DNA of 64,000 bases from Haplodiscus bocki (lineage: Eukaryota), in contig CBFHFQ010000233.1 of NCBI GenBank assembly GCA_965655095.1, positions 1-64,000 of the forward strand. Direction: 5' to 3'. The notes under the pieces were generated by a model. The model worked only from the letters and a program-made list of their open reading frames with translations. It did not search any database and was not told where the DNA came from. How positions within the stretch are numbered: position 1 is the first letter of the stretch; each line of letters begins with the position of its first letter. Shown piece by piece: positions 1 to 64,000 of this stretch. The translations under genes were made by a program, and so were the position numbers.

Positions 1-872
1 TTAAGTATTTTCCGCTTATGGAAATACTTTTGATCTTTGGTTTATGTCACTATTTATGGTGTCGGCGCGGGAATAACCACTTTGATGTCCATTTCTGACG
101 GATCGGACCCGTACCTTTTCTGTCGAAAGATGGAAAGGACGCGGTCCGTGAGGGAAGAAATGGATGGAAGAGTGTTTATTTCCCGCCAGAGTCGGCATCT
201 TTTCCTTTGTAAATAATATGATTAAAGTACTTTTCCCTATTTGTACCTTGATTTGGCGTGTAAACAATTATGTTTCCCGTCAAGGAAAGGTATAAATAGG
301 AGAAATGAAAGTACAACTATTATTATATAAATTGTTGCATTCCAGAACTGTACAATTATTAACATTTGACTGTTTGTACTTAGGAGACTTTTCCCTCATA
401 TTAAAAAGAGGAGTTTAACTGTGTTGAGGAAAATAAAATAGAAATTCAGTCTTCACCGCTGATAAAATCTTTTCCCCAAGCTTGATGGCAACGTTGAGAA
501 ATAAAAGGAAATTAGCCGCAGTTTCAAGAGAAACGCCCGAAAGTGCTAGAATTGGGAGAACACAGAACATCCTAGACCCAGAACTAACTCAGGAGTATAT
601 CTCCCAGGTTTCTGAGGAGATTGAAAGGAGAGTTACTAAAAAGCTTTCAAAGGAATTTAGCAGAACAGAGTAACGCATCTTGGGAGTCTTGTCAAAGCTT
701 GATGAGTTCCTCTTGAACCCGCAAGTTCAGACTTGTTCCGTAGCTGTTCCGGGGACATCCAGGAGCAGCAATCTAGAAAACCAGGGAACCAATGAGGATC
801 GTCCCTCAGACGATCCTGGACCTGAAGTGGGGTTTCCTTCCCCCCACTCTGGGGCGGAAGCAGATCCTCACA
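1..872 (+). mobile_element. 3' part of a (solo) LTR of a Ty3/gypsy-like retrotransposon carrying a Gag-like N-terminal ORF
   Basis: ORFs 482-673 and 680-904 share one frame split by TAA at 671-673 (MATLRNKRKL...EEIERRVTKKLSKEFSRTE*RILGVLSKLDEFLLNPQ...ADPH). The element appears to end at ...CCTCACA (872), like the TSD-defined LTRs at 21799 and 49129. The 5' end is outside the window, so the TSD cannot be checked. Confidence 0.65.
485..872 (+). pseudogene. Gag-like N-terminal fragment inside LTR, one premature stop
   Basis: Basic N-terminus followed by a helical/coiled-coil-like segment; frame stays open to the LTR end apart from TAA at 671-673. Confidence 0.55.
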
Positions 873-3800
873 GATGGAGTTTTCTTGAATTTCCAACAAC
901 ATGAAAGAAAATCCGCGTGAAGTGCATCTTGAATTAAAATGGAGTTTGAAAAATATCCAAAAAATATTGACAACTTCCTAGGAAAAATCCCCCAAACTAA
1001 ACCTAAGAACCTTCACTATATAAAAAAACTCACTCTATAAATTCACTCTTCAGCCGAGGAGGAATACCGATCCTCAAGTGCATGGTTACAAAAGACAATC
1101 TTCAAAAGAAAACGAAAAGTAGACACTAGTCGGTCTTTAGCTTTGAATTATACCCACGTAAGTAAAAGCTCTAGTGAGTGTCGAAAAAAAATCGCTGGTA
1201 TGCTCACGACAAAATCACTCTTTAAAAACAAAAACGAAAGTGAGACTTCCAATCCACGACTATGCATTACCCGGGATTGCAGACCATGGGTGGTAAGTAG
1301 TTTCAATAATTAATTCGTTTTGCACAGGGAGATGCCGCGTTGGTACCTTACAACACTGGGCTCAGGGTTTCAGAACCACCTCTGGCGAACCAAGATCTTA
1401 GCAGGCTGTTGCACAACTTATACCCGTTCTTCTAAGCACACAAGATTTCTCCCATCACTTTACAGACGTCACTGATTTCAACGAAAATAACGCCTCTGCA
1501 AAATGGTTGTTTTCACTAGATCAGAAACTAAAATATGACTGAAGTAGCTCCTGCAACAATCCACGCTATAGTGTCAAACAACGCTCAAAAACTCTGATCA
1601 AACAACTAATTAAAACGGCTCGTGGTAGCCACGAGCAGACTACCTGTCTTTAGATGCCCAAAATTGAAAAAATGCAGAGCAATATTCCTCATTTTATGTG
1701 ATCTAACTAAATTCCAGTACGAGTCTAAAATTTGTCAAATTTGTCTAACCTATTTTGATTCCTAACTTGCAAAAATATTCTACTTAGAATAAATTGAAGG
1801 TTTTAAAATGAAAACTGAAACCAAAAATTAGAAGTTGAAACTCTCAGATTCATTGAAAAGCATGAATGAAGTCATTCCGTAGTGGACTAGCCCAATTATC
1901 AGTCACTATGTCTGAAACGTACCGTGACCCAAATGCAAAATGGTCTCAATACCACCACAGTGCTCACTAGCAATTTCATTTTAAATGTCAACCTACCTTA
2001 GTCGCGAACGAAGCAAAACGCTTTAGAAGAAGAGTTATCAGTCAGAAGATTTACACATATTTTGATGCCATTTCAACTCCAACGCAAAGCAAAATATCGA
2101 ACGGTGAAGGTGGCTGCGGAAGTGGCCTTGCAAGATGCAAATTTCATAATGGCAAATGAACCATTTCTATGCAGACGCCAATGTAAAACAGCTGTCGAAC
2201 CTCAAAATTTCAAAACTTTAAATAGCTTTCCTGATAAAGCGGTACTGTTCCAGTTCTTTTTTGGCGCCATTCGCGGTCCTAGCTTTACTAAAACCAGTCG
2301 TGTCTCTGGATAACTTTTCTTTCCTAATTTAACTTTGTAGAATAACTTTCAAAAAATAACGGGAAAATCCAGTGCCTTTGTCAAAATATCACAAAAACCA
2401 ACAAAAAAACAAACATTTTATGGCTTTTCTCACTTCCTTCATAGCGTCGATGCTATTTCAATTGTCAGGTGTCCTGTGACAGGTCAAACTTTTTTTATAA
2501 CTGACGTATCAATAAAGGGGAAACAAATTATCATTTTGCGCAAGTTCTGTTTCAGTTTTTTCCAAACTTCCGTTCATTTCGCCCTTAATTTAACTGGAAT
2601 ACCGATAGGGATAGAAACTTCTTTGAGCAATTGGCTTGGAGAATCAGTAATTCCAGGTTCGATTTTAACTCTCCTGTATGGCTGCCGTAGTCAGTTTTTT
2701 TATGAAGATACTTTGACCAGACGTGAAGTCAATTAACGGAAAGATTTTCTTGCTATTGAGTAGTTAATTTGGTGTTGACTACGGAAGTTTTTGGGGATTA
2801 ACAGTTCGTTGATTACACATTAAAAGACTCTAGTTCATGTAATTTCGGCTTCTTTTGCAGTTATGTTTCGCGCATACGCAGTGGTAAAGCATTAGACAAT
2901 TTTGGGCTCTTTTGTTTCCTAAGATCATCTATCTTACACTGCGAAAAGCTACCTTCAATCATACTGAAGATTTTTTTCATGTACAAACTTGAAAAAGCCG
3001 AGAACGTCACTTCGACGCCGCCCGTAAGGATAAAAATACTCATGAGACGGGAGTTTTCGAAGTTTGAAAACTGTCAGCTCTCTGAAAAAATTGCTTCAAG
3101 CAATTCTTAAAATGAAAACAAAATTGAACTGAAAGCACAATATTCAGCCCTGCAAAATTTCGAATGAAATACGCAACATCGTTCGGAGAATGGTAACACC
3201 AAAACTCATGCAAATTTTCCATGAAACATTCACTAGGTTGCAAAATGAATAGAAAAATTCCTTATTCTCAAACTAACTTTTCGCTGAATGGTAGGAATAG
3301 CGACCACGTTTAAAAAAACTTTTGTTTTTCTTTTGTTAGGACTACATTCTGCCGTGATGTGAAACGGAAGCCCAAAAAAACACGAAAATCAATCGAATGT
3401 TTGCGAGAAAAAAACACCCAAAATTTGAGAACGGGGCATTGGTGCTCGCAGATATCTCAATATATCCTACATCTCAATTCATCACATACGTTTTTACCAA
3501 ATCAAACTTGGTGCTACCACTTTGAACACATTGAAATCATCGAAACGAATATTGCAAAAAAAATGAAACGCAGTATCTTTTCACATCTCTGGTAAAAACT
3601 TGATTAACCGGCATATGTAGAATTGCACTCAAAGTTTCACCTTCGTGTCATTGTTTTTTTATATCGTGAACTTACGCCGTCAATTCAATTTGAAAAAGGT
3701 TTCTAGCCGGCGAAACCCAGATTGCGCTCAAAATGATCAAAATTTGTGTTATAGAATGGCCACTTCGAAAAAAACGGAAAATAAAAATGATTTTATAAAA

Positions 3801-5830
3801 AATCAAACGATCCCATCTATCGAATTTTTTGGTTGCAACAGGTTATATTAGTCGCACACAGCTCGTGAAGCCATAACTTACCACATGCAACAACTTGCCG
3901 CAAGTAACAATCCGTAATTGAAATCAAAAAGCGACAAATCGCCAAAAATGGAAAGAAGCGGCAGGTCGCCAGAAAGGAGCGGGGCGACAACGTACCAAAA
4001 TATTCAAAATGACCACATTGAAGCGCACAACTAAAAATCGAGTTTAATTTCCAGCAGAGTTTTAAGGAATTAACCAGTTACACAAACAGCCATTGAGCCT
4101 GCATTACATGGATGTATATATCTATCACCGTACATGTAAGAAACCTCAAACAAGTAGAACGCATCGTCACTCGTTTGCCTCAAAAATTGCAAAAAACACC
4201 ACTTCAAAAGTTTCTACTTGCCGAAATCACTTTAACCAGCAATGTTTTTACAAATTGTTAAAGTCAAAGAGTTCAAAACAAAACATAAACCATTTGCCTC
4301 TATGAAAAACATCGTTTGTAAACAAGGCTTCCGAACTACATTAGGAACGTTCGATAACACTTGTCAACCATTATTAAACTGAAGCGTTGTTTCGACAGTA
4401 TTGTGTAAAATGAAAAATTCTGTCAATCAGTTCGAAAAACTACTGCAAAAAGGCGCGCGTTTTCAATTAAGCGTACCGGTACTTCTAATCTTTTGTAGGT
4501 AGATATTGGTTTTGACTTTTTGCAGCAACTTGTCGCTTTTCTAAGTTTGTGCCAAGATGTTGCCTCTGGGTTTAAGGGCTAGTTCTTGGTTGTGACAAAA
4601 TATCGCTCTGGGTAGGTTGTCGTAGTACCCGATCACTTGCAGTAGTACTCAGAGGTAATTGTAACAAATGGCATCTTTTCATCCCGCGTATCAGGAAACT
4701 ATTGGAAGTATTGCAATGGTTGCTGAAACTACTGCAACGTCAGGATTTATTCACCGGCATGAATGCTTTCTGAAAAACTGAGAGACGTGAACAAGAGGAC
4801 ATCTGCCAAAGTAAACTGAAGTTGGTGGATCGCAATTGAAAGTCGCCAATATTGATTGGCCCAAAAATTGCCCAGACCTTGCGATTGAGTTTTCTTTTAT
4901 GATCTTTTAGGATCTACCCGTTCGCAAGATTTATAAAATTGAGAATCTCTATCAAAAGGATGCCGCCAAGATTTTGACATCATCGCCAATTTTCTAGGTG
5001 TAATCTACTCAAATCTTAACGAAAATTTAGCGCATTGAACGCCTAATTGTCAGACAGTACTCTCCAAAAATTTTGCACCCCAAAAATATAAATTTCAACC
5101 CAGCGGAATTCTTTTTGTTGATGAAAGTTACAGAACAGCATCGGTCACACACAAGAAAGCTTTCGGTACACCGGTGAACCAACAAGATACTTTGTTTCTT
5201 TCTACCTCAGCGAGCTCTGGGTTGGAGAATCATTAAAAATGGAAAACTGTGGCATTTTAAAAACTGTACTGAAAGCAGATATTTCACTTGAAGTTGCTTT
5301 TGTAACACAACCAAAACATGTTTCACATAAAATGTGTCCTAATCAGCAAGAGTTTTTCGAATGGTGTAAAAACAGAAGTTAGGTAAAATATGAAGAAACT
5401 TCGACTGACTGATTCCTTTAGCATGTCCAAATGAATTGAAAGGTTGAGAGCCAATTCGGGTTCTTGAAATTGAACAGCAATTTCCATCTGCAGTATCTTC
5501 CACCATGTGATTATCATTCCACAGATATTTCAGCACAGCGCATTTCATCCCTGGTAATTTCTTTGGTTAAATTGGAAAGTTGACCAATCACGAGCAACTC
5601 GCAAAGTACAAAAGCGAGAGCGCTACTAAAACTCAACCATTCTCTCAAACTCTCTCATGGAAACCAGTCGTTAAGTTCGCCAAACTTTGATTATCAACAG
5701 ACTCGTCCAGATTCAATCTCGCTGAATTTTTATCAAAAATTTCCTTTCTTTATGAGGCCTGTTTCTCAAATTGTTGAGATTTTAAAATAAACTTCGAACC
5801 AGAGTTTTACAAAATTCCTTCTTTTTCACA

Positions 5831-6370
5831 ATGGCATCAAACATTAGACAGAGGACAAAAAAGTCTAAAACCCGAAAGATTCTCGACAGGGAAACATAGG
5901 AAGACATAGTAAGAATTGGGGAAGAGGCTAATCAAACCCAAATGATCGGTTTTGAAAACAACAAAATGAAACCGATCACCATTGGTGCATGTTCTATTGT
6001 CCTAATTTCTTAACTGAACCTAATCAGACAGAAAATAGATTTCAAGTGCTTTCACAACGGGTTATTGACGGTATTGAGAACTGACTCCGGAGAATTTAAA
6101 GTGCTCTTGAGAACAAACTGGCTAACGCTCCAGTTGCAATTGAGGGCTCTGTTAATTCAGATTTAGCAGAGAGCCTCAGATCGAACAACACAACAACCAA
6201 TTAGAGTGTACCTAGTGTATGACGACGAGTCAATAACGACATTGAAGAAAGCGCATCTATATTGACCAGTAGCAATGGAAATCTCAATGATCGTCTAATC
6301 CGATCACGGAAGGTTTCTGAAATAATTTTTGAAACACATCCCCCGGAGAGTGAAGGAAACAATCATCACA
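5831..6370 (+). mobile_element. degenerate 3' end of an LTR with a decayed Gag-like N-terminal ORF
   Basis: ATG 5831 (MASNIRQRTKKSK...), one frameshift and several stops, then ...ETHPPESEGNNHH ending at CATCACA (6370), the same terminus as the element ending at 63164. 5' boundary and TSD not found. Confidence 0.4.
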
Positions 6371-6950
6371 TGTAACTACGCTAATTTGGCATTCTAATTA
6401 AAAGTCTGAAAATTTAGAGTCTAAAAACAGTTGAAAAGAGCGTTTTAAAGGTAAGTCCTTTGAATTCCTGCCGTATATTGACGCAGGAGAAGAAACACTT
6501 CTAAACGTCTTGGATTTTCAATTGAATACTTGTCAAAATGATTTTCAAAAATACTCTTTTTCAAAAGCCAACATTCTGACAGCAACTGTAACGGTATGAC
6601 TTCTTTCAATTTGAGATTTTTGTGAATTTAGGTCCCTAATTTGAAAAAGAATCGATAAGTCTCAGATCACGTAGTAGGAAACGTAGGAACTAAAACCACA
6701 TTCCTCTTCCGTTAATGAAGACATGATATTCCTTTTTTGCATATCAAGTTTGATTTCTGCCAAGCTGTTCTTTGCTCGTCACTTGAGCTGCAGCTCTAGA
6801 AACTATCATTTTATTCGGAAATCCGATTTTTTTTCAGTACCAAAACTGCATATAAAAAGTTTAAGTCAATGAGGTCTTCAAACTTGAAAATTTGAAAATG
6901 AAACAAAGTTGGTTTTGAAAAATAAAACTAAAAATGCGTTTTTGTTTCAG

Positions 6951-7122
6951 AAACGGATTCTCCGAAAACTCCACCGACCACTGCCACGAACGATGTCCCC
7001 ATAGCTCTTCAGCCGATCGACTCAAGAATACCTCTAACACACGGCGAGAGATTTACTCTTCAGAAGACGTGGAAGGCCATGAATAGGCGTGGGAGTGAGG
7101 CCATCATCATGACATTTGCCAA
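6951..7122 (+). CDS. globin X-like gene, exon with N-terminal extension and A/B helices
   Basis: tttgtttcag acceptor; TDSPKTPP...QPIDSRIPLTHGERFTLQKTWKAMNRRGSEAIIMTFA(K) matches the PxDxRxPLT...F.L..(S/T)WK pattern of invertebrate globin X-like proteins; GT donor falls after nt 2 of the B12 codon (B12.2). Confidence 0.75.
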
Positions 7123-9089
7123 GTTCGTCAATCTTTTTAGCTCAATACATCTAAACAGTTTCGAGTACACGAAGTGACTGAATTAACTGATGGTCACAGA
7201 CTTTCTGATGGATCGATTGTGAAGGGATTTTAACCTTCTGGGAAGCGACATACCCCTGTCTAGAGTTTTGGAAAATTTATTATAAAACTTATTACGCCAA
7301 ATAGGTAATAACATGCATTGTCAACTACATTCGCGAATGAGAGTACGTGTACAAAGTAACTTTTTGATTCTTTCACTCTATTTCACTGGAGCGGGAAATG
7401 ACAAAAATTCTACGAATCTTTAATAAGTACAGCGGAGCTGTATCAAATTTTGTGGAATTTTGGTTTAGCGGCAGTAAAACATCAAGATAGTTAATATTGT
7501 GCTTGAGTTTGCAGCGTCTGGAGCGTCTGAAATTATGCAATTGTTTGCTAAAGCGTTAATTCTCCTTGACAAAAAATAGAAATACCGCAAAAGGACCATT
7601 AAGAAAACTACCTTAGATATCCTGTTTTTAGCTGTCGTGGAACTCCCCCCCCCCCTCCACACACACACAAATTGCAAAATTTATATCCAAAATGAATTTC
7701 AAATGAACAACGGAAAGATTCTTGAAGGTTTTTTTCACTTTTCAAAAAATGTTGAATAAAAATGCCATGAATAATCCATTATAACAGAAACACATGAAAA
7801 ATTTGAAAACATTCTCGCGACGAACGTCGCTTCGATTGATAAACTAAAACGCGATCTGCGTGATAAATAAAACTTGATGATAAGCTATCGAAACAACTCA
7901 TTTATCGAAAGGTTGCAAAAATGGCGAAAATCATTAACACAAATTCGAAAAACTGTTTTACTTCAATGCGCAACAAACATGCCGTTTTTGAAAGTTATCG
8001 ACGTCCAGAAAATTGGACAAGCTGGTGCTGTGAAAAGCTAGCCCACTGCAAACTTCTAGCACGTCGCGGGACTGCTAAGGAAGTCCTGAAGAAAACATTT
8101 CCTGCAATGTGAGGAAATTTATTATGATGAGACTCAACTTTTTTGCAAAAAATCATAACTTTCTGCCGAACAATTTGGTACAGAAAATTGGCGATGCTTT
8201 TCGTAAAGAAGTACTAATTTGACAAACGTACTATTACCACCACATCGTCGTCAGTACTGCGTCTATATTACTTCAGTGGATGACAGTACTGAGAAACTAT
8301 GTTGAAATTCGTTTTTCCATGACATTTTTGCCAAAAAGTAGACTACAAAAACTTTCGACAAAAGATATCAGAGTCTTTCCGAACCTTCTGCGAAAGAACC
8401 AGACGGCTATGCGTCATGAGGTCCAAGGTATGGGACTTCAAATTTCGAAAATTTTTCGATCTCACATAACCTGTGAAAAAAATTCGAAAAGAAACAAAAC
8501 GTCGACAATAAGGTATTCTCCTTTCACTCAAAAGCCTTAAAACATCGTGTGGGATGTAAAAAGAAAAAGAAGCACCGGCGCTTTTCGAGAAAAAAAGTGC
8601 CCCAGTATCACCATGACTTTTGTTTTTTATCCGCGTAAAACTACAAACTGTTCAAACGGTTCAGGGGCGCATCAAAAAATTCAAGAACAGTGTTACGGGC
8701 CAGGAATACGAAAACTACTTTTTAACCTATGAAAAAATTCTGTAATGGCATATGCCAAATTTACTCCAACTAAGGACTGTATCAGACAGCATATATGGTA
8801 GCAAATAGTCCTTTTATTAAATTTTTATATTTTTGACTAGATTTTTGACAAATTGCAACAATTTTTTTAACAAAATAAAACATGATGATACCAAATTCTT
8901 TTGAGCGAAAAGACCATAATTTTCAAAAACGAAAGGATTCCCATGGATTTTTTGGAATTTACGGGCGGCGCCAACTTGAGCTGTTCCCGGCTTGTTTTCA
9001 CTGGAAGCTTGTTTAAAGAAAAAAAACCATATCAATGACAAAAGCTTTATAAACCTGACATCACCGTGAAACTAATAACCTTCTGCATA

Positions 9090-9888
9090 CAGTAGTGTCA
9101 GAAAAGAAAAGAACCTTTTTTTGAATTAATACTGGAACGCTACATATATTTGCGTAATACTCATAAACAATTGAAAATCACAATTTATGTTCGAAACAAA
9201 AGTTTCTTATAATTTTCTGTAGTTTGCAATGGTGTTTGTTTTAAACTTTTAGGATCATAATTATAGAAGTTAGGAGATTTTGCACCTCTATGTATTAAGA
9301 TAGGAGGTTGATTTTGCGCCACAATTTTCGAAGTTTCAAGTACCTTCTACTCCGTTTTTGTTTACTTTTCATATACTGTTAAAATTCCTCTCATCTACTG
9401 ATTACACTCAGAAGTTGGCAGCTCCCCAGTGTTTACACTATCAAAATGGCGAGACATTCTGTAACAAAAAGTAGTCATCCCAATGTTAATACGTTGTAAA
9501 GGGTATCATTTCTTAGAGAATGTCTCGCCATTTTGATAGTGTAAACACTGGGGAGCTGCGAACTTCTGAGTGTAATCAGTGGATGACGGGCATCTTACAG
9601 TATATGAATAGTAAACAAAAACGGAGTAGAAGGTACTTGAAACATCAAAAGTTGTGACGCAAAATCAACCTCCTATCTTAATACATAGAGGTGCAAAATC
9701 TGCTAACTTCTATGATAGTGATCCTAGAAATTTCAAACAAACACCATTGTAAACTAGATAAAATTCTAAGAAACTTTTGGTTCGACCATAATTTGTGATT
9801 TTCAGTTGTTTTTGAGTATTACGCAAGTATATGTAGCGTTCCAGTATTAATTCACAAATAAAGGTTCCTTTCTTTTCCGACACTACTG
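9090..9888. mobile_element. Tc1/mariner-type non-autonomous foldback element (MITE) in a globin intron
   Basis: TA|CAGTAGTGTC...GACACTACTG|TA; inverted arms ~9090-9460 and ~9517-9888 (~370 bp) with a 56-bp spacer; TA duplication. Confidence 0.9.
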
Positions 9889-10029
9889 TACAACACACTA
9901 TTGAATACAAATTGCAAAAAATTGAATATTGAAAATGCTTTTTCGAAAAATATAAATTCCTCTGGCCATCTAAAAAAATAGCTGCATTTGTTACACGTTT
10001 ACATTGTTTATATTATGTTAATTTTTCAG

Positions 10030-10279
10030 ATTTTTCCTCAAGACTCCATCTTCGACGCAGTTTTTGGCGCGCTATTTAAGTTCACTCGGCCCCAAAGAAG
10101 TGACTGACCAGGACAAACTGACCGACTGTGACAACTTTTCAGCCCACGCAGACTCAGTTTTCGCTGCTTTTGATACTTGTGTTGAGTCTCTCACCGAGCC
10201 AAACGATTTTTTAGACCACTGCTCCACTCTTCGCAAAGAAGACTCTTTGATCCCACGGGCCAATATTGATAGCATTAAG
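10030..10279 (+). CDS. globin X-like gene, central exon (B12 to G6)
   Basis: atttttcag acceptor is phase-compatible with the previous exon; FFLKTPSSTQFL...NFSAHADSVFAAFDTCVESLTEPNDFLDHCSTLRKEDSLIPRANIDSIK; Pro C2 and His E7 present; phase-0 donor AAG|gtaata at G7.0. Confidence 0.75.
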
Positions 10280-11539
10280 GTAATAAGGTTTAGAAATTTA
10301 GATGCGTATGTGAAAACCTCAATTAATGGCAATTCTACTTTGACCTAAAAGTTTCAAAAATCATTCGCAGCTTTTTCCTTGAAAAGCTCTTGAAAAGACT
10401 TGTCATAAAAAATTGACAAAAACCGATGTTTGTGTTTTTGGGTGACAGAAAGTTAATACAAACCGGAAACTGTTCGGTGACAATTTTTCGCTTTACACCA
10501 CAAATTTAGAAGTAACAACGTTGTAATTTTTGCTCTTTATTGCTCATGACAAAAACAAATATTTGCAGTTTTGTGACTGATCATGAAAAAATGTTATCCC
10601 TTTCAACCTAATATAAAACGTAAGCGCCCTAAAGTGCGAAGATGCTCGTTTTTTGTATAGAAACAAGACCCAAAAATAAAAAGGTTTATTTTTAGGTGGA
10701 GGAGGTCACCAAGGAAAAAAACTACATTTTTTGTTAGAGAAAAATTATAATACTGGAGAAAACAATCCCAAAAAATGTAACTTAGGCTCATTCCCTTACT
10801 TGAGACCACCAGAAATGGTCTTTTTGGAAAATTTCAAATTTTTATCAAAACCTACGGAATTTGGGTAAATCTACCGATGTCAAATGCATTCTTACTTAAA
10901 AAACTGATTTGGAAGCCATTAAAAATTAAAAATTCCAAAAATTAGAGCAAAATCAGTGAGCCATTTTACTTAATAGGAAATAACTAAAAATGTCCTTTTA
11001 CGCAAAAATTTCATTGTTTTGTCAATAATTTTGAAATTTGTTTAATTTCACCGTTTTATAATCAATCCATAGCTAAAACACCAATTTGGATACCAAAAGA
11101 AGGAAAAATCAATTTCGATATTAACTAGTGCAGGCCACTCGAAAGTAGCAAAATTGTCCTATTTTTTTAAAAAAAAAAACATTAAATTTTGTCCAAATTT
11201 GTTAAACGCACATAATTTCCTTTAGTGTTTTAAAACGGTGTCACAAACAAGCAGCTGATTTGGATGGCAAAAGAATAAACAATCAAAAATTATTAGCATA
11301 AATCGCTATTTTCATCACTTCGCAACTCCAAAACTAGCCTTTTCGCCTACTTTTTTGCAACAAAAACATCGATTTTCATTCACCATTTTTGAGATTCTCG
11401 TTGTTTTTTGAAAAAAAAAGAGACTTTTTTGTACTACTTTAATTCAGCTTAGTAGCTACAAAGTTGTTTTGAATGGCAAGAAAGTGAGAATCAAACACAA
11501 AACCGCAAAATTAGCTATGTTCCCATACTTTGAAGCACT

Positions 11540-14500
11540 AACAAGCCCGTAATGCTCGAGTCCGCGCAGCCCACAAGGCATTAAAATACGAAGGGTTTCA
11601 CTTAATTGCGGGAGTAGAAACACGTGTCCAGCACTAGAATAAACAGACTGAAATGGGAAGAAATTGTTATGGAAACGGTATATCCGTCACACTAAAATGA
11701 CATAGGACTGAAAAAAAACGTGATGACATTGGAAGAAAATCCTGGAATCTTACCAAGATTACGTGGACAAGCAAATGAGAAGACATTCTACAGCGGTTCT
11801 CTGAAAATCCGACCTACAAGAAAAGCTAAAAGTCAATCGTTTGTAGCCGTTGCTGTGAATCAAGAAACTTCAAAACTTTTTTCGGATACCTTCGTTTACA
11901 ACAACACAACGCAATACAACACAACAAGCACGATAGCCAAGCAGACATTTGTGTGATTCATAGAGATCCAAACAAATCAACTGCCGATGTGCACACAAAG
12001 TTATTAGAAGCAAGAAAAACTTGAGTTCTAGAATGTAACCACAGCAGAGTTGATCACGTCGAATTTTTATCCTTGATCAAAAAAATAAACAAAGAGAGAG
12101 ATGAATAACTGAAGAAGAAGATAACGAAAAATAATTCGTTGATTCAAAAATTGATCTAACTGACGGGCATTTTTACAACAAGTTGATTGAATCTCAAGAG
12201 TCGGCTGACGAAACACTTGCTGGACACATTTCCAAAAACCACACGATAACTGACTGGACAAGACGGAAAAAGAAATCCAAAAATCCAACAAAATGGTACC
12301 CAAAACAAACAAGCACAAATTGCTGGATATGTGGTGCAGCAGACTGGAGAAGAAAAAAGATTCTTTGGCAAACAAGCATCAACGTTAATAATCCAAAAAG
12401 AAAGGCCATTAAGCTCGTAATATCAAAGCCGAAGAAATAGTAGAAATTATGTCAGACAAAAATGTTTGAAGGGCTGACGAGGACGTTGGGACTGCAAAGC
12501 AGATACACTCAGTTGCCAAAGCACCTTTCCTCCATACGTCCGTTTCTTGGTCAACAGACGACTACTCAGCTTCATTAAGCACAGTAGGTCAAACTTTTTC
12601 ATTAGTACTATACCTAATTTTGCCAACAAAGTTTCGTCAAACCAGTGATGAACACAATAAAAACATAGGTTGAAAAAACGTCATCCGATAAACAATGTCT
12701 ATCAAAAAGCAAATCCAATCGCAGAAAGATATTTGAAATTGACACCAGTATTGAAAATTTGGGACCTATATTTCAAGAGAAACAGCCTGGGGAGTTGAAA
12801 TGAATTACGTTTGCAGGCAGAACCCCACCGCAAGCTGAAGAAACGTATGCATATATTGAGCCACAATTCTTAACACTAATAAGGAGACTTGATCACTCCG
12901 CCTACACCTTTATGGTAAACTCATGGATATACTAAGGGATCCTTAAGAATTATAATCTCGATTACAGACCACCAGGTCCAGTGAATCGTATAGAGCACGA
13001 AGAACCATCTGACTTGCTCGATTAGCCTATTTTGATATCCTAGTTCTTTACAGAAAAAGAAAATTTCTAAAGCTCCCGAAACTCACGAGCTCCTTTAGCA
13101 GGCACGTACCAGGTAAGAGAATCGGTGGATGCGTAAATTTACAATGAGCAATGCAAAATTATCAGAACAATCTCACTTTTTATATCTACATCCAAAATGG
13201 TTGCCTTGGGCAAGAGCAATGGGACCAAGACGTTTGTTGACAGGAATCAAGTGAAAGTGGAGATGCGTAGACCAAATCTCATCACCATTCCTACAAAGTT
13301 GTGAATGAACAAATTCGCATGAGCCGATCACAAGCATCGAAAAAGTTACAAGCGCAGAACAAAATAATCAATAGTGGCTATGGTTCAATAAACGTGAGTG
13401 ACACAAATAACTGCCTGAAATCGATTTAGTTTTTGAAATCCGGGCAATTGAAAACCATTTTGATAAAAACGTTTGTTGTTGACCCGATATAGACTCCCAG
13501 CTACTCAACCATGTGGAAACATTGGGTCAGAGAGAAGAAATGGGGTAATATATCCTGTGATGGAATGAGATCAGTAAGCTGCCAGAACATGGCATATATG
13601 AAGGAAAATGGAAAAGATTCCACATTCCACCCACCAAAGAAACTGCAATACAAACAGGCATAGCTAGAAAACATACTTTGGCGGATCATGATTCCACTGG
13701 ACACAGAACCGTTAAATCCAGGTAGAGCAATTACAACCCTCTATACGGGAAGATCTGAACCCAGTCAACCGACACAACGCAAACCATTGCTGGATAATTT
13801 GGCGAAAGGCGACGAAGACAGCAGTAGAGATGAAACTGCCACGAAATCACTGTACAAGTTACTTACGTTGATTATTTGAGTTTTGTGCGTGGGTGTGATT
13901 ATATAACTATCCGGCAAACCATGAATCTTATTGCAGTTTGGGACTTCAATGTCAAGAAAAACCTAGTGACCAGGAGGAATTTGAACCTGCACATAAATAC
14001 TATAAAGCGCGGCAAGATGGAGACTGTACATTGAACAACGAACCTCAACAACTACTGGACACGGTGGAAGATGCCCAGTCCCCAGGAGCGGATGACCTAG
14101 ACAGACCACATCTGTCAATAGCACCAACGGGACGTGGTAAAATGAAAACCCAGACCGAAGAGACAAAGAACCTCAGAGAAAGAAAACTCATCTCCAGGAA
14201 CTCCCAATTGGACAATCAACCTGCACGATATGGCTCATGAGAAAGCTGGAGAGGCGAGTAGAGACAACAAAACATCAGGCACACTTGTTTGCTTCGAAAA
14301 AAACTAATAGTACTGTTAATGCGAGTTTTAATGCTGTATGTCTTGATGGAATTAAGCCCAGTGAAACGTTAAACTTAGTTGAATATACTGGAACGTTAAT
14401 CCCAGTATAAAGGCTGAGTAAGGATTATTTCAAGGTGGAAATAACAGGGAGTAGCCAAAGAACAGGGGACAAAAATAGGGTGAATAGGCCTTGAGCGTCC

Positions 14501-14750
14501 AGGAATCTGATTCTTAGATTGAGGAATCAGATATTTTATTTACCAGCTACATGCAGGACGATGAAAAACACAAATGACGCCAGTGAAACGATAAAAAAAC
14601 AACCATGCAGTACAACAAAGTGGATACTTCGAATGAACATTGCGTTCTTGGTTGTAGAGGCCAAAACTCATCAATTGCACTCTTCCCTCCAGTTTAGGAG
14701 GGAATGTAGAGAAGTTGATAACCTAATAATCTTTGTAACAGCTCAGCTTT
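11540..14750 (+). mobile_element. degraded, internally deleted Ty3/gypsy retrotransposon
   Basis: Gag remnants (~11720-12440) including a decayed zinc knuckle CWICGAADW...KKGH*A; RNase H remnant ~12736-12950 (IDTSIENLGPIFQEKQPGELK*ITFAGR...AEETYAYIE...LHLYGK vs consensus DAS..GLGA.L.Q....IAFASR...AE..Y...ELE...LYG); PPT AGGAGGGAA 14696-14704 followed by TG. Boundaries approximate. Confidence 0.7.
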
Positions 14751-14927
14751 AGGTAATTTTTTTTCGAAATTATGTATCAACTCTTTCTGATGATCTCTAT
14801 AGTATAAAGTATGCCGACAAGTTGTACGTTGTTTTAAGTAGAAAAGATCACTCATATGAAAGTATTCAACGACTAATTCTTTTGTAATAATGCAACATTC
14901 CTATTCGCAACATGTTTTTCTTTTAAA

Positions 14928-15125
14928 AAAACTAGATTTTTTTCATTGAAAGCATATAACGACTCATGTCAAATAGAAGATTCTTTCGCTGTTGAACAGT
15001 GAGAGAATCGAAACCAAATATGGAGAGTGTACTGCTGGTTTTAATTCAGTGATATGGTGAGCGAAAGTTCAGCATGTTTGAAAGCTGATTTCTCAAAGCA
15101 CAGCAATTTTATAAGAACGCAATAA
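14928..15125 (+). pseudogene. probable degenerate last globin exon (G/H helices)
   Basis: KTRFFSLKAYNDSCQIEDSFAVEQ*ENRNQIWRVYCWF*FSDMVSE... resembles G/H helices with a Trp near H8; in-frame stops at 15000-15002 and 15042-15044; polypyrimidine tract upstream but no in-phase AG acceptor. Confidence 0.4.
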
Positions 15126-15641
15126 CAGCTGAAGTCTCCAAGTCTTTTTATAGAAGTTTATTCGTGTTTTTTTATTAGACCAAGAATTAAAAAGTTATAG
15201 TTACCCTAAAATGGGCCAATTTCGGCCAAATTTGAGGTTTCTATCAAATCTCATCATCTACGCAGGATACATAAAAATTCCGGAACAATTTTTTTAGCTA
15301 TGAATCTCGCCTTGAACATCTCATAATAAGGATTTTTTGAGAAAAAATCATTTGAAAATTTCACGGTTATGAAAGAATATTCTATGCTATGCAATATTCT
15401 AATGCAAGTGAATCGCATTTTAGACACCTTTAAAAACCTTTAGTTTCTAAAGCGTTAAATTATTTCACCAAGTTCAAAAACATGCGGTCGGGGATTTCTT
15501 GGTGGACCTAACTAATGGAAAAAATGCAATTAGCATGAATTAACTCCTAAAATAATGGAAAAAGAGAAAAATGGTGAGAGAGTCTAAAAATGTAATTCTG
15601 AAACTCCTTGAATCTTGGTCTGATATGCATAATGTAGAAAC

Positions 15642-16020
15642 TAGTGTTTGGCGGTTAACCGGACCGAACCGACGTTCAAAATCAAAACCGACAATTTAAG
15701 TTTTTAATAGGTGAAGCAGCGATAGTCGAAATTGGCTAATTTTTAGAGACTAATCCCAATCACCCAGTGACAATTACTCATAGCCATTGAAGAAGGATGG
15801 AAGTTTATCTCGTAGAAAAAATTGATGCTTCACAGCGAAGCAATCTCACTTTGGAAAGCCGCAGGTTGCAGGTTAATGCTTGCTACAAAGAAAAAAGTTC
15901 TGCAAGGATAAAAATTTTTGTTCCAACTCCTGAAACTGAATTGAACCGATACCGAACCGATTTTTTCAGAAACCGAACCGAACCGAACCGAAAAGATTTT
16001 TCCCGAACCGCCGAACACCA
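15642..16020. mobile_element. hAT-superfamily MITE
   Basis: 15-bp imperfect TIRs TAGTGTTTGGCGGTT / AACCGCCGAACACCA; perfect 8-bp TSD GTAGAAAC (15634-15641, 16021-16028); subterminal AACCG repeats. Confidence 0.92.
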
Positions 16021-16649
16021 GTAGAAACTTTCTTAAAATTATTGAAATTCTACGAGACTTTTGCTTTTACCACTTTTTTCTAAACCTCTTACTTTATGAG
16101 TTTTTGACCCTTACAAAGGCCCATTTTTGCTCAGAAGTTCACCTAATTAAAATCGATACTGTATAATCTATGAAAATCCTGATACCGTATTTTGAGTTGG
16201 TTGAAAGAAAACCTTAAAGCCACAGACTCAAATGTCAACAGTTTATTGGAAAATAATATGCGTTATGTATCGTACTGATGGTTATAGGCATTGCAGTTAT
16301 GGTGGAAAAAGGACAAATACAATGGAAAAGTAGGAAAAAAATCAATTAATGCCCCAATTTGGTACAGAAGCTTTACACGGGATGACAATTGAATTCTGTA
16401 TTGACGAAACTTTTCAGTGTTTATGTTCTACTACACAACGATGCAAAATAATCACCGTAGCCGTTAAATGCAGTTTTGGCCATAATGCCAACAATTCTTG
16501 TCCTAATCAAATGAATATTTTTATAGTTTCAAGGTTAATTTGCTATCCTGAATAGTAAATTAAAAGCTAATTTGGCCTGTTGGTTTATCGAAAAATTCAC
16601 TCCAGGGGTTCAACTGGGGATTGTTTAGTGAGGGAAATTGGAAATTTAC

Positions 16650-19600
16650 CGAAGGAATGTATCGGTGAAAGTCAAATTTGTTTGCAAACACTGCTGCCCA
16701 TGAATGGCGGAATCGGGTTCCTATTTCCGGACCCAACAATTCTTCTAGTCTAACCTAGTGAAACCATTCCAGGCTAAAACAATTAAGAAATAATTTTTGG
16801 GTAAAAGGGTTATTTTCAGAAAACTTAGAAGAGTCCTAAACAAAATATCATTCAGCATTTCTTGTTGTTTTCAAACTTGGTTGTTTTGTATCATCTGCAA
16901 GAAAATCAATTTTTTAAATGCAGAGTGAAAATATTCGTGAATACAACTTTCACAATTATTTTTTCAATTGCCATTGTAGTGGTGTTCCAATATCAATTTG
17001 TTATTTATTTTTTAATGAAATTTTGTCAAATTTGACTTTTCAATATAAATTTTGGTTGAAAATTTTTCACGGTCTTTAGTTTGGTATCACACTGCCGTAG
17101 ATATTGATCTCAGTCAAGAAAAAGTTTTGCAATTTGCTTCAGGATTTCGAGAGTTGCTTCCTCGACGTGGTTGAATACATTCTGGAAGACAGGTACAATG
17201 ACAAAGTGCGGGGTATTTACTGGAAGTTTTGGCCATTCTGTTTCAGCAAGATGTTTCCAGCCATTTGACAGTCTTTTAGAAATTTATTTTGAAACAGCAG
17301 CTCCACAAAGCAACGGACGCAGTGACGACGGTGCATTCAATCCAATTAATTTGATCTATATCCTTCCAGTTTATGTATTGGTTATAACTGAAATTTAATC
17401 GGACTCATTCATATCAATTGACTACATTCATGTTAAAACAGAATTTGCAGTAGAGATTTCGATGTCTTCAATAATTTCTATTTAGTATTTGTAGTTTTGA
17501 GTATCTTGTGTTAACGTCTTCTTGCTGAAGATATAGTAGACCAATTAGTTCAATGCTATAAAGTTTTAATTGGGTCTCCAATACACAAATGTTGGCACCT
17601 CAGGTTTCGTCATTCCCGTACTGTTGCGGTCATTCGACAGTAATTGTCATTTTTAGCTGTCTTTTTGGAATCGAATTATTTAGTGTCGAAAGTTGCACCA
17701 AAACTAATTAGACGCGAAAATATTAACATTGAATAGTTTTGTATAAGGTGCAAAAATTTATTTGAGATTCAAAAACGTCTCATACTAATTGCCTAAATCC
17801 AGTGCCAATTAGCTCTAATTATAATGCAGAAGTAAAGTAGGACCAGCCAACAACGTTAAATACCATTCCCAAACAATTTTCGGCCAGTTTTTAAAAAGTA
17901 GAAACGGCAGCCAGCCTTGTCAGCTCCGAAATCAACTGGCTGTGCCTGAGTTGTTCCGTTTTTGATTTAGATATATTGATACCTGCCTTGAGGAAAAGAT
18001 TCAACAATAGAAGCAGCGGTACTGCGATGTATCCATCAAAGGGGATAGAAATAATTGATCGAACATACAACAAAAGTTTGTCACAACATTTTTCACTAAA
18101 TAGAAGGGTGTCGACTGAGAGTTTCTCGGGCGAAATCAAGCCGAGAGCTTTCAAAACAATGAGTTTGATCATGGACAAAATAATAGCAACAATTCGATTA
18201 CTCGACATAATCAGAGAAATTCAATTCGAAGACCCCTTTACAAAGAAAACGCTGTCAATTAATTCCTCATTGCAAAAGTTCATTTTTTTTCTTTCGCAGG
18301 AACTTGAGTTTGATAACCGAAATGTGTCATTGTTAATAACGTTTTTGGCCTTTTCGACTTTTCAGGAGTCAATGATGATTGCTCACTTGAAAAGTCCTCC
18401 TCGAAAAAAGGGTTAACGACAGAGACGGTGAAGAAGGATTTGAACATTTTGTTCTGAAGAAAAATGAATTAAAACATAAAGCGAAATCAAAACGTTTTGC
18501 TCTTTTTGGCATGCGGGTATAATAGAACCAGTTGTTTCAGCAAAAAACATATACAAGGTCTACTTACTTGTTATCTTTCATTTTTAATCATTACAATACA
18601 CTTTTACACATTGATTTATAAGTTTAATTGAGTTATTTGGAAATTCTTAAAAGTTTCAAAAAGATCCAAGAAGTTTTCCAGAAACATTTTTTTAATTAGG
18701 TCAGAAAAAATAGACCTTTTGAGAACAACGATCGATTAAAAAACATGAATTTTACCGCAATAACCATGTTCTTTTGCTTTTCACAATTGAGGGGATTGAA
18801 AACAAAAGTCGGAAAGTTGATAACAAAAATGTTCGTACAGAGAAGCAAACCCACTACCTGTGAGCTACCTAGCGGCGCTGTCACCACACGAAAGTAAAAG
18901 ACAATATTTTTATATGTATTTGACCGCGGAGTCAAGAGTTTGTTATTTGTACAAAATTATACAAACTTTATCAAAACGTGTGATTTTTTTTCAGGCGTTT
19001 TCCGATTTTTTTTGAAAAAAACTTGAAACTTAAGCCGGAATACTGGACAATGTCCAAAAAATCCATTTTCCTAAATTTTTCCTCATGAAAAAATCTTGCG
19101 AATAAACCTCTAAGCGACAATAAAACAAGCAAAACCTCTGTGAAGTTGATAAAAACTCAAAAAGGCGAAAAAATGATTCGTGGTAGCGGCATTGAACTTG
19201 GAATTGTTATTCACAGCTGATCTTTCGCGAATTAGCACTACTTTAAAGAAGTCACGTGGGATGTCGATAAACTGACGCGAGAAGTTACTTTGGTGAGAAA
19301 AGTTACACAGAACTAACAAATGAGCAGAGGAGAATTTAACGAATTACTTTAGGCCGGTATTGTCGAAACTGCGCTCTACTTGTCCAGGGGAACATATTGA
19401 GTTATTCCTTCACTTTTTTGGACTTTCAGTAAAAACTTTCCAGCTAGGTCATCAAAACGGCATTCTACATGACCAGTGGAACATTTTGAGCTACCATAAC
19501 TTTTTTTGAAAATTGCAGTACGCAGCCAGATCTGGAAAACCAGCGGAAAAAGGTCTACTTACTGAAGGAATGTTTTTCCTTTCGAGATATATTACGACGG

Positions 19601-20116
19601 AAAAAAATTCTGTCTGATTTTTACCTCGTGATCCGTAGATAGAACACTTTTTCAACAAGACAAAGTGATAATCGGTGTAATGCTTCAGAAAGTTTCATAC
19701 ACTTGCTGTCCATCAGATTTGGACACCTGCCACGTTCGTTGGAAGGTACAGGAAGGACGCTCGACTTGATAGACATGGTGTCTATTGGATTTTGGATTTG
19801 ACGATTAGAACTGAATTCTAAATTCCATCGAAGTGCTTTTTTTACGTCAACCCATTTTGCCCTGAGCTTTAGAATTTGTACTTCGGTCAGAGAACTAACA
19901 AGCATGTTTTTCTCAAGATTTATTTTTTGGAGTAACTTTTCAGTTTTTAGTTTTGCCTGTTAATTCGCTGCGTTGGCGATTTCATTCAATAGACTCATGA
20001 GATGATTTGATAGTACAGGGAGAGTTATCTTCAATAACGAGTTCGACATTCCAAAGTTTTCTTGCCGGGTAGTATTTTTTAACTTGGTTGTTGTCTCGAA
20101 ATCTTGAAATGGATGA
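16650..20116 (-). pseudogene. possible decayed multi-exon gene of unknown family
   Basis: AG/GT-bounded segments on minus: 20116-19625 (one in-frame stop at 19962-19960), a phase-compatible acceptor at 17387 (YNQYINWKDIDQINWIEC..., then stops), and 16754-16650 (VRLEELLGPEIGTRFRHSWAAVFANKFDFHRYIPS). No recognisable domain. Confidence 0.3.
19362..19490. repeat. two degenerate ~87-bp-period tandem units
   Basis: AAACTGCGCTCTACTTGTCCAGGGGAACATATTGAG and AAACGGCATTCTACATGACCAGTGGAACATTTTGAG. Confidence 0.6.
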
Positions 20117-21204
20117 CTGTATGAAAAAAAAACAATAAGATCTTCTCACTGCACATTATCTAAACTTTTTTTAAATTCCTGAGCTCCCTCGTTTCTTCGA
20201 CATTTGTAGTTGGCTATTTTGACTAATAATGAAGAACTTTCATGAATACTTGTATACACCAAGGGAAAATGCTTGTAAAACATTTTTTGAAAACACCAAT
20301 ATTGAAACTAATCATGATATTTCCCATGATTCGGAAATACCCAAAAACTCCAAAAAAAAGCGAAAATCAAATATTTTCATAAAAGTTGATTTTGAAATAG
20401 CAGGTGTTGAAAAAAACTTTTATTAGCGGCGAAATTTGCGGACAAAACTTTTCGGCAATTTTTTCATTCCAGTTTTGATATTAAGTTTTGAATACATACA
20501 CCCTAAAAGCTTTTGTATATTCATTGAAATATTGCATTTTTCTTAAGTATTCAATGGCAAATTGGGAAAGCAGAATGTTGAAAAATAAATACTAATTAAG
20601 TAGAAAGTTGATTGAGCTAGAACTTTTATTAACAATATTTTCGGTTTCTAATAATTTCTGCTAACAACTCGATCCTTAATAAAATCACGTTCCTTTTTGA
20701 TGCAGAATATTATTCAAATCTTTTTCATTTGAAAGAATTCGACGCTGCATAGCATTCCGCCGTCCTTTATGTAAGCATATGCGAAGACTATGACGAAGAC
20801 TTTGTGGCCGTTGAAATGATTGTTCAATCCAAATGATATGTGGCCATGTTTCAGGGCCAAGTTTTTCTTCTGTCTGTGATAAACATGATGAAATTTTTCA
20901 AAGCCCGTTGCCAAAAAGAAGATGGAGCTAGGTCGGCTCCGGGTACCAGCGACTACAGATTGGATTCGGCCACACTATTTGTCGAGTTTCCACTCATGAT
21001 ACTTCGCCATCGTCAAAAGGGTAGCAGTAGAAGTCATCGATGGATAGTCGATGCTCCATCATCGATGCCAATCAAGTGGAAGTCAACACGAGAAATCATG
21101 GTTTTTATCGTTTACCAGGAATAATAAAGCTATATTAGCTGAATGGTGAAACTGCTTGAACAGAACGAATAGCTTGAACAGAAGAAGTTGATCCCAAGCT
21201 GGTG

Positions 21205-21404
21205 NNNNNNNNNNNNNNNNNNNNNNNNNNNNNNNNNNNNNNNNNNNNNNNNNNNNNNNNNNNNNNNNNNNNNNNNNNNNNNNNNNNNNNNNNNNNNNNN
21301 NNNNNNNNNNNNNNNNNNNNNNNNNNNNNNNNNNNNNNNNNNNNNNNNNNNNNNNNNNNNNNNNNNNNNNNNNNNNNNNNNNNNNNNNNNNNNNNNNNNN
21401 NNNN
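21205..21404. other. assembly gap (200 N)
   Basis: run of N. Confidence 1.
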
Positions 21405-21798
21405 CAGAAAATTCCGTAGAACATACAATGCGATAATATATAGTTCTTTGGTACTTAGTGACAAGTCGCTTTTACATTGACTGTTTTTTTTAAACTCTAT
21501 GCCATAAGGTCCAACATTCCACAAGTACACAGAAAGTTTTTTAAGCTATGGGTGCGGGTTCGAGGCTTTCTTACATTTTCAAAACATTCAAGAGTCGGAA
21601 ACTTTGAAACAGCATTCATATGCCCACTTTTCTTTGTGTCAGAAACTTTCCAAAATAATTACTGAAATTTTTTGATAAACTGACTATATCTGGAAGTCTG
21701 GTGAGAATCCTTACATTTTAGGGTAGTATGGTCGGTAGTGTCAATTTGAGTGTTCCAGCTAAATGTTTTTGAAGTATACTGTAATTGCCTTGAGCCAG

Positions 21799-23520
21799 TG
21801 TCGTGCCGGGTACGTGAGGGGCTAGCGGACGCATTGTCACGTCTCGGACCGGACGCTTCCCTGTTTCCAGCAGAATCCAATTCAGTCCGACCAGCTAACA
21901 GAGCACATAATTCCTTTACTCGTCCGAGGATTGGGTCAGTCGCTTGTTTGATCCGTTTGTCAACCGATCTAGGAGTCAATGCATTGGTGCATGTTTGAAT
22001 ACCTTGAGAGTTCTTTTCTGGTTTTTGCCTTAGTCTTAAATCAATCGTATCAGAGTAACTATCAACTGACTGAGTGGCCCATTTTCATTCGTTGCTCATT
22101 AACTAAGGAAAAAGCTCGTTAATGTTGAAATACTGAATTTAAGCTGAAAGTGTTGTGTATTCATGGTCAGTGTGGTATTGAAGCAAGCAAAATTACAAAT
22201 GTACAAAATACTAAAGTTAGAAGGAGGTTACTGCTAGGCAAAGTTGAGGCGACTAAAACTTTACGAAATTGCAAGAGTTTCGTTTGTAGCAGAGTAACAC
22301 CGGTTGTTTCGTGGTCATTGCTCAATCAAAGTTTTGTTGAAGTTAGTAGCGCGGAGTTGTGGCTTAACCACGGACGCAATTAAGTCACGTGTCTATCTGG
22401 GTGGTTCCCATTGTAGCTCTCATTCACATCTAAACTTCACATTATCAACTGGCACCGATTACTTTTCCGATTTACGCATTTCTAATATCACAATTCCTTT
22501 TAAAATTAAACTATGTGCTTTTGACTGCAAGGGTGATGTGGCGACAGTCTATGCAATTCAATCAAATACTTTTTTCACTACTAAAAGCACTAATTTGAAT
22601 CAATGGCAATCGCTCTGGATGACTGAAGTGAGCTTATGTACGGTTAACTGTAATTGATCATGTTTTCTTAGCACTGCTAAAGTAAATAGTTGAAATAATG
22701 CAGGCAATACATCTAGCACACCTTAAAGCTATTCTCGCGCCTATTTATATATATAACTGAAGTGAAGTCTGCTAGAGCTCACTCTCAATACTGCACTACC
22801 GCTGCGGTGAATAAAGGACATTCGGGAGTGAACTGTGTCCCGGCTCACTCTCGATGATGAATTTCGATGATGTCCAATTTTGACTGCACTTTGAATGAGT
22901 GTATAATGGCTCGATTTAAACGATAGTTCTTTTGAAAGCTGGTACAAACTGCATTTTTTAAATGAGGTGTATCTCGGCTCACTCTAAACAATAAATTTCA
23001 ATATTGCTTCCACAAACTACCTTGAAGTGATGCATATTGTTCACTTCCGATTGATGAAATTTTTTGTAGGAATGCTATTCAGTAGCACGGCGATGATGTG
23101 TAGTAAAGCTCATTTGTAATCAAGGACTACAATTTACCTGAATATTCTGCGCTTTAGAATGATGCGTGTTGCCCTTCACTCTAATTTATAAAATCGAGGG
23201 AGTGTGATATAGCTTCAGTAGAGTGAGGTGTGCTGCACCTCACTCGCGGATGATTATCTAATTCATGGATTATGTTGCATAGTATGAATAGCATCAAGTG
23301 AGGCGTGATTAGTGTCATTTCCAACTTTTATAAATACTACATAGTCGCGTTCATATCGTTGGGAGAGGAAGTAATATTACATAATGGTTTTTGTATCGAG
23401 TGCATATAATGCTGCATATGGTCGTATGTATTAGGTGATACTAAATAGATGTAGGGGCTTCATAATAAGACATAGCCTAATTGCATAATAAAATTACATA
23501 GTTCGTATTTCAACATGACA
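21799..23520 (-). mobile_element. solo LTR (1722 bp) with Gag-like ORF at its 3' end
   Basis: TGTCGTG...CATGACA termini; perfect 5-bp TSD GCCAG (21794-21798, 23521-23525); minus-strand frame from ATG 22099 (one early stop) runs ...VDKRIKQATDPILGRVKELCALLA...SRTRHD to the LTR edge. Confidence 0.9.
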
Positions 23521-24644
23521 GCCAGCTTCCATCAACACGAAAAATGAGCAATAGATTACCGAGAACGCAATGGCTAAAACAACGAAGAAGGAAAACAAAT
23601 CGGTTCAACCTGCTGCTAAAATATAAATATATTCAGAAAGTTACCAATCAGAAGAACAAATATGAGAACCTACGCGATTTCATTGGAAGCTACAGCAAAT
23701 CAAAAAGTCTAAAATATGCAAGTGGAAATGTAAGCATTTTTTGCCTGAAAGTTATATTTCAGCTAAAGCAGACGAAACAAGCTGACGAGAAAGCTACAAG
23801 AAACTAAGAAAGATTGAGCATGAAAGACGACCTTTTCACACCCAAGACGTTCGCCTCACAGAGAAAAATCGGTTGCTTCAATCTCTTCTGAGCGTTGATG
23901 ATGTAATCTTACGGAATTTATAAGTAAGTGCAGAGGAACTTGAGCAAGTACCTGCCACGACTTTCAAGAATTTATAACTCGATACACTGAAAAGTTAAGT
24001 TAGATGATTTTGTCATTGTATGCGTGAGCTATCTGATACAATTCAAATTCAATTGAGAATTTTCTTCAAGTCGTCTTCTGATTTAGTTAGATACAGCAGC
24101 TAGAAATAACTCGAAATTATTTAAGTATTGTTAAAGCTAGTTCTTCATTGTAAAAACGGAAAGTTCTTACATTTCAAATGCTACCGTTCTCACACTACAG
24201 TTCTCACTATTACGGGTGATTATTTAAAGTTAATGAAACTCAAGACGGGCTATTTGTAAATATATCTGTAACAAATCAGGAGCAACATTATCCAACAACT
24301 TGAAGCAATTAGGTTATCTAGTAGATCTTGACAATCTATATCAAGTTTGCTTAAATGAGCAGAAAATTTTATAGAAAGAAATAAATTCCGAATTGAAATC
24401 AAGTGGAAGCAAAAACGCGGCTTAACAAGCCAGGAACGGAACGCTCAAGGCAGCACTATCCGCTGAGGCCTAAGATCTTTAAGGTGGATGTTATTAAAAT
24501 GGGGGTGTTAGAAACAAGGAGTGGATGGGCGAGCAGACCAGGTGGGGTGGAGGCTCCTCATGGTTTAAGATAGGCTATAATGAAACAACTCGATTCCAAA
24601 ACCGTCCTCCAGCCCAACAGAGAGCTCGCATGTGCTTTGCGGCC

Positions 24645-24950
24645 TAGTATTGCTCAATTCTAACTGGCTGACCAAGTTTTCGGATTTTTATGCTCGATTC
24701 TGATTGGCTGCCGACAACTTTTTGGTTTTCGGTAAAAAATAAACTATTGGGAGGAGATACGTAAACGTCTTTGGCAAGATTTTTGTACAGATTATCGGGT
24801 TTTATATAAAGAATGATATATGATAATGAAGCGACAAGAAATGAAGTTCTATGATTTTTTTCGGCACCATGAGACTTCTTGAAAAACAATTCAATCAATT
24901 TTCTGGCGTTACCGTCCCACCAGCAAAGCATTAAGACAGGCAAAAGCTAT
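24645..24950 (-). repeat. interspersed repeat fragment with repeated GCCA(A/G)T(C/T)AGAAT(C/T)GAGCA motifs
   Basis: two tandem copies of the motif near 24650-24710 on minus; the overlying ORF looks spurious. Confidence 0.4.
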
Positions 24951-27900
24951 CAGCAATATATTAAGATGAATGATGGCTTTCGGTAATACTTAAGCACAGG
25001 CTTATAGAGTCCTAAAATGTCAAGAAGGTATGTAATAGGGTTTCATGTTCGAAAAAAAATCGGTATTGTTCGACAAAGCGCGAAACCATACCTTGTACTA
25101 TGCATTAGGATAGTGTCAATGTGGCAAGAGAGCGACAATGTATCAAAGTAGTGAAGCAAGGTTTTAGCATAAGCTATAGCTCGTGCTAATTTTTATACAT
25201 ACAATGTAAATATCATTTTGGGTCACTGTGAGACCTTTTCGGAAAAAAATGGAAAATAATTGGCATAGTTTTGCCTATGTAATAAATTTGTATCGAAGTA
25301 ATGAAATAGGGCAAGATTCTCGGTAATTTTTCTATTTCCGCTAATCTTTCACCATGTATGAAGATATAAAGTTAGTTATATGATTCCATTTCGTTCATAT
25401 AACTCTGGATGAATTTGTTCAACTTTGGATCACAATTTTCTAGCGTTTTGAAGTACTTCTTTTGGCAAATAAAACCATCTGATTGATCTTTTAATGAGCT
25501 TTTGCACAGTATGTTTGCTTATTCTGATCTCCCATTATTTACTTCTCCAATTAGGATTTTGTAAAGCGTACTGTTATTGCTCAGTCGCATTCTTTTGAAT
25601 CATGACTGTAACTCTGAGCACTGCGACACTTTATTTCGAGGAAAAAACGGATTTTATAAAAACGAAATTTCCAACGTTCACCATTCCCACTCCTATTCCA
25701 ATGTTCACCGTTGTAACGAAAACGAGGCACCGTGAGAGTCGGCTTTTTAGTAAAGGAAACGGCCGACTAAAAATCAATTTTATCCGCTTTCGATCATCTT
25801 ACTGCATCTATTTCAAAACTGAGAGACAAGTTGGAGCAACGAGACATCCAACTCGCGCAAATCATGTGCTACTGAACGCATTTGTTAGCAAGTTCGAATA
25901 CAAGCACATATGCCTTCATGACATTGAATGTCTCCAGAATGTGAAAGTGTTGTAAAAGTGTTATAACTATAAAAGTATACTCAACCGCTTAAACTATAAC
26001 AAAATAATATCATCAATTTCCGGAATATTCAATATTGTACATTCAATATTGTACATTCAAGAAAAAAATTTAGCCTGTACTTGCAAACTTGTTAAAGCTA
26101 CGAAATAAAAAATTTAACAGGAATGAGGTCAAGCAGTTCAAAAAACTTTTGAAAACCCATTTGACTCAAAGTAAGGAAGCGTCGCATTGTAATGAAATCC
26201 ATTGTAAGAAACAGACAATTTGAAAGACTAGAAGGGAAGAAGTCATATGTATTTAATGCAGGCATACAATATAAGAGTAATTTTAAAAAATAAAAAATGG
26301 CGTTTCATTTTTGGAATTCATGCTTTGCATTTCACCAAATCGACATTACCCTTGTCATCAGGAGCAGTCACCCAATCCTCGTTAGTTTGCGGTTGCAGAC
26401 AACAGACGAATTCATGAAATTTCAGAATAATTATCTCAATCTTGGAATTCAAACCTGCCTGACAGTTACCGACAAAGTTCTCTACTGAGTGAGGGTTCGA
26501 TCAATAAGGATATGAAAATTTCCGATAAAGTTTCCAAATTCAAAAGCCTTTGAAGCAATGAACTTGTAAAGATTTACCCGCTCAATCAAACTTATATTTG
26601 AGATAAGCTTCGCATATGCATATTTTGATCAATAGGGTTTACAAAGCGGACATATTTGCAAAAAATTCTCGGATCAACTTGAAGTAACATTCTTTCCCAT
26701 TTAAACCTACTAATTTCAAGAAACATTTAAATCAAAATTTAATGATAATTTTCTAGCAGTCTCTCAGTATACAATACTCACATAGACAACTCAAGGATCT
26801 TGCATGAAAACATTATCCATATTTCTATGCAACTTACAAAATTTCGAAAAGTGCAATGCAACTTTCAAGATTTCGGAAAAAGAAAAAGCTTCGAAATTCA
26901 TGAAAACATTGAATAATCATGTCGTGAAAATCATAATAAAATTATAACTACCAAAAAAAATTTCGAAATAAATTTTCGAGACAACAATCCAAACAGTTAT
27001 TTTTTGCACTTCTAAAACTCTTCCCTCAGCCCTTTGTTTGATCGACCAGAACACGTTGCAATTGTCCTCCTTCTGAACCATATCTTGTCACCGATCAAGA
27101 ACGTAACCTGGAAAACAATAATGGAATGTCAAAACACACTAAAATTTATAAGATTATAGATTTGTAGATTTCATAAACTCTATAGGTTGAATAAAACGAG
27201 TTTTCTTTGATTGTTTCTGCAATGCATGTTTTTCCAACGGATCTATCTATGATGTTTTGTTCGATCAAACATGTTCAACTTGACTGTATAATCAAAAGAT
27301 TTGCTGAGACAATGCATGATGAATTGATCAGCCCAAAGCGACGTTGAATCGAAAGTGAGATCCTTAGAAAACAGAAATCGGTGATGATGTACTAGAACTC
27401 TGTTCGTTCTTAGTTCTTAGCTAGAACTCTGTTGGTTCAATTGGATTCCAATTTGGGCCACGAACAGAACAAAAGTTTCGGCTAGTCGGAAGAATTAGTC
27501 AGTCAATATCATCAGCTGTGTTATGTTGTAAAGTTAAAACATTTGACTACAAATCGCGTCGCTGAAACTACCGACACTGAAACATTTATTGAAGATTACC
27601 AATGTAATGTTTATAGCTCAAACGACTTCATTTAGGAGGATACGCTAAAATTTTGACCTTAGTGAGTTTTAATCGTTATAATCCTGCATACCCCGTATTG
27701 TTTTCAGAAGAAGCCGTTTGAGCCAAAAAATGTCAAAGTTTCTCGTTAGAATTACATCTGGATTTGCTGCAACAAAACCAGTCGCCAGAATTTGAGTCCA
27801 ACCTATTTCGTCATTTTGAAGTCAAGTTTAACCTTTAATCAATTTCTCTAACTTTTTCAAATTATTTTAAATTATGGACTCCATCAATAATGACGCAGAG

Positions 27901-28915
27901 AGTCCCGGGCAAACTGATGGCCAAAGTGAAAATGATATTGTTAGAATGAAGTCATCGGATGACAGGTCAGACAGTACGCCATCTTGTTCAGTTTTTGCAC
28001 GCAAAAACTATTTTGAGACACTCACCATTACAAAGGAAGATGAATTGACGTACGCCAGTTGCGGTGCATTGAATAACACTCTTAAACCCAGGAAGAAACC
28101 GTGCGCTACAGGTTAGAAAATTTGGAAAGTTCAATTCCTACTTTTCCGAAACACTATTGTTTTCATTAAAAAACTGTTGCCAGTTTATTTAACAACACCA
28201 TTACCATAATCATTGTCGTTACAGAAAAATATGTAGGCAAACTGTTATAAGTTATTACTGCTTCTTGTTGAATAAACCATGGAAACACGCTTTCAACAAA
28301 AATATATAACAAAAGGAATGACAAAAAAACACTAATCAAATTCGTTCACACTTTCTATTCAAACTGGAAGGTATAGCAGAAAAAATGTGAAATTATCAAA
28401 CTTTCTTAGGCTTTTAAAACCGCCAGAAAATTGAATACTGCGACCGCCAGCATTGTCTCTACGCAGGTCCACCTTATAAACTCATTGCCAAGAGCGATAT
28501 TTAGATCTCAGTCTAACTCCAACTCTCTTCCACGGCCATTGAAATGTAACAGAAAGCTCCTACAGCTATATGTTACAAAAATCGGGACATCACAGTGCTA
28601 GGCACAGGACCACGAAAAGTCCCTTCTGTCCTTAGAACTACGAAAACTTGTATCCGTCCCAGTTTTCCGTGATGGATTCCGTGAGAGTGGAGAATTTACC
28701 ACTGATTGACTGGGATCCAGCATTCCGAGCTAAACCTCACGTAGCTTAGACTCAAATGTCTTCCACTAAAACCTAGGACTTGCCTACCATCTGGTGAAGT
28801 TGCGACTCACTGACTTATTGGGCTAGCGAAAAATGGGTGTCATTCTCATAAATTAATCCTATCTCTCACAGTCAAAAGGTAGAAGGGAAAAATTTGAAAT
28901 TTTCACGGATCTGCG

Positions 28916-28918
<3 letters not shown>

Positions 28919-28946
<28 letters not shown>
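28919..28946. repeat. (CT)14 microsatellite
   Basis: seen directly. Confidence 0.95.
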
Positions 28947-28950
<4 letters not shown>

Positions 28951-30180
28951 GGCATGCGGGCTCTTATCTCTTGCTCAGCTTTCAGAGAATTACCGCATTT
29001 GCTAACTTTGGGCTTGAGATGATTAAGCAATATCCTGGACTTCATTTCGCATTTTTCATAATGGCACAAAACATCAAAGTACTGTCTGAAGTCTTCAACT
29101 ATGTTTCAGCCAGACTATGAAATTTTCCTTTCTTCTTTGATTTAGTGATCTGCATATGTTTGCAAAACTTTTTGGGCTACATAAGCATAGGTATCATTGC
29201 GGGCAAGTTCACACTTTTCTTTATACCATAATCAATTATCAAGATCAGCGTCAACGAGAACGTGGGGTTGAAGTCTTTTGCAATCAAGTTGAACATTTCC
29301 AGAGAAAATAACAGTTCCAGAGATAAACAAACAAAGAAAAGTAACGATTTATTCAGGACGCGTCTTAGTTCGACGACGCTGAAGACAGCAACAAAATAAA
29401 AAACCCACCAAAAAAATGAAAGCAAAAACACATCAAAATTGTACTTACTTGAACAATCAGTACTCCAGGAGTTATTTATTACCATCGCTTATCTTAATGT
29501 TTCAAGAATAATTTAATTCAGGCTATTTCTTGACGTATGTCTGACAAAAGTTCAGGTCTGACTCAGGCTCGACGCAAAATTTTTCAGAGTCCCGGTACTA
29601 TTATCATTAGCTGACGTAACCATGACGTCGACACACTGAATGATTAGATTACTAAGTTTTGTCTTTACTGCACGCACTGTTTACTTCACTTAATTGATAT
29701 AAAATAAACACCGGAAGTGATTAAGCGTGGAATACGGGTAGGCTCTCGCCATTTATTAAACATCTCTAATTTCAACTACTCCCACTCATTTGTCCTAGTT
29801 CTAGAAAAGCAAACAAAGAGATTTTCCTTGGAATAACGTTTTTTTAAACCGTTTAAACAACTCAATCTGCAGAAAAATACCATAATTGAGATATTGTTAA
29901 CGAAAAATTTGTGCAAGGTGACGTCAATCATAAACAATGTTTTCAAAATAGGTAGATTGAGGCGGTTTAACGTCATGGCAACAACAAATTATAAATTGCA
30001 CGTTTTAAATTAGTTTATACTTTGACATGAAATTGGTCTGACTGTAAAGTAACTTCAACTGAAGAAAAAAAATTATCTTAAAAAAATTTTTCTTTGAAAA
30101 CATTTCACCTTCATTTTTCGCTCCCGACAACTCTTGGTTCAACTCTTACCTCATATAATCATGCACCGGTTCTAATGCAG

Positions 30181-30858
30181 CCTGTACTGAGACTCCATGG
30201 CATCTCACCGATTGCCATGATATTTCCACCGAACCCACCGGTGGCCATGTATGGTTAACACCTGGCCACCGGTGGTAGGAGCAGATTATTCAGAATTCCA
30301 TCAATTGACGTCAATGGTCCACCGGTGGAAAACCTCTGGCCATCGGTGGAAAACCTCTGGCCACCGGTAGAAATTGGCAATTTTTGAAGTGATACCTCAA
30401 CTCGGTATGTGGCACATTCAAAAGCCGAAAAAAATGGAAAAAATTTTACATGCATTTTAGCTGGATTTTTGTGCTATTATGCATTCCGGAAAAACAATTA
30501 CGCAACAAAAAATGCCAAGCTCCACCAATATTGAATTAATGGTGTTAATGGTGTTCAAAATTATAGTTTTTACTTTGCTCAAATGTGTTGAATTTAATGC
30601 TGGTATGGTCCATGCATGGGAGTGCATTGGATCTCAACGCAGGTATTGTGTAAACGAAGGAAAATAGGGTTTTCAAGCGCATAGGCCGTTTTTGAGATTT
30701 TCATTTCCATTGAAAGCCACCGGTGGTCCATCGATGGCCATGTCGAGAAGTGGCGCTGGGCATCGGTGAACCACCGGTGGTCCACCGATGGCCCATCGGT
30801 GGGAATGCCCTGGACGACCGATGGCCACCGGTGAGATCCCATGGAGTCTCAGTACGGG
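30181..30858. mobile_element. CMC/EnSpm-like MITE
   Basis: ~29-bp TIRs CCTGTACTGAGACTCCATGGCATCTCACC / GGTGAGATCCCATGGAGTCTCAGTACGGG; 2-bp AG duplication; many subterminal palindromic CCACCGGTGG/CCATCGATGG units. Confidence 0.85.
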
Positions 30859-33800
30859 AGGCTTGAGAAACAACTCACTTGAGATGTACCAAGAAACTGA
30901 CCAAAATTTTCGGGTCTTTCACTCTTCATTTTATATCGAATTCTACCATTTTTCAAATGTTTCGAAGGTTGATGCTGCTTTTGACTTACGGGCTGAATTA
31001 ACTTCAAGTCAAATCTTCTCCAAAATCTCTTCATAAATACTTCAGTTCTCCAAGAATAATGGATATGATTTTTTGCTGAAGTAGTATGTGACAATTTGCG
31101 ACAAGTTTTTTGGACAGAAATCGGAATTAAAAACTTATTGAACACAGTTATTGCGTTTTTTAGGAGTGAAAGCTGTTCACGCAACTGCGTATTTTTGGTA
31201 ATTGCATTTTTGTGATCACAATAATTTTATAAAAGTCAACCAATCAATTAAATTCTAAGCACTAAAATAGGAAACTTATATAAATGCTGTTTATATTCTG
31301 ATTACATTGCATCCAAAAAAATAGCCTCGAAGAGGTAATGGATACCGAGTGGTGAAAACCAGCTGTGATTGTTAAGTCGCTGCTCGCTCGATGGTCCTCA
31401 TGGCTGAAATAGATTTTTTATTAATTTTTACCCCCTCAAGCCGGTGCGTTTCAAATGTTTGCACAATTCCTTCTTTTTTCACATGCTGTAAGAGCAGAAT
31501 ATATCCCCTTTGTTTGTTAATATATTTAAAAAAGTCTCTGATTCAAAGAAATAATCCCCTGACGGGACTCGAGTATCGAAGCACAGAAGAAGAAAGTTTT
31601 ATTGACACCATAAATTGACAAAGTGGGCTCAAGAAGTAGCCTCTTCGAGAAATCATTCAAAAACAAAATGGTCTGGAGGCTTCAAATATGCTATTTTTGG
31701 CAGTTTGAACATGAAAACAAAAACTGCTGAAAATTTGCATGTGTAACGTCTTACATTTACGTTAAAGTCATATTCACGTCAATTCAGCACGCAATCACCA
31801 AACTAGGAAGTTTTTGAGGAAGCAAACTCTGTTGAAATTAGCACATTTCAATTGTTTTTGAATTAAGCCAATCAAAAAATAATCAGAACCCATACAAAAA
31901 AGTCTATGATGATCTAGACTGCCTTTCTCATGGTTAGGTAGAAATAAAGGCGCAGAAAAAGTTTGCGCTTGGGTTTCGAGTATAGGCACCCAACAACTCA
32001 GATCAGCCTGGCACCAGGCAGGAGAACCTCCTGCTTTACACAAAACTCAGAGACGATACTTGAAAAAAATCGGCTCCACGCAAAATGTAAGCGTCACGAA
32101 AAAATATAAATTCGAATGGAAAAAAGGGTAACATCAGTCACATGCTTCTCTGCCGTTCTTTATTTCTATAATTGTGCCACTAAACACTTTTGGCAAGAGT
32201 AAGGGCAGCATTTTGAAAAAAAGCTGAAATTTCAGTGATTTTCTGCAAAAAAGAACGTTTTTCAGAACGTTTCAACTTCAAAGAAATTCCAACAAAAAAA
32301 ATTTATTTCTGAAATCAAGAATACGTTGATAAGTAGGGTCCAAACTACCTTATGCTATAATCTATCTGCGCAACAAACACAATTTTTGCCGAAGTAGTTG
32401 ATTTTCTGATTAAAAACATAACTTTCGGTCAAATTTTCGATAATGGGGATATTTTGCAACTTCCGAGGGTCTCTCAGACGCGCTAGAAAATTTTTAAGAC
32501 ACATTCATGCAGTTGACAGGGATCTGAAATACTCATTTGAGGTACTACATTTGAGAAAGCACCATTTTAGCAGGTAAAAATTTCCTACTTTTCACGTAAT
32601 TCCAGCAAAAAACATGACGGTGGAAATTTTTTGGAAACTTTTTCGGCTAAAAATCAGTCCGGAGTCTTTTGGATTCCAATTAGAACACAAATCCCTATAG
32701 GTGCCATAGGCACCGACACATAAGCGCTTTATGACAAATTTTTTGATCGATGTCACAAAATCTGCGAAAAAATGAAAAAAAGCATCAGCTCAACTAACGT
32801 TGGCCATGGGTTTCGAGTAAAAAATCTTAAAAAACAAATTGTGAAATTATTCCGCCAATTTTAACTTTTTTGAAAGCCTACTTTCCTCCCAAGTTGTACA
32901 AATGGCAGAAGAAGCCGAAAGTTACCACTTTTTAGTATATCCGGCAAATACCACAACTTTCCCCGAAAAAATCGGCATTAAATTTTACTCCTGGAATGGA
33001 AACCCCACCTAACTTTTCTCACTGGTCAAATGCCACATTTGAACAGCTGGTAGTGGCACTTTCCACGAGAAAATTTATTGGAAAAAATTGACAACATCTT
33101 CAAAGTTACTGCAATATTTGGGCTGAAACTGCCTCTGTCCCCCTTCACATTCAAGACATTTTGAGAACTTTACAGACAATGCCTTGCAGTTATCGATTTC
33201 CTCAAAAAAATTTCCTTTCAGAGTATTTTCAGAAACCAAACTCTTGAGAAGCAATCGAGGGGAAAAAATCTTTCGCTATACACAATCTTGATACATGGGG
33301 ATTGAGTTAACAGTTCAGTTTTCTCTCGATCGCGTCTTGGGAGTTTCTTAAAAATATATACTTTTACGGTTACTTTTGTTGGCACGTTTAAAAGCCAAAC
33401 TTATTAAAATTGTCTGAAGCTGACCGGTAATGGAGCATTGTTCACACTCTAATTATGTCATGTTTCAAAGAACAAATTTGATTTCAAAACTTCCTTTTCA
33501 ACGTTTTTGAAGCAAAAAAAGTATCACCGCTACCACTTTCCTGCAGACAATTTTGCTGTTAAACGCCTAATGTTTCAAGGCATGTCAATGCGTTTACTGC
33601 ACAATTTCGATAAGTAACAAATTGAAACACGATCTGACTTTTGTAGAAGGAGATTCATTTTTGAGTGTAAAAACGGGTTTGAAATTTCGCTGCCATTTGA
33701 CTACTGTGTTCCAACAAGCAGCAACACCCTGACCCTATCCACTTGATCGACTTCCTTATCACGAAAATAAAAAACAAGACTGCGGATGTACGCCAGATAC

Positions 33801-34569
33801 AGTTCATCTCCCCCTCCTCAACCTGGTAGTTGAAATGAGCAAAGATGCGTGAAAGCGTGCATATAAAAATCCACAATTACGTGAACGTAGAATTGAAAAG
33901 AAAAATCACACCTGCACTTTCACGTTTAAACGATAGTGAAAAAATCAGCACCACCACACACCATACCAAGAAATTGGTAGTATAGCACGTACTCAAAGAC
34001 TAGTATTTCTCTTTCTTTTTCGTCTCCTATAGCTGATTGGTATTTGTAGAATGACATCGATGAAGTTAAGGCTTGCCGCAGTGTTTGGGGTTCACTACTT
34101 CATACGTATCCCCAGTCGAGTGTCGTACATTGCCTTGAAGCTATAGGAGGAACTGTCCATAACACGAAGCTTGGAAAAGTATAATCGATCAAAGGGATAT
34201 CCACCAGGAATGCTCACTCGATACACAGGTGAAAAACTAGACACGAAAGTTGGCCAGTGGATATTTTTTTGTCCTAAACGAAAACACGTTTTCTCAGAAA
34301 TATGTGTACTAGCATGATGACTAGCATATAGTTGTTTGAGGAGATCTCCATGATTACTTATCCGATTGACTTCAAATAAAAACTGACGTCAACTTAATTG
34401 ATTCGAGAAAAAAGTTGAAAAAAATAGTAATTGTACGAGTATAAGAAGAATTATAATTTTATTCGTATTTGAGTACGTGTAACTATACTCATTTACTTTC
34501 GTAATTGTTGACACTTACATAATCAGAGAAATATAAGAGTTCATTTTATTAGATAGTATTCTATCAAAC

Positions 34570-35049
34570 CATCATCATTCATACAAATATTAGTCCATTC
34601 ACGAATTGCATATTGAAAAGGATTTCTTCCATCAATACAAAACTATTTTACATATTTTTTAAACTGAGAAAAATTTTTAAGAAATTTTCGGTGCATTTTT
34701 TGTATTCCAAGTTTTAGATAATAATGTATAAATTTATATTTGATAGATTACAATAAATTTTTATTGTTAGTTTGTTTATTTGATTAAATATAAAACCATT
34801 TTCTCTAGCAACTGTTAATTTTTCATTTAATTCATACAAATTCATGCTTTTGCCGCAAATTGTAAAATTATTTATATCATTATTACTATTTTTTGTAAGG
34901 TTAATAGCATTTACACAATTTTGATCAAATGTGGGAAAATTTTTATTATGACAATCTCTAATACAATTATAAATTTTAAAATCTATCTTTTGAGTGAGTG
35001 ATTTATCAAATTCATATTCTTTAACAATAACATTTTCGTTTTTGTTCAT
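34570..35049 (-). pseudogene. Polinton subterminal uncharacterised ORF (frameshifted)
   Basis: 111-aa ORF 35049-34714 continues in a shifted frame (YYLKLGIQKMHRKF...). Confidence 0.55.
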
Positions 35050-35251
35050 TTAGTAGTAACAAATTAATTGAATTAAAAAATCTTTTTCAACAAATTATAT
35101 GATAAATCATCTTAAAAGACTACAATTAGAAAAATATCAAGCAATTCGATTTTTTCTTCGACTTTCGTTATAACATCTTCTACAGACTCTTTTATTTTTA
35201 ATGTAATTATCATAATTCAATTCAACAAAGCATTTATCACTTTTGCCATGA

Positions 35252-38200
35252 CTAAATTGTGTTTGTTCTCTTTTTTCTCCTTCTACAACATCCTCTCCAA
35301 CATAGTGAGGTAACATAACCATTTTCATCAGGTGGCTGTCTTTTTAATTTGTTGATTTCCGTAGAATAAAATTTGATTTGTATTATTCCTTTTAAACATT
35401 CATCACACGATCTAGATATCTCGCAATCAAAACAATTCAATTTACGATCTATTATACACGATCGACACATTTTATCGTTTTGTCAATTTTCACAGTTAAT
35501 AACTCTATTTGGAATTTTAACACCAATTTCGTTTCCAGTTAAATTTTGATGTATTACGATCTATTAGACCTTTTTCCATTTCCATGTTAAGAAAACCTCT
35601 AAATCCTATCTGCCATATTTCACGATCACAAGCTTTGAAAGTAATCTTTTGTTGAAGCAAACCATTATCATCCAATACTATGCAATACTTGATTTTAGCA
35701 CTCATAAACAGAACACATACAATAGCAGCCTCACCATAATCGTTTTTTGGTTCATAGAGACCTTTTACCAATTAAATTTTGTTCTTTTGAAACCTCGTAA
35801 TCATTTTTGTGGATAACCATATCAGAATAGTATGTTTTTTGGTTTATAAACCCGTCTTAAGCGAATATAACATCGTTCATTAATTATTTCGAGTGCGATA
35901 ATATTGACGCTCCTAGATGACATGGTTGACTGTAAATTTTTTTAATAGAACCAATATCGTCGACACATTCGTGATCAGCTATTTTCACCATTATATTACT
36001 ATTTTTTAGTGGAAACCATTCAATAACTCTATCGTCGTATCCTGTTTTCATCCAATGAGAAAACACACATTTGTAAACATCTTCAAAATCGCTACGTATA
36101 GTAAAACCATAAACAGCGTTTGGTACTTGCTTAGCTTCAGTTTGTAATATGTTTTTTTTCTCTTTCTTGTATTTATTTCTTTTTGCTGTCATATTGAGAA
36201 CGATATTTTCAAAAGGATTGTAATCTAAATTATCACAAATAAAACCTTCGAAGGTTACTGTTATAACACCACCAACTCTAACAATCTCTTCAATGTCAAC
36301 CGACGTCAAATGTTGCCTTATAAAGCCATTGCGAAAGCGATTTATTTCCTCTCATCTATTTTTATTGGCATTGAAAACCCATTCTTTAACACTCATATGT
36401 TGAAATATGATGTTTTCAGGATTGTAGTAGTCATATCGAAAAAACCTGTTTTGTTTTTTTTTCATTCACAAGTATTGAACAGTTCACATAAACGGGCAGT
36501 ATATTTTTTCTATTGCTATAGTTGTTTCTGTTATAGGCCATTTTGGGCCTTTGTGAGCCATCGCGCTAGGATATAACCTATTATAATCGCTTGAAACAAG
36601 TAATTGCGATTTACCAACAGGTTTTAATTCTTTAGATATAGGTAAGTTACCTACTTTTTTATTGAAATAGTTCTCCAAAGAGTCTTTATTTTTCTGTCTA
36701 TAGTCACTAATTGAGAGTCCGTTTTGTCTGTGTAAAATTTATTAATTTTTTCAATGTAATCAAAATATTTCTCGAAGAAATCAGAGATATCAAGATTGCA
36801 CCCGTAATATCTTTCAAGGATATTAACTGTTCTGTCAAATGAGGTTGATACAAATTTACGGTTCGAACAAATTACTCTTCCACGGTGTACAGTTTTTCCA
36901 ATGAAATTTCTAACATATTTGTTTTCTTGTGTGTAAAATGTTTTGTTATCCTCTTTTAGATATTTACCCAAACAAGCCCAACCGAGAGATGATTCTGTTA
37001 ACGAATTTTTTTTCGAGACACCTGTTATTTTTTGTATTGACTTACCATGCTTTGATACTACATAAGCTGGACCTAGGACATCATCAATCAAGTAAGGTTT
37101 CCATAGGATTTCGTGTTCTTTATAAATCGATAACGTAATCAAATCATGTGCGATTTCTCCTTTTAATAATTGTCGTTGTATAATGTGTTCTTTTTGAAAG
37201 TCTTTCGAAAATCCCACGATATGACATTTTGAACGAACACATTTAGCATATTTAGGTATTTCTCTATCCTCTTCGTAAGCAGAACCAGCTCTGAAACTCA
37301 GTTTGACTAAGATTCGCGTTGTTTTTACTTTTTTTACAGATGTATACGATCCATGTAACGAATTCAATACAAAATAGTTTTAAAACCAATCGCGTTGTGT
37401 CCAACAAATTGACACTTATACGATGAGGTTAAATTTTTACCGTGTTTATCTGTGAGTTTTTTAGGTTTTCCTTTATAGTTGTCGATAACATAATTGATCA
37501 TATCTAATATTATGTTGTTGTTTTCACGATCGAATACGTGCACATTCTGTCGTTCGATTTCTAATTTTTTTTCTGTCAAATCACCGTTGAAACATTCAAA
37601 TAAACGATTAAGATGATAAACACCAGCTGCATATGCTTCACAATATAGTTGATTTTCCACAATACATGTTTCGAGATCGAAAGCGAATACCGCAAACATA
37701 CAATTTTTTTCATACGATATCGGAAATTTATACTCGATAACTTGTTTCAAAATAACATCAGATACTTCGCTGGATTCATATTTGAAATTATCTTTGAGTT
37801 TTTTTACAGCGTCGGGGTAAGTTGATTGATTAATTTTACGAGTAACACAAAAATGGTTATCATGAAGATATAAAAAAAATATTTCTTCGTTTTACCGATC
37901 GAGGCAGAATTGTTTTTTGTGTCGCATTATAAGAACCTGGATTCAAAGTATAATATCTCGAAATTGGTTGATTTTTAGCTTGTGTCATTATGTTTTTACA
38001 TCTATCTGATTGTTTTGTAAACTCGCGATTTTCTCGAGACTAGTCTTTTTGATATATGAATTCTATACATTTTCTGAAATACTCGTTAGCTTGGGGAATG
38101 TAAACAATATCGCTTTCATAATCTATTATTTTCTGACGAATATCACAACCGGTACCATAAGTTGACCGTTTACTTTATTGAAAATTAGAGTGTATTTAAT

Positions 38201-38740
38201 AATTTCTACTGAAAATAGAAGTTCTGGGGTTTCATCGTATTTATCAACCATCATTTCAATTGACTTTGGTAGTTGGTCGATAACCTCGATAGTATCTATT
38301 GATTTCTACAGGGTATAAGCTTATGTTGTTTTCGGCTAAATTTTTAAATTTACCTAAATCAACCTCATCAGTTTTAGAAATTGTTGTTGTAAAAATCAAA
38401 AGGGTTTGTTTGACCGTGTTTTCTAATATCTCGAATTTGTTCTTTTATGTTGGTTAAATTATTATTTTCAAAATCGAGTCTTGTTTGCATTTCATTTTTG
38501 GAGTCTGTTAATACTTCTAAATTGTTCTCGAGTTCTATTTTATTTAATTCAAAATTCTTTTGTCTGGTTTGGTGTAGTTTGCGTCGTTTAAGCTCTCGTT
38601 TTTTTCGATGATGTTTTTTCCTATTAATGTTTGTTTTATCCCTAACAGTGTTTATTCTTTCCTCCAGCGTTTCAATTGTATTAAGTGTTTCTTTTTTACT
38701 TTTTGATTCATATACTTCGTTGAATTCTTATTCTTGCTCA
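35252..38740 (-). pseudogene. polB: protein-primed family B DNA polymerase, fragmented
   Basis: Motifs in order across broken ORFs: ExoI FAFDLET, ExoII GHNAIGF, ExoIII YLIDDV, motif A SDYNRLYPSAM, motif B KQVPNAVYG, decayed motif C YYSD, then AKIKYC. N-terminal boundary approximate. Confidence 0.92.
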
Positions 38741-38797
38741 TTTATAAGTCAGGAATCTATTCAAAAAAATCCTTTTCGATAAAGACATAATAAATAA

Positions 38798-39100
38798 ATG
38801 CTGAGTAAAACGTCCACCATGTGTATAAATAAAAAACATATCAACAACTTTTACAAAAAATACACAGAATTTAAAGATTGTAATCGCACAAGAGGACTAA
38901 AACGTTACTCTGAAAACAAAGATAAAACATCAAATCAACAAAACTTATTATGTGAAGAAATTAGAGACAAAATATTATTACGGAAACAAACCAATAGATG
39001 TATTCAAATTAGAGACTTAGTTAGATCCTACGTTGAATTAGAAAACAAGTTAAAAGCGATGGAAGAGAAATTAAACATAAATGAGGAAGAAAACAAATAA
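38798..39100 (+). CDS. Polinton small Lys-rich ORF (decayed Cys motifs, C-terminal coiled-coil-like segment)
   Basis: open 100-aa ORF overlapping the integrase start, same strand. Confidence 0.5.
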   Translation: MLSKTSTMCINKKHINNFYKKYTEFKDCNRTRGLKRYSENKDKTSNQQNLLCEEIRDKILLRKQTNRCIQIRDLVRSYVELENKLKAMEEKLNINEEENK

Positions 39101-39931
39101 ATTTTTATAAACGATATCTACTCAAAACCACCCAAAAAGAACTACCCGACAAACAAAACTGAAGTTTACCATATTGATGACATTTGGGGTCTAGTTATAT
39201 TAGATATAAAAGATTACGGTCCTGAAAACAATAGAGGATACAGATATGTTTTAGTTATCAAAGACAATTTCAAAAAATTTGGTTGGACAACACGTGTCAA
39301 GAATAAAAATGCTCAAACAATAAAAGACTCTCTCGGAAAATTTTTGAAAAGTTCAAAAAGAAAACCAAGTTTAATTGAAATTCATCGAGGCAATGAATTC
39401 TATAACAATATTTTTCAAGACTTCCTAAATAAAAACACCATCAAAATTTAATCGAGAAATATTTCTGTAGGACATGTTTATGCAGAAAGATTTATTAGAA
39501 CTATTAAAAGTCTTCCTAAAAGACCTAATTTTGAAAGAGGTGATGCTAATTGGATTGATGTATTCCTACAACAACAAATTAAAATGATAATCGAGTACGT
39601 ACTTTTACTAAGTTGACGCCAATTCAAGCAAGTTTAAAAAAGAATGAAAGATTCGTTTACAATACTTTATTAGACAAACGACAGAAAATTAAACCAAAAT
39701 TTCAAGTAAACGATTTCGTTCGAGTTGCTGATTTAAAGAAAACTTTTTCAAAAAGAGATACAATTAATTGGTCTTATATTTTTGTAAAAAATTACAGAAA
39801 TAATCATGGATACAATACCAAGTTGTAAAATCAACAATTTAAAAGAAAGATATAATGAAGCTTTACCGAAAAAGACAGAGTTAACATTGAAAGAAAAATA
39901 TAGTGTTATGAAACAAATAAATTTAAACTAG
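39081..39931 (+). pseudogene. retroviral-like (rve/c-integrase) DDE integrase, inactivated
   Basis: IDDIWGLVILD...GYRYVLVIKDNFKKFGW...KPSLIEIHRGNEF...AERFIRTIK...TPIQAS...PKFQVNDFVRV...NWS; first two catalytic Asp replaced (V, H); stops and frameshifts. Confidence 0.92.
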
Positions 39932-39963
39932 GTCGATCAATCGTTGTCCATCTGAGCCTATGC

Positions 39964-41189
39964 TTACTAATCTACTTTGTCAAAACTAAAGCATAGCCAA
40001 ATATCCCAGCGGGAAATTTTTTTGCAGAGTTGAATTCTACTTAAGTTGGTTGAACACGAGCTTATTCGAAGTTTTTCTGATATCTTATATCGAAACTGTG
40101 TGTATTCTAACCATTAGCACTGCCATCATTAGACGATCTAAAATCATCTTCATTTGAATATGGTTGGCGTATTTCGTCTTTTGTTAGAGCTCTAGAAGCT
40201 TCTTTTATTTGACCAGATCCTCGAGAATAATCATCATCATCGTAGTTTGATAATATACCAACATCTGGATATTTATCGGTTCCAATAAAACATTGAGCGG
40301 ATCTGATGGGAAGTCTAACAAAAGTATCGTTGTTCAAATTTTGATCGTGCTGCGTATCACTTTGTTGGAAAGCCGTAAAAATCCATATAGGAAGGTTGAT
40401 GCCTTCTTGAGTGCCTATTTCAAAACTCCGAAAATTGTGAGTTTTTACTTCTTTCATGAAAACGCTTGTTTCTGGATATCGAAGCTCTGTAGGTGTTTCA
40501 TTTATAATCTGTTTCATTAGCACACGTTGTTGTTCAAAACTCGGTCTATAATGTGGTGTAAACCAATCGATGCTGTTATTTTTAATTTTACCATTGTTGG
40601 TTGCATTACCTTTGTTCGAAACAGCGTTATCACTACTTCTTGTTAATGTTAGTCTATAACGGAGACCGAAAGTAGCCTAAGTAGCTTTTTCTTGGTGTTC
40701 TGCAAATCCAAATTTACCTTTCAACCTGATTCGAACATGATATTTTCCTTTTGTATCTTTATTATTGGTCAACTCACGTTGTCTTTTTCCACGATCCTTT
40801 TCGAAACCAATAGATAAATCATTAGTATCTCTAGCGCTAGTTATTAGTTTAAACATTTAGGAAACAATATCTGCATGGGTAATATCTTCCATTTGTTTTC
40901 CACTGCTTGTTGTCAACTTATAATTACTAAATAAAGCAATGGGTCCTAGATTAACTAACCTTATATCGTCAGCAACTGCATATCGGTTATTGGTAGCAGC
41001 ATAGACAACATCAAAATTTAAATCAAGATAACTAATCAACAATGAAACAACACTATCTTCTCTTGGTAATTTAATATATATTTGAGCATTAGCAGTTTCT
41101 ATTGTACTAATTTCACATGGACTATATCGTATATAATCACATTTTAAAATGTTTCTATTACCTTCATTTTTTTCATTTAAATTAAACTT
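39964..41189 (-). pseudogene. putative double jelly-roll major capsid protein of the Polinton, fragmented
   Basis: ~400-codon broken frame with beta-rich segments SYLDLNFDV, GPIALFSNYKLTTSSGK, PIWIFTAFQ...TFVRLPIRSAQCFIGTDKYP; size and position fit a Polinton MCP. Confidence 0.75.
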
Positions 41190-41252
41190 TTAAGTAGTAA
41201 AAAAAACAAATATACGTACAACTAAACTACTAGTGTTTATGAATAATTATAC

Positions 41253-42105
41253 TTATTGAAGTGAATGATTATATTTAAATAGAATTTGTTTATGTTGTTG
41301 TTTAGATAAGCATTTGTTTTCTAATAGTTTATCAATTTTAGCAAAAATTTCTTTGCTAATTAAATCTGAATTGTTTCCAGCATGTTTTTCTTGTAGTAAT
41401 TTTTTTAACATATTACAAAGTTCGTCAGAATCAGATGATAAGAGTATTATAATTGAAATTTCCGCAACCATGATAGCTGGTCATTTCAGTAATTTTGAAA
41501 GTGTACGATCTCGAGTAGACTAATCACCTGTACCTCCTAAATTGCAATTCATTTCTTTCGCAAAATCATACATTATTTTTTTTATCCGCCAAACTACCAA
41601 GATCAACATTGTAGTTTTTGTTAGATATCGTTTTCAAAAGATCTCCTTTCAATTCAAATTCTTTACCTGTATCACGAAATGTTAACCAAATTGTCATGTA
41701 AAGTAATTGGTATTGTTTTCTTTAATAAAAAATCATTAACTCTATTTAAGCCAGAATCTTTCACTAATTTGAATTGAGTACTGTTTTCGGGGTTAGTGAT
41801 TTTAGATGAAGGAGACATCAAATAAGTTGCTAATGTACCTCTATCATTAATTATTTCTAGAAGTTTGTTGTTTAAATTTTCTAGTAATTTGTTGTTTTTA
41901 ACAGAAGTTTCTGTAATAGTTTTCGTTATATTTTCAGAGGTAATTTTAATTGTATCAGTAACTGGTTCGAATGCTTTTTTATATTCTCCTGATAATTTTG
42001 TTCACCTATTTTATCTTGCAATCTGACAACTTCTACTTGATTTTGTAATGAAGCCAGCTCTTCTAATTTTTCCAAATCGTCTCTTTCTTTAATTGAATAT
42101 AACAT
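41253..42105 (-). pseudogene. conserved uncharacterised Polinton ORF
   Basis: MLYSIKERDDLEKLEELASLQNQV...AFEPVTDTIK N-terminus and SSDSDELCNMLKKLLQEKHAGNNSDLISKEIFAKIDKL C-terminus; frameshifted. Confidence 0.6.
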
Positions 42106-42291
42106 TCAAAAGAATGTGAAAGTGATTGTTAACAGATAATGTGAATGTGATTGTTTAAAGAAAAAAAAGAAAGTAATCTAGTCTTATATGTGTATTTATA
42201 GTTTTATTCATACTTTTATATGAGTAAGTCAAGGAATAAAATTTCTAGTTACTAATATAAGAGTTCTTGTATCAATAAGAGTCATATGTTT

Positions 42292-42929
42292 TCAAAAAGC
42301 GCTTTCGTCTGAGGTGTTGCTTATACATAGGTTTTTTGCTTTCATTACAAATACAACATTTTCCTTGATCTTTCTTCTTAGATCTCTCAATACAAAGATA
42401 ATTATAAACTTCTTCCCATGATTATCTGCATAATTTTTTAAATTCATCATAACTCATATCTTAACCTGCAACATCTCTATATATATGTTCAAAAACTTTT
42501 AATGTTCGCTTAAACAGAATAGTTTTAATACTATTATTTCTTATAGTTCTCTCGGCAAATCAAAATAGGATTAAGATAAACAATAAATGTCTAAATCCTT
42601 ATGCCGTCCTCTAATGAAAAATTGGTCCACAATTCTGCTTTTTGACGAGCCTGAAAAATCATCAAAAACTATGATAGCATTTTCATATTGGCTCACAGGT
42701 TTTATTTCTTCTGTTATTTCTTTAATTTTGACTGTAGTTTTGGAATACTGTTCTGGACGTGATTCAATGATTATATAAATATCTCGATTTGGTATTCGGG
42801 AAAAAATTTTTAACATCAAATATGTTTTACCCGAAAAGCTAGCACCGAGCAATATTGTTCGATTGCTTTTTTTACCGTTTTCATATTTTAATTGTTCGTA
42901 AGAAGCTGTAGTTTTGTTTTGGATTGAAG
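42292..42929 (-). pseudogene. A32/FtsK-like genome-packaging ATPase
   Basis: Walker A GASFSGKT, Walker B IIVFDD, FFIRGRH motif, then S*SYFDLPERTIRNN; premature stops; 5' end reaches the gap. Confidence 0.92.
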
Positions 42930-43129
42930 NNNNNNNNNNNNNNNNNNNNNNNNNNNNNNNNNNNNNNNNNNNNNNNNNNNNNNNNNNNNNNNNNNNNNNN
43001 NNNNNNNNNNNNNNNNNNNNNNNNNNNNNNNNNNNNNNNNNNNNNNNNNNNNNNNNNNNNNNNNNNNNNNNNNNNNNNNNNNNNNNNNNNNNNNNNNNNN
43101 NNNNNNNNNNNNNNNNNNNNNNNNNNNNN
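42930..43129. other. assembly gap (200 N)
   Basis: run of N. Confidence 1.
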
Positions 43130-46100
43130 GAACAACGTTTTGTATTCATTTTGCTGAAAATTGACATTGAAACTCACTTTTCTCTAAATGTATTTAGTTT
43201 AAAATTTTCATCATAGTCTCAGTCGTCAGCATCTAACTTGAAAAGGACGTTTCAATAAAACATCATTGTTTTTTATTTTGGTCCGAATTCTGACATGCCG
43301 AAAACACCCAAAAATCTAATAATCAATAGAGATATCGGTTTTCAAACTCAAGATTTTCGTAAACTACTGACTTCACTTTTTTCATCAAGGTTCAACTGAG
43401 AGCTCCTGATTTTAAGATAAATATTCAGTGGCAAAAAATTCATTTTTTCTTTCCGTCGGAAACTTTTTGCAAAAACTGCATAAAATGCTTTACAATTAGA
43501 CACAACTAGATACTCAAATTCAAAGTTCTCACTAACCAATGGCTTGAATTGTTCCATCTCCGTCTGGGTCATAAACTCTATTTTTGCGGAATTATGAAAA
43601 AATTGAATAATGACCTTCTTATTCTGTCAAACTCCTGATACGGGCAAATTCTATTCAAACTATTGACACATCTCCACAATCAAATTCGTTTACCTTTAAA
43701 ACTACCCGCTTCACTCCTCCTGCAAAGGTCTCAATCAACAATTTTTTACTACATGAAGACTTTTTCAAAGCTCATCAATTGCAGACGGTTGAAATTAAAA
43801 CGAAGCGAAGACTCTTCAGACACCTAAAAGCAAAAAATTGGAGGCATTTTGTTTTCCTTTCACTTTCAACTCAAACTTTACTGTTGAAAACTCACGTATC
43901 TCACGGATTTTTCTGATTTCTGCAAAAACATCACGACAAACGTTCAAAGTATTAGTTACCAAATTTTATTTTACGATGCGCTAATTTTTCCATAGTTTCC
44001 CTTGCGAAAGAAACTTGAAATTCGGTCAGATTTTGGACACTTTGACCTTAGTTGTAGAATTATGGTGCGTTTGTTTTCAAACGCTGGGCTTCAAACTGCC
44101 TCGAACTTGCAAAGTCATAACAAAAAAAACTTGTTTTCTGCCTCAAACTAATTTTTTGTTGTGGTCCGACAATGTTTCGATCTTTTTCCGCGACAGAAAG
44201 CTGGAAAATGAGGTCTCTTAGGTATTTTGAACCTTTCTGTGGCATTCAAATCTTTTAATTTGGCATATAGATCCACAGTTTTTTTTGTTTTGTTTTTAAC
44301 AACTCTAACATGAAAACTCGAATCTTTCAGGGAATTAGGTTGAGGTGTTCTGACAATGTCTTTTGGTAGGTTTTCTGAGAACAAATCTGGAAAATGGAGC
44401 TTACTTCTAATAATTTCTGTCACAATTTAGTCTTTTGTACAGGGAGCAAACCCCAGAAAATGTTTGAAACTGCTTTGGAAATCAAAAGTGACATTATTTG
44501 TTATTCTAATACGTTTTGGTTGAAAACGACAACAATTTAGTTTGATTTTTTTGCCAACAAATTCAAACTCGAGCTTGAATTATTTCGATGTTCCGAAGAC
44601 CTTTGTCAACTTGAAACTTTTTTTTGGCACTTAGGTTTTGAATGCACAGGAGTTTTGTATACATTTTTTAAAAATGCTTCCTTCGTGAGATACTAGATTT
44701 CCGTTGCAGTTTCAAAGTTACTCGATAGGCTTCTCCTGCAATTAAATTTTGAAAATCCATTTTTTGAATTCTTTTATGTCAATTCGAAGCCACATGTGAA
44801 AGTAATTCCATTGACAATCCATATTTTACACGAGCATATTGGAACAACTGAGCCAAGGTTTTCTCAGATTTTGGCTGCAGTCACAAAATACAAAAACTTT
44901 CAACAGGTTTTTCAGCAAAAGAAACTTGAAAATAGAGTTTTTTGCAGCTTCTTTGATCTGTTTTGCGAACTTTGAAAGTAAGTCTGAAAAATTTAGTTAA
45001 AAAACGCTCAAAAGCTCCCAAAGCAAAACAAGGAGACACTAGTTGCGTTCTCTATTTACTTGTTTTTGTAGTTAGAAAACCATTTGCTTAATCATTTGGC
45101 AAGTGAACCTGATGGTGGAGCTATTTTGATTATTTGAAATTTTTCCTGGTGTTTTAATATTTTGGGGCAGTCACGTCTAAAAAGTGCCACTTTTTTGGTC
45201 GAAGAAAAAAACTGACTGCATTTTTTTACACTTTTTGGTCACGATCGAAAAGTTTTCTAAAAATTTTTTAAAGAACAAAATTCAAGATCGCTTTTGAACA
45301 GCTTTTTTGACTTTTCGTGGATTTTGAATCAGATATCATGGAAACAAGGACTGAAAATGGAGCCATTTTAGCGTTTCGATGATGAAAACATTCCAATGTA
45401 TCAGACATTGCAAGTTGGTTGCAGTCAGAAAAATCTTTGATAGGTTCTCTCCGAAAAAAAAATTAAAATCAATCAATTTTCAATACTTCCTACAAGCTTA
45501 GGTTGATGTCAGGCAAGTGAATCACCCAAATTTCATTTGGGAAGCAAGGGCCCTAAATTTTGTTTTTTTGGGAAGTTTTTGCCTTGAACTTTTCTCCGAG
45601 CCCTTAGTGTCTATGTTTTTTCTTTGCTTCCGAATCGCGACAGGCCATAAACGCCAAAAATAGTAACAATGAATACATCTAGGATGTCGAAATCATGTTT
45701 TTCTACAACTAAGAGGTTGAAATCTTCCATCAAGGGCTCAAATGACACCTATTTATATGATGGATCTTGATCCTTGAGTTGGATTTCTGATAATCCAAAA
45801 TGGCCAAAAAATGTAATTTTGACATCTCTATATCAAGTTCATCCAAAAATATTGGCTTGACTTCTTTTTCCAATAAAGAATCAAATAACAGCTTTTTTCT
45901 GTACAAAAAGTCGTCGATTTTTTGTACAAAAGACTTCGATTTGTAATTTCTGGAATTTTGCACAATCAGCAGATTTTCGAAGATATGCCGAAAATAGCGA
46001 AAAACGCTACTATTGTTGTTATTTTGTCGATACTCAAATTCATATTTTTCTAATGTTCTTCTGTGTTATAACACTGCTTGCTTAAGTTTAACAAAACTTT

Positions 46101-46775
46101 TTTTATGAACTAAAAATAACAAAAGTTTTAAATTAAAGAATAGAGCAAGAAATTAGAAGCTTGAATTCTTCCAACAATGTCTCAATCGAAAACTTTCTTT
46201 TTAATCGAAAAATTTGTGAGAACCATTTGTTTGTCTTCGACCAATCATTTTTACACCCCTTAGACGGAAAAAAAGCGCATTGCGACTTCACCTCCTGTGT
46301 TTTTTGTGTGAGCGTAAAGTAGAATACGATATCGGGAATCAGAAAGATTAGCAAGAATTTTTGGATTTGGCTCAAAAGGAAAAGTTATGAAATTGAAACT
46401 ATGTCAAATCTCAGGTCAGTTATCTATTTCAACATTCATATACTGTCTTTTAGCCTAAAAGATAGGCTCTTTTTCCTCCCCCCACACACACAAACACACC
46501 TAATTATGTCAACTTTCTTATGTGATTTTCTTTATATTTGGAACATTTTTGGCATTATTATTGAACAATTCTTCGAATAAGTGAAAGGACCTTCGGAAAT
46601 GTTTCTATTATTCCACTTAAAATTCAATTTGAATAGATTTGGCACATTGTGGAGTTGGGGGAGGAAACAGTTCCGAGAGATGTACTAGAAGTTGATGACA
46701 TCTACTCTACGCCGCTTGTTTGAAGACAAATATTGTTGACCTGTTAACGTGCTCCGAAACAATGAGCTGCTTCTC

Positions 46776-47577
46776 GGTTACATGTCATTTCGTCCTACGC
46801 CATTTCAACCGCTGCAATTTCAACCGTTCACACTTTCAACCGCTTGCCTTTTCGACCGCTTGCAAATTCAACCGCCACAAATTCAACCTATTTAATTAGG
46901 TTCAAGGTTCTTCAATTTTTTCAAGACGTTCGAAAACAGGTAAAGTAATTATGGAATCAATTAAACGTCATCACTAAGACAGTGTTACATAATTTCCAAA
47001 GGTCATTTTGGACAAACTACCGTATGTACCAAACTTGAAAATGTTGTTTCTGAACGTCATTAGGAAGAAATCAGATGCAATTAGCATCTCACTAGGACAA
47101 CAAACTCGAAGGGACTTTGATTTCTTGTCACGGGCTTTGAACATTTTTCTAAAGGATTAGCCAGCCCGTAGTCCAAATGTACTTCTGATCTCACAAGAGA
47201 CAATGTCTCTTGGAATAAACTGTACAGCCAGTCATGTTAATGTTCTGAGACGCACTCCGGGAGGCTGCAAGGAGGCGTCAAGACAAAAATCAAAATATTT
47301 TTACACAATTTCGCGTTAGTTTCTTATTATCGGTGTGGTAATTGCTGAATCTGGTAACTACGACGCTTTTATATTCAAACCTTATTTTAATTATTACGTT
47401 TAAAATGGATTATTCTTAATTACACTTAGTTACTGTAATTAATTGATTACTAGATAATTGAAGCGGTTGAATTTGCGGCGGTTGAAACTGCACGCGGTTG
47501 AAATGGCACGCGGTTGAAAGTGTGAACGGTTGAAATTGCAGCGGTTGAAATGGCATAGGACGAAATGTCCTGACACC
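46776..47577. mobile_element. Mutator/MULE-like non-autonomous element with modular TIRs
   Basis: GG...CC termini; ~110-bp TIRs built from tandem TTCAACCG units; 9-bp TSD CTGCTTCTC / CTGCTTTTC (1 mismatch). Confidence 0.88.
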
Positions 47578-48130
47578 CTGCTTTTCACATTTTCCAGTTA
47601 ATGGCCTCTGAATCTGAAGGTATTCCTAGTGCGTTTCCATTGCATCTCTTTTTTAATATAAAGGAGAAAATTGGTTCAAATTGTGATGTGAAGTTACCCT
47701 TAACTTGTTCATTTATTGTGCTATTGTTTGACAGATACCCAGTGCTGACCAAAATCTTGGCAAGAAAAATGCACGTAAACTTTTGGTAAGACAAACTAGA
47801 TTCCCAGCACTATGTATCACTGAAGTCACATTAAAAAATAGCCGAAGCAGAAATGGCGTAGCGTTAAAATAGAATGCCAAAAACAGATTTTTTAGAAGTG
47901 AAATTCTAAGATCACAGTGAGTTGAAAAATGCCCGCTACAAAAGTTTCTCAGAAGTTCTTCTAGTACTACTAAATTCAGAAATGTAGTTTTTTCCGTAGT
48001 TTTTTCAACTATCCATTTTTTGAACTTTTACTAGAATATCTGAAGATTGACATAAAATTGCAGCAACTTTCAGGGGAGTTGTCTGTAGATTCGAATTTTT
48101 TCCTCCAAATTTTAATTTTAACACTTTTTT

Positions 48131-48267
48131 GGAAATGCTCGATTCACACGTGAACTGGAATTGCAAGTTCATTGTTTTTGAGACAGAGATTATACGTAGT
48201 ATAAAAAAAAGGCTTCCTGTGGTGGATGGTTATTTAGTTCCAGTTCACGTGTGAATCAAGCATTTCC
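48131..48267. repeat. short inverted repeat (30-bp arms, 77-bp spacer)
   Basis: GGAAATGCTCGATTCACACGTGAACTGGAA / TTCCAGTTCACGTGTGAATCAAGCATTTCC, 1 mismatch, flanked by T and A runs. Confidence 0.85.
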
Positions 48268-49128
48268 GAAAAAAAAAACAATTCCAGAGGCAAAAACCCC
48301 CCAATTATCCCTCAATAATCCGCCACTCTTCTTATCCCCGGATCATCCGCGACATTGATATCCACCACTATTACCCACTTACCATACATGATTTTAGGCT
48401 TAGCATCGGGTTTTTCTCTTCAGTGAACACGCAATTTTTCGAAAAATTCCCCGCTCATTTTCCCTTGGGTTATCCGCCACTGTATTATCCGGTACTTTTG
48501 TTTACGGCAGAAAATCAATTGACAGTATACTTTCTTTCTGGATACTGATTTTGCATGAAAAAACAATTCAAAATAGCAAAGCCTCCACTTAGTATACTGA
48601 GCTTTAAGGGCAGCGCCAATTTTGGCCATTCCCGGTACGTTAAATTTCAAATCAAAAATTTCTGACGAAATGATTTTCAATAAAATTGTTTTTCGGGTAA
48701 ATAATGAAGAAGATAATTCCATAATACCCCCAAAAATCGCAACTCGGTTTCCAAGTGTAGAATTTTTGTTTCAATGTTTGAATTTTAATATTGCAAAATT
48801 TACTAGATTGGAAATGTATGGTACAATTCATAGTACCTGACTCTGCAATTTGACCAAAATCGATAAAAATTGGGTTTGTTCGAAATCAGTCCACGAAAAA
48901 AAGCTACTGTAATGGTCTGCCACTTTTCTTTTACTTTTAATAAAGAGCCGATTAAATGGATATTTTCCAAAAAAAAAGATGGTCGTTTATCTCGACAATC
49001 GCTTTGGAAATAGCTTCTTCACTCCAAAAATTGTTGGTTTCAGTCAATGAGCGACAACAGTTGAGTAGCTCACAGATCTTTGATACTCTCCAATATCTCC
49101 ATGCTACAATAAACCCGGAAGGAGTGAG

Positions 49129-51021
49129 TGTCGGGCGAGTATCCCGCGGTGGTAAGTGGTGCCACTGTTGGGAATCTAGAGGATCCCGGTACTTCACTGT
49201 AAGGTGACTCATACTGATGTAGGGTCTCCCGGGAACTCGCCGTAGTAGTTTCCTTAGCCGAGTTCTTTTGAATCAAGCGGTCCATCATTTCGGTAAGGGC
49301 AGTGTTTTGCGCATGTAGAAGTTCAAGACTCGCCTTTATCTTCTCATCGACTAAATCCGGAGAGAATCTCATGCTATTCTCATCATTATCTTCAATTATT
49401 CCGTCTCTGCATCTCCCGTTGTTTCATCTTTGTGTGCTGAAATTTCTGGTTGCGTTCTTGAGTCGTACAAATTTCCACTTCTTAACGTCTTAAACTTATA
49501 GAAAAAGTTCATACAATCGACAAGAGGTAAACTATGACTTGGGCCGATATATTTTGCACAAATAGTATGTTTTTTAAAGTTTAAAAACTAAGTTTAAAAA
49601 CCGATACTAAACGATGTATCAATTTGTTAAGTCACTGCTGGTTACGCGAATTATTACAATCTAACTGGTTATCACGTGGTTAATCTGGTGAGTTTTTGGT
49701 TACTGAGGTTACTGCGGATTTGCTCTTCGCGGTCGGATTTACGCGGTCACGTGACCGATGGTAAAACGCAATTCTTACCACCGGTGAGCCCATATTGGCT
49801 CGGTAGCCTATAAACTAATTAGTTAATTACTAAGTGACGCCCAAATCTACCGCTAGAGCGACAAATGCATGATTTTTTTCCAAATTTTAACATTATATCT
49901 GCATAAATTAAATATGGCGTAAATAAGCTCTGAATCATTGAAAAAAAGGCTAAATATGAGAGAAATGAACGCTATATGGGTGACAAAAACTCGTTAGGGG
50001 TGTTTGGGACATTTTCCAATTTACATCGGAAATTGTCCGGGCGTTGCGTCTCCAATCATACTAGTTCAAATCAAACATCGGGAAAAGTCTGTTTAAATCA
50101 CGTATCAACTAACTCAGTGTTTGTACTCCGCAGACAGCTATGGTCCATCTGGGACGTTGGAATATGTCTTAGTTCTGATACATCAGGGAATTAATTGTAC
50201 AGACATTGGAAAATCTCTGCTTGCATGTATTCAAATATTCAGTACATTGTAATTTATTATCAAATTCTCAGACATTGGAAAATGTCTGAGATCTGGCGCA
50301 AGCTGCTCTCCCGACGGAAACCGATTTGTGTTGTCTGTTTCTATCCATGGTTCCTGTCGGCGGCTCAGCTGCGGAGTCAATGTCTACCGTTTTCCATCTT
50401 GGACGGATGGAAAACGAGGTACATCTCTACTTTCTCCCAAATCCATTCTGTTTTGTCTTATCTACTGCTATATCTTTCTCTAATTGAGAGTCTCGGTGTA
50501 CGTTTATTGCAGAAAGGATTTTGGAGTGAAAACATTGGAACGGATGTTTTCCGATGTGGCGCAGATTCAGCTCAATACAAGTCTATATAGTCAATTTACT
50601 GCATTACAGAGGGCACATGTAATTATTGCAGATTTCTGGCCGAAGCTTACTGGTGTCTTCTAGTCTCTTAAAGTGTACTTTCACCTTTGAGCTTCAGTCA
50701 GAATCTAGCACCTGTCGAATCTGTATTATCATGTTATTTTTGCACTATTGGTTTTGATGTTGAGTAGCAGCTGATTTGTAATATGCTCAGCGATACTTGG
50801 TTTTACAAATTACACAGCATTTTATTTAATACATAGTGGCGTTCATACCGGAGGAAAAGGGATGCAATATGACATAGTTGCATTTATACCTTTATGCGTT
50901 ATTTGGCTACAGAAATTGCATTAAGATCTTAATCACTATAGTTAGCTACAAAGATATAACACATATTCGTAGTTTTAGGGATATGTAGATAACTCAGTAT
51001 TTCCCTCCTGCAGGAATGACA
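49129..51021 (-). mobile_element. solo LTR (1893 bp) with Gag-like ORF at its 3' end
   Basis: TGTC...GACA termini; 5-bp TSD GTGAG/GTGGG (1 mismatch); minus frame KTLRSGNLY...(frameshift) MRFSPDLVDEKIKASLELLHAQ...TTAGYSPD reaches the LTR edge. Confidence 0.82.
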
Positions 51022-51745
51022 GTGGGCAAAGAAAAAAAACTAACCTTGTGAAGAGGGTCACCAAAAAACAAAATTTCAATTGTAGGCTTTTCAAACGCGC
51101 TATGAATCGTATCAATTCCTAATAATAGTTTTCAGAAAACTTTGAATAATGTTGAAAAAATTTCAATTTTAAGTCTTTTTCACCAAAATTTTGAATTTTC
51201 ACTTAAACTTATGTTCCATCTAACGTTAAAATATGATACGTTGAAAAAGAGAAATGTGAGTTGCCGAGTTTCGTTACTTCCAATGTCTGATTTTCTACTA
51301 TTTTAGCTAACAGCGGAATTATGCAGATGTTTCTGTTTTCAAAATTTCGATTACTGGACACGAACTAGTCTGACATGAAACGCATGCGGCAATCGAATAA
51401 ATTCGGGTTTCAAAGCTTAAGATCCTATTGTTGTGAACTAGACGACTTCGCTAATTTGAGTGACCCGATTTGCAGATTTATGAATGGAATCTTTCATATG
51501 TCCCAAAACAATCCTAAATGTTCTACATTTTAGGGGAGAATTAGAGGAGAGTGCATTGGTTTGACTCTAGGTTCAGTGTTTAGTCAACGTGATTGCGAGT
51601 TGTGACGTCAAAGAAGACAAAGAGATGAAAGGATGAAAGATATTGACCCACAAAATACTTTGATAAGCCCATTAACTTCAATGTCACAGTCATGTGAATA
51701 ATATTGGACAAAGATCTCTCTTGGTTCTGTCCAAGTCTTTGACTA

Positions 51746-52864
51746 CCGGGTTGAGCTCTCATTGACTACCATCGATGGACTATCAATCTCCATTGATGGC
51801 TGTTACACTTTTAGTGTTGGTTATCGATGGACCATCGATAGAAATCGATAGAACTCGATAGAAATCGATGGAACAATTTTTCTCAGAAAAAGGAAAATGT
51901 CTCCATAACAAGGTTGCAACGCTCAGAAAAATATTGTCTCAATGAAAAAACCTCTAGAATTTATGATAGTCTCTAGAAATTAACACTTTACTCTGCTCCA
52001 GTTTTATCCTGTCAACTTTTCGTCAGGCTGATATTTTTTCTTCAAGGTCTGCGAAGTTTTGGAAAAGTCACAGGAGTAAAATCTAGATACTTTTGAAAAA
52101 TGAATGGAATTCTTGGGTCAGTACAGTTGTACTCTAGAACATAAAAGCTCTCAAAAATCATGTTTTTATTTTGAACTTTTATTTTAGAAAGCAAAAAATT
52201 AAGATATTCAAAAACGACATATAGGCCAAAAATCACCGACAGCATCGTCGTTAAAACGGACGTAATCTATCATAAAGCATCATTAAAAAGCAGAAAACCT
52301 TTGATGTTATTCGTTTTTAGATATTATTCCACAAATATATTTTTCTTTTAAAAACGTAAAAACAAAAAAAACACAGACTTTTCAACACAAAGATCCTAAA
52401 ATAAGCATAATATCACCGACAACCTTTTCGTTAAGACGGACATAATCTAGAATAAAGCCTGATAAAGCAAAATCTTTAGATTTTATTCATTTTTTGGATC
52501 TTATTCTTTTTTTTTCTAAATAGGTAAAAAACCCGAATTCAATATTACCCAGTCTAAGCCAAAAAATCCTAGCTGTCAAGCGGTTTCAGGAAATGCGGTG
52601 CCAAAAACTTCCTTAATGCTATCTGGATAACCTTTAGAAAAAAAAAAGAATTTTAAAATGATTCTTCAGCATTTTCTGGAACTCGGCCATTACTTGGAAT
52701 TTTTGTATCATGGTTCAATTTTCCATCAATTATAATCAATTATAACGATTAAATTGGAATTTGAAAATTTAAATGATAGCCATCGATGGCCCATCAATGG
52801 CAATCGATTTCAATTTTGAAATCTTGATGACCATCGAATCTTATCAATGGTTGGTCAACCCGGG
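51746..52864. mobile_element. CMC/EnSpm-like non-autonomous element
   Basis: CCGGGTTGA...TCAACCCGGG termini; subterminal CCATCGATGG clusters at both ends; internal ~180-bp duplication (~52232 and ~52412); TSD unclear. Confidence 0.7.
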
Positions 52865-54480
52865 AATACATACTTGACGCAGCTTGACCTTCACAAGTTA
52901 TGTATGGAGTTTGCGGGAACTTTCTTGAATTTTGTCTCTATTTTGACTTGAAATGATAGCAATGGAGAAGACACTAGAAAAATGAGCAGAAGAGATTCAC
53001 AAAATATTGGAAATTGGCCTTGAGAACAAGGCAAAAGAAGCAGGAGTTTGCATGCTTTTAAATTGAAACGAAAATTTTGAAGCTTTCATCAAAGTTCCAA
53101 AATTCACCATTTTTTATAGCAGTCATCTCGGATTGTTTGAACAAACTTTGATTTTTCGGTACACCCTGCAAGCTTTGGTTTTTTTGATAGTGTCGGGTTA
53201 TTCCGATCATTCTGAATTGAAAGGCAATTCAGATACTGTGCCCCTTGGTTATATATAATTTACGTCTGAACTCTCAATTTTTACGGGACTGTTTTCTCGA
53301 AGATCTTAACAGAGAAACATCACATCCTTCAAAGTTTGAAAAGCGAGTCCTATCCCCAAAATACTGAATTTTACTACTTTGCCAGAATTTTATTTTGGAA
53401 TTTATGGATTTTTCGAAAAATGACAGAACAAAGCCCGAAAACGGAGCACCTTTACAAAGGTTGAAATTTGGTTCACATGTTTGCTGAAAAGTGATTTATA
53501 AATAGAAAATGGAAAATTTGAATCATAATACAAATAGGCCAAATTTTAAGGTTATATCAATATTCGTGCCCAAAATACACCAAAAAGACCTAATTTTTGG
53601 CAATATATCTGAGACGCCAGTATCTCAAAATTGAGGCCACAAATTACAAGCAACTGTCGTTTACCGCTTCGCTTACAACATTCCTCGGGAGCTTGAATAA
53701 ACCGCAAAATTGCACAATTCATAGCAAAGCGGTTGAGTGGTGTTTAAATAATGTAACCGAAACTAACTTCTACTAATAATGCATCTCAAATCGATACTTG
53801 TTGATGACACGATAAGAATTATAACTAGTTAGCAAGTATTTGATGCCCAGAGAAACCAGAAATTTCACTTATAGCTTACAAAATTACTAAACTTGACAGT
53901 GTAACGATTAAATTTGTTTGCCAACCGTTAACAAAATCTTAAACATATTTAGCCTAACGAGGTCGGGCTTTAATATCTCGGAGCTGTTCTTTACGCCGTG
54001 AATGTTTCGGGTCTGTGGTTAGTAGAATTGCCGTTGGTTCCAAATCAAACAAATAGCAAGTAACTTCGTTTGTGTTAACTTCACAAAAACCTTTCGTTAT
54101 TTTTCAAAAGCATGAGAACCTTTCCCGGTTTGCGGCAAAAAAAAATGAAACGAAGAGGAACTTAGAAGGAATGTTTCGAGCTTCGTATTGCATAACACTT
54201 AGGATACATCGCTAAGAAATCGTATCGGGGTTCATCTGTCAAAGAAGTCATAATCTTTCCTTTATTCACGCAGATGAAGTACCTTAAAATGTTTTCTTCG
54301 GATGAACCGAGTCCAGTGAAATCCACATTTGGTTCTTGTTCAGATTACACTTCAAAACATACAATTTTTTTGTGCTAAACGTTTTCCTGATTTCACATAT
54401 CACATATTTTGTAAGGAAGATTGCAAATTGTTGATATAAGAGAACAATTTTAAGAAAAAGCTAACTCAGGTATTATTGGA

Positions 54481-54953
54481 ACTGTTTGTGATATCACAAA
54501 GGAATAGGGTCTATTGCTTTTCTTAAGAAGATTGACACAAAAAACATCTCGAAGAAAACCATTATTGATCAACCCCGAAGTTTTTATTCTAGAAGATTTT
54601 CAGTTTCAGGTAAATACTTCTGACGATTTCTGATCAAGAAGTGAAACACTGAATATCTGGAAGATTTCACCCTGATCTCGAATTAAGTAATATTGCTACT
54701 TGCAAAAATAATTATATAATTATTTTGCAAGTAGCAATTCACTTAATACGAGATGAGGGTGAAATCTCGCAGAAATTCAGTATTTCAGTTCTAAATCAGA
54801 AATTAACAAAAGTGTTTACCTGAAACTGAAAATCTTCTAGAATGAAAACTTCGGGGTTGATCAATAATGGTTTTCTTCGAGATGTTTTTTGTGTCAATCC
54901 TCTTAAGAAAAACAATAGACCTTATTCCTTTCTCTAAGTTTATGACAAACAGT
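54481..54953. repeat. spacerless palindrome (~470 bp), foldback-like
   Basis: arms mirror around 54715/54716 (AATAATTAT|ATAATTATT) out to ACTGTTTGTGATA / TATGACAAACAGT. Confidence 0.9.
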
Positions 54954-55662
54954 AATCTCTTCTCTGTGGCATGGAAAGTAAAAGATTAGAGCCCTTTTTC
55001 AACGACTTCCAAGCTCAATTTTAGCTTTTGACTAGAGTTGCTTGGTACTGATTTGCCTGATTCAGCGCTGACAAAAATCATAGTTCAAAAACTTCCGCAG
55101 TGGTATATTTTGACCACTTATAGAAACAATCCCGGGTTGACCATACATGCAAATCATAAAGGCCACCATAGGGTACCTATCATACAGAACAAAGATCCTT
55201 TCCGTTAACTCTCCCTTTCGAATTAACTCCCTCACACTATAATCGATATGCGAAAAAAACAACGTATGGTACAACGCACGCGCAAGTGAAACTTAGCCAA
55301 TCAGAGATCAGTTAACTTCTGCTCCAGCATCAGTTAAAACTCCCGTCACGACCGGTTGAGGGAGTTAACAGATGATAATCAAGAGCACTTTATGATCTTG
55401 CTACAATTTTCATGGCATGAAAGAACTACATAGGCCTTTTACGATTTTCAAGTCATCATACTATGATAACTTCAAGAATTTCGTGTTTCTTTTGAAAAAT
55501 GAAAACAACAATTTTCGATTTGTTAATTTCATAATTTCGACTAATTTGAAGAGTTTATTAATTTTCGCCGTATATGTAATATACAAGAAAAAAATTAATT
55601 CAGTAGCATCGTAATTCTTTTTTTCAGACCAAAATTGCCAACTCTTTTTATTCACAAATAAA

Positions 55663-56160
55663 TGACAGCGGTAGGCTTAGGACAACAAGGTTCTCAAGCA
55701 GTAGGTTCGGGGTTTGAGTCACTGCCCTGCCAAAAAGTTTTACGATTTATCCCTAACATTTTTCGAATCCCGAAATTAGTGAAACACTAAGGGGTTCCCC
55801 TACGAAATTTTTTGGTACTGTGGGACAAAAAGTTTTCGACGGAAAATCTTGATACCTCCCTCCCTCTTATCCCTAACATTTTTCGATAACAGACATTTTC
55901 TGAAACACAAAAGGGTGCCTCCACGAAATTTTTCGGCACTGTGAGACAATAATTTTTCAAGGGAAAATCGTGATACCCTTTTGCATAAAGTACAGAAATC
56001 AGTGGTGGAATTGATTTGAAAAACTCAATATCAAATTTGAAAGCTAATATCAAAACAGTAGTTTTGTTTTTCACCGTTTGCAAAAATCTATCAAAATATT
56101 TGTAGTTGGGCGAAAAATATGCCGGTGCTAGCCGGCCGTCTTGTTATAATATTCATAGGC
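55663..56160 (+). mobile_element. interspersed repeat with tRNA-like head and ~125-bp tandem body (SINE-like or Helentron-associated)
   Basis: GACAGCGGTAGGC...GGTTCGGGGTTTGAGTCACTGCCCTGCCA head with a decayed B-box; repeated TTATCCCTAACATTTTTCGA...ACGAAATTTTT.GG.ACTGTG.GACAA unit. Confidence 0.5.
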
Positions 56161-58178
56161 CAAGTTTTGTTGAGCATTAAATGTGAAACACATCAAAAAA
56201 TATCTAATTCAATGCCAATTGAATTTTGCGAAACAGAAAAAGCAAAACTGAAAGGTGTGCACCGTAATGCATGTAAATACTTGAAACCCCGGTTAACTTC
56301 AGCCGGCCAGCAGGTTCCAACAACAAGTACACTTTGTACTTTTTACTGTTTCCTGTACTGATGGATTGTCTGAATGTGCAAAATAACAGTTTCGGATGTT
56401 TCTAACTAAACTGCTTGGTGTAAATGAATTTACATCAATATACATCTCTTGATCTCTTGACCGATTCAATGCGATGTCTCACTGAATAGGATCAGAGAGC
56501 TAAATACCTGAACATTGGCTTATATCAGTTCCCATTTACAACACTGTGAAAAGATGTTCAGCAGTGCAAGGGTAATTTTAGGACTTTGAGGACAATGTAA
56601 ATATAATCAATGCGAGTTAGTTTCATAGCATACTTATTTGGTCGTCCGAATGAGAAAACTGTGAAAAACGATGTGACCTCCATTCGATGCCTCAACTTTT
56701 AGAATCATTTGGCTTCACCGATTCACCTCAGTAATCGATGCCGACTGATGAGCATTCATTTCTCACTACTGCTTTCTACTTACGTCTGTTTCGACGTAAA
56801 ATAAATACTTAGCATATTGTAGCTCAGCTTTATGTGAAAACCTATCTCACAAGCAGGTTCAGAACAAAAATTTACAACAATTAGTGTTGAAAACTACAGA
56901 ACTTGTCCCATTACGTTAGAGCTATGAAGTCTTTAACAAAATTATTATTTCATAATGTAGCCGCCATTTTTAACCTAGTTAGTCGATTTCAAATAAATCT
57001 GTAAAAATTTGAATGATTACATTCTAATACGCAATACTTATCACTGAGGTGAAATTGTGCTTCACACTCTACAGGTAATAAACGGCATAACTCACTAAGA
57101 GCACATCAGAGGTCAAAAGTAGTTCAAAATGCGTCTTGCTATTAACTAGATGACTCGCTATCACTGCCGTTTGGACAAACTCACTCAGCAAAAAACGAGA
57201 AGCTACAATACTGATGAGTTGCTCTAGATAAATTAAATCGATCCTCGACTTACTTCAACCTTGTAAACACTCTAATTCATAACTTTACTCTTCTTACACT
57301 CGCAATGAAATATCGGCAAATATGACAAACATTAATTCAAGTCCTGAAACCTGAATGATCTTCTCTACAATAGACAAATCATTCACTCAAAAATGGTCGA
57401 AGAATACACTCTCATAGGAGCAATTCAAATCATGCATTCGAACAGAAATTAACCCTGTGAGCAAACAATTTGTTGTTTTGATCTAGTTATTACAGAGACT
57501 GATATCGCATCCACCCCAAAATCCCCAGCAGACGAGGTGAAGAACCTCGCAAGTGCAACAATCGTTCCTTTGTTAAAAAACCACTGATAAACAAGGTAGG
57601 AACGGCCCAAATCGACGCCGCCTGTAAGGCATAAAATATCCATGGAGAGCCCGTTGTTTTTTTAGATAATTTAACGCTTTTACCACAAAAAATGGTAAAG
57701 TCACATTTTCAGATGTGAAGGTATTAGGGGGCGAAAATGCTACATTCAGAAAATACTGGATGGGCAAAATGCCTTACTTAATGAAAACTGTTGCATGCTG
57801 TAGTTTCTGGTAAGTATCGTTTGAAAATTAAATCTCTCGCTCTTCCATTTGAAATGATGAAAATATCTGCGCCGAAAATTTCACTAAGTTAGTATTGAAA
57901 ATTTCGCAGACTTTATGAACTGAGCAGTTCGTAGTTTTACTCGGTAAAATAGCACTGTAATCGGTGAGGACTTTTGTTGTCCATGTATCAAACTCCTTTC
58001 TTGACATAGCTAGCTGTCAACTAATATGATCAAGCCTTTCGCTGACGCCATTTTATTTTAGAGATATTCACGCGCTTTTTGCGGCGATTTTTACGAAACA
58101 AAACTTGAATGTGGTGTGTATCATTTTCCTTCCATATATATGGAAGACAGGAAATAATGGAACACATTCGATTTTTAG

Positions 58179-58651
58179 GAGGCCTGATTGACAGAACGTT
58201 ACACCAACTTGCGAAAGATGTTGAGGAGAAAGGAATAATTGCATTGGACAAGAAACTTCAATTGAAACGCCAAAATTGTCTGCATCAACCTGAGCAAGCA
58301 GAATTGAAGAAAAGTTTCAGTGAAGAACCCGGCGGCGCTACATTACCAACTACTTTCGTCAAACAAACTGATGACCACTTCAAAATGCCTGCAAAATTTC
58401 ACAATGATGCTCCTTCCAAGCACCACGGACCACGGCCGAGGACTGAGACCATTGCTCCCCTTGATATGGGCAAAGACGAGACCCTCCCTCATGATACGGC
58501 AACACCCCACTCCACGTTTTATACTCCAACAGTTTCTGCGGCAGAAGTAAAGAACCAAGCACGACGAAGAAAAGACAAAAAAGTGCGTCAAGAGGCCAGT
58601 ATTGCAGAAGGATACGGATATGACGTCATCGAAAAATCTGAAATTGGTTAT
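58179..58651 (+). CDS. probable host exon, unknown low-complexity protein
   Basis: within the longest gap-free ORF of the window (188 aa), GC-elevated; atttttag acceptor and phase-0 donor TAT|gttagt. Confidence 0.5.
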
Positions 58652-59778
58652 GTTAGTAACAGTTTGCAACATTAATTGTAAACGTTCTAAATTTTGCCAA
58701 ATTTGGACCAAAGATTGTCAAATGCGGAATATGGAGATCATATCATGAAAAAAGACGTTTGAATGTGTCAATTACACCGAGTGAGAAATAACACAATTCA
58801 AATTAATTGAACAGATAAATTCATTTCAAGTGAACAACATTGAGGTTCCTGTGGACAAAAATATGGTTTCTTACATCTTGGTTTAATTCACACTTTCTCC
58901 ATGGATTTTGAAAGCTATTAATTAGATAGTTGTATTAGGACAATGTCATTTAAATTAGTACATTTAATTTGAAATTATCAAACGCTTTGGCTTCATACTA
59001 GTAGCTGACCAATGTGTCTCGGATCCGGATCTGTCCAATTGAAATTGGATTGATGAAACTTCAATCAAACCGAAAGCAGTGCAATCCATGGGTTTGTTGT
59101 TATAAATCCGTGTTAAGGAAAATGGCAGGTTTTTAAGTAGCATGCGCATGGTCGATTTTCTGCCAAAAAAAAACATTTCAAAGATCTTACATAGAAATTT
59201 TTGTTAGTTCTCTTTGCACCAATATGCAACTAAAGTTGGATTTGAAAAATCATGAATATTGTTTTAGGCAATATACAAAAGCATGTAAAAGTTCCAGGCA
59301 AGCTCAGTTGGGGTCTGTACTGATATTCGGAAAATTGTTTCGAGGGGAAAGAAAGTATACTTGATCTTTTTCTATTCGTTTGGCCCAAAATGAAATGCTT
59401 TCAGATTAAAATCTTAAAATTGAAGATTTTGAATAGCTAATGCTGTTGAAATAAATGAATTTTGATTTGGTTGGTTTTTTAGCAACACATTGATAGCCTG
59501 AATTTTTGTTACTCTTTGAAGATATTTTGAATTAGAAAAAGCAGTATTAATTTATACAATTTCATTTTCAGTTCAAATATTGAAAATGAAGCCCTACCAT
59601 CTTCGTAAATTTTTTGTATTTTTTTAACTTGTATTTATTGTTCTGTTAGTTTTAGAACATCAGCTGCCATTAAATGCTCTTCTTTGTCTTCATGTTTGTC
59701 GCCAGCTTTCTCAACTGAAGACTTGAACTTCACAAAGAATCAATTGTCCGAATGTCTCAAAATGCTGATTGTGTTTAG

Positions 59779-60099
59779 ATGGCATCACACAGCTATGAAT
59801 CATTGAAAGACGCCCCAGATTCAGGGTTGGGAATAGACGAGAACAATGAGCTGGCGTTCCAACATTCCAAGATGTTAGAAGAAATGAATGAAGTCATTCC
59901 CCGTCCCCCGTACTGCGTGCTTCCTCGCAAGACCAGCACTGCGAATTTACCATCACCTCCTCTCCCCGAAGAGGTCACAACCTCTTCAGAAATAGCTTCC
60001 CCCACTGGACCTGGCTGTGCTCGATCAGAATCAATGCCCTACAGGACAAAATTACAGAGCATTATAAAGCAAGAATTTTTCATACCTTTTCTTTCATGA
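59779..60099 (+). CDS. probable downstream exon of the same gene (Pro/Ser-rich)
   Basis: gtgtttag acceptor directly before the ORF, phase 0 and compatible with the 58651 donor; GC-elevated. Confidence 0.5.
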   Translation: MASHSYESLKDAPDSGLGIDENNELAFQHSKMLEEMNEVIPRPPYCVLPRKTSTANLPSPPLPEEVTTSSEIASPTGPGCARSESMPYRTKLQSIIKQEFFIPFLS

Positions 60100-62509
60100 A
60101 AAAAAATTACCTCTTCATCAAAAGCGGACCGTAAGCTAGAGCTTGCACGAAATAACTATGGTGCCTATCGCCGAGTCAAACTTCGCTCCCATTCCATCTT
60201 ATCAAAAAGAATCAACAGTGAAGGCGTGTTCTTGCGAGAAGAAACAGAAAAATAGCCCTTATTACCTTCAAAAATAGTGATGTTAACAGGCGTTCCACTG
60301 AAATTTAACGAAGGATACCTGACTTTTGTTGGAAAAGTTAACCGTGAACTAACATTCCCATGATGCTTTTATTCAAAATGTTTTTCCGTAATAGGCAAAA
60401 ATTTTGGGCCGAACCCCGTAACAATACCTCTCCAGGAGTTGAAAAGTGAACGAAAAAATGAGTCTAAAAGACCTCGGCTAGTCAACCTTCAAAGAAATAT
60501 TCTATTCCTTTTACAATGTCATAATTCTTCTACATCATAAAAAACTCAAGTTATCATTCAACACTAACAATTTTCTCATTTTGAGAGACCAGATTCAATG
60601 CACGAATTATGTTGTCACAACTTGGGCATGTGTTGTGTCATTTCTTAGTTTTCCCCACAAATTTTTTTATTTATTTAAGAAACATTACTCATTTAGTAGG
60701 GTCGTTTTTCTTTTTTTTCAGTTTATTTTGCTACGTTTTTTTTCCAGAATTTGTGAAGGTCAGGCAAACTTCATGCTCCAGACTTGTTAAAGTCCTGTAT
60801 ATTACACAGCTGCGGTGTCATCGGAAACAGCAGACCCAAGCTGCAAGGTTCGATTCCCTGTACGAGTCAACTTTTTGTTTCCAGGAGTTTTCACAGATAT
60901 TTAATTCAATTTTGTCCAAAGGTAGTTTTTTTCGAAAGATATTCGGGTTTTTTGAGAAATTAGCTTCTGCTTCCCGGAAAATCTCATCTTTTCTCCATAT
61001 ATGAAAGAATTCAACCCAATTCAATTGCCCCTAAAATTGGGGAAAAAACTCGGGATTATCTAATACTTTTGTAATATGAAATGTTTTCTTGAGAAAACTT
61101 CGAAATTCAAAAAATTCAAAATTTTGAATTCTTTTCCTGGAAAGCTTCAAGTATCTGTATAAAGTTTTTCTGTCTAGCCATCACCAACCACCAAAGCCAT
61201 TCAAAAACATTTTGCCAAAAACACTTCTTTCTGTAGTCCCTACAGTGCGACCGGGTCGAAGAAGAACAAAAAGCCTACATTTATTATTCTCGAGATTGAA
61301 AGTCACTTTCTTCCGAAGCCACCGCCTGGAATTTTTGAGCCAATGCCTCTATCGGCTGTTTGCTAATAAATAAAAGTTTTTCGAAAACAATGTTGCCGAT
61401 GCAGGTCCTTGCATAGGAAACTTTATAGACCGCAATAGTCAGAAGGTGCAAACTTGATTATATTTTTCCCGAGAAATAAACCTATATTTTTCTAAATTTG
61501 CATTTCTGCCATTATGGATTCAAGCAAAGTCTACCAAAAAAATGACTACTCGGATGTGGGATGTTGTGTTTCCTTCCTCACGAAAAAAAACATGGTAGGT
61601 CAAATTCACCAAAAAGTGAATACCTGTATGATTCATCGTGATACTCAAACTCAATTTCTTCAATACAAGCTTCTAGCTTTCTAAAGTCAAAGTCTCAGTC
61701 AACGGTTTTCAAATTGCCAAACATTATTCTAAAAAAGCAGTAAAGTATGAGTCCTTTGCATCGGATACCATATGCACCGAAGAAACCACAGAGTGGAAAA
61801 AATTAATTTCTCCTGAGTTTTCAAACTAATTTTCCAGACAACTGGTAGCAATTCTTCCAACAAAGTCTCATTTGGAAACTCTGCTTTTGAAAACTCGATT
61901 TCAAACCCATTTCTTGAATTTTGATTCTTCTAACGGAAACCTGAGAGGACAAAATCGCCTCAAATTTTGTTAAATAGGATCCTCCTCTACATGAAATTTA
62001 TTTTTGTTTAAGACTAATGGCTCATTTTTTTCATCACGGTGTCAGACGACTTACTTTTTTGTAAACAATTTCAAAATATGACTTTCTGTATTTAATTGCT
62101 CTAACGAAAATTTTAGTTGGCTTAATTTGCCAAAACTTCCTAGGCGTCTGGTTCTTCTTGAAGTTCCAACTCATATATTTCCAAAACCACCAGATTCACT
62201 TGTTCCACCAAGGTCTTACTGGACAATTGAATCCATGTGAAAAGTATGCGATTTACATATTGCAACTTACGTTGCAGTTGTACGCCCATAGGCCAAAACT
62301 GGCAAAAAAGCAATTCTTTCATGCTTTTCTTTATAGTCAGACGCGTTTTTCTCATGACCTACGAGCTGCATTTTCACTATGAAGGTCTCACTAGTAAGTT
62401 TCATTTTTTCTCAAAACTTCAATTAAATTTCTTTTTCAGTTGTTATACTTTCCTTCTGACTTCTGAGTCCTCATAAAATGATTTGGCCAACAAATGCAGA
62501 AAACTATCG

Positions 62510-63164
62510 AAACTGATTTATTATTCTAATCATCATCGTTTTTTATTCTTTTTGCATTTACTTGTTTAATACTATCGGTTAATTCATGTTTTGAATCCAA
62601 TATGGTTTATACTCGAAAGAAGAGACAACAAAATAAGAGGCTCTTTAGTCAGTTAAGCGAATTTGATACCAAGTTCATGGTTGAACAAAACAATCATGAA
62701 TCCCAAACTGGGAATAAGGTTAACGTGGCTCGCGGAGATATCCCTTTAAATAATGCAAACAATCCAACTCAATTTAGTGGTTCACAAGTGGATATGTACA
62801 GACTTGAGAAAAACATTGTTAATGATGTACGAAGAGAAGTGGATAGTGTGATGACAACGGTCGAAAAAAGAGTACATGACGCAGTATTGACCGCAATAGA
62901 GAGTTTGGTGATTCCTAGAATAGAACTAGCAATGAAATCAGTAAATGCGTCATCTGTAAGTGGGGTGGATAGCGTTGTATTGGATCCAGACCCGAGGGAG
63001 TTTTCAGCATATATCGAAGGCCTTCAATTTACCACCTCAAGTAGAATAAACTTGCACACAGACTTCAATAGAATTGAGGAGACTCATGGTAATATTACCG
63101 TAGAGGGAGGTGATTTGACGGTCATATGGAAAAAAGATTGACCGGCAAGCACACACTCATCACA
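62510..63164 (+). mobile_element. 3' part of an LTR with Gag-like ORF (62602-63141)
   Basis: 179-aa ORF MVYTRKKRQQNKRLFSQL...VRREVDSVMTTVEKRVHDAVLTAIESLVIPRIELAMKSVN; a +1 shift near its end gives DRQAHTHH ending at CATCACA (63164); 5' end and TSD not found. Confidence 0.6.
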
Positions 63165-64000
63165 GTTTGTTCTCATGCAATTTTTTTACTGGTGAAAACA
63201 TATTGGTGATGATCCAGTGCGTTATGAACCCAATAGAGTTCCAATAAAGTGACTAAAAACCCCCGCACAACGGGCCCCTTCGCAATAGAATTCGAACAGT
63301 TTGATTTTTGTTTTTTTCCCTCAAATTTTAGATCTTGGGGTGGAAAATAGTTCGATTTAAGATTAATTGGAAAAAGACAAAATTGATACCTTAAGGATAT
63401 GAATACCAACTTGTTGTGTAATTATTCACTTGTTCAGTGTTTCTAAATCGAAAAAGGAATATGGCGAAGTTTTTGTGAGTACTCTCATGAGTATTGCATG
63501 ACGTTTTTGAATGCTGTGTTGATGTGTACAGCCGAAACGGTCATAAAATATTGAAAAGTCAAGCAATAGGTAATTTTTTGTTCTCCAAGTTTCACTCTTG
63601 TAATGAGAGATTAATGATGCTTCTGAGATGCATAAAAAATAGAAAAATTATTAGCCAGCTTTTCCAGTGTTTTTCAATCATTACCATTTCACCCTTTGTA
63701 GTTTTGCTTATCAGATCAAGGACACAATGACCATTAATTTACATTTTTCATAAGTGACTTTGAGTGTTTTAAAACCAACTTAATCTTAACTAGTTCTAAA
63801 ATTTGAGGTAAACTTGGAAAAATGTCTTCTAAATGTAAAATATCTTCAGTTGCATTTTAAAACTCGGAAAATTTCAGTGGTGTGTTTTTCAGGTAACCAA
63901 AATAACCCGTCATTTTTTGCAAAACGTATTAAAAAAACTTGGAAATTATCAATGCTTCAGACAAATTATAGCCTCGAAAATTTTTATTTCAATCATTTCC

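Follow-up and report, generated by a model that had tools for sequence, protein, structure and literature searches.

The proximal His F8 and Phe CD1 are regarded as nearly invariant among haem globins. Cytoglobin is extended at its C terminus, where its gene has a further intron, and the N terminus of globin X is acylated (Gly2, Cys3). Globin X genes contain the extra introns E10.2 and H10.0, and in their products Phe CD1, His E7, and His F8 are strictly conserved (PMC3206486). The intron positions B12.2 and G7.0 are predominantly conserved among globin genes (PMC7771090).

In RsbR-type sensor globins, phycobiliproteins, and photoglobin, the globin fold has another residue in place of the proximal His, and a fatty acid or bilin occupies the pocket; in such non-haem globins, the ligand depends in part on which residue stands at the proximal position (PMC8717448, PMC7475203). 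The non-haem families described are bacterial, cyanobacterial, or algal (PMC7475203, PMC8717448). Literature phrase searches yielded no precedent for animal globins that lack the proximal His, a result which is not proof of absence.

In this study, we analyzed a window of DNA from Haplodiscus bocki, by which we mean the whole stretch of 64,000 nucleotides. As read from the DNA, with splicing predicted, it holds an intact, unannotated globin-family gene on the forward (+) strand, to which all coordinates below refer. This gene probably encodes a functional protein of the animal globin superfamily that is specific to its lineage and has lost canonical haem ligation.

Gene structure

The gene consists of at least four exons, three of which were located in the window. 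Coding exon A (6951 to 7122) encodes helix A and the part of helix B that ends at B12.2, preceded by an N-terminal extension. Its acceptor, tttcag/AA, is in phase 1, as in the genes of Symsagittifera roscoffensis and Convolutriloba macropyga, and its donor, AA/gt, follows the second base of a Lys codon. The intron at B12.2 extends from 7123 to 10029 and has GT...AG ends; a high-copy foldback element lies inside it at 9088 to 9890. Coding exon B (10030 to 10279), delimited by the acceptor tttcag/A and the phase 0 donor AAG/gtaataag, encodes helices B13 to G6 with CD1, E7, and F8. The intron at G7.0 (10280 to 17142; GTAATA...CAG) is 6.9 kb long and carries A-rich inserts. Coding exon C (17143 to 17268) encodes helices G7 to H and ends with the stop codon TGA at 17266 to 17268. 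It shares 79% identity with the two acoel orthologues (tblastn, E 1e-20).

Across the three detectable exons, approximately 180 codons are open with no stop or frameshift, and the four splice sites are intact with AG/GT. No intron interrupts exon B between B12 and G6, or exon C between G7 and the stop. An earlier note on this DNA had described exons A and B as encoding a globin fold, and both were recovered with canonical splice sites in the reading that it gave; together they encode globin helices A to G. It had ended the locus at 15125, however, and missed the last exon. When the region from 14900 to 15125 was translated in all three frames, nothing globin-like was found, and phase 0 acceptors ran into TGA.

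The two ancestral intron positions proposed in that note are exact. The split Lys pairs with Arg48 of cytoglobin, which places the first intron at B12.2, and F8 is separated from the phase 0 intron by 13 residues as in myoglobin, which places the second at G7.0. Helix numbering rests here on what we take to be the numbering of cytoglobin and myoglobin. The same two positions are occupied in the S. roscoffensis and C. macropyga genes, and the exon structure is common to all three.

Since exon A begins in phase 1, an upstream exon carrying the start Met is required. None was found between positions 1 and 6950 by fuzzy DNA matches to exon 1 of both orthologues, by a search for K-rich peptides, or among all ATG...N/GT candidates. 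One candidate Met exon, ATG GGN G/GTAAGT at 1286 to 1292, was unsupported. The first exon may lie before the window start, because intron 1 measures 5.8 to 7.4 kb in the relatives. The absence of the Met exon from the 6,950 upstream bases counts against the proposed function, as the window copy may be incomplete.

Globin homology and comparison with animal haem globins

Both full-length orthologues passed the Pfam Globin (PF00042) gathering cut-off of 22 bits, scoring 23.2 and 24.0 bits. Exon B alone stayed under the cut-off (15.8 bits, E 0.021), and exons A and C gave no Pfam match when searched alone. Open frames within and beside the gene also had no Pfam match. A profile built from the family aligned with solved structures over helices A to G/H (cytoglobin 6q6p, E 1.4e-7; 5ziq, E 4.9e-5) and matched many cytoglobin, haemoglobin, and neuroglobin chains, with a best E value of 1.4e-7.

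Using the buried-position template list of PMC4527676, the family-profile alignment displayed hydrophobic residues at A8, A12, A15, B6, B10, B13, B14, E4, E8, E11, E12, E15, E19, F4, G5, G8, G12, G13, G15, and G16. AlphaFold, run on a shallow alignment of five rows, returned an unreliable model (pLDDT 38) that was all-helical, with six helices in the expected order. The best Foldseek match of this model was not significant (E 0.14), and 49 of its 50 best rows were globins. By homology and intron positions, the locus is to be assigned to the globin superfamily.

The best solved relatives are cytoglobins (PDB 6q6p, 1umo, and 1v5h; E 1.4e-7 to 2e-5), with approximately 20% identity over helices A to G. 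Cytoglobin and the acoel family share a spacing of 32 residues between E7 and F8, a Pro-Ser motif at C2, Q-Y before CD1, and the introns at B12.2 and G7.0. The acoel family differs from cytoglobin, a hexacoordinate haem protein in which F8 is His and CD1 is Phe. The acoel gene stops right after helix H, in contrast to cytoglobin with its C-terminal extension, and the acoel CD-D region is six residues longer than that of cytoglobin.

The only solved chain aligned over nearly the full length (residues 27 to 174) was the "Globin protein" of PDB 5ziq/5zm9, which we take to be the tardigrade hexacoordinate globin Kumaglobin. Its pre-A/A-helix motif, D.R.PLT...F.L.K.WK, is very similar to that of the acoel family, but it binds haem and has His at F8 (GRQH versus RNED/RKED in the acoel family).

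Globin X and the acoel family are both animal globins; each has introns at B12.2 and G7.0 and is extended at the N terminus. Neither of the extra globin X introns, E10.2 and H10.0, is present in the acoel gene, and the orthologues begin with MPFKKKKK, so that the Gly2 site of the globin X acylation motif is absent. The label "globin X-like" given in the earlier note was therefore not retained, the best solved relatives being cytoglobins.

Residues of the haem site

In HMMER family alignments to cytoglobin and to PDB 5ziq, Asp falls at the position of the proximal His, Leu at that of Phe CD1, and the E7 position is taken by His; the stretch from E7 to helix G was free of gaps in both. The F8 codon is GAC (10241 to 10243), the CD1 codon is TTG (10064 to 10066; aligned to Phe60 of cytoglobin), and the E7 codon is CAC (10145 to 10147), within the invariant motif FSAHAD. 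The residues so encoded (Asp, Leu, and His) had been assigned likewise in the earlier note, and all three assignments held. Asp F8, Leu CD1, and His E7 are common to all three acoel species, so neither the His F8 nor the Phe CD1 of animal haem globins is present in any of them. The F helix reads STLRKEDSLIP, where an invariant Glu at F7 precedes Asp F8.

Besides His E7, residues Val E11, Phe B10, Leu F4, and Phe G8 are invariant across the three species. At the start of helix F, an invariant His-Cys pair (F0/F1; 10217 to 10222) was read from the sequence and is a candidate alternative ligand. It is part of the motif (D/E)HC, which is kept in all three species 7 to 8 residues ahead of F8. Cys residues also occur at the buried positions E18 and G11, in addition to F1. 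With His E7 and Val E11 invariant and most of the pocket hydrophobic, a tetrapyrrole may still be bound, which counts against a loss of haem ligation.

It is rather unlikely, although an option with some weight, that haem is still held in a noncanonical manner, either by His E7 alone, by the helix F His-Cys pair after a register shift, or by the carboxylate of Asp F8, possibly via water. The invariance of the five residues named above and of (D/E)HC is in line with this idea. Helix geometry suggests that Cys F1 would lie on the same helix face as F8, and myoglobin tolerates swaps of the proximal ligand, as exemplified by the H93Y structure 1hrm. However, F8 and CD1, the two residues that hold haem, were lost together, and three HMM alignments put Asp, not the upstream His, at F8 with no gaps. 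Recruiting the upstream His would change the E7-F8 distance to 24 and the F8-G7 distance to 21, compared to the usual 29 to 32 and 13, and the structure model is unreliable (pLDDT 38).

Relatives and selection

Among 1.84 billion representative proteins, the only relatives were RefSeq entries labelled "uncharacterized protein," one from S. roscoffensis and one from C. macropyga, both of which are acoels. This distribution makes a third acoel the most likely origin of the window. An exhaustive phmmer search of these representatives with exon B retrieved a single cluster, corresponding to one acoel orthologue. A word-index protein search with exon B, whose length window excludes the full-length proteins, gave no candidates. 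Word-index searches with one orthologue and with the family alignment, at E values up to 10, returned only the two acoel orthologues and no nearer paralogue with His F8. Metagenome scans contained no relatives. The DNA shared among the three genes is limited to exons: when the window was compared with the loci of both relatives by tblastx, only the three exons matched, and the flanks were without shared neighbors.

Across the three genes, 116 of 166 aligned residues are invariant. Synonymous sites are saturated (pS 0.76 to 0.78), which bars a branch-specific dN/dS for the lineage of the window, and pN is 0.11 to 0.17. Per site, nonsynonymous change is thus approximately 5 to 7 times less frequent than synonymous change, which is saturated (Fisher p 1e-29 to 1e-39). 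Helices G and H and the pre-A/A-helix segment, rather than the F helix, are the most strongly conserved parts. Within exon A, the stretch VPIALQ...NRRG shows 100% identity across the three species, and only 2 of 42 exon A residues differ from S. roscoffensis despite the saturated synonymous sites. The earlier note had asked whether F8-Asp is shared by orthologues, and GAC is indeed found at the same codon in both. As judged from these sequences, the Asp replacement at F8 is kept under strong purifying selection in the acoel relatives.

The earlier note had left open whether the gene is a pseudogene or a divergent globin with no haem or altered ligation, and our results argue for the latter. 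The open exons, the intact AG/GT sites, the occurrence of Asp, Leu, and His in two other species, and a pN far below pS speak against a dead gene. A narrower version, in which the family is functional and only the window copy was recently inactivated, for example by loss of its first exon or promoter, we regard as very improbable. It would agree with the lack of an MPFKKKKK-like Met exon between 1 and 6950, with the finding of the locus in no RNA run, and with the window branch being longest at nonsynonymous sites (dN 0.19 to 0.20 to either relative versus 0.12 between them). However, some 180 codons are open with four splice sites intact, and exon A has diverged by just two residues from that of S. 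roscoffensis. The first exon may precede the window given the length of intron 1 in the relatives, and a longer branch is expected if the window species is the outgroup.

A sequencing or assembly error in a CAC (His) codon, from which GAC is one base away, is scarcely credible. Contigs of four runs from two samples matched positions 9861 to 10400, which cover exon B and the GAC codon, with no differences, and the orthologues have GAC at the homologous codon. Selection, the invariant residues, and the contigs that reproduce exon B thus led us to reject both pseudogene and assembly error. Equally hard to believe is a chance likeness in an unrelated helical protein: exon B fell below the Pfam cut-off, exons A and C had no match alone, and the structure model was poor, but both orthologues exceeded the gathering score, the profile matched many globin chains, two introns occupy exact canonical positions and phases, and nearly all top Foldseek rows were globins.

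Proposed function and comparison with non-haem globins

The evidence favors a working protein, not a dead gene, at the level of sequence. In the preferred reading, that of a functional globin without canonical haem ligation, the distal His E7 is retained along with the core of the myoglobin fold, and the changes from His F8 to Asp and from Phe CD1 to Leu represent a fixed family trait. Without the proximal His and CD1 Phe, canonical five- or six-coordinate haem binding is probably lost. The protein would consequently not be an oxygen carrier or store, and its globin pocket or surface would serve another use, such as binding a metal, a partner protein, or some other ligand.

The RsbR, phycobiliprotein, and photoglobin families lack the distal His, whereas the acoel family keeps it. 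In contrast to these three, the acoel family branched off recently from animal haem globins. In a Pfam scan that admitted E values up to 10, the sole matches were Globin and a chance-level, sub-threshold one to Med11, with no membership in the RsbR, phycobiliprotein, or photoglobin families. Engineered myoglobins with an altered proximal ligand, such as H93Y (PDB 1hrm), share with the acoel proteins a non-His residue at F8 and demonstrate that folding, and in some cases retention of haem, is compatible with it. They are laboratory mutants of a haem protein, whereas the acoel change is natural, ancient, fixed, and coupled to the loss of Phe CD1.

More tentatively, the three genes might constitute the first family of globins in animals that is non-haem or non-His-ligated, an acoel-specific offshoot from cytoglobin-like ancestors with a pocket re-tooled for another cofactor or ligand; we consider this possible but doubtful. 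Such a pocket would comprise the invariant His E7, the acidic Glu F7-Asp F8 pair, the His-Cys at the start of helix F, and the Cys residues at E18, F1, and G11. Its ligand might be a lipid, a hard metal ion, or a tetrapyrrole of the non-iron or open-chain type. Both S. roscoffensis and C. macropyga are photosymbiotic. A role in the handling of algal tetrapyrroles in such hosts is conceivable but purely speculative.

Surveys of animal globins take His F8 as an inclusion criterion (PMC4527676), and families such as the acoel one are therefore filtered out by design. The present work adds a missing gene model to the genome and offers a functional lead for two RefSeq "uncharacterized proteins," and three natural sequences are now at hand for expression and spectroscopy. 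If the preferred reading is true, the animal globin fold, too, would have taken on a role that is independent of haem or relies on unconventional ligation.

Gene structure and orthologues

The globin-like gene has three coding exons in the window, all on the plus strand. Exon A (6951-7122) follows the acceptor tttcag, starts in phase 1 and ends as AA/gt on the second base of a Lys codon, its translation closing with VPIALQPIDSRIPLTHGERFTLQKTWKAMNRRGSEAIIMTFA(K). Exon B (10030-10279), also preceded by tttcag, supplies the third base of the split codon, is translated as FFLKTPSSTQFLARYL...NFSAHADSVFAAFDTCVESLTEPNDFLDHCSTLRKEDSLIPRANIDSIK and ends at a phase 0 donor, AAG/gtaataag. Exon C (17143-17268) lies behind the acceptor tttgcttcag, starts in phase 0 at GAT and terminates with TGA at 17266-17268; tblastn of the orthologue proteins on the window matched it at 79% identity (E 1e-20). 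The peptide strings quoted in an earlier note are present in translated exons A and B, whereas at its proposed locus end, near 15125, a globin-like reading was absent in all frames.

Exon B alone scored 15.8 bits (E 0.021) against Pfam Globin, below the cut-off of 22, and a word-index protein search with it gave zero matches. An exhaustive phmmer search of 1.84 billion representatives returned a single cluster, P0001 (E 2.7e-26, 65% identity), which is XP_063713986.1, "uncharacterized protein LOC134841873" of the acoel Symsagittifera roscoffensis. A word search with this protein identified P0002, "uncharacterized protein LOC142335308" of Convolutriloba macropyga. No precomputed Pfam domain is recorded on either. 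The window product itself is absent from the searched protein collections, which suggests that the window belongs to a third acoel species. Full-length analyses were performed with these two natural orthologues, and the window exons were analysed separately. Both full-length proteins passed the Pfam Globin gathering score (23.2 and 24.0 bits).

In both relatives the gene comprises four coding exons across 30-34 kb: exon 1 encodes MPFKKKKK plus one base, and exons 2 (phase 1), 3 and 4 are homologous to exons A, B and C. The phase 1 acceptor of exon A is the same as in the relatives. A search of the 6950 bases that precede exon A detected no Met exon; it may lie beyond the window's start, since intron 1 measures 5.8-7.4 kb in the relatives. 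DNA and translated similarity among the three genes is confined to exons, and their genomes are therefore deeply diverged.

The introns and flanks contain further features. A foldback element of about 800 bp (9088-9890) occupies the B12.2 intron, with outer arms at 9118-9379 and 9597-9858 (262 nt, 91% complementary) and inner arms at 9380-9468 and 9509-9597. Summed contig depth over it was 1e4 to 4e5 in all four runs, versus about 11-40 in flanking single-copy DNA, which marks it as a very high-copy repeat family in the genome. In the G7.0 intron, 11700-14400 is A-rich on the plus strand (AT skew 0.225) and contains a number of open reading frames, 80-113 codons long, with no Pfam match; it is probably a decayed insert. 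At the start of the S. roscoffensis G7.0 intron (30992-32211 of that locus), a 61-bp unit is repeated 20 times at 90% identity. Its first copy is the true globin exon 3' end, with the Asp F8 codon and a GTAAGC donor; later copies run into the intron, several with in-frame stops. This array is absent from the window and none was seen in C. macropyga. Starting 630 bases past the globin stop, a 173-codon plus-strand frame (17895-18413) has no Pfam match and no counterpart at either orthologous locus. Two 200-N runs lie at 21205-21404 and 42930-43129.

Globin identity and residue assignment

The closest solved relatives of the family are cytoglobins (family profile E 1.4e-7 to 1e-4) and the 5ziq globin (E 4.9e-5); lamprey, shark, sea-cucumber and annelid haemoglobins matched more weakly. 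In the cytoglobin and 5ziq alignments, which are gap-free from E7 to helix G, K/N/S-E-D of the family stands opposite K-A-H (cytoglobin) or R-Q-H (5ziq), placing Asp on the proximal His. Likewise, Q-(Y/F)-L opposite Q-Y-F places Leu on Phe CD1, and S-A-H-A opposite R-K-H-A places His on E7.

Three spacings, in cytoglobin and myoglobin helix numbering, back the assignment of Asp to F8. E7 and F8 are 32 residues apart, as they are in cytoglobin; the phase 0 intron follows 13 residues after Asp, exactly the distance from His F8 to G7.0 in myoglobin; and the split Lys aligns with cytoglobin Arg48, the B12 residue. The residues at F8, E7 and CD1 and the introns at B12.2 and G7.0 stand as the earlier note had read them, within a corrected gene model, and both introns occupy predominantly conserved globin positions (PMC7771090). 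On the cytoglobin alignment, nearly all the buried positions in the myoglobin-fold template (listed in PMC4527676) carry hydrophobic residues; E18, F1 and G11 are Cys. AlphaFold, run on a five-row alignment, gave six helices in the expected order in an unreliable model (pLDDT 38), for which nearly all Foldseek matches were globins, with non-significant scores.

Conservation pattern and proposed function

By sequence, the product is a globin-fold protein, about 180-190 residues long, with His at E7 but neither His F8 nor Phe CD1, from which we infer that canonical haem ligation has been lost. The three species agree at 116 of 166 aligned positions; among the invariant residues are Leu CD1, His E7, Val E11, Glu F7-Asp F8, the LIP after Asp and the His-Cys opening helix F. 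The N-terminal extension is conserved, and in the relatives begins with the polybasic MPFKKKKK and continues into a proline-rich stretch. The pre-A/A-helix segment contains 33 invariant residues in a row; constraint is next highest in helices G and H, and the F helix and CD-D region are the most variable. Oxygen-binding globins do not show such a pattern, which suggests that a surface or an interaction with a partner is conserved and that the pocket is under different constraints.

The likeliest mechanism, to which we give roughly an even chance, is that the protein would not carry oxygen, would be haem-free or only weakly haem-binding, and would have a binding or regulatory role. The main rival, considerably less probable, is that haem, another tetrapyrrole or a metal is retained through unconventional ligation. 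In the known non-haem globin families, which ligand is bound depends in part on the proximal residue: Tyr serves for bilin in phycocyanin, and Arg for fatty acid in RsbR-type domains (PMC8717448). Speculatively, Glu F7 and Asp F8, both invariant, would make a good match for a cation or a polar head group.

Selection and sequence accuracy

A pseudogene, one of the readings offered earlier, is contradicted by the substitution pattern. Nei-Gojobori counts were made exon by exon over 167 codons, including the split B12 codon, whose third position was taken from the first base of the intron and which encodes Lys in each of the three species. pS was at saturation (0.76-0.78), whereas pN was 0.11-0.17 (Fisher p 1e-29 to 1e-39), and the F8 replacement, encoded by GAC, is shared by all three species. 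A small doubt attaches to the window copy itself, for which the first exon was not found and no RNA run contained the locus.

An assembly error at F8 fails against Logan contigs from four runs (two samples, one study), which cover 9861-10400 with 0 differences, and against GAC in both orthologues. Over 6800-9115, two of the four runs showed 0 differences and the other two a single unitemised one-letter gap within the stretch. The assembly may itself have been built from these runs, which therefore rule out an error in the consensus without counting as independent biological replication; that is supplied by the two orthologues. The F8 replacement is an old, fixed and selected family trait.

Comparison with known globins

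In globin X genes, two further introns occur at E10.2 and H10.0, and conservation of His E7, His F8 and Phe CD1 is strict (PMC3206486). The window gene differs in lacking both extra introns, and its orthologues lack a Gly2 acylation site. Of the original interpretation, a divergent globin is retained; a specifically globin X-like one is not. The non-haem globin families named in PMC8717448 and PMC7475203 (RsbR-type, phycobiliproteins and photoglobin) are all bacterial, cyanobacterial or algal. No animal precedent for a globin without the proximal His was found in the literature searched, which is not proof of absence. Globin surveys requiring His F8 (PMC4527676) would have left out this acoel family.
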